A DNA stretch of 57,847 nucleotides from an uncultured Gammaproteobacteria bacterium (lineage in GTDB: Bacteria; Patescibacteriota; Microgenomatia; UBA8517): positions 1-57,847 of the forward strand of contig CAZPLB010000005.1 of NCBI GenBank assembly GCA_964587425.1, read 5' to 3'. This document shows positions 1-57,847 of the stretch, in pieces (position 1 is the stretch's first letter; each line of letters opens with the position of its first letter). The notes beneath the pieces were generated by a model. The model saw only the letters and a program-made list of their open reading frames with translations. It made no database searches and was not told where the DNA came from. The translations under genes were made by a program, and so were the position numbers.

Positions 1-2630
1 TCTTCTTCCCCAGTCTTCTCAATCTTGGCTACAGCTGCAACAGTATCAGCTTTCTTTGCAAACCTCATTAAGATAACTCCCTGTGTAGCTCTCCCCAACT
101 CTGGAATATTTCTCAAAGGAAGTTTAATCACCTGTCCATGGCGGCTTGTAATCACAACCTGATCAATTAATGGAGTTACCATAATGGCGGATGTTAGCTT
201 TCCTGTTTTTTCGCTAGTTACAGATGCCTTCACGCCCATTCCTCCTCTTTTCTGGTTAGGAAATAAATCAACAGATGTGCGCTTCCCTAGTCCATGTTCT
301 GAAATGGTCAAAATATCACGAAACATCTTTTTTCTTGCATCCTCCACCTTTGGCTTCGCCTGTGCAAATACTTCCATTCCAATAACTTCATCCCCTTCTG
401 CCAATCTCATTCCTCTCACTCCACTCGTTGCCCTTCCCATTGGTCTTACATCCTTCTCTGGGAATTTTATTGCCTTACCGTTTTTAGTCAAGATTAGTAT
501 AAAGTCCTCTCCTTCTGTTTCATGAACAGAAATTAACTTGTCCCCTTTGTCCAATCTCATTGCAATTAACCCATTTGAACGAAGGTTTGAAAACTCCTTC
601 ACAGATGACTTTTTAACTGTTCCATTGGCTGTTGCCATGATTATGTATTTGGCAGTGGCTGTTACAGGAAGGATCGAGCGAATCTCCTCCCCTTGTTCTA
701 AGTTAACAAGATTAACAAGAGCCTGCCCCTTTGATTGTCTGCTGCTCTCTGGAATGTCCCATGCTTTTGTTCCAAAAACGCGTCCCTTGTCAGTAAAGAA
801 AAGTATGGTGTCATGAGTGGAAGCAGTTAGAAGATGTGATATCTCATCTTCCTCTTTGGTTGCCATTCCAACTACTCCCTTTCCACCCCTCTTTTGTGCC
901 TTGAAGCTTGCCTTTGGAACCCTTTTTATGTACCCACTTTTTGTAACAGTCACAAGCATGTCTTCCTTTGCAATTAAGTCAGCCTCAGAAATTTCACCGA
1001 TTTTCTGTTTGTATATTTTTGTTTTTCGCTTGTCTCCAAACCTCTCTCTAATGTCTGCAAGTTCTGTTTCAATGATTTCCAAAACTTTCTCAGGAGTCTT
1101 TAAAATGAGAGTTAATTTATCAATCAACTTCTTCATTTCTTCATACTCTTTTTCAATTTTTTCGCGCTCGAGAGCTGCCAAACGTCTCAACTGCATATCA
1201 AGAATTGCAGTTGCCTGAATTTCAGAAAACTTGAACTTCGCAATTAAGTTTGTTTTAGCCTCCTCTTGAGTCTTGCTTTCACGTATTGTTTTAATAACAG
1301 CATCCAGGTTATCGAGAGCAATCTTCAACCCTTCCAATATATGAGCACGCTTTTTGGCAGCAGTCAATTCAAAAATAGTTCTTCGAATAATTACTCTTTG
1401 TCTATGCCTCACATATTCAACTAATATCTGCTTCAGATTAACTGTGTATGGAGTGCCATCAACCAAAGCAACAAAGTTAGCGGGGAATGTAGTTTGAAGT
1501 CTTGTGTGTTTGTATAAGTTATTCAAAACCGATTTTGGTTTGGCGTCCCTTTTCAAGTCAGCAACAACTCGCATTCCATCTTTGTCGCTTTCATCTCTTA
1601 ACCCAGATATCCCAACAATCTTTTTATTTTTGACAAGGTCTGCAATCTGCTCAACCAGAAGGGCTTTGTTAACTTGATATGGAATCTCTGTAATGACTAT
1701 TTGTGTTTTACCCTTTGGCCCGTCAGTAATATCAGCTATTCCTCGAACAACAATTCTTCCCCTTCCCGTTGCATACACTTCAACCAAACTTTTGGAATCG
1801 TAAATTGCCCCTCCAGTTGGAAAATCAGGACCAGGCAGAAAATTAGTCAATTCCTCGGTAGTTACATCGCTGTCAAACCCAACCTGTTTGACCTTAAGTT
1901 CTTCTTCGTCAAACTTTACTTTGGCATCTGCTGCGATTAAATTAATTTTCTGAATGAAAAATTCTGCCTCTTTGTCCTGTTCTTCCTTGAGAGTTGTAAC
2001 CTTCCCTTTTTTTATTGTTTCAAGTACAGCATCTACCACTTCAACTAAATTGTGAGGAGGAATCTTGGTTGCCATACCAACAGCAATACCTTCTGAACCC
2101 ATTAAAAGAAGATTTGGAAGAAGAGCGGGAAGAAATGATGGCTCTTTGATGGTTCCATCAAAGTTATCAGTAAAATCTACTGTCTCCTTTTCAATATCAA
2201 GAAGAAGAGGCGCACTAATTTTTGCAAGCCTAACCTCCGTGTAACGCATTGCAGCTGCAGGGTCTCCATCTACGCTCCCAAAATTTCCCTGTCCATCAAC
2301 TAATTGATATCTCATTGAAAATTCCTGTGCCATACGGACCATGGCATCATACACAGCCATATCTCCATGCGGATGAAACTTCCCCAAAACTTCTCCAACC
2401 ACCTTGGCGCTTTTTGTGTGAGGCCCGCTCCCCATTCCCATCAAATGCATGGCATAAAGTATTCTTCTGTGAACAGGCTTCAAGCCATCTTTAATGTCAG
2501 GGAGAGCGCGTGCAACAATAACGCTCATTGCATAATCGAGGTAACTTTTGGAGAGTTCATCGGCAATCTCAACTTTTTGGATTCGCCCTACGTTATTTAC
2601 CAGTTCAATATCATTATTAGTTGTATCCAT
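1..2630 (-). CDS. gyrA: DNA gyrase subunit A (3' end runs off the window)
   Basis: Manual translation from ATG at 2630 gives [41 protein letters not shown] (catalytic Tyr) and the GyrA-box QKRGGKG near 881-896. It is absent from the ORF track because no stop lies in the window. Confidence 0.97.
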
Positions 2631-2728
2631 ATAGAGACAAAAAGAGAGGCTCTTTAGCCTTATATAATTCTAACTCTTTGAGGGTAAAGAAGCAATAGAA
2701 ACTATCCTATTTTCACATCAATTTTCAA

Positions 2729-3070
2729 TCACAAAGTGACAAGTTTCTCAATCTTAGCAGCAAGTATAAAATCATTTTTGAATAGCCCATTTATAGCATG
2801 TGTCCAAAGTTCAATTGTTACTTTGTTGTAGAAAATGTAAATATCAGGATGGTGTCCCTCAGCTTCTGCAACATCGGCAACCTTGTCTACAAAATTAATT
2901 GCCTCTCTGAAATTTTTGAATTCAAAAAGGTGTTTAATCTTTTTCCCATCAACCAGTTCCCACTTCAATTTCAACTGCTTCAAGTACTCCTCTGCCTCCT
3001 CAAGTCCGATAGGATCAACACCACCTTCACAAGGCACGCATTTAGCCTTTGTTAAATCGGATGCCGTCAT
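2729..3070 (-). CDS. Pterin-4-alpha-carbinolamine dehydratase (PhhB/PCD family)
   Basis: CVPCEGG N-terminus, AEAEGHHPDI and WTHAINGLFKNDFILAAKI signatures. Confidence 0.92.
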   Translation of the reverse strand: MTASDLTKAKCVPCEGGVDPIGLEEAEEYLKQLKLKWELVDGKKIKHLFEFKNFREAINFVDKVADVAEAEGHHPDIYIFYNKVTIELWTHAINGLFKNDFILAAKIEKLVTL

Positions 3071-3495
3071 TCTGTTACTATAACAGTCCCCTTCATGTTT
3101 GGGTGTACACTACAAAAATACTTGAAAGTACCTGCTTTACTGAAAGTGACGCTTCCCTTCTCCCCCTGCCTTAATATTCCAGTATCAAAACTTCCATCCT
3201 CAGCAGTTGCAGTATGTCCCACCGAATCACTGTTCATCCAAGTAACAGTAGTTCCAACTTTTACAGTTATGGTCGCCGGGTTATATGCAAAACCTTTAAT
3301 TTCAATATTATTCGTCGCAACCGGATTCTTACTCTCTGTGTTTGTATTCTGTGTTGTTCGAGGCATAGTATCCATGGAACCAACATCGTTCTTAGTCTGG
3401 TTCTGACCCTTACTACCCATGACAAGAAACGCCCCCACTCCAACTATTAGAAGTAAAACAAAAACTACAACTGCGATTACTATATTTTTATTCAA
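3067..3495 (-). CDS. Membrane-anchored cupredoxin (plastocyanin/amicyanin-like)
   Basis: N-terminal TM helix, type-1 Cu ligands in GHTAT and YFCSVHPNM, TTG start with GGAGGTG Shine-Dalgarno. Confidence 0.9.
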   Translation of the reverse strand: MNKNIVIAVVVFVLLLIVGVGAFLVMGSKGQNQTKNDVGSMDTMPRTTQNTNTESKNPVATNNIEIKGFAYNPATITVKVGTTVTWMNSDSVGHTATAEDGSFDTGILRQGEKGSVTFSKAGTFKYFCSVHPNMKGTVIVTE

Positions 3496-3589
3496 AATTT
3501 TTCACCTCCACTAAACATAATATCACTTTCTTTTCTTCTTGGTAAATTATCCTCTTGACACAACACTTTCTAGGTGGGCATACTAAAAC

Positions 3590-4084
3590 ATGGCAAGAAA
3601 AGCTGTAAAAAGTAAAGGTAGAAGTAAAAAGTCCACCTGGGAGCTTTCAGATTCAAATTTCTTGGCCGTTGCTTTAATCGCTCTTGTCGGCATGCTCGCT
3701 TCAGCTCTTCTTCTATACAAAAATAACATCCAAACACAACTTGCAAATGAACCAAAAACAGCGGTTGTCGAACTTGCCGCCCAAAATGGTTCAGGTGAAT
3801 CAGGAACAGCAACTTTGACAGAAACAAACGGCAAAACAACAGTGGTATTAAAAATGTCAGGATTTCCAAAAGGTGTAAGTCAGCCAGCCCATATTCATCT
3901 TGGTAGCTGTCCAAAACCAGGTGAAGTAAAATATCCTTTAGAGTTTCCATTGAATGGGGACTCATCAACTACCCTTGATGTAACACTTGCCCAACTGAAG
4001 TCAATGGAACCACTTGCAATTAACGTTCATAAGTCAGGAACCCAAGCTAGTGTGTATGTCTCCTGTGGAAATTTAAGTTTGTAA
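3590..4084 (+). CDS. Membrane-anchored CHRD / Cu-Zn-SOD-like beta-sandwich protein
   Basis: TM helix followed by QNGSGESGTATL, QPAHIHLGSC, AINVHKS and VSCGNL motifs. Confidence 0.6.
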   Translation: MARKAVKSKGRSKKSTWELSDSNFLAVALIALVGMLASALLLYKNNIQTQLANEPKTAVVELAAQNGSGESGTATLTETNGKTTVVLKMSGFPKGVSQPAHIHLGSCPKPGEVKYPLEFPLNGDSSTTLDVTLAQLKSMEPLAINVHKSGTQASVYVSCGNLSL

Positions 4085-4109
4085 ATTAAAACTTAAATTT
4101 AAACCCGAT

Positions 4110-4688
4110 TTAATTCTTACCTTTTCCCAGTACTATCAATATTGTAGTTTCACTTTGATCCTTCTCTCTTGATACTGTAAGGTATCCACTTAAGTCATCC
4201 TTAGTTATTGCCCAATTTGTCCCTATTCCACTTCCTTGCGTAGAATCAGCACTCCAGCCGCTCACCTTTAGGTTTGTTTCATAATACGAGGTTACTTTCT
4301 CAGGAGCGTCAGATGTGGAAAGTGTAAGCCAAAAACCATTGCCTTCTCCATTCTGATTCCCAGAAAGTGAACTAGTGACTTTTGATCCAGGATAAACCGG
4401 AAAATCTTTTGGGAAGTCATCTGGAATTTTATTTGTTCCAACATCAAGTTTGGCTCCAGTTTTGGGATCAGTAAATGTTAATTTTCCGTTTTGGATATCA
4501 TCAATATTTGTTTCTACTCCAGTTTTCTGGCTAATTACCCCGCTAATCAGTTTTTTAGCTACAGCTCCAGCAAACAAACTAACAAGAACTCCTAAAATGG
4601 TTACAACCAACAAGCATCCTATTGCAAACTTGGCCATTCTGGGTAATCCCTTTTTTGGAGCTTTGGTGCTATTTAATTCTTCTGCCAT
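4110..4688 (-). CDS. Membrane-anchored hypothetical protein
   Basis: 192 aa ORF with one TM helix and an IPDDFPKDFPVYPGSK motif. Confidence 0.75.
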   Translation of the reverse strand: MAEELNSTKAPKKGLPRMAKFAIGCLLVVTILGVLVSLFAGAVAKKLISGVISQKTGVETNIDDIQNGKLTFTDPKTGAKLDVGTNKIPDDFPKDFPVYPGSKVTSSLSGNQNGEGNGFWLTLSTSDAPEKVTSYYETNLKVSGWSADSTQGSGIGTNWAITKDDLSGYLTVSREKDQSETTILIVLGKGKN

Positions 4689-4711
4689 TTTCCAAGTATC
4701 GCATGGAGAGT

Positions 4712-6517
4712 TTATTTTTGCAATTTTGCTTGTCTTCGCGCTTCAGTAATATTTAGTATAATTTTTCGAATTCTAATACTTTTTGGAGTAACTTCAACTA
4801 ATTCACTATCGTCAATATACTCAAGTGCCTCTTCCAACCCCATTTTCTTTGGAGCATTAAAGTGTTCCATTACTCCGTCCCCCTTACTTCTCATGTTTGA
4901 AAGTTTTTTCTCTTTGCAAACGTTAACTTCAATATCCTCGCTCCTTGAGTTTTGCCCAACAACTTGGCCTTTATATACTTCCTCGTTTGGTCCGACGAAT
5001 AGTACTCCCCTGTCTTGAATACCAGTCATTCCATACAGTCGAGTTAATCCGCCTTCAAAAGCAACCAATGATCCTCGCTCGCGGTCTAGTACCTTGCCGT
5101 CATCAAGTTTAAATTCCATGAAGGAATTATTAATGACTCCCATTCCTTTGGAAGTTGTCATCAAGTCTCCTCTCATTCCAAATAAATTCTTTGTAGCAAT
5201 ATTGAATTCAAGAGCAGTTATCCCATTGTCGCTTTTCATATCAACCATTTCCCCGCCTCTTTTGTTCATATTTTGGATAACAGTCCCCGCAAACTCATCC
5301 GGAGTCTCTATATATACCTTTTCCCAAGGTGTCATTTTCTTGCCATCAATAACTTTTGTAATAGCCTGTGGGCGACCTACTTCAAACTCATACCCTTCTC
5401 TCCTCATTCTCTCAATTAAGATTGCCAAATGAAGCTCACCTCTTCCTGAAACCATCCATTTCCCCTCACTTGGTTCAACTTTCAAAGCAACATCAGTCTG
5501 GAGTTCCTTCATTAGTCTATCCTTCAACTGACTCCCAGTCTTGAATTCACCCTCCCTGCCTCCAAGAGGCGAAGTATTAATATTAAAAGTCATTTTTATG
5601 GTTGGTTCTTCAATCGAAAGTACTGGGAGTGCGATTGGTTCAACTGGATCAGCGATGGTCTCCCCAATTGTGATATCAGGGATTCCAGAAATGGCTACTA
5701 TATCCCCAGCCATAGCTTCAAGCGCATTAACCCTTTCAAGTCCTTCATATGTCATCAGTGAGGTCAAGCGGTATTTCTTCTGACTCCCATCGCGATTTAT
5801 ATGCATTACATCCTGCCCAGCCTTAATTTTCCCGTTGTGGATTCTGCCTGTAGCGATCCTACCCTTAAAGTTGTCATATGCAATAGTTGTGACCAATAAC
5901 TGCAAAGGCTTTTCAGGATCACCCTTTGGAGCAGGAATATTTTTAATAATCGCATCAAAAAGAGGGTTAATATCAGTCATTGTTTTAATATCAGCAGTGT
6001 CCCCTGCAAGCCCATTTTTAGCAGAGGCATAAACGATTGGGAAAAATGCGGCCGACTCATCAGCTCCAAGCTCTACAAATAGATCAAAAGTTTTTCCAAC
6101 CACCCAGTCAGGACGAGCGTCAGCCAAATCCACTTTATTGACTACTACAACAATTTTTAAGCCTAATTTCAAGGCATGCTTCAAGACAAATCTTGTTTGA
6201 GGCATAGGACCATCTTTGGCGTCAATCAGTAAAAGCGCACCATCAGCCATCTTCAAGACGCGTTCTACTTCTCCTCCAAAGTCAGCATGTCCTGGGGTAT
6301 CTATAATATTGATCTTGGTATCGTGGTACCGAACAGAGGCACTCTTTGAGAAAATGGTAATTCCACGTTCACGCTCAAGCTCGTTGCTGTCCATGATAAG
6401 TCCGCCCTCCTCACGCTCCTTTTTAATTTTGGTGTGAGATTGGCGCAGCAAAGCATCAACCAAGGTCGTTTTCCCGTGGTCAACGTGCGCAATTATGGCA
6501 ATATTCCTGATATCCAT
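4712..6517 (-). CDS. typA: Translational GTPase TypA/BipA
   Basis: RNIAIIAHVDHGKTTLVD, DTPGHADFGGEVER, GRGELHL..LIE.MRREG and C-terminal ELVEVTPKSIRIRK. Confidence 0.97.
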   Translation of the reverse strand: MDIRNIAIIAHVDHGKTTLVDALLRQSHTKIKKEREEGGLIMDSNELERERGITIFSKSASVRYHDTKINIIDTPGHADFGGEVERVLKMADGALLLIDAKDGPMPQTRFVLKHALKLGLKIVVVVNKVDLADARPDWVVGKTFDLFVELGADESAAFFPIVYASAKNGLAGDTADIKTMTDINPLFDAIIKNIPAPKGDPEKPLQLLVTTIAYDNFKGRIATGRIHNGKIKAGQDVMHINRDGSQKKYRLTSLMTYEGLERVNALEAMAGDIVAISGIPDITIGETIADPVEPIALPVLSIEEPTIKMTFNINTSPLGGREGEFKTGSQLKDRLMKELQTDVALKVEPSEGKWMVSGRGELHLAILIERMRREGYEFEVGRPQAITKVIDGKKMTPWEKVYIETPDEFAGTVIQNMNKRGGEMVDMKSDNGITALEFNIATKNLFGMRGDLMTTSKGMGVINNSFMEFKLDDGKVLDRERGSLVAFEGGLTRLYGMTGIQDRGVLFVGPNEEVYKGQVVGQNSRSEDIEVNVCKEKKLSNMRSKGDGVMEHFNAPKKMGLEEALEYIDDSELVEVTPKSIRIRKIILNITEARRQAKLQK

Positions 6518-6587
6518 ACATTTTGAATAAAAAAACCGCTCGTCTTCGCGGCTTATACCTTGTATTTTACCACACTTTTGTGATTAA

Positions 6588-8432
6588 ATGATATTTAGAA
6601 TGTCCAAAAGGATCTTAGTGCTGTTTTTGACTTTTCTTTCAGTATCCTTGTGCCTATTTTTTCCCATGCAGGCATATGCGTACTATACAAATATGAATGC
6701 GTCGCTTGTAATTGGAGAGCCAGACTTTAGATCAGCAGTGACTGGTGCAACAGCAAATACAATTGGATATCCATATCAGATGGATACAGATGGCACAAAA
6801 TTTATAGTTGCGGATTCTCTCTATCATAGGGCCCTAGTCTACAACCATATACCAACCAGCAACAACCAAGCTGCAGATGTTGTTATTGGTCAAGCCAATT
6901 TTACTGGAGGCGATGCCAATCAAAATGGAAGTGCAGGTGGAAACACCTTAAACCTCCCCGATGGTGTTGCTGTAATTAACGAGAAATTACTTATTGCCGA
7001 TTTTAGCAATAATCGAGTCTTAATTTTTAATACAATTCCGACTAGGAATAACACCTCTGCTGATTTGGTAATTGGCCAGAGCTCTCTTTCAGGAAGCGGT
7101 TCTGGTACCTCCCAAACAACACTTAGCGGAACTAGTGGTGTCGCCTATGATCCCTCCACTGGAAAAGTGGTTATCGCAGATTATTCCAATAATAGAGTCT
7201 TAATTTATAATCATCTTCCGGCGGCAAACGGGGCTTCAGCAGACGTTGTCATCGGTCATTCAGACTTCAATACGGCAACTGGAGGCACCTCTGCTGTATT
7301 ACTGACTCACCCCTATTCCGCTCGTATTTTGGATAATAAATTAATGGTTGCCGATTTTAACAATAATCGTGTTTTAATATGGAATTCTGTACCCACCACA
7401 AACGGCGTATCGGCAGATGTCGTAATTGGTCAAGTTGATTTTACCCACGGCTCCGCAAACCAAGGAGGAAGTGTCAACGCAAATACACTATCGAGACCAG
7501 CTGATATGAACTGGGACGGCAGGAGGCTTTATGTTAGCGACACAGGCAACTCCCGCGTACTTATTTACAATGGAATTCCAACTAGAAATAATGCCTCAGC
7601 AGACGTCGTTTTAGGACAAGCAAACTTTACTTCATCAAGTGTGAACCAAGGAGGAAGTGTCAACGCAAACACAATTGCAGCGTCAGACGCATTCATCCTT
7701 CTTATAAATGACCAACTCTTCATCGGAGACAACAATAATACTCGTATCCTGATATACAAAGATATCACCTCTACCCCACAGCTAAACATAAACATACCAC
7801 CATCTCCCATATCAGGGAATAATCTAAAGATAACCGGAGATGTTCTCCTTGGTAACCGCGGTACATATGCTCTTCAGTGGGTGAAAGCTGACATAAATGG
7901 CCAAGGAGCTGGAAATGTAACAACCTTAGGTGGAGGCAGAGATGATGGAAGCGACAAAACGCGTTATGACTTCTCAGAGGAATTTAACTCCCGTGTCAAT
8001 GGAGGTGATACCAGTAACTTTACAGCTAAATTCATAGCTTCTTCATTTAATGCAGACTCTACCTCTCTTTTCTACTTTTTACCATTTAACTTTGATTACA
8101 TACGAAGAAATATTCCATTAACAACAAACAAACTTAATATTTCATTCACTGTTAATAAATCTCAAGCACAAAGAGTAAAAGACAATATTGATCATTTTGA
8201 AATTCAAACTTCAACAGATTCAGGTAAGATGTGGAAGAAACTAGCTACCAATATATCAAGTGATATGATTGATACAGTTATAGGACAGGTATATATAACA
8301 ATTACAAACACACTTCTTCCTGGAGTTAAATACTTGGTAAAAGTAGACTCCATATCAAAAAACAGCAACTGGAGACAGTCATCTAATTCTCTTACTTACT
8401 TTGTACCAAAGAAAAAAGTTGTTAGTCATTGA
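6588..8432 (+). CDS. Secreted NHL-repeat beta-propeller surface protein
   Basis: Signal peptide and about six repeats of AD..N.RVLI(Y/F/W)N..PT.N..SADVVIGQ..F, then a beta-rich C-terminus. Confidence 0.85.
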   Translation: MIFRMSKRILVLFLTFLSVSLCLFFPMQAYAYYTNMNASLVIGEPDFRSAVTGATANTIGYPYQMDTDGTKFIVADSLYHRALVYNHIPTSNNQAADVVIGQANFTGGDANQNGSAGGNTLNLPDGVAVINEKLLIADFSNNRVLIFNTIPTRNNTSADLVIGQSSLSGSGSGTSQTTLSGTSGVAYDPSTGKVVIADYSNNRVLIYNHLPAANGASADVVIGHSDFNTATGGTSAVLLTHPYSARILDNKLMVADFNNNRVLIWNSVPTTNGVSADVVIGQVDFTHGSANQGGSVNANTLSRPADMNWDGRRLYVSDTGNSRVLIYNGIPTRNNASADVVLGQANFTSSSVNQGGSVNANTIAASDAFILLINDQLFIGDNNNTRILIYKDITSTPQLNINIPPSPISGNNLKITGDVLLGNRGTYALQWVKADINGQGAGNVTTLGGGRDDGSDKTRYDFSEEFNSRVNGGDTSNFTAKFIASSFNADSTSLFYFLPFNFDYIRRNIPLTTNKLNISFTVNKSQAQRVKDNIDHFEIQTSTDSGKMWKKLATNISSDMIDTVIGQVYITITNTLLPGVKYLVKVDSISKNSNWRQSSNSLTYFVPKKKVVSH

Positions 8433-8465
8433 TCACGTATGATATTCTCTAATTAAAATTACAAT

Positions 8466-9209
8466 ATGTTCAAAAATATCTTCTTCGCAGGTGGAACCAT
8501 CATATTACTGGCAGTCTGTGTCACACTTCTGCCTATAGATAAAATTAACTGGGGAAGAATTTCAATCCTTCCCGCTGCAACTATCACAGTAACAGGCACT
8601 TCCCAGGGTCAAGAAGCCAATCAAATAGCTTCATTTAATGCAACAGTTTCAGTGAGTAGTGATGACAAACAAAAAGCAGTAGATGAGGTCAACTCAAAGA
8701 TGACCGCTTTAATAGCCCAGGTTAAAAATTTTGGAATTCCTGATGCTGATATTAAAACTCAGCAGGTATCAGTATACCAACAACCCCAACCTCAAACCTT
8801 GATATATCCGGCACCACCCATACAGAATAATGGTAATGAGTGGCAAGCCTCAAATACAATTGAAATTACCGTAAAAGATGTATCAAAAACTTCAGGACTA
8901 ACAGATATTTTAAACAAAGGTGCAACAAATGTTTACGGTCCAAATTTAACAGTAGACCCAAACAATAAAACTGCAGACAATGATCTTCTCGCAAAAGCAA
9001 TTCAAGATGCGAAGATGAAGGCAGATGTAATGGCAAAAGCTGGTAACCAAACAGTAGGAAAAATGATTAATGTAGCTGAAGGTGGTGCCTCCTACCCAAT
9101 GCCATATTTAAATCTAAGTGCATCTGCACTGAAAGAAACATCTGCTCCAATCCAACCAGGAACATCTACTCTCTACAAAACTGTGACTGTTATATACGAA
9201 CTGAAGTAA
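8466..9209 (+). CDS. SIMPL (DUF541/BP26) family protein
   Basis: TITVTG, GIPDADIKTQQVSV, AIQDAKMKA and IQPGT..L...VTVIYEL pattern. Confidence 0.88.
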   Translation: MFKNIFFAGGTIILLAVCVTLLPIDKINWGRISILPAATITVTGTSQGQEANQIASFNATVSVSSDDKQKAVDEVNSKMTALIAQVKNFGIPDADIKTQQVSVYQQPQPQTLIYPAPPIQNNGNEWQASNTIEITVKDVSKTSGLTDILNKGATNVYGPNLTVDPNNKTADNDLLAKAIQDAKMKADVMAKAGNQTVGKMINVAEGGASYPMPYLNLSASALKETSAPIQPGTSTLYKTVTVIYELK

Positions 9210-9746
9210 TTATTTTTTGAATTCTTCCTTGTACCTATTAATACAAGTCTCGACTTCTTTCTGAGCTTCCTCTTTTGATTTCCAGCCAGTCACTTTTACC
9301 CATTTCCCCGGCTCAATTGATTTGTAATTTTCGTAGAAATGTTTAATTTTATTCTTCAAGTATTCAGGAAGATCATCAATGGAATTTATATTAGCAAATG
9401 CTGGATCAATTTTTGCTTTTGGTACGGCAATCAATTTAGCGTCTTCACCCTCCTCATCTTTTGTTGCAAGCATTCCAATAATTCGGCAGGAAATTACAAC
9501 ACCAGTTGGAACTGGTTCACTAGATAGAACTACAACATCAAGAGCATCTTCATCCCCACTCCATGTTTGAGGTATAAAGCCATAATTAAAGGGATATGCA
9601 AAAGCAGTATATAAAAATCTATCGACCACAATTGTTTTAACATCATCATGATACTCATACTTCGCTCTAGAATTCATAGGAATCTCAATAACAACATTTA
9701 CCAAATCCTTGGGGTCTCCAGATGCTATGTCATGTTGAAGATTCAT
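9210..9746 (-). CDS. ppa: Family I inorganic pyrophosphatase
   Basis: VIEIP..S..KYE, DRFL, YPFNYGFIPQT..GDEDALD and DEEGEDAKLIAVP. Confidence 0.96.
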   Translation of the reverse strand: MNLQHDIASGDPKDLVNVVIEIPMNSRAKYEYHDDVKTIVVDRFLYTAFAYPFNYGFIPQTWSGDEDALDVVVLSSEPVPTGVVISCRIIGMLATKDEEGEDAKLIAVPKAKIDPAFANINSIDDLPEYLKNKIKHFYENYKSIEPGKWVKVTGWKSKEEAQKEVETCINRYKEEFKK

Positions 9747-9762
9747 ATCCTCATTATACTAT

Positions 9763-10407
9763 CTAATTATCCAAGATTCCATATCTATTAACTTTCTTAC
9801 CAGGATTAGTTATGGGTTCTTGAGAAATCATATTAAAACATAAGGCAAGATGAATTGCCTCACCAACATTTGCAGGTCTTATGCCTGATTCAAGTGCAAT
9901 GTTTCCCATGATCCCCCGTCCATAAGGCTGAAGTCCTTGTAGTCTTGTCTGATCATAAAAAGCCTCTCTTCCATACAGATACTTTCCTAATGTATGTTCT
10001 GCCCTCTCTGTCTCTCTTGCAATCTCAGTAACTGCTTGACCAATGATTAAATCTTTAAGCAAACTACATTGTTCTTCAGTAAAAAGTTCAGGTCTGGAAA
10101 TTACAAGATTATATCTGATATGCCAATTATCTTGTGTGTGCGTCGGTGCATTCTCTTCTTTCGGCAACTGAAGTAATAATCCAGTCCTAAACATTACAAA
10201 CACAGCTTTTTTAATGTTTCCGTCTCTATATCGTCCAGAGAGCCTGCCAGTTTTCTCCGTTAAATCTCGCACAATTTGTTTTGTGTCTGGCAATGCTATT
10301 TCCTTCTGTGTTGCCCCTGTGACTACCTGTCTAATAACATGTAACTCATCCTCATTATAAAATGGATTTGCAACCAAATGAATATTATGTGAAGATGTTC
10401 TTTCCAT
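9763..10407 (-). CDS. Hypothetical protein with two degenerate LuxR/GerE-like HTH modules
   Basis: Probable start at ATG 10407, one base after the upstream stop. Contains two F(Y/T)..E...(V/L)...G....EIA segments. Confidence 0.55.
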   Translation of the reverse strand: MERTSSHNIHLVANPFYNEDELHVIRQVVTGATQKEIALPDTKQIVRDLTEKTGRLSGRYRDGNIKKAVFVMFRTGLLLQLPKEENAPTHTQDNWHIRYNLVISRPELFTEEQCSLLKDLIIGQAVTEIARETERAEHTLGKYLYGREAFYDQTRLQGLQPYGRGIMGNIALESGIRPANVGEAIHLALCFNMISQEPITNPGKKVNRYGILDN

Positions 10408-10408
10408 A

Positions 10409-10711
10409 TCAAATTTGTTTTTGTCTCCAGAACAAAACATCGTCTGTCAAGGCATTTACAAGTTCCACACGGTTCATTGGTCTAACGCCTGTCAGATGTT
10501 CTACCACACCATATATTCCCAACTGTATTCTTTCGCTTGTACTACCTTTTGCCCCACTGAAATAGTTTTGCAATGTTTGTTTCCCAATATTTAATTCGTT
10601 ACAAATATCTTCCGAACTCATGTGTTTCGCCAAAAGCTCAACAATCCTCGCTTGTTGAGGAGTAAAAGGATTTATAGGTGTCAGACAGAGTTCGTATCCA
10701 CGGTTTTCCAT
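10409..10711 (-). CDS. Stand-alone LuxR-like HTH protein
   Basis: FTPQQARIVELLAKHMSSEDICNELNIGKQTLQNY...NRVELV fits the LuxR C-terminal pattern with an insertion. Confidence 0.65.
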   Translation of the reverse strand: MENRGYELCLTPINPFTPQQARIVELLAKHMSSEDICNELNIGKQTLQNYFSGAKGSTSERIQLGIYGVVEHLTGVRPMNRVELVNALTDDVLFWRQKQI

Positions 10712-10754
10712 AAGGAACGCATTATAACAAGAACTATAGGTTAAATCAACGAAG

Positions 10755-12704
<1,950 letters not shown>

Positions 12705-12815
12705 CTATACTACTCTATATATTTTACCTTCTCAAGAGCTCAACATCAAGCTAAAAAGTGATTTAGCTCCACTGTCTACGTTGACTTTCTTTTGAAGTAA
12801 GTTTTAAAATAAACC

Positions 12816-12992
12816 ATGCCAAAATACAGTAAAAAAGCAGGAGAAAGTGTAGAAAAAGCGATGCATAAAATGAAAGCGGGTAAGCTAAAATCAGGCAAAT
12901 CTAACCAGACTGTAAAATCAAGAAAACAAGCAATAGCAATAGGGCTTTCAGAAGCAAGAAAAAAAGGAGTCAAAGTTCCTAATCCAAATTAA
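12816..12992 (+). CDS. Small basic protein, DUF6496-like
   Basis: Manual translation MPKYSKKAGESVEKAMHKMKAGKLKSGKSNQTVKSRKQAIAIGLSEARKKGVKVPNPN (58 aa, below the ORF-track cutoff). The KQAIAIGLSEAR motif was recognised. Confidence 0.8.
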   Translation: MPKYSKKAGESVEKAMHKMKAGKLKSGKSNQTVKSRKQAIAIGLSEARKKGVKVPNPN

Positions 12993-13584
12993 CCACAAAA
13001 TTAGTCAGTTGCAATTGTACATTTCCGTTCGCCTTCAGTGCTTTTAGTGTTTTTCCAGCTTCCTCTAAAAATTGACCAAGTTCTGGTTTTGTTAAAAATG
13101 ATTTGTGTCCAATTGTTATCAATCCTTCGATAAAAGTTATAGCTTCATCTCGTTTTGTAATTTTGGAGATTATCTTCATTCTCTCCCCTGCCTCCCCATC
13201 CATAAATTGTCTACACACCTCAACTATTTCATCTCTCAAAATAAAGCCCTCACTTTTGAGTTCTACAACTTCACACCTTGAAGCAATTGTTGGGAGAACT
13301 AAATCAATTGAAGAAGCCGTAAGAATGTATATCAAATTTTTCTGTGGTTCCTCCAGTGGCTTCAAAAATGCATTCTGGGCATCAATTGTAGCTTCATCAA
13401 TATTTTGAACAACTACTGCAGTCTTTTCAGATAGCTTTAATTTTGTAAACTTAGCCATCTCTCTAACGTCTGCAATTTTTGAAAGAGTAAAAGTAAGAGG
13501 TTTTGCATTCAAATCTTCAAGAATTTTTTGAACACCCATCTCTCTTTCCTTTTCTCCCTGAGAGACAATTAAATATGCGTGCAT
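12979..13584 (-). CDS. holB: Short DNA polymerase III delta-prime-like clamp-loader subunit
   Basis: MHAYLI, AQNAFLKPLEEP and LPTIASRC (SRC motif). Confidence 0.8.
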   Translation of the reverse strand: MHAYLIVSQGEKEREMGVQKILEDLNAKPLTFTLSKIADVREMAKFTKLKLSEKTAVVVQNIDEATIDAQNAFLKPLEEPQKNLIYILTASSIDLVLPTIASRCEVVELKSEGFILRDEIVEVCRQFMDGEAGERMKIISKITKRDEAITFIEGLITIGHKSFLTKPELGQFLEEAGKTLKALKANGNVQLQLTNFVVNLD

Positions 13585-13658
13585 AGTTTGTCATTTTAAC
13601 ATTCAAGCAACAAAAGCAACTAGTGCAAATTATGGAGTTTATACTATACTGAAAGTAT

Positions 13659-15386
13659 ATGGCTGCCCCAGCTACTGCACCTACTATTCCAGGAGACTCA
13701 AGTTTGGTTGACATTCTAGTATCGCAAAACGCCATAAAGCCAGAAGTGGCCCAAGACGTCAAAAATCAGGAAATCCAATCAGGCAAATCTCAGGAAGCCA
13801 TAATCAAGGAACAGAAACTCGTCTCAGACGAGGCACTCACAAAAGCTCGGGCTGTCTTTTACAATGTTCCATATATTGATATAACAACAGCAAGTGTTGA
13901 CCCTCAAGCAACAGCCAGTCTAAGCCAGGAAGTTGCAGAAAGGTTTGGCGTTTTTCCAGTAAGTATTGACCCAATAAAAAAAGAACTAACTCTTGTAATG
14001 AAGGACCCCTTGGACCTCCAGACTATTGAATTTGTGGAACAAAAAACAAATCTACGCGTAAAGCCGGCTACAAGTGAAGATTTCAAAATAGATGAGGCTA
14101 TTCAGACAAGATTTACTGGTTCTCTTTCTGAGGAAGTAACAGAGGCCTTAAAAGAAGTTGCCCCCAAAGGTGGAGTAAAAACATTAGATGCAACCTCCCA
14201 AACTGGCCTAATTAGGCAGGAGAGAATAAGTGAAGTTGTAACACACATTCTAGATTTTGCAGTGAGGTCAAGAGCATCAGACATCCATATAGAGCCACAA
14301 GAAAAAACAATGAGAGTAAGGTACAGGGTGGACGGAATTTTACAGGAAAAACTAACAATTCCCAAAGAACTCCAAGATTCTGTCATCTCTAGGATAAAAA
14401 TTCTTTCGAATATGAAAATAGACGAAAAAAGAATTCCTCAAGACGGAAGATTTAACTTTAAAAACCAGGATGAGGAAGTTGATCTTCGTGTCTCCTCTCT
14501 TCCAACTGCCTGGGGAGAAAAGATCGTCATGCGACTTCTGCCAAAAGGTAAAGGAGTACCGGAATTATCTGAACTTGGACTTCGCGGCCAAGCATTAAAA
14601 GTTCTTCAAGATTCCATCTTAAGACCTCATGGAATAATAACCATTTGCGGTCCAACTGGATCAGGTAAAACAACAACACTCTATTCAATTCTCCAAAAAT
14701 TAAATACGCCAAAAGTTAATATTGTTACTCTTGAGGATCCCATAGAGTATAAAATGGTGGGAATTAATCAGGTACAAGTCAACTTGGGTGTCGGCCTCAC
14801 TTTCGCCTCAGGTCTTCGTGCATTTTTGCGCCAAGACCCAAACATTATTCTGGTTGGAGAAATTAGAGACAGAGAAACTGCAGACCTTGCAATTCAGGCA
14901 TCTCTTACTGGACATTTGGTGTTTTCGACTCTTCATACCAATGATGCGGCAGGCGCCCTCCCCAGGCTACTTGATTTAGGGGCAGAGCCATTTCTTTTGA
15001 CTTCGTCAATGACGGCGATCGTTGCCCAAAGAGTTTTGAGAAAAATAGACCCAGACAACAAAGAAGAATACGTTCCGGATGCAAAAATAATTGAAGATAT
15101 AAAAACAACTCTTGGAAGCCTCATGCCAACTACCCCAATAAAACTGTATAGAGGAAAGCCAACAGCTGAAAATAATAACTCAGGATACTTGGGGAGAGTT
15201 GGAATTTATGAAGTCATGTCAGTAACACCAAGAATAGGAAAATTAATTCTAGAAAAAGCACCAGCCGAACACATTGATGAAGCAGCAAGACAGGAAGGCA
15301 TGATAACCTTAAAGCAGGATGGATTTTTGAAAGCTCTTGAAGGCCTAACGAGCATTGAGGAAGTGTTGAGAGTCGCTGAGGAATAA
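13659..15386 (+). CDS. pilB: Type IV pilus assembly ATPase PilB/GspE
   Basis: ASDIHIEP, Walker A GPTGSGKTT, LRQDPNIILVGEIRD and TGHLVFSTLHTN. Confidence 0.95.
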   Translation: MAAPATAPTIPGDSSLVDILVSQNAIKPEVAQDVKNQEIQSGKSQEAIIKEQKLVSDEALTKARAVFYNVPYIDITTASVDPQATASLSQEVAERFGVFPVSIDPIKKELTLVMKDPLDLQTIEFVEQKTNLRVKPATSEDFKIDEAIQTRFTGSLSEEVTEALKEVAPKGGVKTLDATSQTGLIRQERISEVVTHILDFAVRSRASDIHIEPQEKTMRVRYRVDGILQEKLTIPKELQDSVISRIKILSNMKIDEKRIPQDGRFNFKNQDEEVDLRVSSLPTAWGEKIVMRLLPKGKGVPELSELGLRGQALKVLQDSILRPHGIITICGPTGSGKTTTLYSILQKLNTPKVNIVTLEDPIEYKMVGINQVQVNLGVGLTFASGLRAFLRQDPNIILVGEIRDRETADLAIQASLTGHLVFSTLHTNDAAGALPRLLDLGAEPFLLTSSMTAIVAQRVLRKIDPDNKEEYVPDAKIIEDIKTTLGSLMPTTPIKLYRGKPTAENNNSGYLGRVGIYEVMSVTPRIGKLILEKAPAEHIDEAARQEGMITLKQDGFLKALEGLTSIEEVLRVAEE

Positions 15387-15392
15387 AAAAAT

Positions 15393-16448
15393 ATGACAAT
15401 CAAAGATTTATTGCAGTTAACAATTGATAGAAAGGCTTCAGACTTGCATATTGTCGCAGGTGTTCCACCAACTCTAAGAATTGAAGGTGAACTCTCCCCC
15501 ATTCCCAACGAACCGGTTTCAACTCCTGAAGAAATCGCAGGCTTCCTCAAAGAAATTGTATCTGCAGAAGAACTTGAAAGACTCACAGTAAATAAAGAAA
15601 TTGATTTTTCCCTGGCATTCTCTCAAAACTCAAGATTTAGAGTTAATGCCTACACTCAGAAAAATTCATTTGCAATTGCATTTCGTAGGATCCCCCTTGA
15701 AATTCCAGGACTGGATTCTCTAGGTCTTCCCCCAGTAGTTCACACTTTTGCAACCCTGAAGCAAGGTTTTATTTTAGTAACTGGTCCAACAGGGCACGGA
15801 AAATCAACAACTCTGGCAGCCCTCCTTGAAGAGATAAATGTTACACGCGGAGCACACATTGTAACAATAGAAGATCCAATTGAATTTATCTTCCACCCCA
15901 AAAAATCAATTATCTCCCAGCGTGAAATGCACCAGGATACCCATTCATATTCAGTTGCCCTAAGATCAGTTCTTCGAGAAGACCCAGACATAGTCCTGGT
16001 TGGTGAAATGCGCGATTTTGAAACAATTGCAGCAGCCCTGACTGTAGCTGAAACTGGACACTTAGTTTTTGCAACCCTCCACACAAATTCAGCAAGCCAA
16101 ACTATAGATAGAATTGTTGATGTTTTCCCAGAAGAACAGCAGGGACAAGTAAGGCTCCAGCTTTCAAATGTCATTGAGGGAGTATTCTCCCAGAGACTAA
16201 TTCCCTCAATTGCCGGAGGACGCGTTGTTGCAAGCGAAGTAATGCTCGCCAGTAACGCGGTTAAGACCTCCATCCGTGAGGGAAAGACCTACCAAATAGA
16301 CTCCATCATTCAGACTTCCGCTGAGGCTGGAATGTCTAGTATTGAAAATTCACTCGTCAAGCTTGTCAAAACAGGAAGAATTACAGTTGATACTGCAACT
16401 AGCTATTCTCTGCGCCCAGATGAACTAACGAGGCTTCTAAAGTCATGA
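15393..16448 (+). CDS. pilT: Type IV pilus retraction ATPase
   Basis: ASDLHI, GPTGHGKSTT, LREDPDIVLVGEMRD and ETGHLVFATLHTNS. Confidence 0.96.
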   Translation: MTIKDLLQLTIDRKASDLHIVAGVPPTLRIEGELSPIPNEPVSTPEEIAGFLKEIVSAEELERLTVNKEIDFSLAFSQNSRFRVNAYTQKNSFAIAFRRIPLEIPGLDSLGLPPVVHTFATLKQGFILVTGPTGHGKSTTLAALLEEINVTRGAHIVTIEDPIEFIFHPKKSIISQREMHQDTHSYSVALRSVLREDPDIVLVGEMRDFETIAAALTVAETGHLVFATLHTNSASQTIDRIVDVFPEEQQGQVRLQLSNVIEGVFSQRLIPSIAGGRVVASEVMLASNAVKTSIREGKTYQIDSIIQTSAEAGMSSIENSLVKLVKTGRITVDTATSYSLRPDELTRLLKS

Positions 16449-17650
16449 AGAAATTTATATATAGAGCTATAACCAAGGACGGAAAAAGTATAACTGGCGA
16501 AGTTGAAGGGTTAGACAAGGGACAAGCTGCTAAACTACTTCGTGGCAAGGGTCTAATTGTAGTAAGTATTAAGCCAAAGTCAGGAGGTCCATTTGGCTTC
16601 ATCGCAAGCTTCAGAAATAGAATAAAGTCCTCAGAAATTTCAAACTTCACGCGTCAATTTTCAACGATGATAAATGCAGGTCTCCCGGTCACTGAATCTC
16701 TTTCCATTTTAAGGCTCCAAAGTTCAAAAAGCCTGCAGCCAATAGTTGCCCAAATTCTGGCGGATGTTGAAGATGGGTCATCGCTTTCAACAAGTATGTC
16801 CCGCTTCCCAAGTGTTTTTGGCAGTACCTACATTGCCTTAATTAAGGCAGGAGAAGCAGGGGGAGTATTAGATAAAGTCCTCCTTCGTCTTGCAGATAAC
16901 CTGGAGAAAGACGAAGAATTTAGAGGCAAAGTAAGAGGAGCATTAATTTACCCGGCAATTATAGTAGGAGGCCTTGTGGTTGTGAGCTTTATTATGATGA
17001 TCTTCGTCATCCCCCGCCTAACTTCCCTTTACACAGAATTTAATGCCGACCTTCCCCTTCCAACAAAAATATTGATTGGAATATCAGGTCTTGCCACCCG
17101 CTTCTGGCCGCTAACTTTAGGTGGAGTTGCAGGCGGTGCATGGTTTTTTCAAAGATATAAAAATACAAAGGCAGGAAAAAAACAGTTAGATATTCTCTAC
17201 TTCAAAATCCCAATTATTGGAGAACTTCAGCGTCAAATTGTTTTAACTGAGCTAACACGTACCCTCTCTCTTATGGTTGGAGCTGGTGTTCCAATACTAG
17301 AAGGTCTTTCAGTCACCGCAGGAGTAGTAAGTAACTCAGTTATTAGCGATGCCCTGAAGGATGCCATTGCTCAAATAGAAAAAGGATTTCCAATTGCCTA
17401 TTCTTTTGCCAAACACCCAGAGGCTTTTCCCTTTATTCTCTCCCAAATGATAGCAATAGGAGAAGAAACCGGCAAAATGGAAGACGTTCTAAATAAAATC
17501 TCCCACATTTTTGAAGTAAATAGTGAACAGCAAGTCAAAGCCCTAACTGCAGCAATAGAGCCGGCTGTCATGATAGTTTTGGGTCTTGGAGTAGCTTTCC
17601 TTGTAATTGCAGTCATACTTCCAATCTACAACTTGACTAGCAGCTTTTAA
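16445..17650 (+). CDS. pilC: Type IV pilus platform protein PilC/GspF
   Basis: Two GspF domains (GEAGGVL, ALIYP, GEETGKM, IEP). Confidence 0.95.
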   Translation: MKKFIYRAITKDGKSITGEVEGLDKGQAAKLLRGKGLIVVSIKPKSGGPFGFIASFRNRIKSSEISNFTRQFSTMINAGLPVTESLSILRLQSSKSLQPIVAQILADVEDGSSLSTSMSRFPSVFGSTYIALIKAGEAGGVLDKVLLRLADNLEKDEEFRGKVRGALIYPAIIVGGLVVVSFIMMIFVIPRLTSLYTEFNADLPLPTKILIGISGLATRFWPLTLGGVAGGAWFFQRYKNTKAGKKQLDILYFKIPIIGELQRQIVLTELTRTLSLMVGAGVPILEGLSVTAGVVSNSVISDALKDAIAQIEKGFPIAYSFAKHPEAFPFILSQMIAIGEETGKMEDVLNKISHIFEVNSEQQVKALTAAIEPAVMIVLGLGVAFLVIAVILPIYNLTSSF

Positions 17651-17679
17651 ATGATTGATACTGAATATGACGATAGGGG

Positions 17680-18243
17680 GTGAGAAAATTGATTAGATTA
17701 AAAAAAGGTTTTACATTAATTGAACTTTTAATTGTTATAGCAATTTTAGGAACTTTAGCTGTAGTCATCATCGTTGCCCTCAATCCTCTTGAACAGCTCA
17801 GAAAAACTAGAGATGCAGGAAGAATTAGTGCCGTTGGACAAATTGGACGTGCTCAAGAGGCGTACGCAACAAGTAATGGAGGTGTTTACATTTCCACAAC
17901 AGCGACAGGAGTAAACAACTGGATGGGACCATCAACAACTGTAGGCTCTCTTGCAGCCTCAGGTGAGATCTCTGTTGTTCCATCATTAATTGCTTACGCC
18001 GGAACAGTCTCAGCTTGTACTACAAACGTACAAAACGGACTCTGCTACGTTCCAACTGCGGCAGCAGGTACTGGGCCAATCGTGGTTTACGCCAGACTTG
18101 AAGCACTTGCCAATTACAGCAGGTGTGCAGCAGCTACGCCAAACGCATACGTCGTCTACTCATCGGCTGATGGTCGAGGTGGAACAGTATGTCGTGCAGC
18201 AGGAGCAGAACCAGTTCCAGGAAATCAGACATTCTTACCATAA
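17680..18243 (+). CDS. Type IV pilin (probable major pilin)
   Basis: KKG|FTLIELLIVIAI class III signal. The true start may be TTG at 17689, after a GGGGGTGA Shine-Dalgarno. Confidence 0.9.
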   Translation: MRKLIRLKKGFTLIELLIVIAILGTLAVVIIVALNPLEQLRKTRDAGRISAVGQIGRAQEAYATSNGGVYISTTATGVNNWMGPSTTVGSLAASGEISVVPSLIAYAGTVSACTTNVQNGLCYVPTAAAGTGPIVVYARLEALANYSRCAAATPNAYVVYSSADGRGGTVCRAAGAEPVPGNQTFLP

Positions 18244-18244
18244 G

Positions 18245-18976
18245 ATGTTGATTTTAATGGTGCTTGGTTTAATTGTAGGTTCATTTTTGGGGGTACTAAC
18301 TTGGAGAATTCCAAGGAAACTTGACTTCGTTAAAGGAAGATCAAAGTGCCCCCACTGCAATTCTATTATCGAAGCTAGGGATAATATCCCGCTCATTTCT
18401 TTCATCTTCCTCAAAGGCAGATGTAGAAATTGTAAAAAGAAAATTTCTATTCGTGAGCCCCTCATTGAACTTTGTACTGCTTTTCTTTTTGTACTCACCC
18501 CCGTTTTACCCCTTCCTTTCCCCGTTGTCATTTCATTAATAATAGTTTCAATTTTAATAGTAATTTTTGTAATAGATTTAGAACACAAACTGATATATGA
18601 CGAATTTGTATATGTGGGACTTGGAATTGTTCTAATGTTTCTACTCCTGACAAATTCACCAGATTTATACATACACTTGTTAGTCGGCTTCGCTGGAAGT
18701 TTGTTCTTACTGGCTATAGCACTAGTAACCTATGGAAAAGGAATGGGACTAGGAGATGTTAAATTGGCAATATTTTTAGGTGTAATGTTTTCTCCAAAGG
18801 AAGGTTTGTTTTGGCTTCTCCTTAGTTTCTTGACAGGTGCAGCTGTGGGAGTAATACTGATAATATCAAAAAGGGCCAAACTTAAGTCCGAAGTTCCATT
18901 TGGTCCATTTTTGATTATAGGTTTCGTATTAGCGCTTTTGATGGTAAATACGGATATATTTTTAAAATTCTTTTAA
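18245..18976 (+). CDS. pilD: Prepilin peptidase
   Basis: GSFL, RSKCPHC, DNIPLISF..LKGRCRNC, IDLEH, GMGLGDVKL and PFGPFL. Start moved to ATG 18245. Confidence 0.95.
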   Translation: MLILMVLGLIVGSFLGVLTWRIPRKLDFVKGRSKCPHCNSIIEARDNIPLISFIFLKGRCRNCKKKISIREPLIELCTAFLFVLTPVLPLPFPVVISLIIVSILIVIFVIDLEHKLIYDEFVYVGLGIVLMFLLLTNSPDLYIHLLVGFAGSLFLLAIALVTYGKGMGLGDVKLAIFLGVMFSPKEGLFWLLLSFLTGAAVGVILIISKRAKLKSEVPFGPFLIIGFVLALLMVNTDIFLKFF

Positions 18977-19426
18977 ATGCAAATTTTTTCTGAAACCGAA
19001 AAGAAAATAGTATTGGGAATACTCGTGGTTGTTGCTATTTTCTCCGTATTTAATTTTAGTATCGCTCTAAGGCGTGGCAGGGACAATGAGAGACAAAATG
19101 ATTTGGGTGATATTGCAAAAGCCCTAGATGTATACAAAAGTAAAAATAGTGCCTACCCCTCCTCCCTCTCTGAACTCACATTAGCGCCCAAAGACCCTGG
19201 TACAGGGAATGGCTATTCATATCTATATATCTCAAACGGCAAGCACTACCAAATCTTTGCAAGTCTGGAAGGTGGGACAGACGAAGATCAATATAATCCA
19301 ATTGTGGTAGCCAGGAACTTAAAGTGTGGAGACAAAATCTGTAATTTTGGAAGAGCATCAGGAAATACGCCACTTGATATAACTATCGAAGAGTACGAAA
19401 ATAAATTAAAGGAAAATGCCAAATAA
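18977..19426 (+). CDS. GspG-like pilin-domain protein without a canonical class III cleavage site
   Basis: TM helix, RD.ERQNDL..I..AL..Y, YP..L..L and PKDP motifs, but no G|F.L.E. Confidence 0.7.
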   Translation: MQIFSETEKKIVLGILVVVAIFSVFNFSIALRRGRDNERQNDLGDIAKALDVYKSKNSAYPSSLSELTLAPKDPGTGNGYSYLYISNGKHYQIFASLEGGTDEDQYNPIVVARNLKCGDKICNFGRASGNTPLDITIEEYENKLKENAK

Positions 19427-19910
19427 TACTGTGAAGAAAATCAAAGGATTTACTTTAATTGAAATTTTAATTGTAATTTCAATTATGGCAGTCCTCGCGA
19501 CAGTCTTCATAAATGTTTCTACAATAAATACAAAGAAGGCCAGAGATGCTCAAAGAAAGGCAGAATTAAAGCAATATCAAAATGCACTCGAACTTTACGC
19601 CAATAAAAATAATGGTTTTTACCCATCCAGGATTACAGGAACAGGTACCCAAGCTTCTTCAACACTTTGTTCCGATCTTGCACTAACAGCGTGCGCACAG
19701 GATCCGAGCTACCCAAAAGATAATACATTCAATTATCTCTATCAATCAGATGGTACAGGAACTGGTACCGCAGTTGGAACAAAATATGTTCTCTGGGACA
19801 AACTGGAAGCAATATCCCCTACTACTTATTGGGTTTATTGCTCAAATGGAAAATCGGGGCAGATAACAGTAGGGATTCCTCCTGTAACTGGAATATGTCC
19901 ATTGCCATAA
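19416..19910 (+). CDS. Type IV pilin (GspG-like)
   Basis: KG|FTLIEILIVI and ARDAQRKAEL. Confidence 0.9.
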   Translation: MPNNTVKKIKGFTLIEILIVISIMAVLATVFINVSTINTKKARDAQRKAELKQYQNALELYANKNNGFYPSRITGTGTQASSTLCSDLALTACAQDPSYPKDNTFNYLYQSDGTGTGTAVGTKYVLWDKLEAISPTTYWVYCSNGKSGQITVGIPPVTGICPLP

Positions 19911-19924
19911 TTAAATTACAAAAG

Positions 19925-20368
19925 ATGATAAACTCAAAAAAAGGTTTTACACTAATCGAACTTCTAATAACAATTGCAATAATTGGAATTTTAATGGGCA
20001 TCTCAATTTTTGGACTTCAAGGTGCTCGTGAGGGTGGACGTGACTCCAAACGAAAAGCAGACCTTGAGTTAATTAGGTCTGGTATTGAAACATATAGAGC
20101 TGACTGCAATGCATACCCGGCAGCTTTAACATTTGGGTCTCCATTAGTTGGGAATCCAACTCTTGGAACCTCATGCCTTGCCGCAAACATATATATATCA
20201 ACTGTTCCCCAAGACCCAGTGCCGGCGTCTAGGAGTTATCGTTATGCAATTTCTGGGGCTACCTACGAAATTTGTGCAAGTCTTGAAACAGGAACTGGAT
20301 CTGTGACATGCGGAGGGTCATCAGTGTGCGGTACTGCAACCTGCAATTACAAAGTTGTTAACCCCTAA
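19925..20368 (+). CDS. Type IV pilin (GspG-like)
   Basis: MINSKKG|FTLIELLITI and GRDSKRKADL. Start moved to ATG 19925. Confidence 0.9.
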   Translation: MINSKKGFTLIELLITIAIIGILMGISIFGLQGAREGGRDSKRKADLELIRSGIETYRADCNAYPAALTFGSPLVGNPTLGTSCLAANIYISTVPQDPVPASRSYRYAISGATYEICASLETGTGSVTCGGSSVCGTATCNYKVVNP

Positions 20369-21051
20369 TGAAATTACATAAAAGTGGTTTTACCCTGATT
20401 GAGTTATTAATAGTAGTTGTAATCATGAGTCTTCTCTTTTCAGTTGGTTATGTAAACTTCAGAAATTTCCAACAAAGGCAAGGTGTTCAGTCTGTTGTGA
20501 GAAGTATTAAAAGTGATTTGACCTTAACTCGGGAAAATGCTGCCTCTGGAATAAAGCCCGCTGGGTGTGTGACACTAAATGGCTATCAATTCACTGTTGT
20601 AACTAGTACTCAATACACAATTTCAGCAAGCTGCACATCAGGAGACATCCAAACCAAAGTCATAGATTTGACAGGTGGAATAACAATAAATATTCCATCC
20701 CCCAACCCACTTCTTTTCAAAGTTCTCGCGGTTGGTACAAATATCCCCACAGGTGGCACTTACTCCATTACAGTCTTCCAAGACAACCTTAGTTTAAGCC
20801 AAACAATCTATGTCCAGGCAACGGGTGAAATTGATATTGCCCCAGCTGGAACAACACCTGCACCAACACCTGGACCAACTAATACACCAACCTCAACACC
20901 AACGTCCAAACCAACACCTACTCCAACTCCTGTACCAAATTGCAATACCAGTTGCGATCTTACGAAAGGTTGCCCACCCACCCTTTCTTGTGTGAGTGGA
21001 TTCTGTCGAAATGCATCTTGCTCTGGTTCGATTACATGCATATGTCCATAA
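20368..21051 (+). CDS. Minor pilin with Pro/Thr linker and Cys-rich C-terminal domain
   Basis: SG|FTLIELL signal, PT-rich tract and an 8-Cys tail. Confidence 0.88.
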   Translation: MKLHKSGFTLIELLIVVVIMSLLFSVGYVNFRNFQQRQGVQSVVRSIKSDLTLTRENAASGIKPAGCVTLNGYQFTVVTSTQYTISASCTSGDIQTKVIDLTGGITINIPSPNPLLFKVLAVGTNIPTGGTYSITVFQDNLSLSQTIYVQATGEIDIAPAGTTPAPTPGPTNTPTSTPTSKPTPTPTPVPNCNTSCDLTKGCPPTLSCVSGFCRNASCSGSITCICP

Positions 21052-21482
21052 TTCCCAAAACCAACAAAAGAGGCCAGTCGTTATTTGAAGTGGTTTTTGC
21101 AGTTGGAATGGTCTCCCTAGTCTTAATTACAATTGTATCCCTGGCGACCATCTCAATCAGGAATTCAACCAATTCAAGAATTTCAAATCAGGCAGCAAGG
21201 TCAATTGAAGACGCAACTGAATGGATAAGGGGTGAAAGAGATACAGATTGGGCAACCTTTTCTGCGAAAGCACCAGGTACTTATTGTCTTTCAAACCTTG
21301 ACTGGACCAAGCCCCAGGCATGTGTAAATACTGATTTTGTAACAGGAACAACAGTATTAAGATCAGCCGTTTTGACAGTAATAGATACGGTAACTATTCA
21401 AGCAGATGTAAAAGCAGATTGGACAGATAGTAGTGGCGGACACCAAATTGTTTCATCTACATACTTTACAAAATGGAGATAA
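21042..21482 (+). CDS. Minor pilin (PilV-like)
   Basis: KRG|QSLFEVV signal. Start at ATG 21042. Confidence 0.82.
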   Translation: MSIIPKTNKRGQSLFEVVFAVGMVSLVLITIVSLATISIRNSTNSRISNQAARSIEDATEWIRGERDTDWATFSAKAPGTYCLSNLDWTKPQACVNTDFVTGTTVLRSAVLTVIDTVTIQADVKADWTDSSGGHQIVSSTYFTKWR

Positions 21483-21985
21483 AAAAAATTAGAAATATAA
21501 ATAAGAATGGTTTCTCATTAATTGAGATGTTGGTAGTTATGGCTGTCTTTGCAGTTCTCACTGTTGTCATGACACAAATTCTTTTTGTCACTATTCGTGG
21601 AGCTAAAAAATCAGACGCAATCGTCCGTGTCCGTCAAAACCTTGAGAGTGCAGTTGGTTCAATGGAGCGCCAACTCCATAATGCAGTAGATATTCCAGAG
21701 TGTCCAAACCCAGACCCGCTGACACTGACTCTTGAAGATATAAATGGTGCTGGAACAACATTTTCATGTATTAATATAGGCAGTTCTGGATACATTGCCA
21801 GTAACTCTGCAAGACTAACCGCTGCAACAGATATTGTAATAACTGCCTGTTCCTTTACTTGCACCGGCGGTGGAAGTACCCCAAAGTCAGTAATACTAAA
21901 TATTACAGCCGAGGATGCTGTTGGTACAGGAAGTGAAAAAGCTTCCATGTCTATTTCAGACAGGGTCTCTCTAAGGTCATATTGA
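21473..21985 (+). CDS. Minor pilin (PilW-like)
   Basis: NG|FSLIEMLVV signal. Confidence 0.88.
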   Translation: MEIKKIRNINKNGFSLIEMLVVMAVFAVLTVVMTQILFVTIRGAKKSDAIVRVRQNLESAVGSMERQLHNAVDIPECPNPDPLTLTLEDINGAGTTFSCINIGSSGYIASNSARLTAATDIVITACSFTCTGGGSTPKSVILNITAEDAVGTGSEKASMSISDRVSLRSY

Positions 21986-22033
21986 AAAAAGAATTGACGC
22001 CCAAGGGAAAGAAAGGTTAAACTGAAAATAGGT

Positions 22034-22933
22034 ATGAGGAATTCAGGTCAAGCTCTTCTTTTGGTAGTATTAGGTATGGCTATAGTTTTGACTATTGTTC
22101 TCTCAATTGTCGCCTCAACCACAACAGACATTAAAACTACAACTGGTGAAGAAGAATCTCTCCGTGCCTTTTCAGCAGCTGAGGCTGGAGTTGAAAAATC
22201 ACTAATAACAGGAGGAGTAACAACCGGAAGCTTTACAGGCAATTCCCAATTCACAGTTTCCTCAACCACCCTTGGAGCATCAAACGGACAATACATCTAC
22301 CCGCAAGACGTGGGGTCACTTGATACTGCCACAGTCTGGTTTGTTTCCCATGATGCAAATGGAGACTTAATTTGTAATGCCGCAAACCCTTGCTTCACCG
22401 GAAGTAAGATGCAGGTTTGTTGGGGAAGAGCAGGTATGAGAGGAGATTCAGACACAGCTCCAGCACTTGAAGTATCAATTATCTATACAACTACTCCTGG
22501 AGACTATGCAACTACAAAAATTGCCCGTATCACTCTTGATCCAAATACAGCAAGGATACCAGCCAATCAATTTTCAACTGCAGTCGCAAGCGGGTGCACT
22601 TTAAATGGCCAAAATTTCGCCTTCTCGAAAATTATCGATTTTGCCTCCAGCGCCGATTTCTCCCCGGTAACAATTCCAGCCACATCATATAATGTACAAA
22701 ATGGACTACAGATGGCAGTAGTCAGATTTTTATATAACACTGACAATGGACAGCCATTTGGTGTTAATATGAATTTTGCAGGCAATTCAAATTTCCCAAT
22801 ACAGGCAACTAGTATTGAGTCAACTGGAACTGCAGGCACATCAACAAGAAAAATCAGGGTATTGAAAACCTTCCCCGATTTACCGCCAGTTTTTAGTTCT
22901 GTTCTCTTTTCGCCAAACGGCTTAACACAATAA
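22034..22933 (+). CDS. Minor pilin (PilX-like)
   Basis: SG|QALLLV lacking Glu5, and RAFSAAEAGVE typical of the PilX N-terminus. Confidence 0.85.
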   Translation: MRNSGQALLLVVLGMAIVLTIVLSIVASTTTDIKTTTGEEESLRAFSAAEAGVEKSLITGGVTTGSFTGNSQFTVSSTTLGASNGQYIYPQDVGSLDTATVWFVSHDANGDLICNAANPCFTGSKMQVCWGRAGMRGDSDTAPALEVSIIYTTTPGDYATTKIARITLDPNTARIPANQFSTAVASGCTLNGQNFAFSKIIDFASSADFSPVTIPATSYNVQNGLQMAVVRFLYNTDNGQPFGVNMNFAGNSNFPIQATSIESTGTAGTSTRKIRVLKTFPDLPPVFSSVLFSPNGLTQ

Positions 22934-22934
22934 T

Positions 22935-23951
22935 ATGGCAGTAGGATTAGACATAGGATCAAAGACAATAAAAGTTGTAGAAATTGTTGGAGATGCCAAT
23001 AAACATGTCTTGAAGGCCGCAGGTATTGTGGGTGTAACTTCAGGAGGAATTGACACTCTACAAAGCGATAAAGAGTATGAAAGTTTAGCTGGAATTATCA
23101 AAAAATTATTCCAAGATGCCAAGATTGGCAGTAAAGACGTTGCAATAGCCCTCCCAGAGCCGCAGGTATTTACAAGAACAATTAAGTTTCCTCCACTAAG
23201 CGAACAGGAAATCGCCTCAGCAGTAAAATGGGAAGCAGAAGAATATGTGCCAATTCCAATAAAGGATGCAATTGTACAGCACAAAATTCTCGAAAGAACC
23301 CAAGAAGGCAATAACCAGCAGGCTCTAGTGCTTTTGGTTGCTGCCCCCAGAGTATTAGTTGAAAAATATGTAAAAATCCTAGCTCTTGCCGGGTTAACAA
23401 CAGTTGGAGTGGAAACCCAAATGATGGCAATGGCCAGGTCCTTGGCGCCTGCCCTTCAAACCACGCTTGTTATTGATTTTGGTGCAAGAAGTACAGATAT
23501 TTCCATAGTCAAAAACAAAGAACTAGTTTTCTCCCGATCTATTCCAACTGCAGGCGAGGCATTCACACGAGCAATTGCCCAATCTTTGGGAGTCAGGGAA
23601 ACCCAAGCTGAGGAATACAAAAAGACATATGGTATGGTACCCGGCCAATTAGAGGGTAAAGTGGGAACTGCAATCGCCCCTATTTTCACAATCATCGCAG
23701 ATGAAATAAAGAAAGCGATCGCTTTCTACCAGTCAGAAGAAAAGGGAGAAATGCCAAGCTCTGTAATTCTTTCAGGGGGTACCGCAGGGCTTCCTGAAAT
23801 CAGTCCAGCACTAACAAAGATGTTAGGGCTTGAAGTTGGCATCGCAAATCCTTTTACAGGTATTCAAGTTGACCCAACAACCATGAATAAACTCCTGCCG
23901 TATGCACCGCTCTACTCCATTGCTGTAGGCCTTGCTTTAAGGGGGGACTAG
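22935..23951 (+). CDS. pilM: Type IV pilus alignment protein PilM
   Basis: VGLDIGS..IKVV, IDFGA..TD, LSGG.A, ANPF and AVGLALR. Confidence 0.95.
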   Translation: MAVGLDIGSKTIKVVEIVGDANKHVLKAAGIVGVTSGGIDTLQSDKEYESLAGIIKKLFQDAKIGSKDVAIALPEPQVFTRTIKFPPLSEQEIASAVKWEAEEYVPIPIKDAIVQHKILERTQEGNNQQALVLLVAAPRVLVEKYVKILALAGLTTVGVETQMMAMARSLAPALQTTLVIDFGARSTDISIVKNKELVFSRSIPTAGEAFTRAIAQSLGVRETQAEEYKKTYGMVPGQLEGKVGTAIAPIFTIIADEIKKAIAFYQSEEKGEMPSSVILSGGTAGLPEISPALTKMLGLEVGIANPFTGIQVDPTTMNKLLPYAPLYSIAVGLALRGD

Positions 23952-23953
23952 TT

Positions 23954-24478
23954 ATGGCCAACATTAACCTTTTGCCCACAGACCTTAAATTAGGGAGTAC
24001 CACCCTCAAGGCAATTGCTCTGGCCAATCGAATCGCCATAGGTTTAGCCATTCTCCTTCTAATGATAGTTGCCGGCGGCGTTTTGGTTAATTTTCTTGTG
24101 GGAAGGCAAATCAGAGAAACCAATAACAATTCAACCCAGTTGAGAACAAATATCCAAAAGCTCGAAGGTGTTGAACAAAAACTTTTTCTAATTAAAGATA
24201 GAGCGCAAAAAGGCGCTTTAATTTATGAGGAAAAAGATGTTTCAGAAAAAATAGAGAAGGTTAATACTCTTTTAACATCTCTTCCGGAGGACGTTGCCCT
24301 CTCCGCTATGAATTTTGATGCAGGAGCTGCAAACTTTTCAATTATAAGTAAAAGCTCAAGCAGTATGGCCCTATTTATAAATAAAGTAATAGGGAGTGGT
24401 GCTTTTACAAAAGTTACCCTAAAAAGTTTTAACTTTAACCCAAATCAAGGTTACACAATTGCAATTGATACTCTATGA
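23954..24478 (+). CDS. pilN: PilN-like alignment protein
   Basis: INLLP motif, TM helix, coiled coil, and position after pilM. Confidence 0.85.
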   Translation: MANINLLPTDLKLGSTTLKAIALANRIAIGLAILLLMIVAGGVLVNFLVGRQIRETNNNSTQLRTNIQKLEGVEQKLFLIKDRAQKGALIYEEKDVSEKIEKVNTLLTSLPEDVALSAMNFDAGAANFSIISKSSSSMALFINKVIGSGAFTKVTLKSFNFNPNQGYTIAIDTL

Positions 24479-25146
24479 AGCAAATTACAAAAGACATAAA
24501 AGTCCTACTTCCAAGAATACTTATTATTTTGGCGATCATAGTACTAGTTGCCCTCTCAACAAGATTTATCCTCGACAAACTGAATAGTGGACAGGCCGAA
24601 GAAGATACCGCAAAGTCAGAAGAGGCAGACTTGACGCGTAAGTTCAAATCCCTTTCCGCTCTCCAAGGAGAAAATTTCCCAACCGGGTCAGTAAGTGCCG
24701 CAATCCCCAATGACAATTCAAGTTTTCTTGCGATATCCCAACTTGAACAAGTGGCAGCAGAAAATAGCGTCATTCTCTCAAGCACCCGTGTTGGTCCAGA
24801 GAGTTCTGGCTCTGGAACGTTCCATTCTGATATAAATTTAGAAGTAGAAGCCCCATTTGCAAAGATCGCAGCCTTTGTAAAAAGCATATCGCAAGTAGCT
24901 CCCTTAATGCGTGTAAAAAGTGTTAAATCACTCCAAGTGAAAGAAACCAATCAGGCAACGATTATTGTTGCAACATACTGGGCGCCTTTTCCAACTCAAT
25001 TGCCTCCAATATCAAAAGAGTTATTAGGGCCAACTGACGCCGAGCAGGAAATGTTGACAAAACTATCATCCCTGAAAAAACCAGCTTTCGAACAAACTGT
25101 CACACCACAGCCACCCACAAGTAGAGTCGATCCATTTAGTATTTAA
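24475..25146 (+). CDS. pilO: PilO-like alignment protein
   Basis: TM helix, coiled coil and AIP motif, positioned after pilN. Confidence 0.7.
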   Translation: MKQITKDIKVLLPRILIILAIIVLVALSTRFILDKLNSGQAEEDTAKSEEADLTRKFKSLSALQGENFPTGSVSAAIPNDNSSFLAISQLEQVAAENSVILSSTRVGPESSGSGTFHSDINLEVEAPFAKIAAFVKSISQVAPLMRVKSVKSLQVKETNQATIIVATYWAPFPTQLPPISKELLGPTDAEQEMLTKLSSLKKPAFEQTVTPQPPTSRVDPFSI

Positions 25147-25159
25147 AAAAGTAAAGAAG

Positions 25160-25390
25160 TTATTTTTCGGTGACATCTATGTCAACCCTTGTATTTTCCA
25201 GTACTCCCTTGATTCCAGCTATCCTTCTCAAATTCTTAACCATCTTTCCCCCACTTCCAATTATCATGCCGATAATCTTGGGCTCTGCTTTAACGCTCAT
25301 TATTATTCTTCCCTCTTCCTGAGTTTCAGTTACCTCAAAATCAGTTGATCCTGTAATTTTTTGTATTAAAAAAGTGATTAGTTCCTTCAT
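25160..25390 (-). CDS. khpA: KH-domain RNA-binding protein
   Basis: IGMIIGSGGK motif, directly downstream of rpsP. Confidence 0.88.
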   Translation of the reverse strand: MKELITFLIQKITGSTDFEVTETQEEGRIIMSVKAEPKIIGMIIGSGGKMVKNLRRIAGIKGVLENTRVDIDVTEK

Positions 25391-25391
25391 T

Positions 25392-25610
25392 TTAAGCTAA
25401 AAGTTTTGCAACAGGCGCTGAAATCAGCGCTCCATTATTCGTCCACTTTGATAATGCGGCCTTGTCAATCTTGAGTGAATCATCAAGAGGATTCCACCAA
25501 CCAAAAACTTCCAAATTCTTACCCTTGACCTTCTTCTGGGAATCAACAGCAACAATTCGGTATATTACCGACCCTTTCTTTCCATATGGTGACAATCTTA
25601 TTTTTACCAT
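25392..25610 (-). CDS. rpsP: 30S ribosomal protein S16
   Basis: MVKIRL..GKK...YRIVAVDS...G.WNP. Confidence 0.95.
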   Translation of the reverse strand: MVKIRLSPYGKKGSVIYRIVAVDSQKKVKGKNLEVFGWWNPLDDSLKIDKAALSKWTNNGALISAPVAKLLA

Positions 25611-25618
25611 GATTAATT

Positions 25619-26308
25619 CTACTGCACGGCTATTTTACCATTTTTGCCGTACGTTTTCAAAGCATGTTTAGCAGCAGCTGTTCCCGCTTCACTTTTACTT
25701 TTTCCAAGTCCCTCTCCAAGCACTTTTTCAAGCACTAAAACTTGTACCTTAAATTGTCTGTTGTGGGCAGGTCCTGAGCTTTCAATAACCCTATAAACAG
25801 GTGTTCCCTCTCCTGCTGCCTGTGTTTTTTCCTGAAGCATATTTTTAGGATCCTTCAAATAAAGTTGGTGTGTTGCAAGCATTTCATCAGTTAGTAAATT
25901 TTTGTGTATAAATTCCCCAACTTCCGTGAGTCCAGAATCAAGGTACATTGCTCCAATAATGGCTTCAACTGTGTCTGCCAAAATTGACTTACTACTTGCC
26001 TCCTCTTTCTCGCCATTGGAAATGAATATTGAAGGAGCAAGATCAATAGACTTTGCAAACTTAGCTAGGTTTACTGTATTTACAACATTTGACCGAAGAA
26101 GTGTTAAATACCCCTCATTCTTGTCAGGAAATGTTTTATACAAGTGATTTGTCACAACAAACTCTAAAACTGCATCCCCCAAAAATTCAAGTCTTTCATT
26201 TGATTCGCGTTCATCAGGATTTTCATTTACCCAAGATTTATGGGTTAAAGCAGTCAAAAAAAGTTTGTTATCTTTGAATTTGCTTTCAATATTTTTAATT
26301 TTTGTCAT
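25619..26308 (-). CDS. rnc: Ribonuclease III
   Basis: ALTHKS, NERLEFLGDAVL, ADTVEAIIGA and a C-terminal dsRBD. Confidence 0.96.
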   Translation of the reverse strand: MTKIKNIESKFKDNKLFLTALTHKSWVNENPDERESNERLEFLGDAVLEFVVTNHLYKTFPDKNEGYLTLLRSNVVNTVNLAKFAKSIDLAPSIFISNGEKEEASSKSILADTVEAIIGAMYLDSGLTEVGEFIHKNLLTDEMLATHQLYLKDPKNMLQEKTQAAGEGTPVYRVIESSGPAHNRQFKVQVLVLEKVLGEGLGKSKSEAGTAAAKHALKTYGKNGKIAVQ

Positions 26309-26663
26309 TTTTTAGTTTACCCTTACCAACCACTGCCCCAAGTACTCCGTTTACAAAAGAAGGAGCACTTTCTGCCCCAAACTCTTTGGCAAGCTCAACC
26401 GCTTCGTCTATTACAACCTTTGGAGGAGTTTTGTCTTCAAGTAATTCAAAAACAGCAAGTCTTAAAATGGCCAAGTCAGCCTTGTTTATTTCAGTAATGG
26501 GCCGGTCTGGAGCTCCTTTTGCAATTATGGCATCAATCTCGGTTATTCGCTTCAATATTTCCTGTGTATCTCTCTTCACAGGCTGTTTTGCAAATGAATA
26601 TGCAAATAGATCCTTTACAATAACTCTTCGTTTGGTATGCCTGGGGTCAGTTTTTGATTTCAT
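26295..26663 (-). CDS. nusB: Transcription antitermination factor NusB
   Basis: DLAILRLAVFE, PPKVVIDEAVELAKEFG and FVNGVL. Confidence 0.95.
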   Translation of the reverse strand: MKSKTDPRHTKRRVIVKDLFAYSFAKQPVKRDTQEILKRITEIDAIIAKGAPDRPITEINKADLAILRLAVFELLEDKTPPKVVIDEAVELAKEFGAESAPSFVNGVLGAVVGKGKLKNDKN

Positions 26664-26821
26664 TAGGCCTTAGAGCCGCAATGTGGACAAATCCTATGAG
26701 AATATTTAAGTTTCCCACAAGATTTGCATTTAACCAAATTAGGCAAAGAGATGACGCTATTTTTATTGCGTCTCTGATTACTCCTGCTTCTTGTGTGCTT
26801 TTTCTTTGGTAGCGGTGTCAT
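26663..26821 (-). CDS. rpmF: 50S ribosomal protein L32 (Zn-ribbon type)
   Basis: Manual translation MTPLPKKKHTRSRSNQRRNKNSVISLPNLVKCKSCGKLKYSHRICPHCGSKA (52 aa, not in the ORF track). Confidence 0.93.
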   Translation of the reverse strand: MTPLPKKKHTRSRSNQRRNKNSVISLPNLVKCKSCGKLKYSHRICPHCGSKA

Positions 26822-28796
26822 ATCGCCCTGATTTTACCACGAGAGGTACCACCATCTCAAGGGAAACTTCCATTGTAGTCTTAATTAGGGCAATATCACT
26901 CCAGTCCGCAATTTTCAGCTCAGGTATTCCACTTTGTTTTGTTCCAAATATTTCTCCCGGCCCACGCATCTTCAGGTCAATCTCAGCAAGTTCAAAACCA
27001 GAACTTTTTTTGGTTAATGCAGTTAACCTTTCTTGTACACGTTCTGAGGTGTTTTCAGTCATGAGTAGGCAGTATGACTTTTTAACCCCTCTTCCCACCC
27101 TACCTCGTAGCTGATGAAGACCGGCTAGTCCAAATCTATCAGATGCCTCAATCATCATAATGGTGGCATTTGGAACATCAATTCCAACCTCAACTACAGG
27201 AGTAGTAACAAGAATTTGTTTTCCTCCTTTCTTGAACTCATCAATAACATCCTCTTTTTCCTTACTCTTTAATTTTCCATGAAGTAATGAAACGTGGTTC
27301 TTTCCAAATATTTTTGTTAACTTACTGTACTCAGTATTCACATTTTTGATATCCTTCATGGTCTCACTCTCTGAGTCTTCAATCAAAGGACAAACTACAA
27401 AGACCTGTGATTTATTCTCCTCAATTTCTTTTTTAATCCACCCATAAGCTCCAACTCTTTTTGTCTCAGGAACTATCCATGTTGTAATCCTTTGTCTATC
27501 TTTTGGAAGTTCTTTTAAAACTGACAAATCCATATCCCCAAAAAAAGTAAGTACCACTGTTCTTGGAATTGGAGTTGCTGTCATTGCAAGTACATGCGGT
27601 GTTCCACCCTTCTTGATTAGTTTTACTCTTTGTTCTACTCCGAACTTGTGTTGTTCATCTACAACAACAAAAGCCACATCTTTAAACGCCAGATCTTTAT
27701 TTAAAAGTGCATGTGTTCCAACCAAAATATCATAATCCTCAATGTTCCTGAGTTTGGTAGTTCCAGTCACAAGACCAATTCTGACTTTCTTTCCAAATAA
27801 TTTGGTGAGTGTTTTAAGATGTTGTTGGGCAAGTATTTGTGTTGGTGCCATTACAAGAGTTTTTTTACCATTTAAAAACACGAGGTATGCTGCAACTGCA
27901 GCAACAACAGTTTTTCCGCTTCCCACATCTCCCTCCAAGAGTCTGTTCATGGGAATATCTTTTTGTAAATCAGAAAGGATTTCGGTTACTGCAATGCTTT
28001 GAGAGTCAGTCAACTCAAAAGGCAACGTTTTCATGAAATCCCCAACCTTCATTTTTTGAGAATTTAATTTGACACCTTTATTCCCCTGCCACTTTTTCTT
28101 GCGGGCCAAGTTAATTGTATGTAGGTTAAGAAGTTCATCAAAGGCTAACCTATATCTTCCTCTTTCAAATATCTCCGGTGTCTTTGGAAAATGAACACTA
28201 TGTATGGCATCCTTCAGAGGAAGTAACTCATATTTTTCAATTATTTCTTGAGGCAAATATTCTTCAATCTTTTCTCCATACGCCTCCCATGCATCACTCA
28301 GTCGTCTCCGCAAAGCTTTGGAAGAAACGCCCGCAGTTTCATGGTATATTGGAATAAGTCCGCTTGTGTGTATTTGTTTACCTCCAACCTTTACTATTTC
28401 ATACTCAGGTGAAATTAAAGCTCGTTTCCTTCCAATCCAATCCAGTTTTCCACCCAAACTCACAATATCTCCCTCATGAAATGTTCGAGAAAGATATGGC
28501 TGATTAAACCACATTGCATCCACCCTCCCTGTCTCATCCTCAATTGTTAATATTTGCATTGGTTTTCCTTTTCTTGTGTATTGATTTACAAAACGAACAA
28601 TCTTTCCGCTAACCGTAGCGGTCCCCCCCATTTGAAGTTCAGCAACAGGGGAAGCTTTGCTAAAATCCAAAAACTTCCTTGGAATATGATGAAATAAATC
28701 CCAGACAGTAAATATCCCAAGCTTTTCAAATTTCACAATTGAAGCTGGTCCAACAAATGGAAGTTTACTAACAGTCACATCTTTTATATCAATCAT
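26778..28796 (-). CDS. recG: ATP-dependent DNA helicase RecG
   Basis: RLLEGDVGSGKT, DEQHKFG, MTATPIPRT, QLRGRVGRG and DLKMRGPGE. Confidence 0.96.
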   Translation of the reverse strand: MIDIKDVTVSKLPFVGPASIVKFEKLGIFTVWDLFHHIPRKFLDFSKASPVAELQMGGTATVSGKIVRFVNQYTRKGKPMQILTIEDETGRVDAMWFNQPYLSRTFHEGDIVSLGGKLDWIGRKRALISPEYEIVKVGGKQIHTSGLIPIYHETAGVSSKALRRRLSDAWEAYGEKIEEYLPQEIIEKYELLPLKDAIHSVHFPKTPEIFERGRYRLAFDELLNLHTINLARKKKWQGNKGVKLNSQKMKVGDFMKTLPFELTDSQSIAVTEILSDLQKDIPMNRLLEGDVGSGKTVVAAVAAYLVFLNGKKTLVMAPTQILAQQHLKTLTKLFGKKVRIGLVTGTTKLRNIEDYDILVGTHALLNKDLAFKDVAFVVVDEQHKFGVEQRVKLIKKGGTPHVLAMTATPIPRTVVLTFFGDMDLSVLKELPKDRQRITTWIVPETKRVGAYGWIKKEIEENKSQVFVVCPLIEDSESETMKDIKNVNTEYSKLTKIFGKNHVSLLHGKLKSKEKEDVIDEFKKGGKQILVTTPVVEVGIDVPNATIMMIEASDRFGLAGLHQLRGRVGRGVKKSYCLLMTENTSERVQERLTALTKKSSGFELAEIDLKMRGPGEIFGTKQSGIPELKIADWSDIALIKTTMEVSLEMVVPLVVKSGRYDTATKEKAHKKQE

Positions 28797-29112
28797 CTAT
28801 TTTGAAGTTCTTCTTGTATAAAGCTTTTCAAAGTAGGTATACAGGGAGGAAAAATATCATCCCACGGCAGTTGCTTTACATTAACCCATTCCCAAGATAA
28901 AAACTCATGAGAATGTGTCGCTTTTGACAAGTCAGCATCTGTCGTGAGATGAACCTTCAGTGCACAGCCAAAATTTAAATAACCACGACCTTTAATGTCT
29001 GTGGTGTCAGTGGAGATTATTTTTAAATGATCTGGATTTACTCTTCTTTCCATAAAACTGTTCCCACACCTCTTCTGATTCTTACTGGTTCACTAAGTAT
29101 TCTATCTGGCAT
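28793..29112 (-). pseudogene. Nudix hydrolase remnant (frameshift, Nudix box absent)
   Basis: ATG 29112 gives MPDRILSEPVRIRRGVGTVLWKEE*. A second frame continues ...HEFLSWEWVNVKQLPWDDIFPP, like a Nudix C-terminus. No GX5EX7REUXEE motif lies between them. Confidence 0.55.
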
Positions 29113-29134
29113 ACGAAGATTATATACTACTTCT

Positions 29135-29263
29135 CTATCGTGAGAAGAAATAGGGCAAGTAAGGCAGGAACGACATCAAAAGAAGAACTAGTCCTGCAAT
29201 AATTGCACCAACCACTACAATTTTACTTTTCTTCTTTTTCTTTGGAACATTATTTATATACAT
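29135..29263 (-). CDS. Small single-TM protein (42 aa)
   Basis: MYINNVPKKKKKSKIVVVGAIIAGLVLLLMSFLPYLPYFFSR, starting 5 nt after the tyrS stop. Confidence 0.6.
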   Translation of the reverse strand: MYINNVPKKKKKSKIVVVGAIIAGLVLLLMSFLPYLPYFFSR

Positions 29264-29268
29264 AATAG

Positions 29269-30423
29269 TTACCTTACTTTGTAAAATCTTCGCTTTCCCA
29301 AGTTTATCTTGTCCCCAGAACTAAGTTCCTGGTTAACGTCTTCAACCACCTTTCCATTCACATCAACTCCCCCTTGTTTGACAATTCTTTTTGCTTCACT
29401 TTTACTCCCAAGAATTTGGGCAATAGTATCAACCAAACCACCTTTGTTAATTATTTCTGTTTTATACTCTGGCTCACCTTTCTGGAAAGTCAGCTCGAAA
29501 TTTCCCCGTGCACTTAAAGCATAACTTGTACTGTAAAGCTCTTTAACTATTTCAAAAGCCAATTCTTTTTTTGCAAGAACGGGGTTCTCACCATTCTTTA
29601 ATCTTGTTTCCTTTTCCTCAATTTCATCTTGTGGCAATTCTGTTGCAAGTCTGAAATATTGATTAATTAGGTCATCCTGAATAGACATAACCTTTCCAAA
29701 CATCTCATCGGCAGTATCATCAAGCCAAATTGCATTTCCCCAGCTTTTACTCATTTTGCGTCCATCTGTTCCTGTAAGGTAATCAGTAACCAAGACAAAT
29801 GAATCTTTACCTCTTAAATCTTTTTGCAGCATTCTCCCCGCCTGCATATTAAAAGTCTGATCGGCGCTCCCGATTTGTATATCGGTATCCAAGATATAGC
29901 TGTCATACCCTTGCATTATTGGGTATTCGGTTTCATCAAGCCGAACCTTCTTTCCTTCATTCAACCTCTTTTTTATAAGTTCACGGCTAATGAAATCATT
30001 CAATGAAAACCGTTGTTTTAGTTGAATAAGTTCTACATATGTTAATTTCTTGAGCCACTCGCTGTTATATTTAACTTTTGCTTTTGAAAAATCAACAATC
30101 TTTTCAGCTTGTTTTTTGTAAGTTTTGAAATTCTCTTTTATCTCCCCAGATGTGAGTATTGGTCTCTCAGACTCTTTGTCTGAAGTATCCCCAATTAGTG
30201 CTGTGAAGTCACCGATTAGAAAAGTAACATTGTGGCCCATCTCAACAAACTTCTGCAGTTTTCGTAAAGGTACAGCATGTCCCAAGTGAATTCTTGTAGC
30301 AGTTGGATCAATCCCTAAGTAAACATTTAATTTTTTCTTGGATTTCAAAAGTTCCAAAAGTTTTTCTTTATTTGAAATGATATTGACTACACCCCTAGTT
30401 AAAACTTCGTCAATTGTTGACAT
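29269..30423 (-). CDS. tyrS: Tyrosyl-tRNA synthetase
   Basis: GIDPTA..IHLGH, YPIMQGYD, KMSKS and a C-terminal S4 domain. Confidence 0.96.
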   Translation of the reverse strand: MSTIDEVLTRGVVNIISNKEKLLELLKSKKKLNVYLGIDPTATRIHLGHAVPLRKLQKFVEMGHNVTFLIGDFTALIGDTSDKESERPILTSGEIKENFKTYKKQAEKIVDFSKAKVKYNSEWLKKLTYVELIQLKQRFSLNDFISRELIKKRLNEGKKVRLDETEYPIMQGYDSYILDTDIQIGSADQTFNMQAGRMLQKDLRGKDSFVLVTDYLTGTDGRKMSKSWGNAIWLDDTADEMFGKVMSIQDDLINQYFRLATELPQDEIEEKETRLKNGENPVLAKKELAFEIVKELYSTSYALSARGNFELTFQKGEPEYKTEIINKGGLVDTIAQILGSKSEAKRIVKQGGVDVNGKVVEDVNQELSSGDKINLGKRRFYKVR

Positions 30424-30502
30424 ACCCTTAGTTTATTCTTTAGCTCATCCTGTTTCAAGTTGATGTATTGTCTCGTTACTAGAAAAGTACTATATTGAAA
30501 TT

Positions 30503-30733
30503 ATGGGTGACACTAAAATGCTCCAGGCAATATTAAGCGGGCAATCTCAAATCCGCGAAGATATAAAATCTTTAGATGTAAAGATTGATGGAGTAGAAGA
30601 AAGGTTAACTTCAAGGATAGACAAACTTGGAAAACAACTCGCATATCTTGAAGATGACGCTCCAACTATTGCAGAACACAAGAAACTAGAGAAGAGAGTT
30701 ACGAAAATAGAAAAGAAAATAGCTCTAGCATGA
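30503..30733 (+). CDS. Small coiled-coil hypothetical protein
   Basis: 76 aa ORF with a heptad pattern and a -10-like box just upstream. Confidence 0.7.
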   Translation: MGDTKMLQAILSGQSQIREDIKSLDVKIDGVEERLTSRIDKLGKQLAYLEDDAPTIAEHKKLEKRVTKIEKKIALA

Positions 30734-30755
30734 ATCTTTTGCTAGAATGCATTAG

Positions 30756-33320
30756 ATGTGGAAAGATTACTTCAAACAAAGACCAAGAAGACGTGTTCGT
30801 TACAATTCATATGGTGAAACTGTTGGATCTGAAAAAATTGCCAAAATTGCAAAAATATCTTTCGCTGTTGTTTTAGTTGGCATTCTTTTACTTTTAATTA
30901 GTATCCCAATTATTGCCCGAGACCTTCCCTCCCCTGAAAAAGTTATAAGACGAGAAGGATTCTCAACTAAAATTTTAGACAGGAAGGGTGAAGTTCTATA
31001 TGACATTTACAACAATGAAAATAGAATCCCAGCAAAAATTACAGATATTCCAAAATACTTGCAACAGGCAACTGTTGCCATAGAAGACAAAAATTTCTAC
31101 AAGCATTCAGGTTTTGACCCTGTGGGAATTATTCGCGGTTTCCTGTCTATTCTATTCCGAGGCCAAGTTGCAGGAGGTTCAACCCTTACACAGCAATTAG
31201 TAAAAAATGTTTTACTAACTCCAGAAAGAACGCTCCCAAGAAAGTTCAAAGAGTTCATCTTAACCACTCAAATTGAAAGTAAATACAAAAAAGATGAAAT
31301 ACTGCAAATGTACCTAAATGAAGCCCCATATGGAGGAACGGCTTGGGGAGTGGAAGCTGCAAGTGAAATGTATTTTGGTAAAAAAGCAAAAGATTTAAAT
31401 CTTGTAGAGTGTGCTTTCATGGCTGGCCTTCCCCAAAGCCCGTCATACTACTCACCATATTCGGGAAACAAAAAAGCATATGTAGAAAGGACAAAGGCAG
31501 TCCTCAGGAGAATGGCAGAAGATGGATATATAACGGCAAATCAGGAAAAGTCAGCAGTTGCGGCAATTGACACCTTAAGTTTCCAAAATCAAGGAGCATC
31601 ATTCAAAGCCCCACACTTTGTTCAATACGTACAAAGAATTCTAGAGGAGAAATACGGCGCTGAAGTTCTTCAAGGGTCTGGCCTTAAAGTAACCACAAGT
31701 CTTGATTATGGACTCCAAGAAAAAGTTCAAAAAATAGTGACAGATGAAATAACAAAAGTCAAAGCAATCCATATTACAAATGGAAGTGCAGTAGTAATTG
31801 ACCCCGAGACTGGAGAAATTTTAAGTATGGTTGGAAGCTACGACTTCAACGCAAAAGATTATGACGGTCAATACAATGTGTCAGTAGCCCTTCGTCAGCC
31901 AGGTTCTGCTATTAAGCCTTTTACCTATGTGACTGCTTTCAAAAAGGGCTACACAGCTTCAAGTATGATTATGGATGTACCAACCACATTTCCAGGAGGG
32001 GGCAGTCAACCAGAATACAAACCAGTTAATTATGATGGAAAATATAGAGGACCAACACAATTAAGGTTTGCTCTAGCCAATTCAATAAACATAGTTGCAG
32101 TCAAAATGCTTGGCCTTGTTGGCATCAAAGATGTCTTAACTACAGCTCATGATGCTGGCATAACCACTCTTGCCCCGACACAAGAAAATTTGAATAGACT
32201 TGGTCTCTCCATGACGCTGGGAGGTGGCGAAGTCCGTCTTCTTGAATTAACAGATGCCTACTCCATTTTTATGAATGGCGGCCAAGCAGTTACACCTGTT
32301 GCCATCCTAAAAGTTGAAGACAAAGACGGAAAAGTTTTAGAAGAAAATAAACCTCAAAAAGGAATGAGAGTGGTTAGCCCTCAAGAGTCATATCTGATTG
32401 CCAGTATCCTTTCAGACAACAATGCCAGAAAAGAAATTTTTGGTTTAAACTCACTTTTAAATATTCCAAACCGGCAAGTTGCCGTAAAAACCGGTACCAC
32501 AAATGACAAAAGGGACAATTGGGCAATTGGTGGAAACGATGCCGGAGTAGTTGGAGTGTGGGTTGGAAATAATGACAATAGTCCAATGGTCCAGGTTGCC
32601 TCGGGTGTTTCTGGAGCCTCCCCAATTTGGAGCAAAATTGTAACTGAATTTCTAAGAGACAAACCCAACATTAAATTCAAAGTTCCAGATGGTATTGTAA
32701 CTGCAGAAGTAGATTCAATATCAGGCTTTAGAAGCCATGACGGCTTTCCCTCAAGGCAGGAAGTCTTTGCAAAAGGAACAGAGCCAACAAGTAGTGACCT
32801 CATTCATGTGTATCTTAAAGTTTGTAAATCAGATGGAAAACTTGCAACACCTGCTGATATTTCAGGAAACAATTATGACACCAAAGAATTTTATGTATTC
32901 AAAGAAGAAGATCCAACAGCAGTTGGAGGCGGTCAAAACAGATGGCAGGAAGGAATCTTGAATTGGTTGAATACTCAAACCGATGGAAAGTATCACCCCC
33001 CAAGCGATTACTGTGGAACAGCAAATCCTGTAAATGTCGATTTCAATTCTCCCCACGATCACGATGGAAGTTTGCCATCAAGCTTTACTATCAAAATAAA
33101 CGCCGATTCAACTAGCGAGATTACTTCAGTTGACATTGAAATAGATGGCAGCAAAGTGGCAACTCTGACAAATCTTCCATATGAATACAACACCAACACT
33201 CTTACAAATGGGGTTCACACACTGCGAGCTATTGGTCACGATTCAAAAGGAAACCAATCAGATAGGGTGATAACAGTTAGTGTTGGAACTCCTTGGGTTT
33301 CTCCAACCCCTACTCCTTGA
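30756..33320 (+). CDS. Class A penicillin-binding protein with C-terminal Ig-like domain
   Basis: Transglycosylase motifs EDKNFY.H.G and GGSTLTQQLVK, transpeptidase motifs S-A-I-K, S-I-N and KTGT. Confidence 0.95.
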   Translation: MWKDYFKQRPRRRVRYNSYGETVGSEKIAKIAKISFAVVLVGILLLLISIPIIARDLPSPEKVIRREGFSTKILDRKGEVLYDIYNNENRIPAKITDIPKYLQQATVAIEDKNFYKHSGFDPVGIIRGFLSILFRGQVAGGSTLTQQLVKNVLLTPERTLPRKFKEFILTTQIESKYKKDEILQMYLNEAPYGGTAWGVEAASEMYFGKKAKDLNLVECAFMAGLPQSPSYYSPYSGNKKAYVERTKAVLRRMAEDGYITANQEKSAVAAIDTLSFQNQGASFKAPHFVQYVQRILEEKYGAEVLQGSGLKVTTSLDYGLQEKVQKIVTDEITKVKAIHITNGSAVVIDPETGEILSMVGSYDFNAKDYDGQYNVSVALRQPGSAIKPFTYVTAFKKGYTASSMIMDVPTTFPGGGSQPEYKPVNYDGKYRGPTQLRFALANSINIVAVKMLGLVGIKDVLTTAHDAGITTLAPTQENLNRLGLSMTLGGGEVRLLELTDAYSIFMNGGQAVTPVAILKVEDKDGKVLEENKPQKGMRVVSPQESYLIASILSDNNARKEIFGLNSLLNIPNRQVAVKTGTTNDKRDNWAIGGNDAGVVGVWVGNNDNSPMVQVASGVSGASPIWSKIVTEFLRDKPNIKFKVPDGIVTAEVDSISGFRSHDGFPSRQEVFAKGTEPTSSDLIHVYLKVCKSDGKLATPADISGNNYDTKEFYVFKEEDPTAVGGGQNRWQEGILNWLNTQTDGKYHPPSDYCGTANPVNVDFNSPHDHDGSLPSSFTIKINADSTSEITSVDIEIDGSKVATLTNLPYEYNTNTLTNGVHTLRAIGHDSKGNQSDRVITVSVGTPWVSPTPTP

Positions 33321-35205
33321 TAGTACCGCCAAACTTTTCATTAATTAGTTTTACTACTCTTCTTCTGATTTTTTCGACTTCCTTGTTGGTAAGTGTTTTC
33401 GTGGAATTATGGTACCAAATTCGAAATGTGTAGCTGTCCTCGTAAATGCCATTTAATTGGACATCTGATATTTTTTCAACATGGGACATTGCACTTATTA
33501 CCTCTCCAATTTTAGTGTTGGTGGGAAATGTCACAGTAATATCCTCTATTTGGGAAGGATATTTTGAAGGAGGAATATAACTGGGATTGTCCTTTGATAA
33601 TCCCTGAAGTTCAACCATATCAATATCAAAGTAAAGATAATTAGTATTGGCTACTGCCTCGATCTTTAAGTCTTTATCTACTCTCAATTCACTAAACATA
33701 GCTTCAAGTATTCCCTTCGCGTGTCTATAATCAAAGTTTGAAAAAATAACTCCCAATGTCATTTTTTCATCTGGCAAATCTCCACTTTTTGGAATATATA
33801 CATTTGCTACTTCAAAAAGGTAAAAAGGTTCTTTTTCTCCATTATTTTCTTGAACCGCACTGATTAAAGATTTTTTCAAACTAGTTCTCAGATATTTAGA
33901 ATCATCTCCAAGTGGATTTTTGAGGGACAGTGCATCTCCTTCAACAAAATCTTTTGAAGTAAGTGATGAAGTATAAACTTCAATTCCTCCGTACCCTTTC
34001 AATACATTCTTACATTCGTCCTCGAATGCAAAGTGATTATTCACTAGTGGTTGAGGTAAGGCACCAATCATCAGTTTACTCGGCAAGTTATGGTATCCAT
34101 AAATTCTTGCAACCTCCTCAACAATGTCTTCTGGAATTTGTACATCGCTTGTTCGCCATGATGGGATATTTACTAAATAAACTAAATCCTTTTTGGAATA
34201 TTTTGTTTCAAAGCCTAGTTTACTTAATATCTCCAAAACTTGTTTTGAAGAAACGGGGACACCAATTATTTTCTCAATAAATGCGTGCTCAACCTTTACT
34301 ATTTTTGTTTTATACGGCCTTGGATAAATATCATAAATCTTACTCGTTATTTTTGCCTTACAAATTTTTCTATAAAGCTCAACTCCTTTTACAAAAGCAA
34401 CCTCTGCAAGTTCTGTATCAACTCCTTTTTCATTTAATACTGCAGCCATTGTTCTGATTCCAAGTCTAGTTGAAGTCTTTCTAATTTTAACTGGGTCAAT
34501 ATTGTCTATAAAGAAAACGATTCTTTTTGTTTCATCATTAACTACAGAATTTTTAAGACCAATGATTCCAGGCAAATCAACAACTCCACCTTTTCCATTT
34601 TCAATAACAATATCCCCCCCGGGAAGTTTATATTCTTTTCCATCAAATGCAGTTATTTCCTCATTCTCCCTGGATTCTCTGAAAATCAAATTAACAGTTT
34701 CACTATCACCTTTGAGTAAATAGTAATCAAAAACATGAGTCGGGTGCCCAATTTCAAGCATTACATAATTTGTAATATCAACAAGTGGATTCAAAGATCT
34801 CATTCCACTCAGTTCCAACCGTTCCTTCATCCACTTCGGAGTTGTGAGGCCTTCCCCAACCTCCATTACGACAGCCATGACCCTATTTACCAATTTTGTA
34901 TCAATTTTCACATCGAGTAAGTTTTTTTGACTAACATTTTTTACTCTATTTACTGTAATCTTTTTCAAAGATGCTTTTATCCTGAATTGTGGCAATATTG
35001 CATTTGCCTCACGAGCAATCCCCAAAATTCCCATGCAATCTACTCTATTTGTGGTTACCTCAATGTCGTAAACATAGTCCTTGCCTACCCTACTCACTTT
35101 TTCAACAGAAGGACCACACAAAGCGAGACACTCTGCAATCCGCGCTGGTGTTGCAGATGTAGTCAAATATTCCCTCAGCCATTTATCTGAAATTTTAATA
35201 TCCAT
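33310..35205 (-). CDS. pheT: Phenylalanyl-tRNA synthetase beta subunit (short form)
   Basis: TNRVDC.GILGIARE, VDITNYVMLE.GHP.H.FD and DIVEEVARIYGY. Confidence 0.94.
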   Translation of the reverse strand: MDIKISDKWLREYLTTSATPARIAECLALCGPSVEKVSRVGKDYVYDIEVTTNRVDCMGILGIAREANAILPQFRIKASLKKITVNRVKNVSQKNLLDVKIDTKLVNRVMAVVMEVGEGLTTPKWMKERLELSGMRSLNPLVDITNYVMLEIGHPTHVFDYYLLKGDSETVNLIFRESRENEEITAFDGKEYKLPGGDIVIENGKGGVVDLPGIIGLKNSVVNDETKRIVFFIDNIDPVKIRKTSTRLGIRTMAAVLNEKGVDTELAEVAFVKGVELYRKICKAKITSKIYDIYPRPYKTKIVKVEHAFIEKIIGVPVSSKQVLEILSKLGFETKYSKKDLVYLVNIPSWRTSDVQIPEDIVEEVARIYGYHNLPSKLMIGALPQPLVNNHFAFEDECKNVLKGYGGIEVYTSSLTSKDFVEGDALSLKNPLGDDSKYLRTSLKKSLISAVQENNGEKEPFYLFEVANVYIPKSGDLPDEKMTLGVIFSNFDYRHAKGILEAMFSELRVDKDLKIEAVANTNYLYFDIDMVELQGLSKDNPSYIPPSKYPSQIEDITVTFPTNTKIGEVISAMSHVEKISDVQLNGIYEDSYTFRIWYHNSTKTLTNKEVEKIRRRVVKLINEKFGGTIKE

Positions 35206-35206
35206 A

Positions 35207-36241
35207 TCAAAATTGTTTCAAAAACCTCAAGTCAGGACTATACAAAAGTCTAATATCAGGTAAATTAAGTCCTGATTTCATCATATATGTTCTCTCAACT
35301 CCCCATCCGAATGCAAAACCTGTATATTTCTTTGCATCAATTCCACCACTTTTCAAAACATTTGGATGAACCATTCCAGCTCCACCCAATTCAAGCCATC
35401 CTTCTTTACAGAGCTTGCAACCCTTGCCGTTACAGACTCCGCAGGTGATATCAACTTCAAAGGAAGGCTCGGTAAACTGAAAGTGGTATGGTCTCAACCG
35501 TGTTTTACGAGTTGGGCCAAAAAAAGTCTTTGCAAAATAATCAAGAGTACCCTTCAAGTTAACAAGACTAATGTCATGGTCAATCACTAACCCTTCAAAT
35601 TGGTGAAACATAATTAAGTGTCGGCTATCAAGCTGTCTCCTGTAGCACTTTGCAATGTTAATCATTCGAATGGGAGGAGTTTTAACTCTCTCCATTTCAC
35701 GAACCTGCCCATTTGAAGTGTGAGGGGTTAAAATCATTGGTCCATATTTGGAGCTTGCCGGTATATCAACAAAAAAAGTTTCCCAATCATCGCGTGCTGG
35801 ATGATTCTCTGGAAAATTCAAAGCCTCAAAACCATACCAATCCCAATCAACTTCAGGATACCTTACTCGTACGAATCCGATTTTTCCAAATACATCAGTT
35901 ATCTCACTTATGGCCTGAGTCACTATATGAAGGTGTCCAGTTGGTGGCTTTATTCCAGGAATTGAAAAATCAAATAAATGACGATCTCCGTTTCCCGTTT
36001 CAACCATCTCTTGTCTTTTTCTGTTAATGAGTTCAAGAAGTGTTATCTTTGAATCATTGATTAGTATTCCAACTTCCTTTTTCTCATCATCCTTAAGTTC
36101 ACCAAGCTTTTTCATAACGCTGGTTATTTTTCCACTCTTTCCAAAGAGGTCAACGCGAACTAGTTCAAGTTCGTCAAGGTTCCGCGTATCCTCAATTGAA
36201 GCAACAGCCTGATTTTTTAGATTTAAAATTTCTTCTCTCAT
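35207..36241 (-). CDS. pheS: Phenylalanyl-tRNA synthetase alpha subunit
   Basis: FEALNF..NHPARD, FHQFEG, FQFTEPS and GFAFGWGVER. Start taken at ATG 36241. Confidence 0.96.
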   Translation of the reverse strand: MREEILNLKNQAVASIEDTRNLDELELVRVDLFGKSGKITSVMKKLGELKDDEKKEVGILINDSKITLLELINRKRQEMVETGNGDRHLFDFSIPGIKPPTGHLHIVTQAISEITDVFGKIGFVRVRYPEVDWDWYGFEALNFPENHPARDDWETFFVDIPASSKYGPMILTPHTSNGQVREMERVKTPPIRMINIAKCYRRQLDSRHLIMFHQFEGLVIDHDISLVNLKGTLDYFAKTFFGPTRKTRLRPYHFQFTEPSFEVDITCGVCNGKGCKLCKEGWLELGGAGMVHPNVLKSGGIDAKKYTGFAFGWGVERTYMMKSGLNLPDIRLLYSPDLRFLKQF

Positions 36242-36272
36242 TAGTTCTACTAATTCTACCAAATTTAGCATT

Positions 36273-36296
36273 AAAAAACCCCGATTTTGTCGGGGT
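36273..36296 (-). terminator. Intrinsic terminator after rplT
   Basis: Minus strand reads ACCCCGA-CAAAA-TCGGGGT followed by a T run. Confidence 0.8.
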
Positions 36297-36321
36297 AACT
36301 GTTGCCAAAGTAAAATTTAAT

Positions 36322-36663
36322 TTACTTCACTTCAGCAACTATGCTTTTAAAGCCTTCTTTGTCTTTAACTGCAATTTCAGAAAGTATCTTGCGGTCTACT
36401 TCAATTTTGTTTTTCTTCAAGCCATCAATGAATCTGCTGTATGAAAGTCCATGTTCACGAACCGCTGCATTTAGTCTTACTATCCAGAGAGCTCTCAAAT
36501 CTCTTTTCTTGAGCTTGCGGCCTATGTATGCATACTGTCCAGCATGGAGTACAGCTTCACGCGCTGTTCTAACTGTTCTTTTTCGGCTAGATTGTTTGTA
36601 GCCTTTTGCAAGCTTTTTAATCTTCCTATGCCTTATTTGTGCTTTCGATTTAACTCTTGCCAT
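36322..36663 (-). CDS. rplT: 50S ribosomal protein L20
   Basis: [25 protein letters not shown] and DRKILSEIA. Confidence 0.97.
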
Positions 36664-36665
36664 AT

Positions 36666-36899
36666 TTATTTCTCAGTCTTCCTAGGTAAGACTGGTTTGT
36701 CCTTCCTAATGCCTAAGGCTTTCCTAAGCTTCTTTCCATAATATCCCTTGACCTCAACTTGTCTCCTCTGTTGTCTTTTCTTGTTTCCAGATTTCTTTTC
36801 ACGCAAATGTCGGCTAAAATTCCTTCTTCTCAGAATTTTACCTTTCTTTGTGATTTTAAATCTTTTCAGTACTGATTTCCTTGTCTTCTGTTTTGGCAT
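36666..36899 (-). CDS. rpmI: 50S ribosomal protein L35
   Basis: [17 protein letters not shown], located between infC and rplT. Confidence 0.95.
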
Positions 36900-37443
36900 C
36901 TTTCTTTCCTTTCGCTGTTGGCGATACCGTCATACCCAAGTATCTCCCAATAAACTTCGGCTCACTGTCCATGTGCACACTGTCTCCCAAGTCCTTAACT
37001 ACTTTTGCAAGTAGTTCATATCCAAACTTTTTGCTTCCCAACTGTCTTCCCTTGAATACAACTACCAATTTAACCTTATTCTTGTCCTCTAGAAATTCTC
37101 TAACCCTTTTGATTCTAGTGTCAAAATCAGCTTCTCCTATAAAAGGAGAGAATCTGATTTCCTTCAATTCCCCGCCTTTATTCTTCCTTAGTTCCTTCCT
37201 CTTCTTCTTTTCTTCCTGATATACAAACTTTCCGAGGTTGACTATCTTAGCTACAGGCGGCTTTGCCATTGGTGCTATCTCAACCAAATCAAGTCCTGCC
37301 TTCTTTGCCTTTTCTAGTGCCTCTTCCCTCTTCAAAACACCTATTTGTTTCCCAGTTGCGTCAATAACACGCAATTCCACTGCGCGGATAAACTCATTTA
37401 CTTTCCAGGGAATTTTAGCGTTTCTCAATTTACCAAGCTCAAT
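36856..37443 (-). CDS. infC: Translation initiation factor IF-3
   Basis: NEFIRA.ELRVI, GLDLVEIAP.AKPPV and KEIRF. There is no ATG start; the candidates are in-frame ATT at 37443 or TTG at 37428. Confidence 0.95.
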   Translation of the reverse strand: MELGKLRNAKIPWKVNEFIRAVELRVIDATGKQIGVLKREEALEKAKKAGLDLVEIAPMAKPPVAKIVNLGKFVYQEEKKKRKELRKNKGGELKEIRFSPFIGEADFDTRIKRVREFLEDKNKVKLVVVFKGRQLGSKKFGYELLAKVVKDLGDSVHMDSEPKFIGRYLGMTVSPTAKGKKDAKTEDKEISTEKI

Positions 37444-37447
37444 TTTA

Positions 37448-38710
37448 CTATATGATTACTTTTTTGGCAATCTCCTCTTTAATATTGGTGATGAAGGCCT
37501 CAATTTTCATTTGTCCATAATCCTTACCACTCCTGCCGCGTTCTGTGATCATGCCTGATTTCTCCTCTTTGTCTCCAATAATTAACATATATGGAACCTT
37601 CTCGTTCTGAGCATCCCTAATCTTGGCTCCGAGCGTTTCATTCCGTTCATCAAGCTCTACCCTAATGTTTTCTGCTTTAAGCTGGTCGACGATTTTGCTT
37701 GCGAAATCAATATTTCTTTCTGTAATTGGTAAAATCTTTACTTGAACTGGTGCAAACCAAGTTGGAAACACACCTTTATACTTTTCAATCAAGAATGCGA
37801 TTATGCGCTCTATGGCTCCAATTGAAGATCTGTGGATGACGACTGGCTCTTCTTTTTCTCCTTTTTCATTTATAAACTCCAAATTAAATCTTTTTGGCAT
37901 TACAAAATCATATTGAACAGTAATCGCAGTATCTTCTTTGCCATTCGCGTTCACCATTTGAATATCTATCTTTGGCCCATAAAAAGCAGCTTCTTTTTCA
38001 GCCTCCACAAACTTAACCTTTCTTGATTTCAAAACTGTTCGCAGTATTTCTTCAGCTTCATCCCAAGCTTTGTCATCTTTGAAATATTTCTTTTCATCCT
38101 TCCTGTCCCCAAGTGAAAGTCTGTAGTGATAATCTTTTCCAAATTCCAAACCTAAAACCTTTGTTACATATTCAATTAAATCCAAAACTGAGTTCATCTC
38201 GGTCTCTACATTTTCTTTTTGAGTAATAATATGTGCATCAGCCAGACAAAAACTTCGAACCCTCTGAAGCCCCATCAATTCTCCAGACTGTTCGTACCTA
38301 TAAAGTTTTGCAAGTTCTGCAAGTCGCATTGGAAGTTCACGGTAACTCCTCGGTCTGCTTAAATAAAGTTCAAAGTGATGAGGACAAGTCATCGGGCGAA
38401 GCATGTATTCCTCATCATCAATAACAATCGGTGCATACATAGAGTCTTTGTAATATGGGTAATGTCCTGATTTTTTATAAAGAGCTAAATTAGCAATATC
38501 TGGAGTATAAACATGCAGGTATCCCCTTTTTAATTCTTCATCAACAATAAATCGTTCAAGCTCACGCCTTACTGTTGCACCTTTTGGCATCCACAAAGGC
38601 AAACCCTTTCCAACAACATCAGAGAAGGTAAATAGATCAAGCTTCTTGCCCAATACCTTATGGTCCCAATCCTTCTCTTGTTTTTCTGAATCTTGTTTTA
38701 TCTTCGCCAT
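37448..38710 (-). CDS. thrS: Threonyl-tRNA synthetase (catalytic and anticodon-binding domains only)
   Basis: Starts close to DHKVLGK.LDLF. Contains RPMTCPHH, YRYEQSGEL, AAFYGPKID and HR...GAIER. Confidence 0.95.
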   Translation of the reverse strand: MAKIKQDSEKQEKDWDHKVLGKKLDLFTFSDVVGKGLPLWMPKGATVRRELERFIVDEELKRGYLHVYTPDIANLALYKKSGHYPYYKDSMYAPIVIDDEEYMLRPMTCPHHFELYLSRPRSYRELPMRLAELAKLYRYEQSGELMGLQRVRSFCLADAHIITQKENVETEMNSVLDLIEYVTKVLGLEFGKDYHYRLSLGDRKDEKKYFKDDKAWDEAEEILRTVLKSRKVKFVEAEKEAAFYGPKIDIQMVNANGKEDTAITVQYDFVMPKRFNLEFINEKGEKEEPVVIHRSSIGAIERIIAFLIEKYKGVFPTWFAPVQVKILPITERNIDFASKIVDQLKAENIRVELDERNETLGAKIRDAQNEKVPYMLIIGDKEEKSGMITERGRSGKDYGQMKIEAFITNIKEEIAKKVII

Positions 38711-38768
38711 ATAACTAACTCAATTATATTACAAAGAAAGTCATTATTGAAGACGAAGAAGTTAATTA

Positions 38769-39527
38769 TTACTCAGGCTTATGCATTTCTATAGAAATGC
38801 GAATATATGGATATTTCAAATACTTTTCATAATCTTCAGGATGCGTCTCTTTTGCTTCCACCGGCATCTTTATATCCTTCACGGAATCGACAACAAATCC
38901 TGCATCCTCATAAGACTTAACCAAATCCTCTTGTGTTCTGTGGTAATTAAGCCCTTCACCACCCCAAGGAAAAGTAGTCATAAACGAACCACTCTCTTTT
39001 AATCCACTACTAATTGCAGTCTTGCTAGGATGCGTACCAACAACCAGATATCTTCCACCCGGCTTAAGAGTGTCAAAGGTGTGTTTATTAACTGCCGCCA
39101 AAGTCTCATCGTCCAAGTGTTCAAGAACCATATGTTGAGTCGCCGCATCAAAAGAATTCGGTGCCAATTCTACCGTGGTGAGGTCACCCACGATAAAAGT
39201 CGGGCCTTTAATTTCTCGCTTTGCTATATCAACCTGGTCAGGGCTAATCTCTACACCTGTGATATTCTCTGGTTTAACGCCGTTATCTATAAGTCGTTGC
39301 ACTATTCTCCCACTTGCACTCCCCTGATCCCATACTTTTGCGTCTTTATCCAACCCTTGTGCAAATTTATCTATCTCTGGACCACCCATATAAACCCATG
39401 TAGATAGCTGTGAAGCTTGCTCTCTAAATTTTTTGGCATCTCTATTATATTCTTCCACATGTGTCTGTGGATTAATAGTCTTTTGTATTTGATCTTTGTT
39501 CATACTTCCGTCCGCCATTTTAAACAA
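38769..39527 (-). CDS. Class I SAM-dependent methyltransferase
   Basis: VWDQGSASG motif I variant, GVEIS, GDL, FD and LKPGG. Confidence 0.85.
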   Translation of the reverse strand: MFKMADGSMNKDQIQKTINPQTHVEEYNRDAKKFREQASQLSTWVYMGGPEIDKFAQGLDKDAKVWDQGSASGRIVQRLIDNGVKPENITGVEISPDQVDIAKREIKGPTFIVGDLTTVELAPNSFDAATQHMVLEHLDDETLAAVNKHTFDTLKPGGRYLVVGTHPSKTAISSGLKESGSFMTTFPWGGEGLNYHRTQEDLVKSYEDAGFVVDSVKDIKMPVEAKETHPEDYEKYLKYPYIRISIEMHKPE

Positions 39528-39574
39528 TAAGAAGATATTACACTTCAGCTTTCAGCTTGTCAATTAGAATCTTG

Positions 39575-39645
39575 TGGACCCATGGGGAATCGAACCCCAG
39601 TTCCCTGACTGCCAGCCAGGTGTCCTACCATTGAACGACAGGCCC
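39575..39645 (-). tRNA. tRNA-Ala(GGC)
   Basis: Cloverleaf with anticodon arm CCTGG-CT-GGC-AG-TCAGG and the G3:U70 identity pair. Confidence 0.95.
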
Positions 39646-39711
39646 TTAAACTTTTGTATTATACTATAGATACATTTGGAATTAGAAAAATTATTAATAT
39701 ATCTTGAAAGT

Positions 39712-40152
39712 ATGGAAACGCAAACAATTGCTGACAGAATCAAACTACTTGGTCAAAAATACAATGAAATTTGGGATGGCAAAAAAATTGCTATTGTTGA
39801 AGATACTCGTTTCGAACAAGATGTGCTCCAAGAAATGTTTTCCGTCTTGGGTTTTAAGAATATAAAAATCACAGAATATGCTTCTGGTCAAAGTTTCTTG
39901 GGTGACCTAAAAGACGATCCCAAGAGGTTTGACGTTGCCATTGTTGATGGTGAATTGCAGGGCCAAATGACTGGACCAGAAGCAGTTTTAATTGCAAAAG
40001 CAGAGAATAATAAATTGAAGTTAATTGGCAGAACTGGAAAAAAGGATTTTGTTAATGAATTTAGAAAAAATGGAGCTGACATATCAATCTTGAAAGAACC
40101 TAGAAATTTTCTACAAGATTTTGAGGAAATATTAAAAGTGTTTGATAGATAA
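39712..40152 (+). CDS. Single-domain response regulator receiver
   Basis: IAIVED, VAIVDG (phospho-Asp), GRTG and a conserved Lys. Start probably at ATG 39712. Confidence 0.8.
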   Translation: METQTIADRIKLLGQKYNEIWDGKKIAIVEDTRFEQDVLQEMFSVLGFKNIKITEYASGQSFLGDLKDDPKRFDVAIVDGELQGQMTGPEAVLIAKAENNKLKLIGRTGKKDFVNEFRKNGADISILKEPRNFLQDFEEILKVFDR

Positions 40153-40249
40153 GTGCTTCTTCATCCTACAGCAGGTTTTTAGAAAAAGAAACCGTTGAAA
40201 TTAATTATTTCACCCATACAATGAGAAGGTATGTTTACATCCTACTATT

Positions 40250-41515
40250 ATGACTGTCCAGGAAAGAAACTTTCGATCGATTAGCGGTTCCTTACCTCCA
40301 CCTTTTCACAGTGAGGCTTCGTCGCAACTTCAAATGGAAGATCTTCTTGACCAAACACAACCAACAAAAGAAAAAGCAAAAAAGGAACCAGTTGGATACA
40401 AAGAGATGTCCCCTTCTGACTTAGGCTTAATAAAACTGGACAGTGTACCAGACATTAGTGAAGAAGCTCTCTCTATTCAAAAACTCTCCCCTACAAGAAA
40501 CGAAATCATAGCTTCAATGCGCGGTATGGAAGGTCATTTTATTTACGAACTCTATATCCACCTTGCAAGAATTTACCGAACAAGGTTAATTGGAACATTA
40601 ACAATAGGAAACATTAGAGAGGATTTGGTAAACAGTATCAGTTGGCCACTACCTGTTGAACAGAAAACCATAATAGACTCCGCATTGCAAAGTTTACTCG
40701 AAAAAAAATTATTTAATCCTAATCAAATAATAAAGAGAAGAGATTTTGGGGAAATAATGAGACCAGTAAGAGAAATATGGAGAGACAATCATGCCTTTTA
40801 TCTTCAAAGAGTGGAAAGTGCCACCAAGACCAAAAGAAAATTTAAATACATCGAAGGACAAGTTCATAAAGCTGCTGAGATTCAGAGTCTTTGGAATTCC
40901 CCCAGCCAAATTGCTTATGGTGAAAAAATCATTAGAGCATTAACAGATAAAGTTTACTTTCCTCAGGAAAGTATACCAGCAAACAGAACTTATATAGAAA
41001 ATGTAAAAATTGCACACATTAAATTTCCAAGAGGACAACTTGTCCAATTAACATGTAGACCAGATTTCATCTGTGCCCCCGATCAAATAAATTACACCCC
41101 AGGTGAACCATCAGGGGCGGTGATTTTTGACAGCAAATTTGGAATGCCATGGGAAGAAGACACACAGGTTATGCGGGATGAGCGAGTCTTGTATCAGGCA
41201 ATTATCTGGCAATCTATTTTTGATCATATGGATATAGTTGGACCACTAGAATTTAGAAATTTACATCCAGAAAATGTAGGTTTTTATTACACCGTAGTAA
41301 ATATCGAAGGCGATACTCCCGCAATCGAACTCCAATCGGGGTATCTAACACAAGATGAAATAAACGCGGCTTTGAATGATATCGAAGAAAGGGTAGAACA
41401 GTGGTCTGTCTTTTATCCTTACTATAAATATATAAAAGACAAAAAAGAAAAAGCTGTTGTTATGCCCTATATCCCCAAAACTCCCATTGGCACAGCCGCT
41501 CAAACGGGATATTAA
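40250..41515 (+). CDS. Hypothetical protein with a C-terminal PD-(D/E)XK nuclease-like domain
   Basis: E..., CRPDFI, VIFDSKFG and a downstream Q...W arranged as in the RecB/Cas4-type core. Confidence 0.55.
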   Translation: MTVQERNFRSISGSLPPPFHSEASSQLQMEDLLDQTQPTKEKAKKEPVGYKEMSPSDLGLIKLDSVPDISEEALSIQKLSPTRNEIIASMRGMEGHFIYELYIHLARIYRTRLIGTLTIGNIREDLVNSISWPLPVEQKTIIDSALQSLLEKKLFNPNQIIKRRDFGEIMRPVREIWRDNHAFYLQRVESATKTKRKFKYIEGQVHKAAEIQSLWNSPSQIAYGEKIIRALTDKVYFPQESIPANRTYIENVKIAHIKFPRGQLVQLTCRPDFICAPDQINYTPGEPSGAVIFDSKFGMPWEEDTQVMRDERVLYQAIIWQSIFDHMDIVGPLEFRNLHPENVGFYYTVVNIEGDTPAIELQSGYLTQDEINAALNDIEERVEQWSVFYPYYKYIKDKKEKAVVMPYIPKTPIGTAAQTGY

Positions 41516-41542
41516 CTCAACAATTTGATATCATATATATAT

Positions 41543-42307
41543 ATGACTATATTTTACGCGTTTGTTCTTTCTGTAGTCGAAGGTATCACAGAATTTCTAC
41601 CCATCTCCTCCACCGGCCATCTTATTCTTGTCTCCTCTCTTTTGAAAATTACTCAAACAAATTTTGTAAAAACATTTGAAATTGCAATTCAGCTTGGGGC
41701 TATCGCCTCAGTAGTATTCCTTTACTGGCAAAAATTAATTGAAAGCAAAAAATTAATTAAAAATATTATTATTGCCTTCATACCAACAGCCATTGTTGGA
41801 CTAATTTTCTATAAAATCATAAAAGACTATCTAATTGGAAACATACTCGTAACAGTAGTATCTCTTTTTCTTGGAGGAATTTTCATTATAGTTTTTGAAA
41901 AATGGATACAGAATAAAAATCTCAAAAAAGATTTAACCGACCTCACAGTCAAAGATTCTCTTTTAATAGGAATTGCACAATCTGTTTCAGTAGTACCAGG
42001 CATATCAAGAGCAGCAGCAACAATCTTTGGAAGTATGTTCTTGGGTTACGATCGGATTGCTGCAACAGAATTCTCATTTATATTAGCCCTACCCACAATG
42101 TTAGCTGCAACCGGTTTAGATTTATTTAAAAATTACAAATCTTTCACAGCCAACGATGTTGGAATTCTAATCCTTGGTGGAGTTGTAAGTTTCTTGGTTG
42201 CAGTTTTTGCAATTAAATTCCTCCTGGGTTATGTGAAGAAAAATGATTTTATAGTATTTGGAGTTTACAGGATAATAATTGCAGCAGTTTTTCTCCTGCC
42301 AATTTGA
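41543..42307 (+). CDS. uppP: Undecaprenyl-diphosphatase
   Basis: VEGITEFLPISSTGHL, IQLGAI, PGISR and EFSF.LA.P. Confidence 0.96.
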   Translation: MTIFYAFVLSVVEGITEFLPISSTGHLILVSSLLKITQTNFVKTFEIAIQLGAIASVVFLYWQKLIESKKLIKNIIIAFIPTAIVGLIFYKIIKDYLIGNILVTVVSLFLGGIFIIVFEKWIQNKNLKKDLTDLTVKDSLLIGIAQSVSVVPGISRAAATIFGSMFLGYDRIAATEFSFILALPTMLAATGLDLFKNYKSFTANDVGILILGGVVSFLVAVFAIKFLLGYVKKNDFIVFGVYRIIIAAVFLLPI

Positions 42308-42312
42308 AACTA

Positions 42313-43401
42313 TTACTGAATATAATGTCTTCTTTTGGCCTCTCGAAGTTCGTCTGGTCCAAATGTCTTTAACAATTTAGTTGTAGAAACAACCTCAATA
42401 TCAGTTATTGGTTCAACATGAACACCAGCCATCTTCATTAAAAAGTCTACTTGATCTTTATACTTATCATCATGAGTACTAACAACTCTTACAAAAGGTG
42501 CATTGAAATCTTCTCCAGCAGCCAAATAGGTATGGTTAAATAGCTGATACGACTGAATACTCCAAGGAGCAGTTGGGTCAACTTCTGCGAAAGGTTTACC
42601 AAGTGCCTCAAACGCTTCTACAACATCATTAAATCCCCCATTACCCAAAGCATGTACTAATTTCTCATAAGACCCAATCGCCGCTCTCAATTCCTTTACA
42701 TCAGTCTCTGAAGGTTTTCTGTTCTCTATAAATTTATCCAAGTGCTCATTAAGTTTCACCGTGTCTAATTTTTGCATTTTAACAAGTTCATGAGCATAAT
42801 CCTTCATGTTTTTTGGAGAGGGTATAAACCCAACCAAGTCCACTGGTAAACTCGCCGTCCCAATCAATCTTGAGTGTTCAGGTATTTGTATATCGGTAAA
42901 TGCATCGGATGATTCAATTGGACGAGCAAATTCTTCATCGCCTTTGACACTATAGCCCTTTCTTTTATATGCCTTAACTGTTGAAATGAGATCGTCGTCG
43001 TCGGAAAGCATAACAACATATAAATCTTCTCTGGTTAACTCAGGGTGTTGTCGTAGATATTCGTCTGTTATTTGAAGGGAATAGGAAGCATGGCCTGCAT
43101 GAACCAAGTCATAACTTCCAGGAATATATAAAACGTGCTGTCCTCCCCTTCTTGCTTCGTCAATATATTTCTTGGTTTCAATAAAATTCTTTGCGATTTT
43201 AGCCTTTAAATTATTTGGATCCGCAACAACCAAAAGTTTTTCGTCTAAGACAACTCCCGCATTCATAACATCCTCAACTTTTTTTGCTATTTCTGTTAGC
43301 GAGATATCTTCTCCGCCAACTTGGTGTAATAATTCAGCCTGCATTTTTGTAAGACCTCTTTTCTTAATTTGCTTCATGCAACGAGAACTATAGAATACCA
43401 A
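42313..43401 (-). CDS. HxGH-superfamily (cytidylyltransferase-like) nucleotidyltransferase
   Basis: PGSYDLVHAGH, VVMLSDDD...K...RPI and a terminal STT.L. Confidence 0.65.
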   Translation of the reverse strand: MVFYSSRCMKQIKKRGLTKMQAELLHQVGGEDISLTEIAKKVEDVMNAGVVLDEKLLVVADPNNLKAKIAKNFIETKKYIDEARRGGQHVLYIPGSYDLVHAGHASYSLQITDEYLRQHPELTREDLYVVMLSDDDDLISTVKAYKRKGYSVKGDEEFARPIESSDAFTDIQIPEHSRLIGTASLPVDLVGFIPSPKNMKDYAHELVKMQKLDTVKLNEHLDKFIENRKPSETDVKELRAAIGSYEKLVHALGNGGFNDVVEAFEALGKPFAEVDPTAPWSIQSYQLFNHTYLAAGEDFNAPFVRVVSTHDDKYKDQVDFLMKMAGVHVEPITDIEVVSTTKLLKTFGPDELREAKRRHYIQ

Positions 43402-43463
43402 ATTTTAGAAATTCTGCAATAGATATTTTACTCTATATCTTATAGTTTGATATAATATAGTTT

Positions 43464-44126
43464 ATGGAGCACAAAATCACTGGGAAAATAGGCTTTGATA
43501 AGGTATCTACACAAGCAAGGGTCACAGACTGGAATTTAGAGAGTTCACAAGAGTTGGGACACTTTAATGTCGCAGATATTCCAGTTGGTGCAAGAATTCT
43601 TAATGTGGGAAGTGGATTTCAACAAGTTTTTGAAAATGAATTATCGAAGCAAAGACTTGATGTTGTAATAACATCAATAGATCCAAGCCTCGTAATGCTC
43701 GGATATAAAGTTGTCCTGAATGGCTCGAATAATTGGGAGGATAAATTTCATGTTGACAAAAGTTGGAAACAGAAAGAAAGAATTCTCGGTCTACATAATC
43801 AAAAAAATTCCATCGGTGCATTAGGTCAGTCGCTTCCATTACCTTCAGCAGCCTTTAACTTTGGAGTAGATATATATGGAGCAGCTAAATACGCAAAGGA
43901 TCCTGAATCATACAAGAGATATCTTCTAGAAATAAAGAGAGTAATTAGAGGAAAGTTTCATATCGCTGAAGTATATAATGGCACAATTACAGTAGGACGA
44001 AAAAGTGAGATGGGAAAACGCATCAATGCGGAATATAGATTATTTGAAGAATTAGGAATAAACGTAAAACTCTTTACAGATGAGTTTAGTATGCAAACAA
44101 AAATCGGAGCTATTCTAGACCTCTAA
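43464..44126 (+). CDS. Class I SAM-dependent methyltransferase-like protein
   Basis: RILNVGSG, ITSIDP, LPLP..AF and EIKRV. Confidence 0.65.
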   Translation: MEHKITGKIGFDKVSTQARVTDWNLESSQELGHFNVADIPVGARILNVGSGFQQVFENELSKQRLDVVITSIDPSLVMLGYKVVLNGSNNWEDKFHVDKSWKQKERILGLHNQKNSIGALGQSLPLPSAAFNFGVDIYGAAKYAKDPESYKRYLLEIKRVIRGKFHIAEVYNGTITVGRKSEMGKRINAEYRLFEELGINVKLFTDEFSMQTKIGAILDL

Positions 44127-44165
44127 TCACTTCGCAATCTCATTTTCATTATTGTCTTCAGTTTG

Positions 44166-44238
44166 TGGTCGATGCCGGGCTCGAACCGACGACCTGCTCA
44201 ACGTCAATGAGCCGCTCTACCAACTGAGCTAACCGACC
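44166..44238 (-). tRNA. tRNA-Val(GAC)
   Basis: Cloverleaf with anticodon loop TT-GAC-GT. Confidence 0.95.
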
Positions 44239-44372
44239 AAACTAGTGTATTATATCAAAATTTATAACCGAAGATAAACGGACAGGGAGTTGACTGCACA
44301 AAGTTCATGTTATTGTTGGTACTATGCAATATACTTTACACACGTACTAGTATAAAATACACAAACTAACAA

Positions 44373-44831
44373 ATGTTGGAAAGACCAAGAGAAGGTTGTG
44401 TATTCTGTGAAATAATTGGAGGCACAAGAAGTGGCCTTGTGATAGCCAAAACAGATAGGTCAATAGCCTTTATGTCGCTTGAAGGTCACCCCCTAGTGAC
44501 CCCTTTACATCATGTGGACGACTCCAACATAGACACATGTCTATTTGACATGATTGATGCATATGCACTAGCAAATAGACTAATACCAGCAGTGAGAAAA
44601 ATTTATGGAGTAAGTGCTGTAAATTTATTGGAAAACAGGGGAAGAGACGCAGGTCAGGAAATCAGCCACTTTCATATACATATAATTCCCAGAAGGAAAG
44701 CTGACAAAGCCTTGTCTCTTAAGGTTAATATAAAAAAGGAGGATGAAAGAATAAAAATAGCGGATCTACTAAAATCCGAGCTAGAAAGTATCCACAATCC
44801 CCTGCCTCCGCATCCTTCTAATCTTATTTAA
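44373..44831 (+). CDS. HIT family nucleotide hydrolase
   Basis: CVFCEI, GH.LV.P and AGQEISHFHIHIIPR (histidine triad). Confidence 0.93.
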   Translation: MLERPREGCVFCEIIGGTRSGLVIAKTDRSIAFMSLEGHPLVTPLHHVDDSNIDTCLFDMIDAYALANRLIPAVRKIYGVSAVNLLENRGRDAGQEISHFHIHIIPRRKADKALSLKVNIKKEDERIKIADLLKSELESIHNPLPPHPSNLI

Positions 44832-45527
44832 AAACCCTTTGTTGACCACAAAGTTCAGAGCATCATTCTCAACTTTACCCCATATTCCCTCGGGGTCATA
44901 AGTCGGTGTAGCATTTGCTCTGATATACTCTATTGTCTGTGAATAACTATTAACAGTTAACTTCTGTATATTTTGTACAATAACACCAGCATTACCACCT
45001 TTAAACTGATCTAATGACTCTATTAAATTTGAACAACCGGACAAGACAACATTTTTTACTCTTTCTCTTGTTGGCCTTATTGAATCAAGTAACATACTTC
45101 TCTCACAGTCGGATATGTCGCCAATAACTGCCATATCAATATTGCTCGGATCAGGGTGAGCCGGGCATTTCACTAGACCTCTTACTATAGAACCAAAAAT
45201 TACAACAGCGATCTCCCTTTGAGAATTTATCTTTTTCCACTCAAAAACGATACATTCTGTCATCTGCTCTGCAAGTAAATAAAGCTCTTGTCTTCTTTGG
45301 TAATCCACACTAGACATAAATTCTTTCCCAGCATCCTTGTTGGGATATCTCTTTCGTAGTGTACTAGAATAAAGGCTAAGCCATAATTTAGCCTTCTCAT
45401 TTTCAGTCAAAGGTCTAACCTGCTGAGAATTTCTTGAATTTTCCAATAACCATTCAAGCCCAGGAGGAATCAACATTTTTATCCCCCTTTGGGGGACATT
45501 TATAAGTAATTCATTAATTTCCTTCAT
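44781..45527 (-). CDS. Pol-beta superfamily nucleotidyltransferase-domain protein
   Basis: VVIFGSIVRG...SNIDMAVI matches hG[GS]..D.D with the first Asp replaced by Asn, followed by YDPEG. Confidence 0.65.
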   Translation of the reverse strand: MKEINELLINVPQRGIKMLIPPGLEWLLENSRNSQQVRPLTENEKAKLWLSLYSSTLRKRYPNKDAGKEFMSSVDYQRRQELYLLAEQMTECIVFEWKKINSQREIAVVIFGSIVRGLVKCPAHPDPSNIDMAVIGDISDCERSMLLDSIRPTRERVKNVVLSGCSNLIESLDQFKGGNAGVIVQNIQKLTVNSYSQTIEYIRANATPTYDPEGIWGKVENDALNFVVNKGFLNKIRRMRRQGIVDTF

Positions 45528-45538
45528 AATTTTTCATT

Positions 45539-45565
45539 AAAAAAAACCTCTCTGGTGAGAGGTTT
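45539..45565 (-). terminator. Intrinsic terminator in the leader of the nucleotidyltransferase gene
   Basis: AAACCTCTC-ACCA-GAGAGG followed by T8, ending 11 nt before the ATG at 45527. Confidence 0.85.
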
Positions 45566-45620
45566 GTCTTGTATCTATTTTATTTTTGTTTTCTGTTTTA
45601 CTTAATTCCTCCCACCAAAT

Positions 45621-45674
45621 TTAGCCCTCAGTAATGAGGTTAACCAAATTAATAGTGAGAGAACGCTTTAACAT
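45621..45674 (-). CDS. Putative leader peptide MLKRSLTINLVNLITEG
   Basis: ATG lies 7 nt below TATAAT (45682-45687), and the ORF covers the 5' arm of a long hairpin. Confidence 0.55.
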   Translation of the reverse strand: MLKRSLTINLVNLITEG

Positions 45675-45690
45675 TGAAAGTATTATATAA

Positions 45691-46371
45691 CTACCCTGCA
45701 CTTCTTTGCAAGAAGTCCTCAGGGTTAAGTAATCTTGAACCCTTTCCTTTTTGATACTGTCCCCAAAAGCCCTTCTTCTTGCTTGCTCTTTTGTTAGCTG
45801 AAGCCAACCAGAGTCCTGCACTTTCTATGTTTTTCCTGAAGGACTTTAAAAATTCCAATATAGCTTCCAAGAACACCTTGTGGTATTGACCTGGATTAAT
45901 AGGTGCCTCAAGACTCGCTGCCTCCACTTGTTTAGCTAGTTTTGGAGTAGTTGCTATTACAGCTTGAATTTCCTGCCTAATTGCATTTAGCTGCATACTA
46001 AGTTCACTACTTCGTCTTTCAAGTAAACTTTTTTCTTCATCTAAGATTCGTCTCTCAAAACTAATTTGTCTTGAAAGCTTTTCTTGCTGTTCTCTCTTTC
46101 CGTTATACACATCATTAACATTCAAGCTATCACCGCGTGTAATCTCTCCAGAGAAGTGTTTTTCAGGAGGCCTTTTCATTCCCATCAATTGAGACATGAA
46201 ATCCTTTGGAAGCTCTTTTAGAAAGTCCTGCCCAAATGCTTTTGCAGTTCCTCCACCTAAATCCTTAAGAGTCTCAAGAACATTCCCCTGCCTGGCCTGT
46301 TTTATTTGCTTCTGCTTTGCATTTTTGTCTGTCATATAGCCCATGTTATGCCGTGCTAACAAGGATTTCAA
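45691..46371 (-). CDS. Conserved hypothetical protein (DUF5660-like)
   Basis: Coiled coil, then PGQYH..FLE..L.FL..FRK.IESA..WL. Family name recalled from memory. Start may be ATG 46335. Confidence 0.6.
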   Translation of the reverse strand: MKSLLARHNMGYMTDKNAKQKQIKQARQGNVLETLKDLGGGTAKAFGQDFLKELPKDFMSQLMGMKRPPEKHFSGEITRGDSLNVNDVYNGKREQQEKLSRQISFERRILDEEKSLLERRSSELSMQLNAIRQEIQAVIATTPKLAKQVEAASLEAPINPGQYHKVFLEAILEFLKSFRKNIESAGLWLASANKRASKKKGFWGQYQKGKGSRLLNPEDFLQRSAG

Positions 46372-47161
46372 GAGCAGTTCTTCGCTTCAAAACAGACCGA
46401 ACGAGCATTTTTTGCTCTTCCCCAGCCGACTCGCTCACTCCGCTTGCAGCAATTGCTTTCATAACTTCAGCCTCATCCACAGTGACCCTTTCAGTACCAG
46501 CTATTTTATTCAAAACCAATTCCAACGTAATCCCCTCTGTAATTTGTTTTTCATACTCCGCTCTCAATGTCTTTTCATCTTTTCCGATTGATCCTAAATA
46601 CCCTTCAAGAGTGAGCCCTAGTTTTTCAATTCTGGCAAGAAGATTAGAAAGTCTGCCGTTCACCTCATCCTCAATTAATATTTTTGGGATTTTAATCTTA
46701 ATTGTCTCAAGTAAAGTCTTCACTGCAACCTGTTCCTTTTCTTCTTTAGTAAGTTCCTTTTTAAGTGAAATTGCACGAATGGCGCCTCCTACCAAGTTTT
46801 TATAGTCCCCCAAGTCAATTTCCGGAAGGTCTGCAGTAGTTGCCCTAATCTCCCAAACTTCTCCTTGCTTCATTACTTCAAATTTGGGATATGTAATTGG
46901 TTTAATTTTGTGTTCATCTAAAGCCTTGACATAAGCATCAGGGAGTAATTTACCAAGTGCCTTTTCAAGGACCTTTCCTGCGTCTATTTTCTCGTTTGCT
47001 TTCTCAACGGGTGCCTTTCCTTTACGAAATCCAGGAACCGCCACATTCTTTGCCAATTCTTCGAGAGCCGAATTCTTAGCATTCTCAATTTCTGCACTTG
47101 GAACACTGAAATTGATTTGAATAGTTCCGTCGTCAAGACGGGCTAGTGTATTTTTAATCAT
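46346..47161 (-). CDS. tig: Trigger factor lacking the FKBP PPIase domain
   Basis: VPGFRKGKAP ribosome-binding motif. In 271 aa the N-domain joins directly to the C-domain (IPKILIEDE). Confidence 0.9.
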   Translation of the reverse strand: MIKNTLARLDDGTIQINFSVPSAEIENAKNSALEELAKNVAVPGFRKGKAPVEKANEKIDAGKVLEKALGKLLPDAYVKALDEHKIKPITYPKFEVMKQGEVWEIRATTADLPEIDLGDYKNLVGGAIRAISLKKELTKEEKEQVAVKTLLETIKIKIPKILIEDEVNGRLSNLLARIEKLGLTLEGYLGSIGKDEKTLRAEYEKQITEGITLELVLNKIAGTERVTVDEAEVMKAIAASGVSESAGEEQKMLVRSVLKRRTALEILVSTA

Positions 47162-47198
47162 AAAAGTAATTTACAACAAGCTCAGCTTGTCATGTCGC

Positions 47199-47366
47199 TT
47201 ACCCTTTGTGTTGAGTCTTAAACCTTGCAGGATCAAAGCCAGTTGCTGAACCTTTTCCAAATTTCTTCCCTCGAAAAAAATCAGCTTTGAATGTAGGTCC
47301 CTGACTCTTCAAATTCGGTTTTAATACTACAGGACTAGCTTTAGAATCTGTTGTCTGTACTGCCAT
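47199..47366 (-). CDS. Small basic hypothetical protein (55 aa)
   Basis: MAVQTTDSKASPVVLKPNLKSQGPTFKADFFRGKKFGKGSATGFDPARFKTQHKG, with TATAAT 5 nt upstream. Confidence 0.65.
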   Translation of the reverse strand: MAVQTTDSKASPVVLKPNLKSQGPTFKADFFRGKKFGKGSATGFDPARFKTQHKG

Positions 47367-47379
47367 GCCTGATTATACA

Positions 47380-48393
47380 CTATTTCAGGTTCTTTCTGAA
47401 GAATGCCAAATCTTGAAGGATAGCTTCATTCCACGAAGGATTCATATTGTGGTCTGCCCCAGGATGGATATGATATTCGATATCAATCCCTAAAGTCTTC
47501 ATATTCTTAACAAACCTATCACTCCAGCCAACTGGAACTGCATCGTCATTTGTTCCTTGATGGAGTTGAATCGGGATACCTGTGTTAATAATCCCCCAAT
47601 AATTATCAAGTGAATATAGACTGCTGTCATAGGTCTCCTCAAAAGTGGAAATTGATTTCCTTAGTGCCCTACCTTTATCTTCAGTCTCATCTGTATAGTA
47701 AAGAATAGAAAAAGGGAAAGGAGCTGTTACTGGTGCCCAAAGAGTAGTTGGATAACTTCCACCCGTAGCTTCAAGTGTAATTAATGCCACCTGCCCGCCA
47801 TTTGAATGTGCCCAAATAAAAATATTCTTGTGATCCCATGAAGGCAGTGAATCAAGAGATCTAATTAAATTTACTGCCGTAACATATGACTGAAACCTTG
47901 TCTCGAATACATTGTCGGCTTCATGATCGCTATCTCCATAACCTAAAAAATCAGGAGCAATGGTAATGTAGCCATTGTTGGCAAAAACTTCAGCAGCGTG
48001 TTCTGTTCCCTCTCCTATAAAATACTCTTTTGGATCAACGTAACCCCGAAGCATAACAACAGCTGGATATTGTCCAGATATCTTTGGAATATTAATTAGC
48101 CCAGATGTTTTCTTTACTGTTTTACCATCCAAATTAGGATTGAATTCAAGGAAAAATTCACTTGAAGTAAAACTATTATTCTCCTTAATAACTTTATCAA
48201 TTTGAAACTTACCCCAGACGTCATTTGCCTCATTGAATTTGCGGAGGTTCTCGATAGAGTATTTATCCAAACTTCTATCAACAATCTTTTGAACTACAGG
48301 AATATTAATCTGGTTTTCTTTAACAATCCACCCAACCCCAAAACCAATTACAAGAAGTAATATGCCAGATAAAACAAAAACTAATCCCTTCAT
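47380..48393 (-). CDS. Membrane-anchored alpha/beta hydrolase (S9-like)
   Basis: APDFLGYG, AHSNGG nucleophile elbow, HQGTNDDAV and GADH triad. Confidence 0.9.
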   Translation of the reverse strand: MKGLVFVLSGILLLVIGFGVGWIVKENQINIPVVQKIVDRSLDKYSIENLRKFNEANDVWGKFQIDKVIKENNSFTSSEFFLEFNPNLDGKTVKKTSGLINIPKISGQYPAVVMLRGYVDPKEYFIGEGTEHAAEVFANNGYITIAPDFLGYGDSDHEADNVFETRFQSYVTAVNLIRSLDSLPSWDHKNIFIWAHSNGGQVALITLEATGGSYPTTLWAPVTAPFPFSILYYTDETEDKGRALRKSISTFEETYDSSLYSLDNYWGIINTGIPIQLHQGTNDDAVPVGWSDRFVKNMKTLGIDIEYHIHPGADHNMNPSWNEAILQDLAFFRKNLK

Positions 48394-48432
48394 AACCCTA
48401 ATAATAACACTTGTGCTATAATCTCACCTGTT

Positions 48433-48687
48433 ATGAAAACCGAATGGGAACAACTTAGTGACCACCAGAAAAATGTACTACATTATGTAATTCTGGAGGT
48501 TGAAGGGTTGAATATGTTTGGAACTAGAAATGTTCCTACAATTAGAGAAATTGGGGATGCTGTCTGTATTTCATCAACAAGTGTTGTAAATCACAGCCTC
48601 AATAAATTAATAGAAAAAGGTTTTCTAGAAAAATTGCCAGGTCACGAAAAGAAAAGTAGGCGACTCATTGTTCCAGATAGAAAGTAG
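48433..48687 (+). CDS. LexA-type DNA-binding domain protein (no S24 protease domain)
   Basis: LSDHQKNVL..., PTIREIGDAV.ISSTSVVNHSL.KL.EKGFL...KSR, then a stop at 84 aa. Confidence 0.85.
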   Translation: MKTEWEQLSDHQKNVLHYVILEVEGLNMFGTRNVPTIREIGDAVCISSTSVVNHSLNKLIEKGFLEKLPGHEKKSRRLIVPDRK

Positions 48688-48724
48688 TTATTGACTTCAT
48701 TTTTTCTTCGGGTTACATTTAATT

Positions 48725-48964
48725 ATGTCTGTCCAAACAATCTCCGAACCAGTATCTGTAATCTTTGATGGATTCCCTAAGTCTGTTGTTTGGAAAAATC
48801 GTGATTACGAAATAAAAAAAGTTGGTCTTCACCATAAATACACCAAAGGCAAAATTCTATATCATGTATTCTCTGTAGTTACTGAGACTTCTTTCTTGAG
48901 GCTTGTATTAAATACAAGTAACCTTCTTTGGACTTTAGAAAATTTTGAAGAAAGGAGTTATTGA
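48725..48964 (+). CDS. Small beta-rich protein, probable Y-family polymerase accessory (DUF6504-like)
   Basis: EPVSV...P....W..R.Y.I..., F.V...L.L......W.L pattern and position just before dinB. Confidence 0.6.
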   Translation: MSVQTISEPVSVIFDGFPKSVVWKNRDYEIKKVGLHHKYTKGKILYHVFSVVTETSFLRLVLNTSNLLWTLENFEERSY

Positions 48965-49227
48965 ACAATGTCCTTTTTATTTTTATTCCAAGCACCTCCT
49001 GTCGGTTTCCACGTAGAAGCTTTTTCTCCCTTCGGGTCTCCCAAAGCAAAAGATTTTCTATCAGAATTTTCATTACCACCCTTTTTTAAAAACGGCTTCA
49101 TAACAGTATCGTGGTCACCAATAATATCTAATGCGTCTGCGACCGCTTTCAAATTTCGTGTTATTTTACTTTCGTCTCTCTCCCCAGCCATAAAAAGGAT
49201 TCTATATCCATTTTTAGATCTAGTCAA
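48958..49227 (-). CDS. Hypothetical protein
   Basis: 89 aa ATG-started ORF filling the gap before dinB, with no recognised motif. Confidence 0.4.
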   Translation of the reverse strand: MTRSKNGYRILFMAGERDESKITRNLKAVADALDIIGDHDTVMKPFLKKGGNENSDRKSFALGDPKGEKASTWKPTGGAWNKNKKDIVQ

Positions 49228-49235
49228 TAATTAAA

Positions 49236-50456
49236 ATGAATGACTTCAATCAAAATCCATCAACCATAATGCACATAGATTTAAATTCTTGTTTTGCAAC
49301 TGTTGAACAGCAGGCAAATCCTTTTCTTCGAAATAAGCCAATTGCTGTCGCCGCTTACAATTCTCCAGGAGGCTGTATTCTAGCCTCATCAGTTGATGCA
49401 AAAAAACTTGGAGTCAAAACAGGTATGAGAGTAAAGGAAGGAAGAATTCTCTGTCCCAGATTAATTGTCCTAACTCCAGATCCAGCGAAATACAGATTCG
49501 TTCACAAAAAATTAAGAAGAATCTTAAATTTCTATACCCCAAACTTTTCTCCAAAATCTATTGATGAGTTTGTTCTGGATTTAGATAATACCCCAGCCTT
49601 AAGAACAAAAAGTATGTTTGAAATTGGAGATGAAATAAAAAAGAGGATAAAAAAAGAAATTGGAGACTATCTAACAGTATCTGTTGGTATTGGCCCAAGC
49701 CGTTTCATAGCAAAAACTGCATCTAACCTAAAAAAGCCTGATGGTTTGGAAGAAATAAACCAAGAGAACTTCCTCTTTGTTTATTCAAAACTTCAATTAA
49801 CAGATCTAAATGGTATAGCCGAAAGGAATAAACTTCGCCTCAATATGGTTGGAATTAGGTCAGTATTAGATTTCTACAACGCCCCTCTTTGGAAGTTAAA
49901 AGCGGCATTCAGCTCCATTAATGGGTATTACTGGTATTTAAGATTAAGAGGCTACGAGATAGACTCAGTTGATTTTTCAAGAAAAAGTTTTGGTAATTCT
50001 TTTGCTCTTCCCAACCCCGATGCAGATTTGCTTCCCATACTTCAAAAACTGTGTGAGAAAACTGGGATGAGATTAAGAAGAGCTGGATTTTCAGCCAAAG
50101 GAATCCATGTGAGCCTTTACTTCAAAGACCATTCATACTGGCACGAAAGTAAAACTCTTTCAAACCCAATTTTTGCCTCATGTGATATTTATAAATATGG
50201 GAAAACTATTCTGACACACTGTTCCAAGAAAAACGGAAAGGTTCACACTTTAGCAGTAAGCTGCTTCACTCTCTCCAAAGAAAGAAACTTTCAAACACTT
50301 CTCTTTGAGGACATTGTAAAAAAGAAAAATCTAACAAAGGCGCTAGATACCATAAACCAAAACTGGGGAGAGTTTACTATCCATCCGACCCACATGCTGG
50401 TAACAAAAGATTTAGTAAAAGATAGGATTGCCTTTGGTGGAGTTAAAGAGCTTTAG
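49236..50456 (+). CDS. dinB: Y-family DNA polymerase (Pol IV/DinB-like)
   Basis: MHIDLNSCFATVEQ, GVKTGM, SIDE, SVGIG...AK.AS..KKPDG and a little-finger domain. Confidence 0.93.
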   Translation: MNDFNQNPSTIMHIDLNSCFATVEQQANPFLRNKPIAVAAYNSPGGCILASSVDAKKLGVKTGMRVKEGRILCPRLIVLTPDPAKYRFVHKKLRRILNFYTPNFSPKSIDEFVLDLDNTPALRTKSMFEIGDEIKKRIKKEIGDYLTVSVGIGPSRFIAKTASNLKKPDGLEEINQENFLFVYSKLQLTDLNGIAERNKLRLNMVGIRSVLDFYNAPLWKLKAAFSSINGYYWYLRLRGYEIDSVDFSRKSFGNSFALPNPDADLLPILQKLCEKTGMRLRRAGFSAKGIHVSLYFKDHSYWHESKTLSNPIFASCDIYKYGKTILTHCSKKNGKVHTLAVSCFTLSKERNFQTLLFEDIVKKKNLTKALDTINQNWGEFTIHPTHMLVTKDLVKDRIAFGGVKEL

Positions 50457-50964
50457 AAAGATTAACACTATCCCCTACCTTCAGTTTCTCCCTTGCCACT
50501 GTTCCAGCATTAACTTCCAAAACATAGTCTACTGGAACCTTTGGGGCATATCTCACTAGTTGACTATCTGGAGTATTGGGAGAAGGAGCAGGAACATTTT
50601 GATTAACATCAACTACCTTATCATCGTTAATCCAGATAAAGTCGAGTGGTATAAGCATATCCTTCATCCAAAATATTGGCATTATATCCTTGCTTTCAAA
50701 AACAAAAAGCATTCCTTCATCACTCTTCAAAGAAGAAACCCTAGAAAGTCCATTCTGCCTATCCTGATTATTGGCAGCGACAAACACATTAAATTTAGCA
50801 GTACCTACAGTTATCTCCTTGGGGTTAGTTATGACAAATGGTGCAGGAGTTCTCTTGAAAAGAGAAGATAATACATTCCGCTCTCCCTTTTGTGCCTTAA
50901 CAAGCATTCCAATAATAAGAATAAAAAGAGCAACTCCACCTAACATTAAAAATAATTTCTTCAT
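50443..50964 (-). CDS. DUF192 family membrane-anchored protein
   Basis: R..GL...GMLFVF, FWMKDM.IPLD and YVLEVNAG. Confidence 0.92.
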   Translation of the reverse strand: MKKLFLMLGGVALFILIIGMLVKAQKGERNVLSSLFKRTPAPFVITNPKEITVGTAKFNVFVAANNQDRQNGLSRVSSLKSDEGMLFVFESKDIMPIFWMKDMLIPLDFIWINDDKVVDVNQNVPAPSPNTPDSQLVRYAPKVPVDYVLEVNAGTVAREKLKVGDSVNLSKAL

Positions 50965-50991
50965 AGTTTCAACTTCAAGCTCTGCTTTTAA

Positions 50992-51156
50992 TTATGGTTC
51001 TACTTCAACATGCGCCCCTTCAACCATCGGTGAAGGATTATGAGCTCTAGTAAAAAACAAAACAAGAACAAAAAGAGTAACTGGTAGAAGTAAATAAACC
51101 ACATGTGAATTACTTTTGAATCTATTTGGAATCAGATGAATTAACTCACTCTCCAT
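50992..51156 (-). CDS. Small single-TM protein
   Basis: MESELIHLIP...LLLPVTLFVLVLFF. Start moved to ATG 51156, outside the tRNA. Confidence 0.6.
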   Translation of the reverse strand: MESELIHLIPNRFKSNSHVVYLLLPVTLFVLVLFFTRAHNPSPMVEGAHVEVEP

Positions 51157-51194
51157 AATATGAGTGTAGTACAAATCAAGGAAATTTTGCAATG

Positions 51195-51278
51195 TGCCGA
51201 AGGTGGGACTCGAACCCACACGCTCTTGCGAGCACAGGTTCCTAAAACCTGCTTGTCTGCCAGTTTCAACACTTCGGC
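51195..51278 (-). tRNA. tRNA-Leu(TAG)
   Basis: CAGGT-TT-TAG-GA-ACCTG with a long variable arm. Confidence 0.95.
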
Positions 51279-51304
51279 AATATGTCTATTTTACTACACA
51301 GGAA

Positions 51305-51523
51305 CTACTTTCTGAAAATATCTACAGAAAGCTGAGATTGACGAACAATACTTCTCAATGTTCCCATAGCAAGATCTCTAGAATGAAATGGGATTGTAAC
51401 ATGTGCTTTTGTTTTTGAATTGTAATACTGCCTATGACTGCTTTTACTTACATTAACAACAAAACCATTCTTAAGTAGTAACTTCTCAACCTCCTTGGGT
51501 TTTAGAGGTGCAAGTTTTGGCAT
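51305..51523 (-). CDS. hicA: HicA family mRNA interferase toxin
   Basis: L.K.GF, KSSH (the usual GSH is SSH here), VTIPFH..DL..GTLRSI. Confidence 0.9.
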   Translation of the reverse strand: MPKLAPLKPKEVEKLLLKNGFVVNVSKSSHRQYYNSKTKAHVTIPFHSRDLAMGTLRSIVRQSQLSVDIFRK

Positions 51524-51781
51524 TTAAATTGCAAACCTGGTGCTTTGGGGTAATTCCACTTCTGTCTGAGTAACATAAAAATCAGAAGTATCTGGGGCTG
51601 GAACCTCAGTCTTTGTTTTCATTAACCCCTCAATGTGACACTCTATTGCACTTTTTACGTTTTTACTGGCTTCAGAAACTGACTTTCCAAAGTCAGAAAT
51701 GCCCAAAGCAGGTACATAGGCGACATAGTATTTCCCCTCCTTACGAACTAAGACATTGTACCTAAATACTCTAGTTTTCAT
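51524..51781 (-). CDS. hicB: HicB family antitoxin (short, no DNA-binding domain)
   Basis: Y.AYVP.LG...FGKS..EA..N...AIE.H, adjacent to hicA. Confidence 0.9.
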   Translation of the reverse strand: MKTRVFRYNVLVRKEGKYYVAYVPALGISDFGKSVSEASKNVKSAIECHIEGLMKTKTEVPAPDTSDFYVTQTEVELPQSTRFAI

Positions 51782-51808
51782 GAGTAAAGTATAACATGTT
51801 CAATCCAC

Positions 51809-51836
51809 AAAAAAGCCCTCTGTCGAAACAGAGGGC
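51809..51836 (-). terminator. Intrinsic terminator
   Basis: GCCCTCTGT-TTCG-ACAGAGGGC followed by T6. Confidence 0.9.
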
Positions 51837-51889
51837 ATATTAATCTCAACGCTTTCTTGTTATTAGCAAGATTGCCTCGAAACGTGAGA
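51809..51889 (-). ncRNA. Candidate structured sRNA (about 80 nt)
   Basis: Bounded by a near-consensus promoter and a terminator, with an internal stem-loop and no ORF. Confidence 0.45.
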
Positions 51890-51891
51890 AT

Positions 51892-51920
51892 ACTATAGCA
51901 TTATATTATAGGCTTGTCAA
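51892..51920 (-). promoter_or_regulatory. Sigma70-type promoter
   Basis: TTGACA-N17-TATAGT. Confidence 0.7.
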
Positions 51921-51932
51921 GTCAAAAGGTGC

Positions 51933-52691
51933 CTATCCCCTTTTCTTGGCTAGGACAAATATTGATGGTCCAAACCAAATATAAGATAGAGGCTTTTGAA
52001 GGATGCTTTCCACCCAAATAAGTAGATTAAGGGGTATATGTCTCTTAGCATAAGTACTCCTTATGTTTGAAACTGAGCGATTTTCAAGGATGTCAAAACC
52101 ATTTCTTTCAAGAACCTCCTTCACAAACTTTGGGTGATGATTCACAAATGCTATGGTCTTTATCCGTTTGGACTTTTTGCCCCTCAGATCAACTGCTTCC
52201 TTGGAAGAAAAGTATCCAAAATCACCTTTTAAAATATGTTTCAAGAGTGACTTGAAATGGATTTTATTTGCAAACTCAAAAATAAGATACCCATTATCTG
52301 TTGTTACTGAGGAGATTTCTCTTACAGCCTCTTCAAGGTCGGGCAAATGGTGGGCTACCCGAATCATCAGAACTAGATCAAATTTATTTGGTTTGGTTCT
52401 TTCTCTCAAGTTTTCAAGTGTAGACTGCAAAAAAACTATGTTCTTAAGGCCTGTTAGTCTTGCCTTGGCATGAGAAAGAAGTTTTTGAGAGGGGTCTGTC
52501 AAAGTAACCCTTTTGACTCTGAAGGAAAAATATGGAACTAATCTTCCAAAACCGCCCCCTATTTCAATTGCTTTGTCTACTTCAGGAATTCTTGAAAGAT
52601 ATGCCTTTAAGGCTAGTACCTCGCTTTCGTGTTCATATTTTCGGCTGTCCCAATATGAAAGGTAGTCGTATGTGTCGTAATATGCTGACAT
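51933..52691 (-). CDS. Class I SAM-dependent methyltransferase
   Basis: IEIGGGFGRL, LTDPS, FDLV and RVAHHL. Start at ATG 52691. Confidence 0.88.
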   Translation of the reverse strand: MSAYYDTYDYLSYWDSRKYEHESEVLALKAYLSRIPEVDKAIEIGGGFGRLVPYFSFRVKRVTLTDPSQKLLSHAKARLTGLKNIVFLQSTLENLRERTKPNKFDLVLMIRVAHHLPDLEEAVREISSVTTDNGYLIFEFANKIHFKSLLKHILKGDFGYFSSKEAVDLRGKKSKRIKTIAFVNHHPKFVKEVLERNGFDILENRSVSNIRSTYAKRHIPLNLLIWVESILQKPLSYIWFGPSIFVLAKKRG

Positions 52692-52711
52692 TTTCTTGAA
52701 ATATATGAAAG

Positions 52712-53335
52712 CTACTGCATCTGGGCAATGAATGCACTTACTCCAGCTGCCCATGTTCCCGGAGAACTGGGAGTGTATTTACTCATGATTTCCTCAGGCG
52801 TTGTATAGCCTTTATCTAGGTAGTTCTCCCTCAATCCCTGTGCAACTGTCTCAATACCCTCTTCATATGATTTAAAGGCTAAGCTCGAAACGCTTGTAAT
52901 TCCCCACCCCCAACAATTGTAGCTGCCGTATGGGATTATCTTGCAAAGGTTGCTTTCCTGCTGCGCGATCGCTACAAGGAGTCTGGGATCAAGCTTGTAT
53001 TTATCTGCAATCTCAACAATCTTTGGAGCATATGAAGTTAAAGGTGAATTATATTGATCCATATATTTTGCAAGTATTGCAGGCCTTGCATCCTTCATCA
53101 CAATCTCACCTGAAAAAGAAGGTGCAGTATTTGGAAGTGAGGCAAAAATCCTCACGCCATTGGTTCCCTGCACCAGTGCCACAGGCTGTTTTGCAGCCTG
53201 GTTTTTGAGAGATACATATGAGAATAAACTAACTACAAGGGTAATTGGGGCGAGTACAAAGAAAGTGAGCACCAATGAAATTCGCCTCCAAAAACCAAGA
53301 GACTCTTCCTCAAGAGATGTTGAAAGTTCAGGCAT
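52712..53335 (-). CDS. Membrane-anchored lysozyme-fold (glucosaminidase/SLT-like) protein
   Basis: LDPRLLVAIAQQES, NCWGWG, F.SYEEGI and I..KY.P. Confidence 0.8.
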   Translation of the reverse strand: MPELSTSLEEESLGFWRRISLVLTFFVLAPITLVVSLFSYVSLKNQAAKQPVALVQGTNGVRIFASLPNTAPSFSGEIVMKDARPAILAKYMDQYNSPLTSYAPKIVEIADKYKLDPRLLVAIAQQESNLCKIIPYGSYNCWGWGITSVSSLAFKSYEEGIETVAQGLRENYLDKGYTTPEEIMSKYTPSSPGTWAAGVSAFIAQMQ

Positions 53336-53380
53336 TAGTGAGTGTAGGATGTCATATTTAGTGAGCCAAAGTCAAGTTTG

Positions 53381-53452
53381 TGAGTCCGAGAGGGATCGAA
53401 CCTCCAACCGTTACCTTAAGAGGGTACTGCTCTACCATTGAGCTACGGACTC
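53381..53452 (-). tRNA. tRNA-Lys(CTT)
   Basis: Cloverleaf with anticodon loop CT-CTT-AA. Confidence 0.95.
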
Positions 53453-53490
53453 ATGAACCATGTGTATTTTAACACAAAGTGATAAGCCCC

Positions 53491-54873
53491 TTACCTCAAA
53501 CCAAGCTTACTTGCCAAAATTTCGCGAATATATACAAAAATATCAGATGCAGTTGGAAGACTGTGAACAAGAACTCCTGATGTTTCAAAGAAGTCACCAA
53601 TAGTTTTTGAATTATTGGTCAAAGATATTTTTGAAGTGTAGTTACCGCTTTCGGTTAGGGGATGACCCTTCACAAGTATTGCAGCAATATGCGTTGGTTC
53701 AACGAGAGGTGGAAAAACGGATTCAATTTGGAAGTCGTGGGAATTTAGACCTAAGGTACCCGTTCCCCATATGGTCTGGCCTGTATTTTTTGCAAAAACA
53801 ACACCATTCAAATCAGAACCTCCAAATGTTAATTTTGGAAAAAAGTTAGTTAATATCTCCCCTTTATCAATTTGTACTGGTTCTCCTTTTATCTTCGCCA
53901 AACCCAAAACATTGTAGTAAAAATCATAATATTCTCCACTCTTACTCTTCAAACTAAAAATATCAAATGGTGACTCACTGTAATTAAATACGAAAGGAGT
54001 GACTGCAACAACGCGCTCGTCACTCCAGGCTTCTATATATGCTTTTTCAATTTTTGGACCAATATCAGTAGTCAAAGAACCACTATGTATCCATCCAGTT
54101 TCTGTAATGAATACAGGAAAGTTTTTACTAACCCCCAAACTCTTTAGATAATCAAGCTCCCAAAGATATGTCCTAACTGTTCCTCGTCCAAAGGCACCGG
54201 CAGAGCCCGAGAAATTGGGGTTTGGATATGAGTGTGATGCCCATCCATCAATATTCTCAAAGACATTTGGTTCTGCAGCAATCATTTCCTTTAAAAAGGT
54301 AGTCTCATCTACTGAATCTCTGGGATTGTTGGCAGATGCATCAAGTCCAGCAGGCATAATGAAAAAGTCATCATTTGCTTTCTTCAATTTTTCACTAAAT
54401 ATTTTCAAATAGTCTGCATATTCCTTTGGATTAGCCCCTCCTCCCCATTCTTTGTCATGATTAGGTTCATTTCCAACAGTTACATACCTATTCTCAATTA
54501 CCCAGTTTAGTGAATTCAAAAAACTTACCCAACCATCAATTTCATCAACATTTGGCTTCTCCCAAATATCACCATTCAGAGGAGCTGTTGCAATTCGAAC
54601 AATAGGAATTAAATGCAGTCTTCTCATCTCATCAAAAACCTTTTGCCACCTCCCTACATTTCTTTCTCCTTTTTGGATAACAAGTGTTACGTATCCCCAA
54701 TCTCCTCCATTTGAATTAACCAGTTTGGCCACTTCTGGGATATCACTCGTATCAATAATATGCATTCCAAAGTGGTTATTAGGAACGGCTTCAGGGTTGT
54801 AAATTGCCAATGCTTCTCTTGGAACAAAAAAAAATAACATTAAAGCTAGTAATAAAATAAAGAGTTTTTTCAT
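53491..54873 (-). CDS. Secreted clan GH-A glycoside hydrolase
   Basis: Signal peptide, GNEPN acid/base motif, SHSYP and ITETGW nucleophile. Confidence 0.82.
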   Translation of the reverse strand: MKKLFILLLALMLFFFVPREALAIYNPEAVPNNHFGMHIIDTSDIPEVAKLVNSNGGDWGYVTLVIQKGERNVGRWQKVFDEMRRLHLIPIVRIATAPLNGDIWEKPNVDEIDGWVSFLNSLNWVIENRYVTVGNEPNHDKEWGGGANPKEYADYLKIFSEKLKKANDDFFIMPAGLDASANNPRDSVDETTFLKEMIAAEPNVFENIDGWASHSYPNPNFSGSAGAFGRGTVRTYLWELDYLKSLGVSKNFPVFITETGWIHSGSLTTDIGPKIEKAYIEAWSDERVVAVTPFVFNYSESPFDIFSLKSKSGEYYDFYYNVLGLAKIKGEPVQIDKGEILTNFFPKLTFGGSDLNGVVFAKNTGQTIWGTGTLGLNSHDFQIESVFPPLVEPTHIAAILVKGHPLTESGNYTSKISLTNNSKTIGDFFETSGVLVHSLPTASDIFVYIREILASKLGLR

Positions 54874-54903
54874 AGTACAAAATTACTGAAATAATTTTGA
54901 AGG

Positions 54904-54985
54904 TGCGGGAGACAGGACTCGAACCTGCACGCCTTACGGCACCACCTCCTTAGGATGGCGTGTATACCAGTTTCACCACTCCCGC
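54904..54985 (-). tRNA. tRNA-Leu(AAG)
   Basis: CCATC-CT-AAG-GA-GGTGG with a long variable arm and A73. Confidence 0.92.
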
Positions 54986-54995
54986 TTGTGTATTG

Positions 54996-55081
54996 TGCAG
55001 ATGAGAGGACTCGAACCTCCACGGACGGTAAAGTCCACAAGCTTCTGAGGCCTGCGCGTCTTCCAGTTCCGCCACATCTGC
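54996..55081 (-). tRNA. tRNA-Leu(CAG)
   Basis: CAGGC-CT-CAG-AA-GCTTG with a long variable arm. Confidence 0.94.
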
Positions 55082-55131
55082 ATGAACAGTGATATTATAT
55101 CAAATTTTTGGTAAAATAGAGCTGTCTATGG

Positions 55132-55203
55132 GTCCCCATAGCTCAATGGATAGAGCATCTCCCTTCTAAGGAGGAGATGAGGGTTCGATTCCCCCTGGGG
55201 ACA
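55132..55203 (+). tRNA. tRNA-Arg(TCT)
   Basis: TCTCC-CT-TCT-AA-GGAGG. Confidence 0.95.
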
Positions 55204-55208
55204 CTTGA

Positions 55209-55281
55209 GGGCGGTTAGCTCAGTTGGTAGAGCGCTCGGTTTACATCCGAAAGGTCATAGGTTCGACCCCTATACCGCCCA
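55209..55281 (+). tRNA. tRNA-Val(TAC)
   Basis: Cloverleaf with anticodon loop TT-TAC-AT. Confidence 0.95.
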
Positions 55282-55310
55282 CAAACTCATGAATCGTGTA
55301 ATATAGATAT

Positions 55311-55469
55311 ATGGACAATAACGCAAAGAAAAGTTACTACGTTAATATGGCATTTAGAAAAATTCAGAATGCATTCTTGTCCACCCCAGAGTTGTCATAC
55401 ATCTTCACCATTGTGCTTGTGGTAGTTATTCTATTTGTTCTAGCAAAGTTATTTATCCACCTGCCATAA
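55311..55469 (+). CDS. Small single-TM protein (52 aa) inside the tRNA cluster
   Basis: MDNNAKKSYYVNMAFRKIQNAFLSTPELSYIFTIVLVVVILFVLAKLFIHLP. Confidence 0.55.
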   Translation: MDNNAKKSYYVNMAFRKIQNAFLSTPELSYIFTIVLVVVILFVLAKLFIHLP

Positions 55470-55509
55470 TCGACTAATTGTCTTAGTCTTGATATAATCA
55501 TGAAGTTAA

Positions 55510-55582
55510 GCCGAGATAGCCAACGTGGTCAAGGCACATGTCTGAAGAACATGCTACTCAGGTTCGATTCCTGATCTCGGCA
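55510..55582 (+). tRNA. tRNA-Phe(GAA)
   Basis: CATGT-CT-GAA-GA-ACATG. Confidence 0.93.
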
Positions 55583-55588
55583 CCCTTC

Positions 55589-55659
55589 GCGGGATTAGCA
55601 TAATGGTAGTGCATCTGGTTGCCAATCAGAGTACACGGGTTCGATTCCCGTATCCCGCT
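55589..55659 (+). tRNA. tRNA-Gly(GCC)
   Basis: TCTGG-TT-GCC-AA-TCAGA and U73. Confidence 0.95.
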
Positions 55660-55665
55660 CTTAAT

Positions 55666-56277
55666 ATGTCAGAAAGAGAGTCAGCTATATTTGATAGTGC
55701 ACAAAAATTAGATATCGCCTTATTTGAAAAACTAGGTGTTAGAGTGTTTTGCATGAATGATAGTCAGTTCATGACCCTTCTAGTCATGTATAAGGATGAA
55801 TTAGCCAAATCAAGAAAACTATTCTCAACCTGCAACAACGGTATAAGATCCCATGAACTAAATTTATTAATAAAAGAATTAGGGATATCAACTGCAAGGA
55901 AAGCAAAAACTGACACTGGACAGTTAGCAGGTTCAGACATAATAGATGTTGGTCTTTCCATCCGCTCTGGTATATATGAAAACGGATTAATAATTCCAGA
56001 AGGATTCATTACAGAGGGAAACAAAGAAAGTTATAATGGCTTTGATACACTCATTGTATACCAAGACTCAAATGAAACCGGTACCAGCAACATAGAAAGG
56101 TTTATCGGTCAAAGTCTTCAAGCTCTGGCAGAAAAGGAAGGTATTACAAGCTTTCCTGGCTTAGAAGTAATTATAGTTCTATCAGATACAGAACAAAATC
56201 ATAAAAAGGTAAATACAATAAAAAATGGAATAGCTGCATCCCAAGAACCAGAGTATATAGCTTGGAAATTAGTATGA
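55666..56277 (+). CDS. Hypothetical protein
   Basis: Long ORF with the start moved to ATG 55666, downstream of tRNA-Gly. Confidence 0.7.
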   Translation: MSERESAIFDSAQKLDIALFEKLGVRVFCMNDSQFMTLLVMYKDELAKSRKLFSTCNNGIRSHELNLLIKELGISTARKAKTDTGQLAGSDIIDVGLSIRSGIYENGLIIPEGFITEGNKESYNGFDTLIVYQDSNETGTSNIERFIGQSLQALAEKEGITSFPGLEVIIVLSDTEQNHKKVNTIKNGIAASQEPEYIAWKLV

Positions 56278-56355
56278 TCCTCGATCCGCTATACGGAATG
56301 AAATAACCAACATAACCAGTTGAAAAAAACATATATTTTTTTTATAATTTAAACC

Positions 56356-56667
56356 ATGGAAATACTTTTTACACACACAATCGATTTGCCAAAAAACTGG
56401 GAAAAACTAAAGAAATTATCAACAGACGAATTCCTTGAATTAATGAAAATACAAGATCAGATAGATGGTATTGTCCACGAAGAGGGTCTTAATAGTAGAG
56501 TTCTGGGTAAAATAGACTCCCTTCAAGAAGACAGCGATAAAGAAAAAACTAATAAAAGTAACCCCTTGGAAACCACAGAAATGGCAGTTCACTCTGTAGT
56601 AGACAACTCTCGTAGAACTTCAGAGGTTATGATAGCGTCTCGGAGAAACAGACGAAAAGGCTCTTAA
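56356..56667 (+). CDS. Hypothetical protein
   Basis: 103 aa ORF with TATAAT 7 nt upstream of the ATG. Confidence 0.65.
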   Translation: MEILFTHTIDLPKNWEKLKKLSTDEFLELMKIQDQIDGIVHEEGLNSRVLGKIDSLQEDSDKEKTNKSNPLETTEMAVHSVVDNSRRTSEVMIASRRNRRKGS

Positions 56668-57731
56668 ATAAACCTCACCATCATTCCATCTTGTGCCACT
56701 GTCGAAAGAGAAACTTCTTGTCCTGGAAACTTTGACCCATTCCCCCAAATCTTAGCTCCATATTTTAAACTGGCAAATTCACTCCCAATCTTTTGAGCCA
56801 AATCCATAAGTGTTAACCCTTCCTTTTGAATAATTGGATTACTAAAGTCCGGATCATCTCCAAGCTTTACCAAGTAAACTGTCACAAACCCAAGCTCACT
56901 CCACATTCTTTCCTTTAACTCTTTCATACCGACTCCCTTCTGTGCACTAATTGGAATATATCCACCAATCTTACTCTTGTCCTTCATTTCATCAATTTTG
57001 TTGACAACATAAATTGCTCTTACGTAAACTCTATTTTTTGAAAAAGCATCAATCAGAGTATCCATTGTTAATTTTTCACGAATTGTAATATCTGCATTTT
57101 TAATGCCAAATTCCCCTGCAACATCCCTAACTGTTTCTTTGTCTAATTCCTGATTTATGTTTGAAAAGACATTAATTCCCCCGCTCAACCTCGTTTCAAT
57201 TTTTACTTCAGGCGGTTTTTTGTTTAATCTAATTCCAGCATCCTCCAATTCCTTTCCTAATTTTTCAAAAAAAGTCAGTCTCTTTGGATCAGTTATGAAG
57301 ACAAGTAAATTAGCTCCGCGTGCTACAGACAAAACTTCTCTCCCCCGCCCCTTGCCCTTCTGTGCTCCTTCGATTAATCCTGGAACATCAAATATTTGAA
57401 TGTATGCATTTCGGTACTGCATCATTCCAGGAACAACACTAACTGTAGTAAAAGCATAAGGAGCAACCTTACTTTGAGCATTTGTTAGTTTATTAATAAG
57501 TGTGGATTTTCCAGCAGATGGGGGTCCAATCAAAACTACAGTAGCATCCCCCTGTCTCTTGACCGCATACCCTCCACCCCCGCCACCCTTTTGGCCACCA
57601 GCCTCCATCTCCCTATCTTTAAGCCTTGCAATCTTGGCCCTCATTAAACCAATAAAGGTGTTAGTCCCCTTGTGATGGGGTGTCTTTCTAATCTCCTCTT
57701 CAATTGCCTCAATCTGCTCTGGGATGTCCAT
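56664..57731 (-). CDS. DRG/Rbg-type OBG-family GTPase with TGS domain
   Basis: IEEEIRKTP.HK.T...IG..RAKIARL, GPPSAGKS, YAFTT, DVPGLIEGA..GKGRGREVLSVAR and NKID. Confidence 0.92.
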   Translation of the reverse strand: MDIPEQIEAIEEEIRKTPHHKGTNTFIGLMRAKIARLKDREMEAGGQKGGGGGGYAVKRQGDATVVLIGPPSAGKSTLINKLTNAQSKVAPYAFTTVSVVPGMMQYRNAYIQIFDVPGLIEGAQKGKGRGREVLSVARGANLLVFITDPKRLTFFEKLGKELEDAGIRLNKKPPEVKIETRLSGGINVFSNINQELDKETVRDVAGEFGIKNADITIREKLTMDTLIDAFSKNRVYVRAIYVVNKIDEMKDKSKIGGYIPISAQKGVGMKELKERMWSELGFVTVYLVKLGDDPDFSNPIIQKEGLTLMDLAQKIGSEFASLKYGAKIWGNGSKFPGQEVSLSTVAQDGMMVRFI

Positions 57732-57773
57732 ATTGTGCAATTATAGCTAAAAAACGATATAATTTCCTTATTA

Positions 57774-57845
57774 GCACCCGTAGTTCAACGGATAGAACTA
57801 TCGCCTTCGGAGCGAAAAATGAGGGTTCGATTCCCCCCGGGTGCA
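57774..57845 (+). tRNA. tRNA-Arg(TCG)
   Basis: Cloverleaf with anticodon loop CT-TCG-GA. Confidence 0.94.
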
Positions 57846-57847
57846 CA

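Follow-up and report, generated by a model that had tools for sequence, protein, structure and literature searches.

How is a gene switched on if an intrinsic terminator lies directly in front of its start codon? This question is raised by the gene of a 248-residue Pol-beta-fold nucleotidyltransferase-like (NTase-like) protein of an unnamed family (44781..45527, minus strand, no Shine-Dalgarno sequence), located in a 57,847-nt stretch of DNA (hereafter the window), the source organism being from soil. The first-pass annotation had suggested a ribosome-dependent attenuator with exclusive 1:2, 2:3 and 3:4 pairings gating this gene. Our data support this proposal by a layout recurring in front of homologous genes, by covariation and by the short gap between terminator and gene, and we consider the element to be probably a classical amino-acid attenuator, in which a ribosome controls transcription.

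Anatomy and predicted switching of the leader

All elements of the leader are encoded on the minus strand. A sigma-70-type promoter (45682..45711; -35 box TTGCAA at 45711-45706, spacer of 18 nt, -10 box TATAAT at 45687-45682; 10/12 consensus matches) overlaps the final codons of the upstream DUF5660 gene and the stretch immediately beyond its stop codon. Only 7 nt separate the TATAAT from the ATG (45674) of a leader ORF (uORF) of 17 codons plus stop, MLKRSLTINLVNLITEG* (45621..45674, TAA at 45623-45621), and a Shine-Dalgarno sequence is absent, from which we presume the transcript to be leaderless. Codons 4-8 form segment 1 (45653..45663), identified by the minimum free energy (MFE) fold and by footprint folding as the 5' arm of an anti-antiterminator hairpin, which pairs at 11/11 positions (45663-45653 with 45617-45607) with segment 2, TGGTGGGAGGA (45607..45617). 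The inner part of this hairpin in the MFE fold (45618..45650), containing the uORF stop codon, is composed of the stem AATTTGGT/GCTAAATT and of CCTCA-TTAC-TGAGG. In the same fold an A-rich unstructured spacer (45566..45606) leads to the intrinsic terminator formed by segments 3 and 4 (45539..45565, found by terminator prediction and in the MFE fold), with the stem-loop AAACCTCTC-ACCA-GAGAGGTTT at 45565-45544 and a T8 run at 45546-45539 that stops 11 nt short of the NTase ATG at 45527. As an alternative to segment 1, segment 2 can pair with the 5' arm and loop of the terminator (45562-45553; 10/10 positions, RNAduplex -17.8 kcal/mol), resulting in an antiterminator. The -10 box and uORF coordinates, both inner stems, the two alternative pairings of segment 2 and the T8 terminator just 5' of the gene, all described by the first-pass annotation, are thereby borne out; an independent promoter between terminator and ATG, which it had named as an observation speaking against its model, finds no room within 11 nt.

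The leader fold is more stable than expected (z-score -4.98; 0/200 shuffles equally stable), and so is the 2:3 duplex (z -5.2 versus 1000 shuffles). Among 59 terminator-like sites of the 777-kb genome the terminator of this locus ranks first for upstream complementarity (-17.8 versus a median of -8.8). When the RNA is folded with a ribosome footprint placed on it, the terminator probability decreases from 0.98 to 0.02-0.32 for a P site at any of codons 6-11 and is again 0.98 from codon 12 onward, values that describe an equilibrium with an assumed footprint while attenuation is a kinetic process. The A-site codons of this switching range are T7, I8, N9, L10, V11 and N12. A first simulation, run with wrongly assigned terminator pairs for the locus leader and for L014, gave a comparable switching codon range for 7/9 leaders and no switching for L006 and L017. 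Strain variants in contigs of four soil runs from a single study, all at low depth, are mostly substitutions or indels in the A-rich spacer; two variants fall into the inner 1:2 hairpin, being located in the loop or preserving a G:U pair, and none falls into the terminator.

These features suggest the following model. Transcription would start on the uORF AUG or only a few bases from it, yielding a leaderless mRNA. With no stalled ribosome, or with a ribosome that has reached the stop codon and covers segment 2, the RNA would fold into the 1:2 hairpin and the 3:4 terminator, and transcription would stop 11 nt before the NTase gene. A ribosome pausing with codons 7-12 (Thr-Ile-Asn-Leu-Val-Asn) in the A site would cover segment 1 only, allowing segment 2 to pair with the 5' arm of the terminator and RNA polymerase to read into the NTase gene. 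Translation of the uORF and the stall site are what we infer from this arrangement.

Leaders in front of NTase-family genes

The same layout, comprising promoter, uORF, 1:2 hairpin, 2:3 complementarity and gene-abutting terminator, is present in front of 13/15 NTase-family genes having upstream sequence; in two genomes the count covers a tandem pair of paralogues, each with its own leader. The uORFs have 13-20 codons, except for one with 35. The leaders diverge in sequence yet covary: segment 2 tracks segment 3 in 13/14 leaders (p<=0.035), the 2:3 duplex reaching p<=0.007 in 10, 0.015-0.035 in three and being non-significant in one, and in L006 the antiterminator has 4 bp only. As MAFFT alignments of all leaders were not structure-consistent, RNAalifold recovering the terminator only in part, we built a covariance model (R1) from the closest leader pair, in which 0/30 base pairs are broken by one compensatory and five one-sided changes, and iterated it to model R2. 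Across 14 leaders, 93.5% of the cells are paired compared to 65.2% in shuffles (0/500 reach 93.5%), the alignment being fitted to the structure of the model, and 26/30 base pairs are changed on both sides; slid controls yield 43-60%. This covariation covers the 1:2 as well as the 3:4 helices, and the check on conservation and compensatory changes suggested with the original proposal came out in its favour.

A point against the attenuator model is the mixed picture of uORF substitutions in close pairs. Between L013 and L014, 4/6 uORF substitutions are synonymous, and in other close pairs and in the strain variants they are mostly non-synonymous. The TGGTGG following the uORF stop had raised the idea of a decayed Trp-sensing leader. 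We reject this candidate: TGGTGG is part of segment 2 and changes along with the terminator arm, homologues having GGCGGG or GGGAGG in its place.

The trigger factor gene (tig, 46346-47161) precedes the DUF5660 gene (45691..46371, minus strand), which lies upstream and outside of the switch and marks a conserved chromosomal slot. Being located downstream of DUF5660, the terminator probably also ends the tig-DUF5660 transcript, and it could be nothing else than the terminator of this operon next to a chance hairpin, the NTase gene having an unseen promoter of its own. Only 11 nt are left between T-run and ATG for such a promoter, and the leader has its own promoter. Furthermore, the element accompanies the NTase gene in the absence of DUF5660 (L017) and separates tandem NTase paralogues (L004, L005), and in 14 relatives lacking the NTase gene nothing similar is found downstream of DUF5660, rendering this explanation extremely improbable.

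The NTase-like protein and its chromosomal slot

The predicted structure of the NTase-like protein (pLDDT 94.3) shows a Pol-beta fold, in agreement with the fold proposed earlier; the Foldseek comparison gave a probability of 0.98-0.99 to MNT and no match at E<=1e-3. The core aligns best with antibiotic NTases, i.e. ANT(4') (6nlt, Z 9.1), AAD(9) (6sxj, 8.6), ANT(3'')(9) (7.9) and LinB (3jyy, 7.2), in alignments covering residues 73-227 only, these Z values of 7-9 being tied with those to MNT, DrrA and Rel. G112 and S113 of the hG[GS] motif are present in 36/36 family members, as is D131, and D126 is present in 33/36. At position 129, 31 of the 36 members have Asn, four have Asp and one has Ser, i.e. 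the [DE]x[DE] pair following the GS motif is replaced by an atypical NxD, the motif of the locus protein reading S-N-I-D rather than D-x-D. Catalysis is not assured for this protein, since position 129 is mostly Asn instead of a carboxylate.

Family databases place the protein only generically. It has no Pfam match at E<=0.01, the gathering score of NTP_transf_2 not being reached (a paralogue, L004:2717-3520, scores 20.5 bits with gathering at 21), no NCBIfam match, no meaningful match among PDB sequence profiles and no PADLOC match; sequence comparisons did not reveal membership in the ANT or Lnu families, and the ESM Atlas returned generic NTase-like clusters only. Homologues form 63 clusters at E<=1e-3 in a representative library, so that the protein is not an orphan in the strict sense, as it had been called earlier. 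The family is rare and patchy: it was not found in 60 relatives of the locus genome or in 400 genomes sampled across the phylum, and it is present in 6/81 genomes around G458.

The fold brings up the possibility that the same attenuator senses a ribosome-targeting drug or general translation stress, the NTase-like protein being an inducible drug-modifying or target-protecting enzyme. The alignment ranking fits this explanation, as does the soil origin of the organism. On the other side stand the tie of the Z values with MNT, DrrA and Rel over a partial alignment, the lack of ANT or Lnu membership by sequence, the Asn replacing the first catalytic carboxylate in 31/36 family members and the genomic context. 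The gene slot is a conserved housekeeping one and not a mobile context. A tRNA-Val(GAC) gene (44165..44238, minus strand) is a conserved member of the neighbourhood, being found also at L004, L006, L007, L009 and L011.

On the plus strand, a convergent gene of the HIT family (44373..44831) overlaps the 3' end of the NTase gene by 51 nt with its own 3' end, and among 12 NTase loci annotated with Pfam, nine have such a convergent HIT neighbour. In PADLOC, the HIT protein is matched by the generic ThsC HIT model. IlvE and LeuA were not detected in the locus genome, which has no detectable branched-chain amino acid synthesis; the NTase gene therefore does not belong to a biosynthetic operon, a point against the amino-acid reading. 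The conserved convergent HIT gene, together with the RelA_SpoT domain not being found in this 91%-complete genome, led us to consider a nucleotide writer/eraser pair switched by starvation, in which a ribosome stalled for Ile, Leu or Val would turn on the writer (NTase) and the read-through transcript would run antisense into the eraser (HIT hydrolase) gene. Such a pair, if it exists, would be a transcription-level stand-in for the stringent response in reduced genomes lacking RelA/SpoT; we regard it as very unlikely.

The wider leader class, the sensed signal and known systems

The search with a covariance model, proposed along with the attenuator, was carried out with the model built from the NTase leaders and yielded about 100 further matches in small genomes. 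Around G458, 54/101 genomes contain R2 matches at E<=1e-3; around the locus's own genome, 16/61 do so at E<=0.01. A short ORF with ATG, GTG or TTG start is located at the 5' end of the model in 41/42 matches inspected; an SD-like motif at -16..-4 is found in 0/41 class leaders, and in 34/41 the -10 box ends 6-13 nt 5' of the uORF start. The NTase-orthologue leaders score 34.7-102.6 bits with R2, most of them being training sequences of this model. The leader of our locus matches R2 with its terminator part only (45540-45595, 22.1 bits, E 0.5-2.5), a full-length match not being reached, and it shares with the class the SD-less, presumably leaderless uORF and the downstream gene family; it would work like the class and is at best a diverged member of it. 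A further R2 match in the window, at 36272-36351, was discarded: this ordinary terminator lies between the end of one gene and another that resembles pheS by eye, and it is not accompanied by a uORF with its own promoter.

In the class siblings the leader peptides match the downstream genes. A peptide with 6 Phe in 16 residues precedes prephenate dehydratase, and peptides rich in Phe/Tyr precede DAHP synthase (twice), EPSP synthase and shikimate kinase. LeuA is preceded by 6 Leu in 14 residues, a class IV aminotransferase (IlvE) by a peptide rich in Leu/Val/Ile, ThrRS by 4 Thr in 15 and 5 Thr in 11 residues and a class II D/K/N (Lys-type) tRNA synthetase by a KKK peptide. This matching of peptides and genes is the reason for reading the siblings as classical amino-acid-sensing, ribosome-mediated attenuators, a reading drawn from sequence comparison. 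It also bears on explanations dispensing with translation, i.e. the element being a riboswitch or a leader bound by a protein or a tRNA, or else an independent gene of a small RNA or small hydrophobic peptide, with the ORF being incidental or itself the product. The strong promoter and terminator lying about 135 nt apart, which would yield an abundant short RNA, the hydrophobicity of the peptides and the missing SD are compatible with this. Against it argue the start codon at the predicted 5' end in all but one of the inspected matches, the peptide composition and the reading frame: in 11/14 leaders frame 0 is open to segment 2, the uORF stop lying within -4..+8 nt of it, compared to 0/14 for each other frame. 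Moreover, the regulated gene begins 0-20 nt past the T-run and lacks a separate promoter. Taken together, we judge these explanations as highly improbable.

Which amino acid is sensed? For the locus leader, the ribosome would most likely pause when charged Ile, Leu or Val tRNAs run short. Of the two signals considered by the first-pass annotation, this one is the better supported, and a drug is less favoured, because the sibling leaders match their genes and the NTase leaders, rich in Leu/Ile/Val, closely resemble the IlvE leader. By hand count, 10 independent NTase leader peptides contain 33 Leu and 20 Ile among 168 residues; Phe and Thr leaders show a stronger bias than this, L004b and L011 having a single Leu each, and pyrimidine-rich segment 1 alone would favour Leu, Phe and Ser codons. 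The weak bias in some NTase leaders speaks for the drug-sensing explanation, as do further cargoes. In L052 this chromosomal slot contains a leader that is nearly identical and drives a SAM methyltransferase, and in the locus genome a second such leader, with a comparable switching codon range in footprint folding, precedes a GNAT acetyltransferase (contig C3), whose homologues in four relatives lack this leader, two following a tmRNA-like 3' end and two another structured RNA. NTases, acetyltransferases and methyltransferases are classic types of resistance enzymes, and these cargoes fit a drug response too. With clear amino-acid logic in the siblings, we nevertheless consider drug sensing rather unlikely.

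Under amino-acid sensing, the unnamed NTase-fold family, the methyltransferase and the GNAT protein look like members of a response to amino-acid starvation or ribosome stalling, providing a functional handle on proteins of unassigned role. The findings suggest that organisms with very small genomes, thought to depend on partners for amino acids, widely use classical attenuation on leaderless uORFs, and that this attenuation reaches beyond biosynthetic genes to tRNA synthetases. The composition of the leader peptides can serve as a free annotation of the amino acid sensed for each gene in uncultured organisms.

The attenuation mechanism as such is textbook knowledge; what is new is this class of leaders, with the leaderless uORFs and the targets described here. 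In agreement with the earlier statement that no such attenuator-NTase pairing was recognised, full-text literature and Rfam searches revealed no description of the pairing or of the leader class. Rfam gave nothing at gathering threshold except tRNAs in 13 loci and only sub-threshold noise in the whole window. The best match, Phe_leader RF01859, spans the whole element (45537-45675) at 23.7 bits with a gathering threshold of 55 (E 0.69), the resemblance is one of architecture only, and the locus peptide is not Phe-rich.

The his, trp, leu, phe, thr and ilv leaders of Proteobacteria are the classical attenuators of amino-acid operons. Common features are the short leader ORF, which in the class siblings is enriched in the cognate amino acid, the exclusive 1:2/2:3/3:4 pairings, the intrinsic terminator immediately ahead of the gene under control and the position of the stop codon, at which a ribosome completing the ORF occludes segment 2. 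In contrast to these, the uORFs of the R2 class are SD-less and located 6-13 nt past the -10 box, the peptides are short (13-20 codons) with modest bias, and tRNA synthetases are among the targets, as is the non-biosynthetic NTase-fold protein at our locus. The mechanism of the proteobacterial his attenuator is outlined in PMC3896937.

Compared to the Pol-beta NTases (6nlt, 6sxj, 3jyy and MNT HI0073, 1no5), the locus protein shares the core fold of residues 73-227 (Z 9.1 to 7.2, rmsd 2.9-3.9 Å, 98-120 residues) and the invariant G-S motif; its 72-residue N-terminal domain is unmatched and the C-terminal helical substrate domain of ANT is lacking. Drug-inducible leader peptides precede resistance genes of the erm, cat and ABC-F types, and there as here the position of a ribosome on a short uORF would set an RNA switch in front of a modifying enzyme. 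At our locus this switch is a transcription terminator, sibling class members are amino-acid-specific, no recognised arrest motif was identified in the leader and no resistance-family membership was found for the protein. An NTase is also regulated in the case of the leader upstream of integron aac/aad genes (PMC7588185).

A parallel to the uORF start comes from the Actinobacteria, in which Corynebacterium and mycobacteria have leaderless leader peptides at attenuators. The uORF would likewise be translated off a leaderless transcript here, in another phylum and with other RNA sequences. Leaderless mRNAs are common in Actinobacteria according to PMC3896937, and in the leaders described here the lack of an SD is the rule for the whole class.

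Architecture and alternative folds of the leader

Every part that the first-pass annotation had listed for the leader directly upstream of the nucleotidyltransferase (NTase) gene is present on the minus strand where it had been placed, i.e. the -10 box TATAAT (45687-45682), 7 nt further on the leader ORF (uORF) encoding MLKRSLTINLVNLITEG and a stop codon (45674-45621), segment 1 (45663-45653), segment 2 (45617-45607), segment 3 (45562-45553) within the terminator (45565-45544), and a T8 run (45546-45539) followed after 11 nt by the NTase ATG at 45527. These 11 nt leave no room for an independent promoter between terminator and ATG; such a promoter, had it been present, was named by the annotation as speaking against attenuation. 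A promoter scan of the leader also detects TTGCAA as the -35 box, spaced 18 nt from the -10 box (10/12 matches). The MFE fold (z-score -4.98; 0/200 shuffles as good) contains exactly the expected elements, namely the terminator and the hairpin of segments 1 and 2 with its two inner stems. The alternative pairing of segments 2 and 3, the putative antiterminator, forms 10 bp at -17.8 kcal/mol (z -5.2 versus 1000 shuffles), and of the 59 terminator-like sites detected by a strict scan of the 777-kb genome this one has the strongest complementarity to the sequence upstream of it (median -8.8). The size of the genome (0.78 Mb) and its gene content would fit the CPR origin assumed in the annotation.

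In folding with a ribosome footprint, the terminator, whose equilibrium probability is otherwise 0.98, drops to 0.02-0.32 for P-site positions on codons 6-11 (A site on T7, I8, N9, L10, V11 or N12) and is back at 0.98 with the ribosome at codon 12, where segment 2 is covered. This supports a model according to which a ribosome with its P site on codons 6-11 would cover the segment 1 side and the terminator would be suppressed, while from codon 12 onward it would cover segment 2 and the terminator would form again. The strain variants all come from the same single study and have low depth; they differ within the spacer, codons 2-5 and codons 15-16, but neither in segment 2 nor in the terminator, and Arg at codon 4 is kept despite a double change. 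We consider it highly probable that the element, whatever its signal, acts as a ribosome-dependent attenuator.

The NTase family, its leaders and its neighbourhood

Homologous loci were collected from two sequence collections and genome searches, and the same layout precedes 13/15 distinct NTase-family genes having upstream sequence. It comprises a promoter close to consensus, a uORF 13-20 codons long (35 in locus L017), a long hairpin in which codons from the middle of the uORF pair with a G-rich segment that starts at or just past the stop codon and is complementary to the terminator 5' arm, and a T-run adjoining the gene. The NTase genes of L008 and L012 have no leader, and in L009 and L016 an additional small ORF separates terminator and NTase. 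Tandem NTase paralogues (33% identical, hhalign probability 100) occur in two genomes, where each copy has its own leader. Helix pairing is retained among NTase leaders while the bases change: segments 2 and 3 are UGGUGGGAGG/CCUCUCACCA in the window, whereas other loci have GGCGGG/CCCGCC, GGGAGGUC/GACCUCCC or UUGGGAGA/UCUCCCAA. The duplex of segments 2 and 3 exceeds shuffles at p<=0.007 in 10/14 leaders and at 0.015-0.035 in three, being not significant in L006. The in-frame uORF stop lies within -4 to +8 nt of segment 2 in 11/14 leaders; for either of the remaining frames the count is 0/14, since both are closed by early stops.

All-against-all MAFFT alignments of the leaders were not structure-consistent and were set aside; the covariance model R1 was therefore built from the closest pair, in which 0/30 predicted pairs are broken, with one compensatory and five one-sided changes. 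After realignment of R1 matches (14 sequences), 93.5% of cells are paired versus 65.2% in column shuffles (0/500 as high), in an alignment itself fitted to the model's structure. Here 26/30 pairs changed on both sides, and sliding the partner by 1-3 columns reduces pairing to 43-60%.

The regulated ORF matched no Pfam or NCBIfam family. Its N-terminal alignment with homologues indicates that the start at 45527 is real: M1 is invariant in 8 aligned sequences, as are P12, R14 and P21, and is present in at least 90% of an alignment of 36. With 63 clusters at E<=1e-3 among 1.84 billion representatives the family is small, and its distribution is patchy: searches detected it neither in 60 relatives nor in 400 sampled genomes of the phylum, but in 6/81 genomes around G458, another carrier. 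Foldseek, proposed in the first-pass annotation and run on a confident AlphaFold model of pLDDT 94.3, returned weak NTase matches only (best E 4.9e-3, MNT antitoxin). In a wide structural scan the core (residues 73-227) is nearest to ANT(4') (Z 9.1), followed by AAD(9) (8.6), the MNT protein HI0073 (8.3), ANT(3'')(9) (7.9) and LinB (7.2), with DrrA, Rel and NF90/NF45 scoring shortly below; these matches show the fold, not a function. The G-S motif is invariant. Residues 126-131 read D-P-S-N-I-D, the first D-x-D carboxylate being Asn in 31/36 members, so that catalysis is not assured. A conserved Asp lies three residues before this Asn; the protein may have a non-canonical active site, or may bind a nucleotide without catalysis.

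Upstream of the leader, on the same strand, lie genes for trigger factor (tig) and a DUF5660 protein; downstream, a convergent HIT-family gene shares 51 nt (44781-44831) with the 3' end of the NTase gene, and a tRNA scan places tRNA-Val(GAC) beyond it. The convergent HIT gene occurs in 9/12 loci examined and the tRNA follows in 6/8 loci scanned. The overlap recurs at L004, L006, L009, L011, L013 and L014 (4-29 nt versus 51 nt in the window); an NTase read-through transcript would run antisense to HIT, and a terminator-like hairpin lies within the HIT coding region (44778-44761, minus strand). DUF5660 is found in 26/26 relatives with varying downstream neighbours, and 14 relatives' loci inspected have neither leader nor NTase beside it, from which it follows that the leader travels with its cargo and not with DUF5660. 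At L017, DUF5660 is missing and leader, NTase and HIT are present.

A wider class of leaders

The covariance-model search suggested in the first-pass annotation reached beyond the NTase: R1 and the broader R2 also match elements away from NTase genes. At E<=1e-3, R2 has about 80 hits, spread over 54/101 genomes around G458; at E<=0.01 it matches 16/61 genomes around the window's genome. A short ORF begins at the model's 5' end in 41/42 top hits inspected. For downstream genes that Pfam can name, the composition of the peptide agrees with the gene. The Phe-rich MKQCGNLFFSFFFTFA precedes prephenate dehydratase; F/Y/W-rich peptides precede DAHP synthase (twice), EPSP synthase and shikimate kinase; the Leu-rich MNKQLLLGLNLLTV precedes 2-isopropylmalate synthase (LeuA), the Leu/Val/Ile-rich MTNISLSIVVLLVTR a class IV aminotransferase of the IlvE type and the Thr-rich MTQLTHNITTQNRPL threonyl-tRNA synthetase. 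In genomes of the window's own family, MKIFTTTTTSC precedes threonyl-tRNA synthetase and the Lys-rich MKKKTTSF a class II synthetase of the Asp/Lys/Asn type. This peptide-to-gene match is the signature of classical amino-acid attenuation. Downstream genes have no Pfam family in 12/22 cases of the first set and 7/10 new ones in the second, so the regulon is only partly readable.

The uORFs of the class are presumably leaderless: an SD-like motif at -16 to -4 is found in 0/41 leaders, GTG starts occur in 3/41, and the -10 box of the best promoter ends 6-13 nt before the start codon in 34/41 (7 nt in the window). The Thr-rich leaders before threonyl-tRNA synthetase and the KKK leader before the Lys-type class II synthetase are located at L082 (genome G013), L088 (G004) and L007:2635-2731; from these sequences, leader-peptide attenuation appears to control tRNA synthetase genes in these small genomes. 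Further class leaders, at L014:5866-5983, L014:5983-7337, L007:911-1529 and L017:5395-5694, are followed by ORFs of 100 and 333 aa (L014), 165 aa (L007) and 66 aa (L017) without Pfam family. At L011:1708-1823 a leader-like element with a GTG start (MVRKFVICINILNS; R2 53.9 bits) has no protein gene after it, but another hairpin and then tRNA-Val(GAC) (1886-1962); it may be an attenuator ahead of a tRNA gene or a remnant. In the window, 36272-36351 (minus strand) is a weak R2 match (25.1 bits, E 0.15) with hairpin and terminator, the preceding gene ending inside the hairpin and the N-terminus of the next resembling pheS by eye; no uORF with its own promoter was seen there.

Signal and cargo

NTase leaders are rich in Leu and Ile (Leu 33, Ile 20, Phe 16, Asn 14 and Val 11 of 168 residues; hand count, 10 independent peptides). 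The window, L013/L014 and L016 encode peptides similar to each other and to the IlvE leader (S-L-[TS]-I-x-L-V-x-L-I-T), several shared Leu and Ser residues using different codon families in the window versus L016 or L013. Together with the footprint folding, this composition leads us to lean, by a modest degree, towards a signal in which tRNA charged with Ile, Leu or Val runs short. Weak points of an amino-acid signal are two NTase leaders with a single Leu, the pyrimidine-rich segment 1, which by itself tilts codons towards Leu, Phe and Ser, and only partly synonymous uORF substitutions in close pairs. A further weak point is that, within the window's element, R2 matches no more than the terminator part.

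The cargo suggests another reading. No IlvE-type aminotransferase, LeuA or RelA/SpoT domain was detected in the window's genome (91% complete), so the NTase is no add-on to a biosynthetic operon. A whole-genome scan revealed another leader built in this way on a different contig (C3:145147-145038, minus strand; L003:1512-1619), encoding MNTNLTTSVIESSRRRI and with a terminator near-identical to the window's; it is R2's top rank in the genome (28.3 bits, E 0.19) and is directly followed by a 173-aa GNAT acetyltransferase (PF00583, 21.9 bits). At L052 (G524:C38), the same tig-DUF5660 slot holds a near-identical Leu-rich leader (MKSKSLSIRLVLLLTR; about 1501-1612 of the reversed locus) and a 290-aa SAM methyltransferase (Methyltransf_11) instead of the NTase, so the slot seems to accept interchangeable cargo. 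NTases, acetyltransferases and methyltransferases are the usual drug-resistance enzyme types, and we therefore keep a translation inhibitor, i.e. a drug stalling the ribosome, as a reading, albeit an unlikely one; charged-tRNA shortage is favoured. Upstream of their GNAT homologues, L041 and L043 each carry two consecutive structured RNAs, each with a terminator, with no uORF seen and no Rfam family at gathering score, which may be an undescribed riboswitch-like leader.

No Rfam family reaches threshold on the elements described here, and searches of openly accessible full texts found no account of attenuators in these bacteria or of an attenuator-NTase pairing, and no paper mentioning DUF5660. 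The attenuation mechanism itself is textbook and already known; the value of these leaders lies in the breadth of the class, its presumably leaderless uORFs, the apparent control of tRNA synthetase genes and the unexpected cargo.
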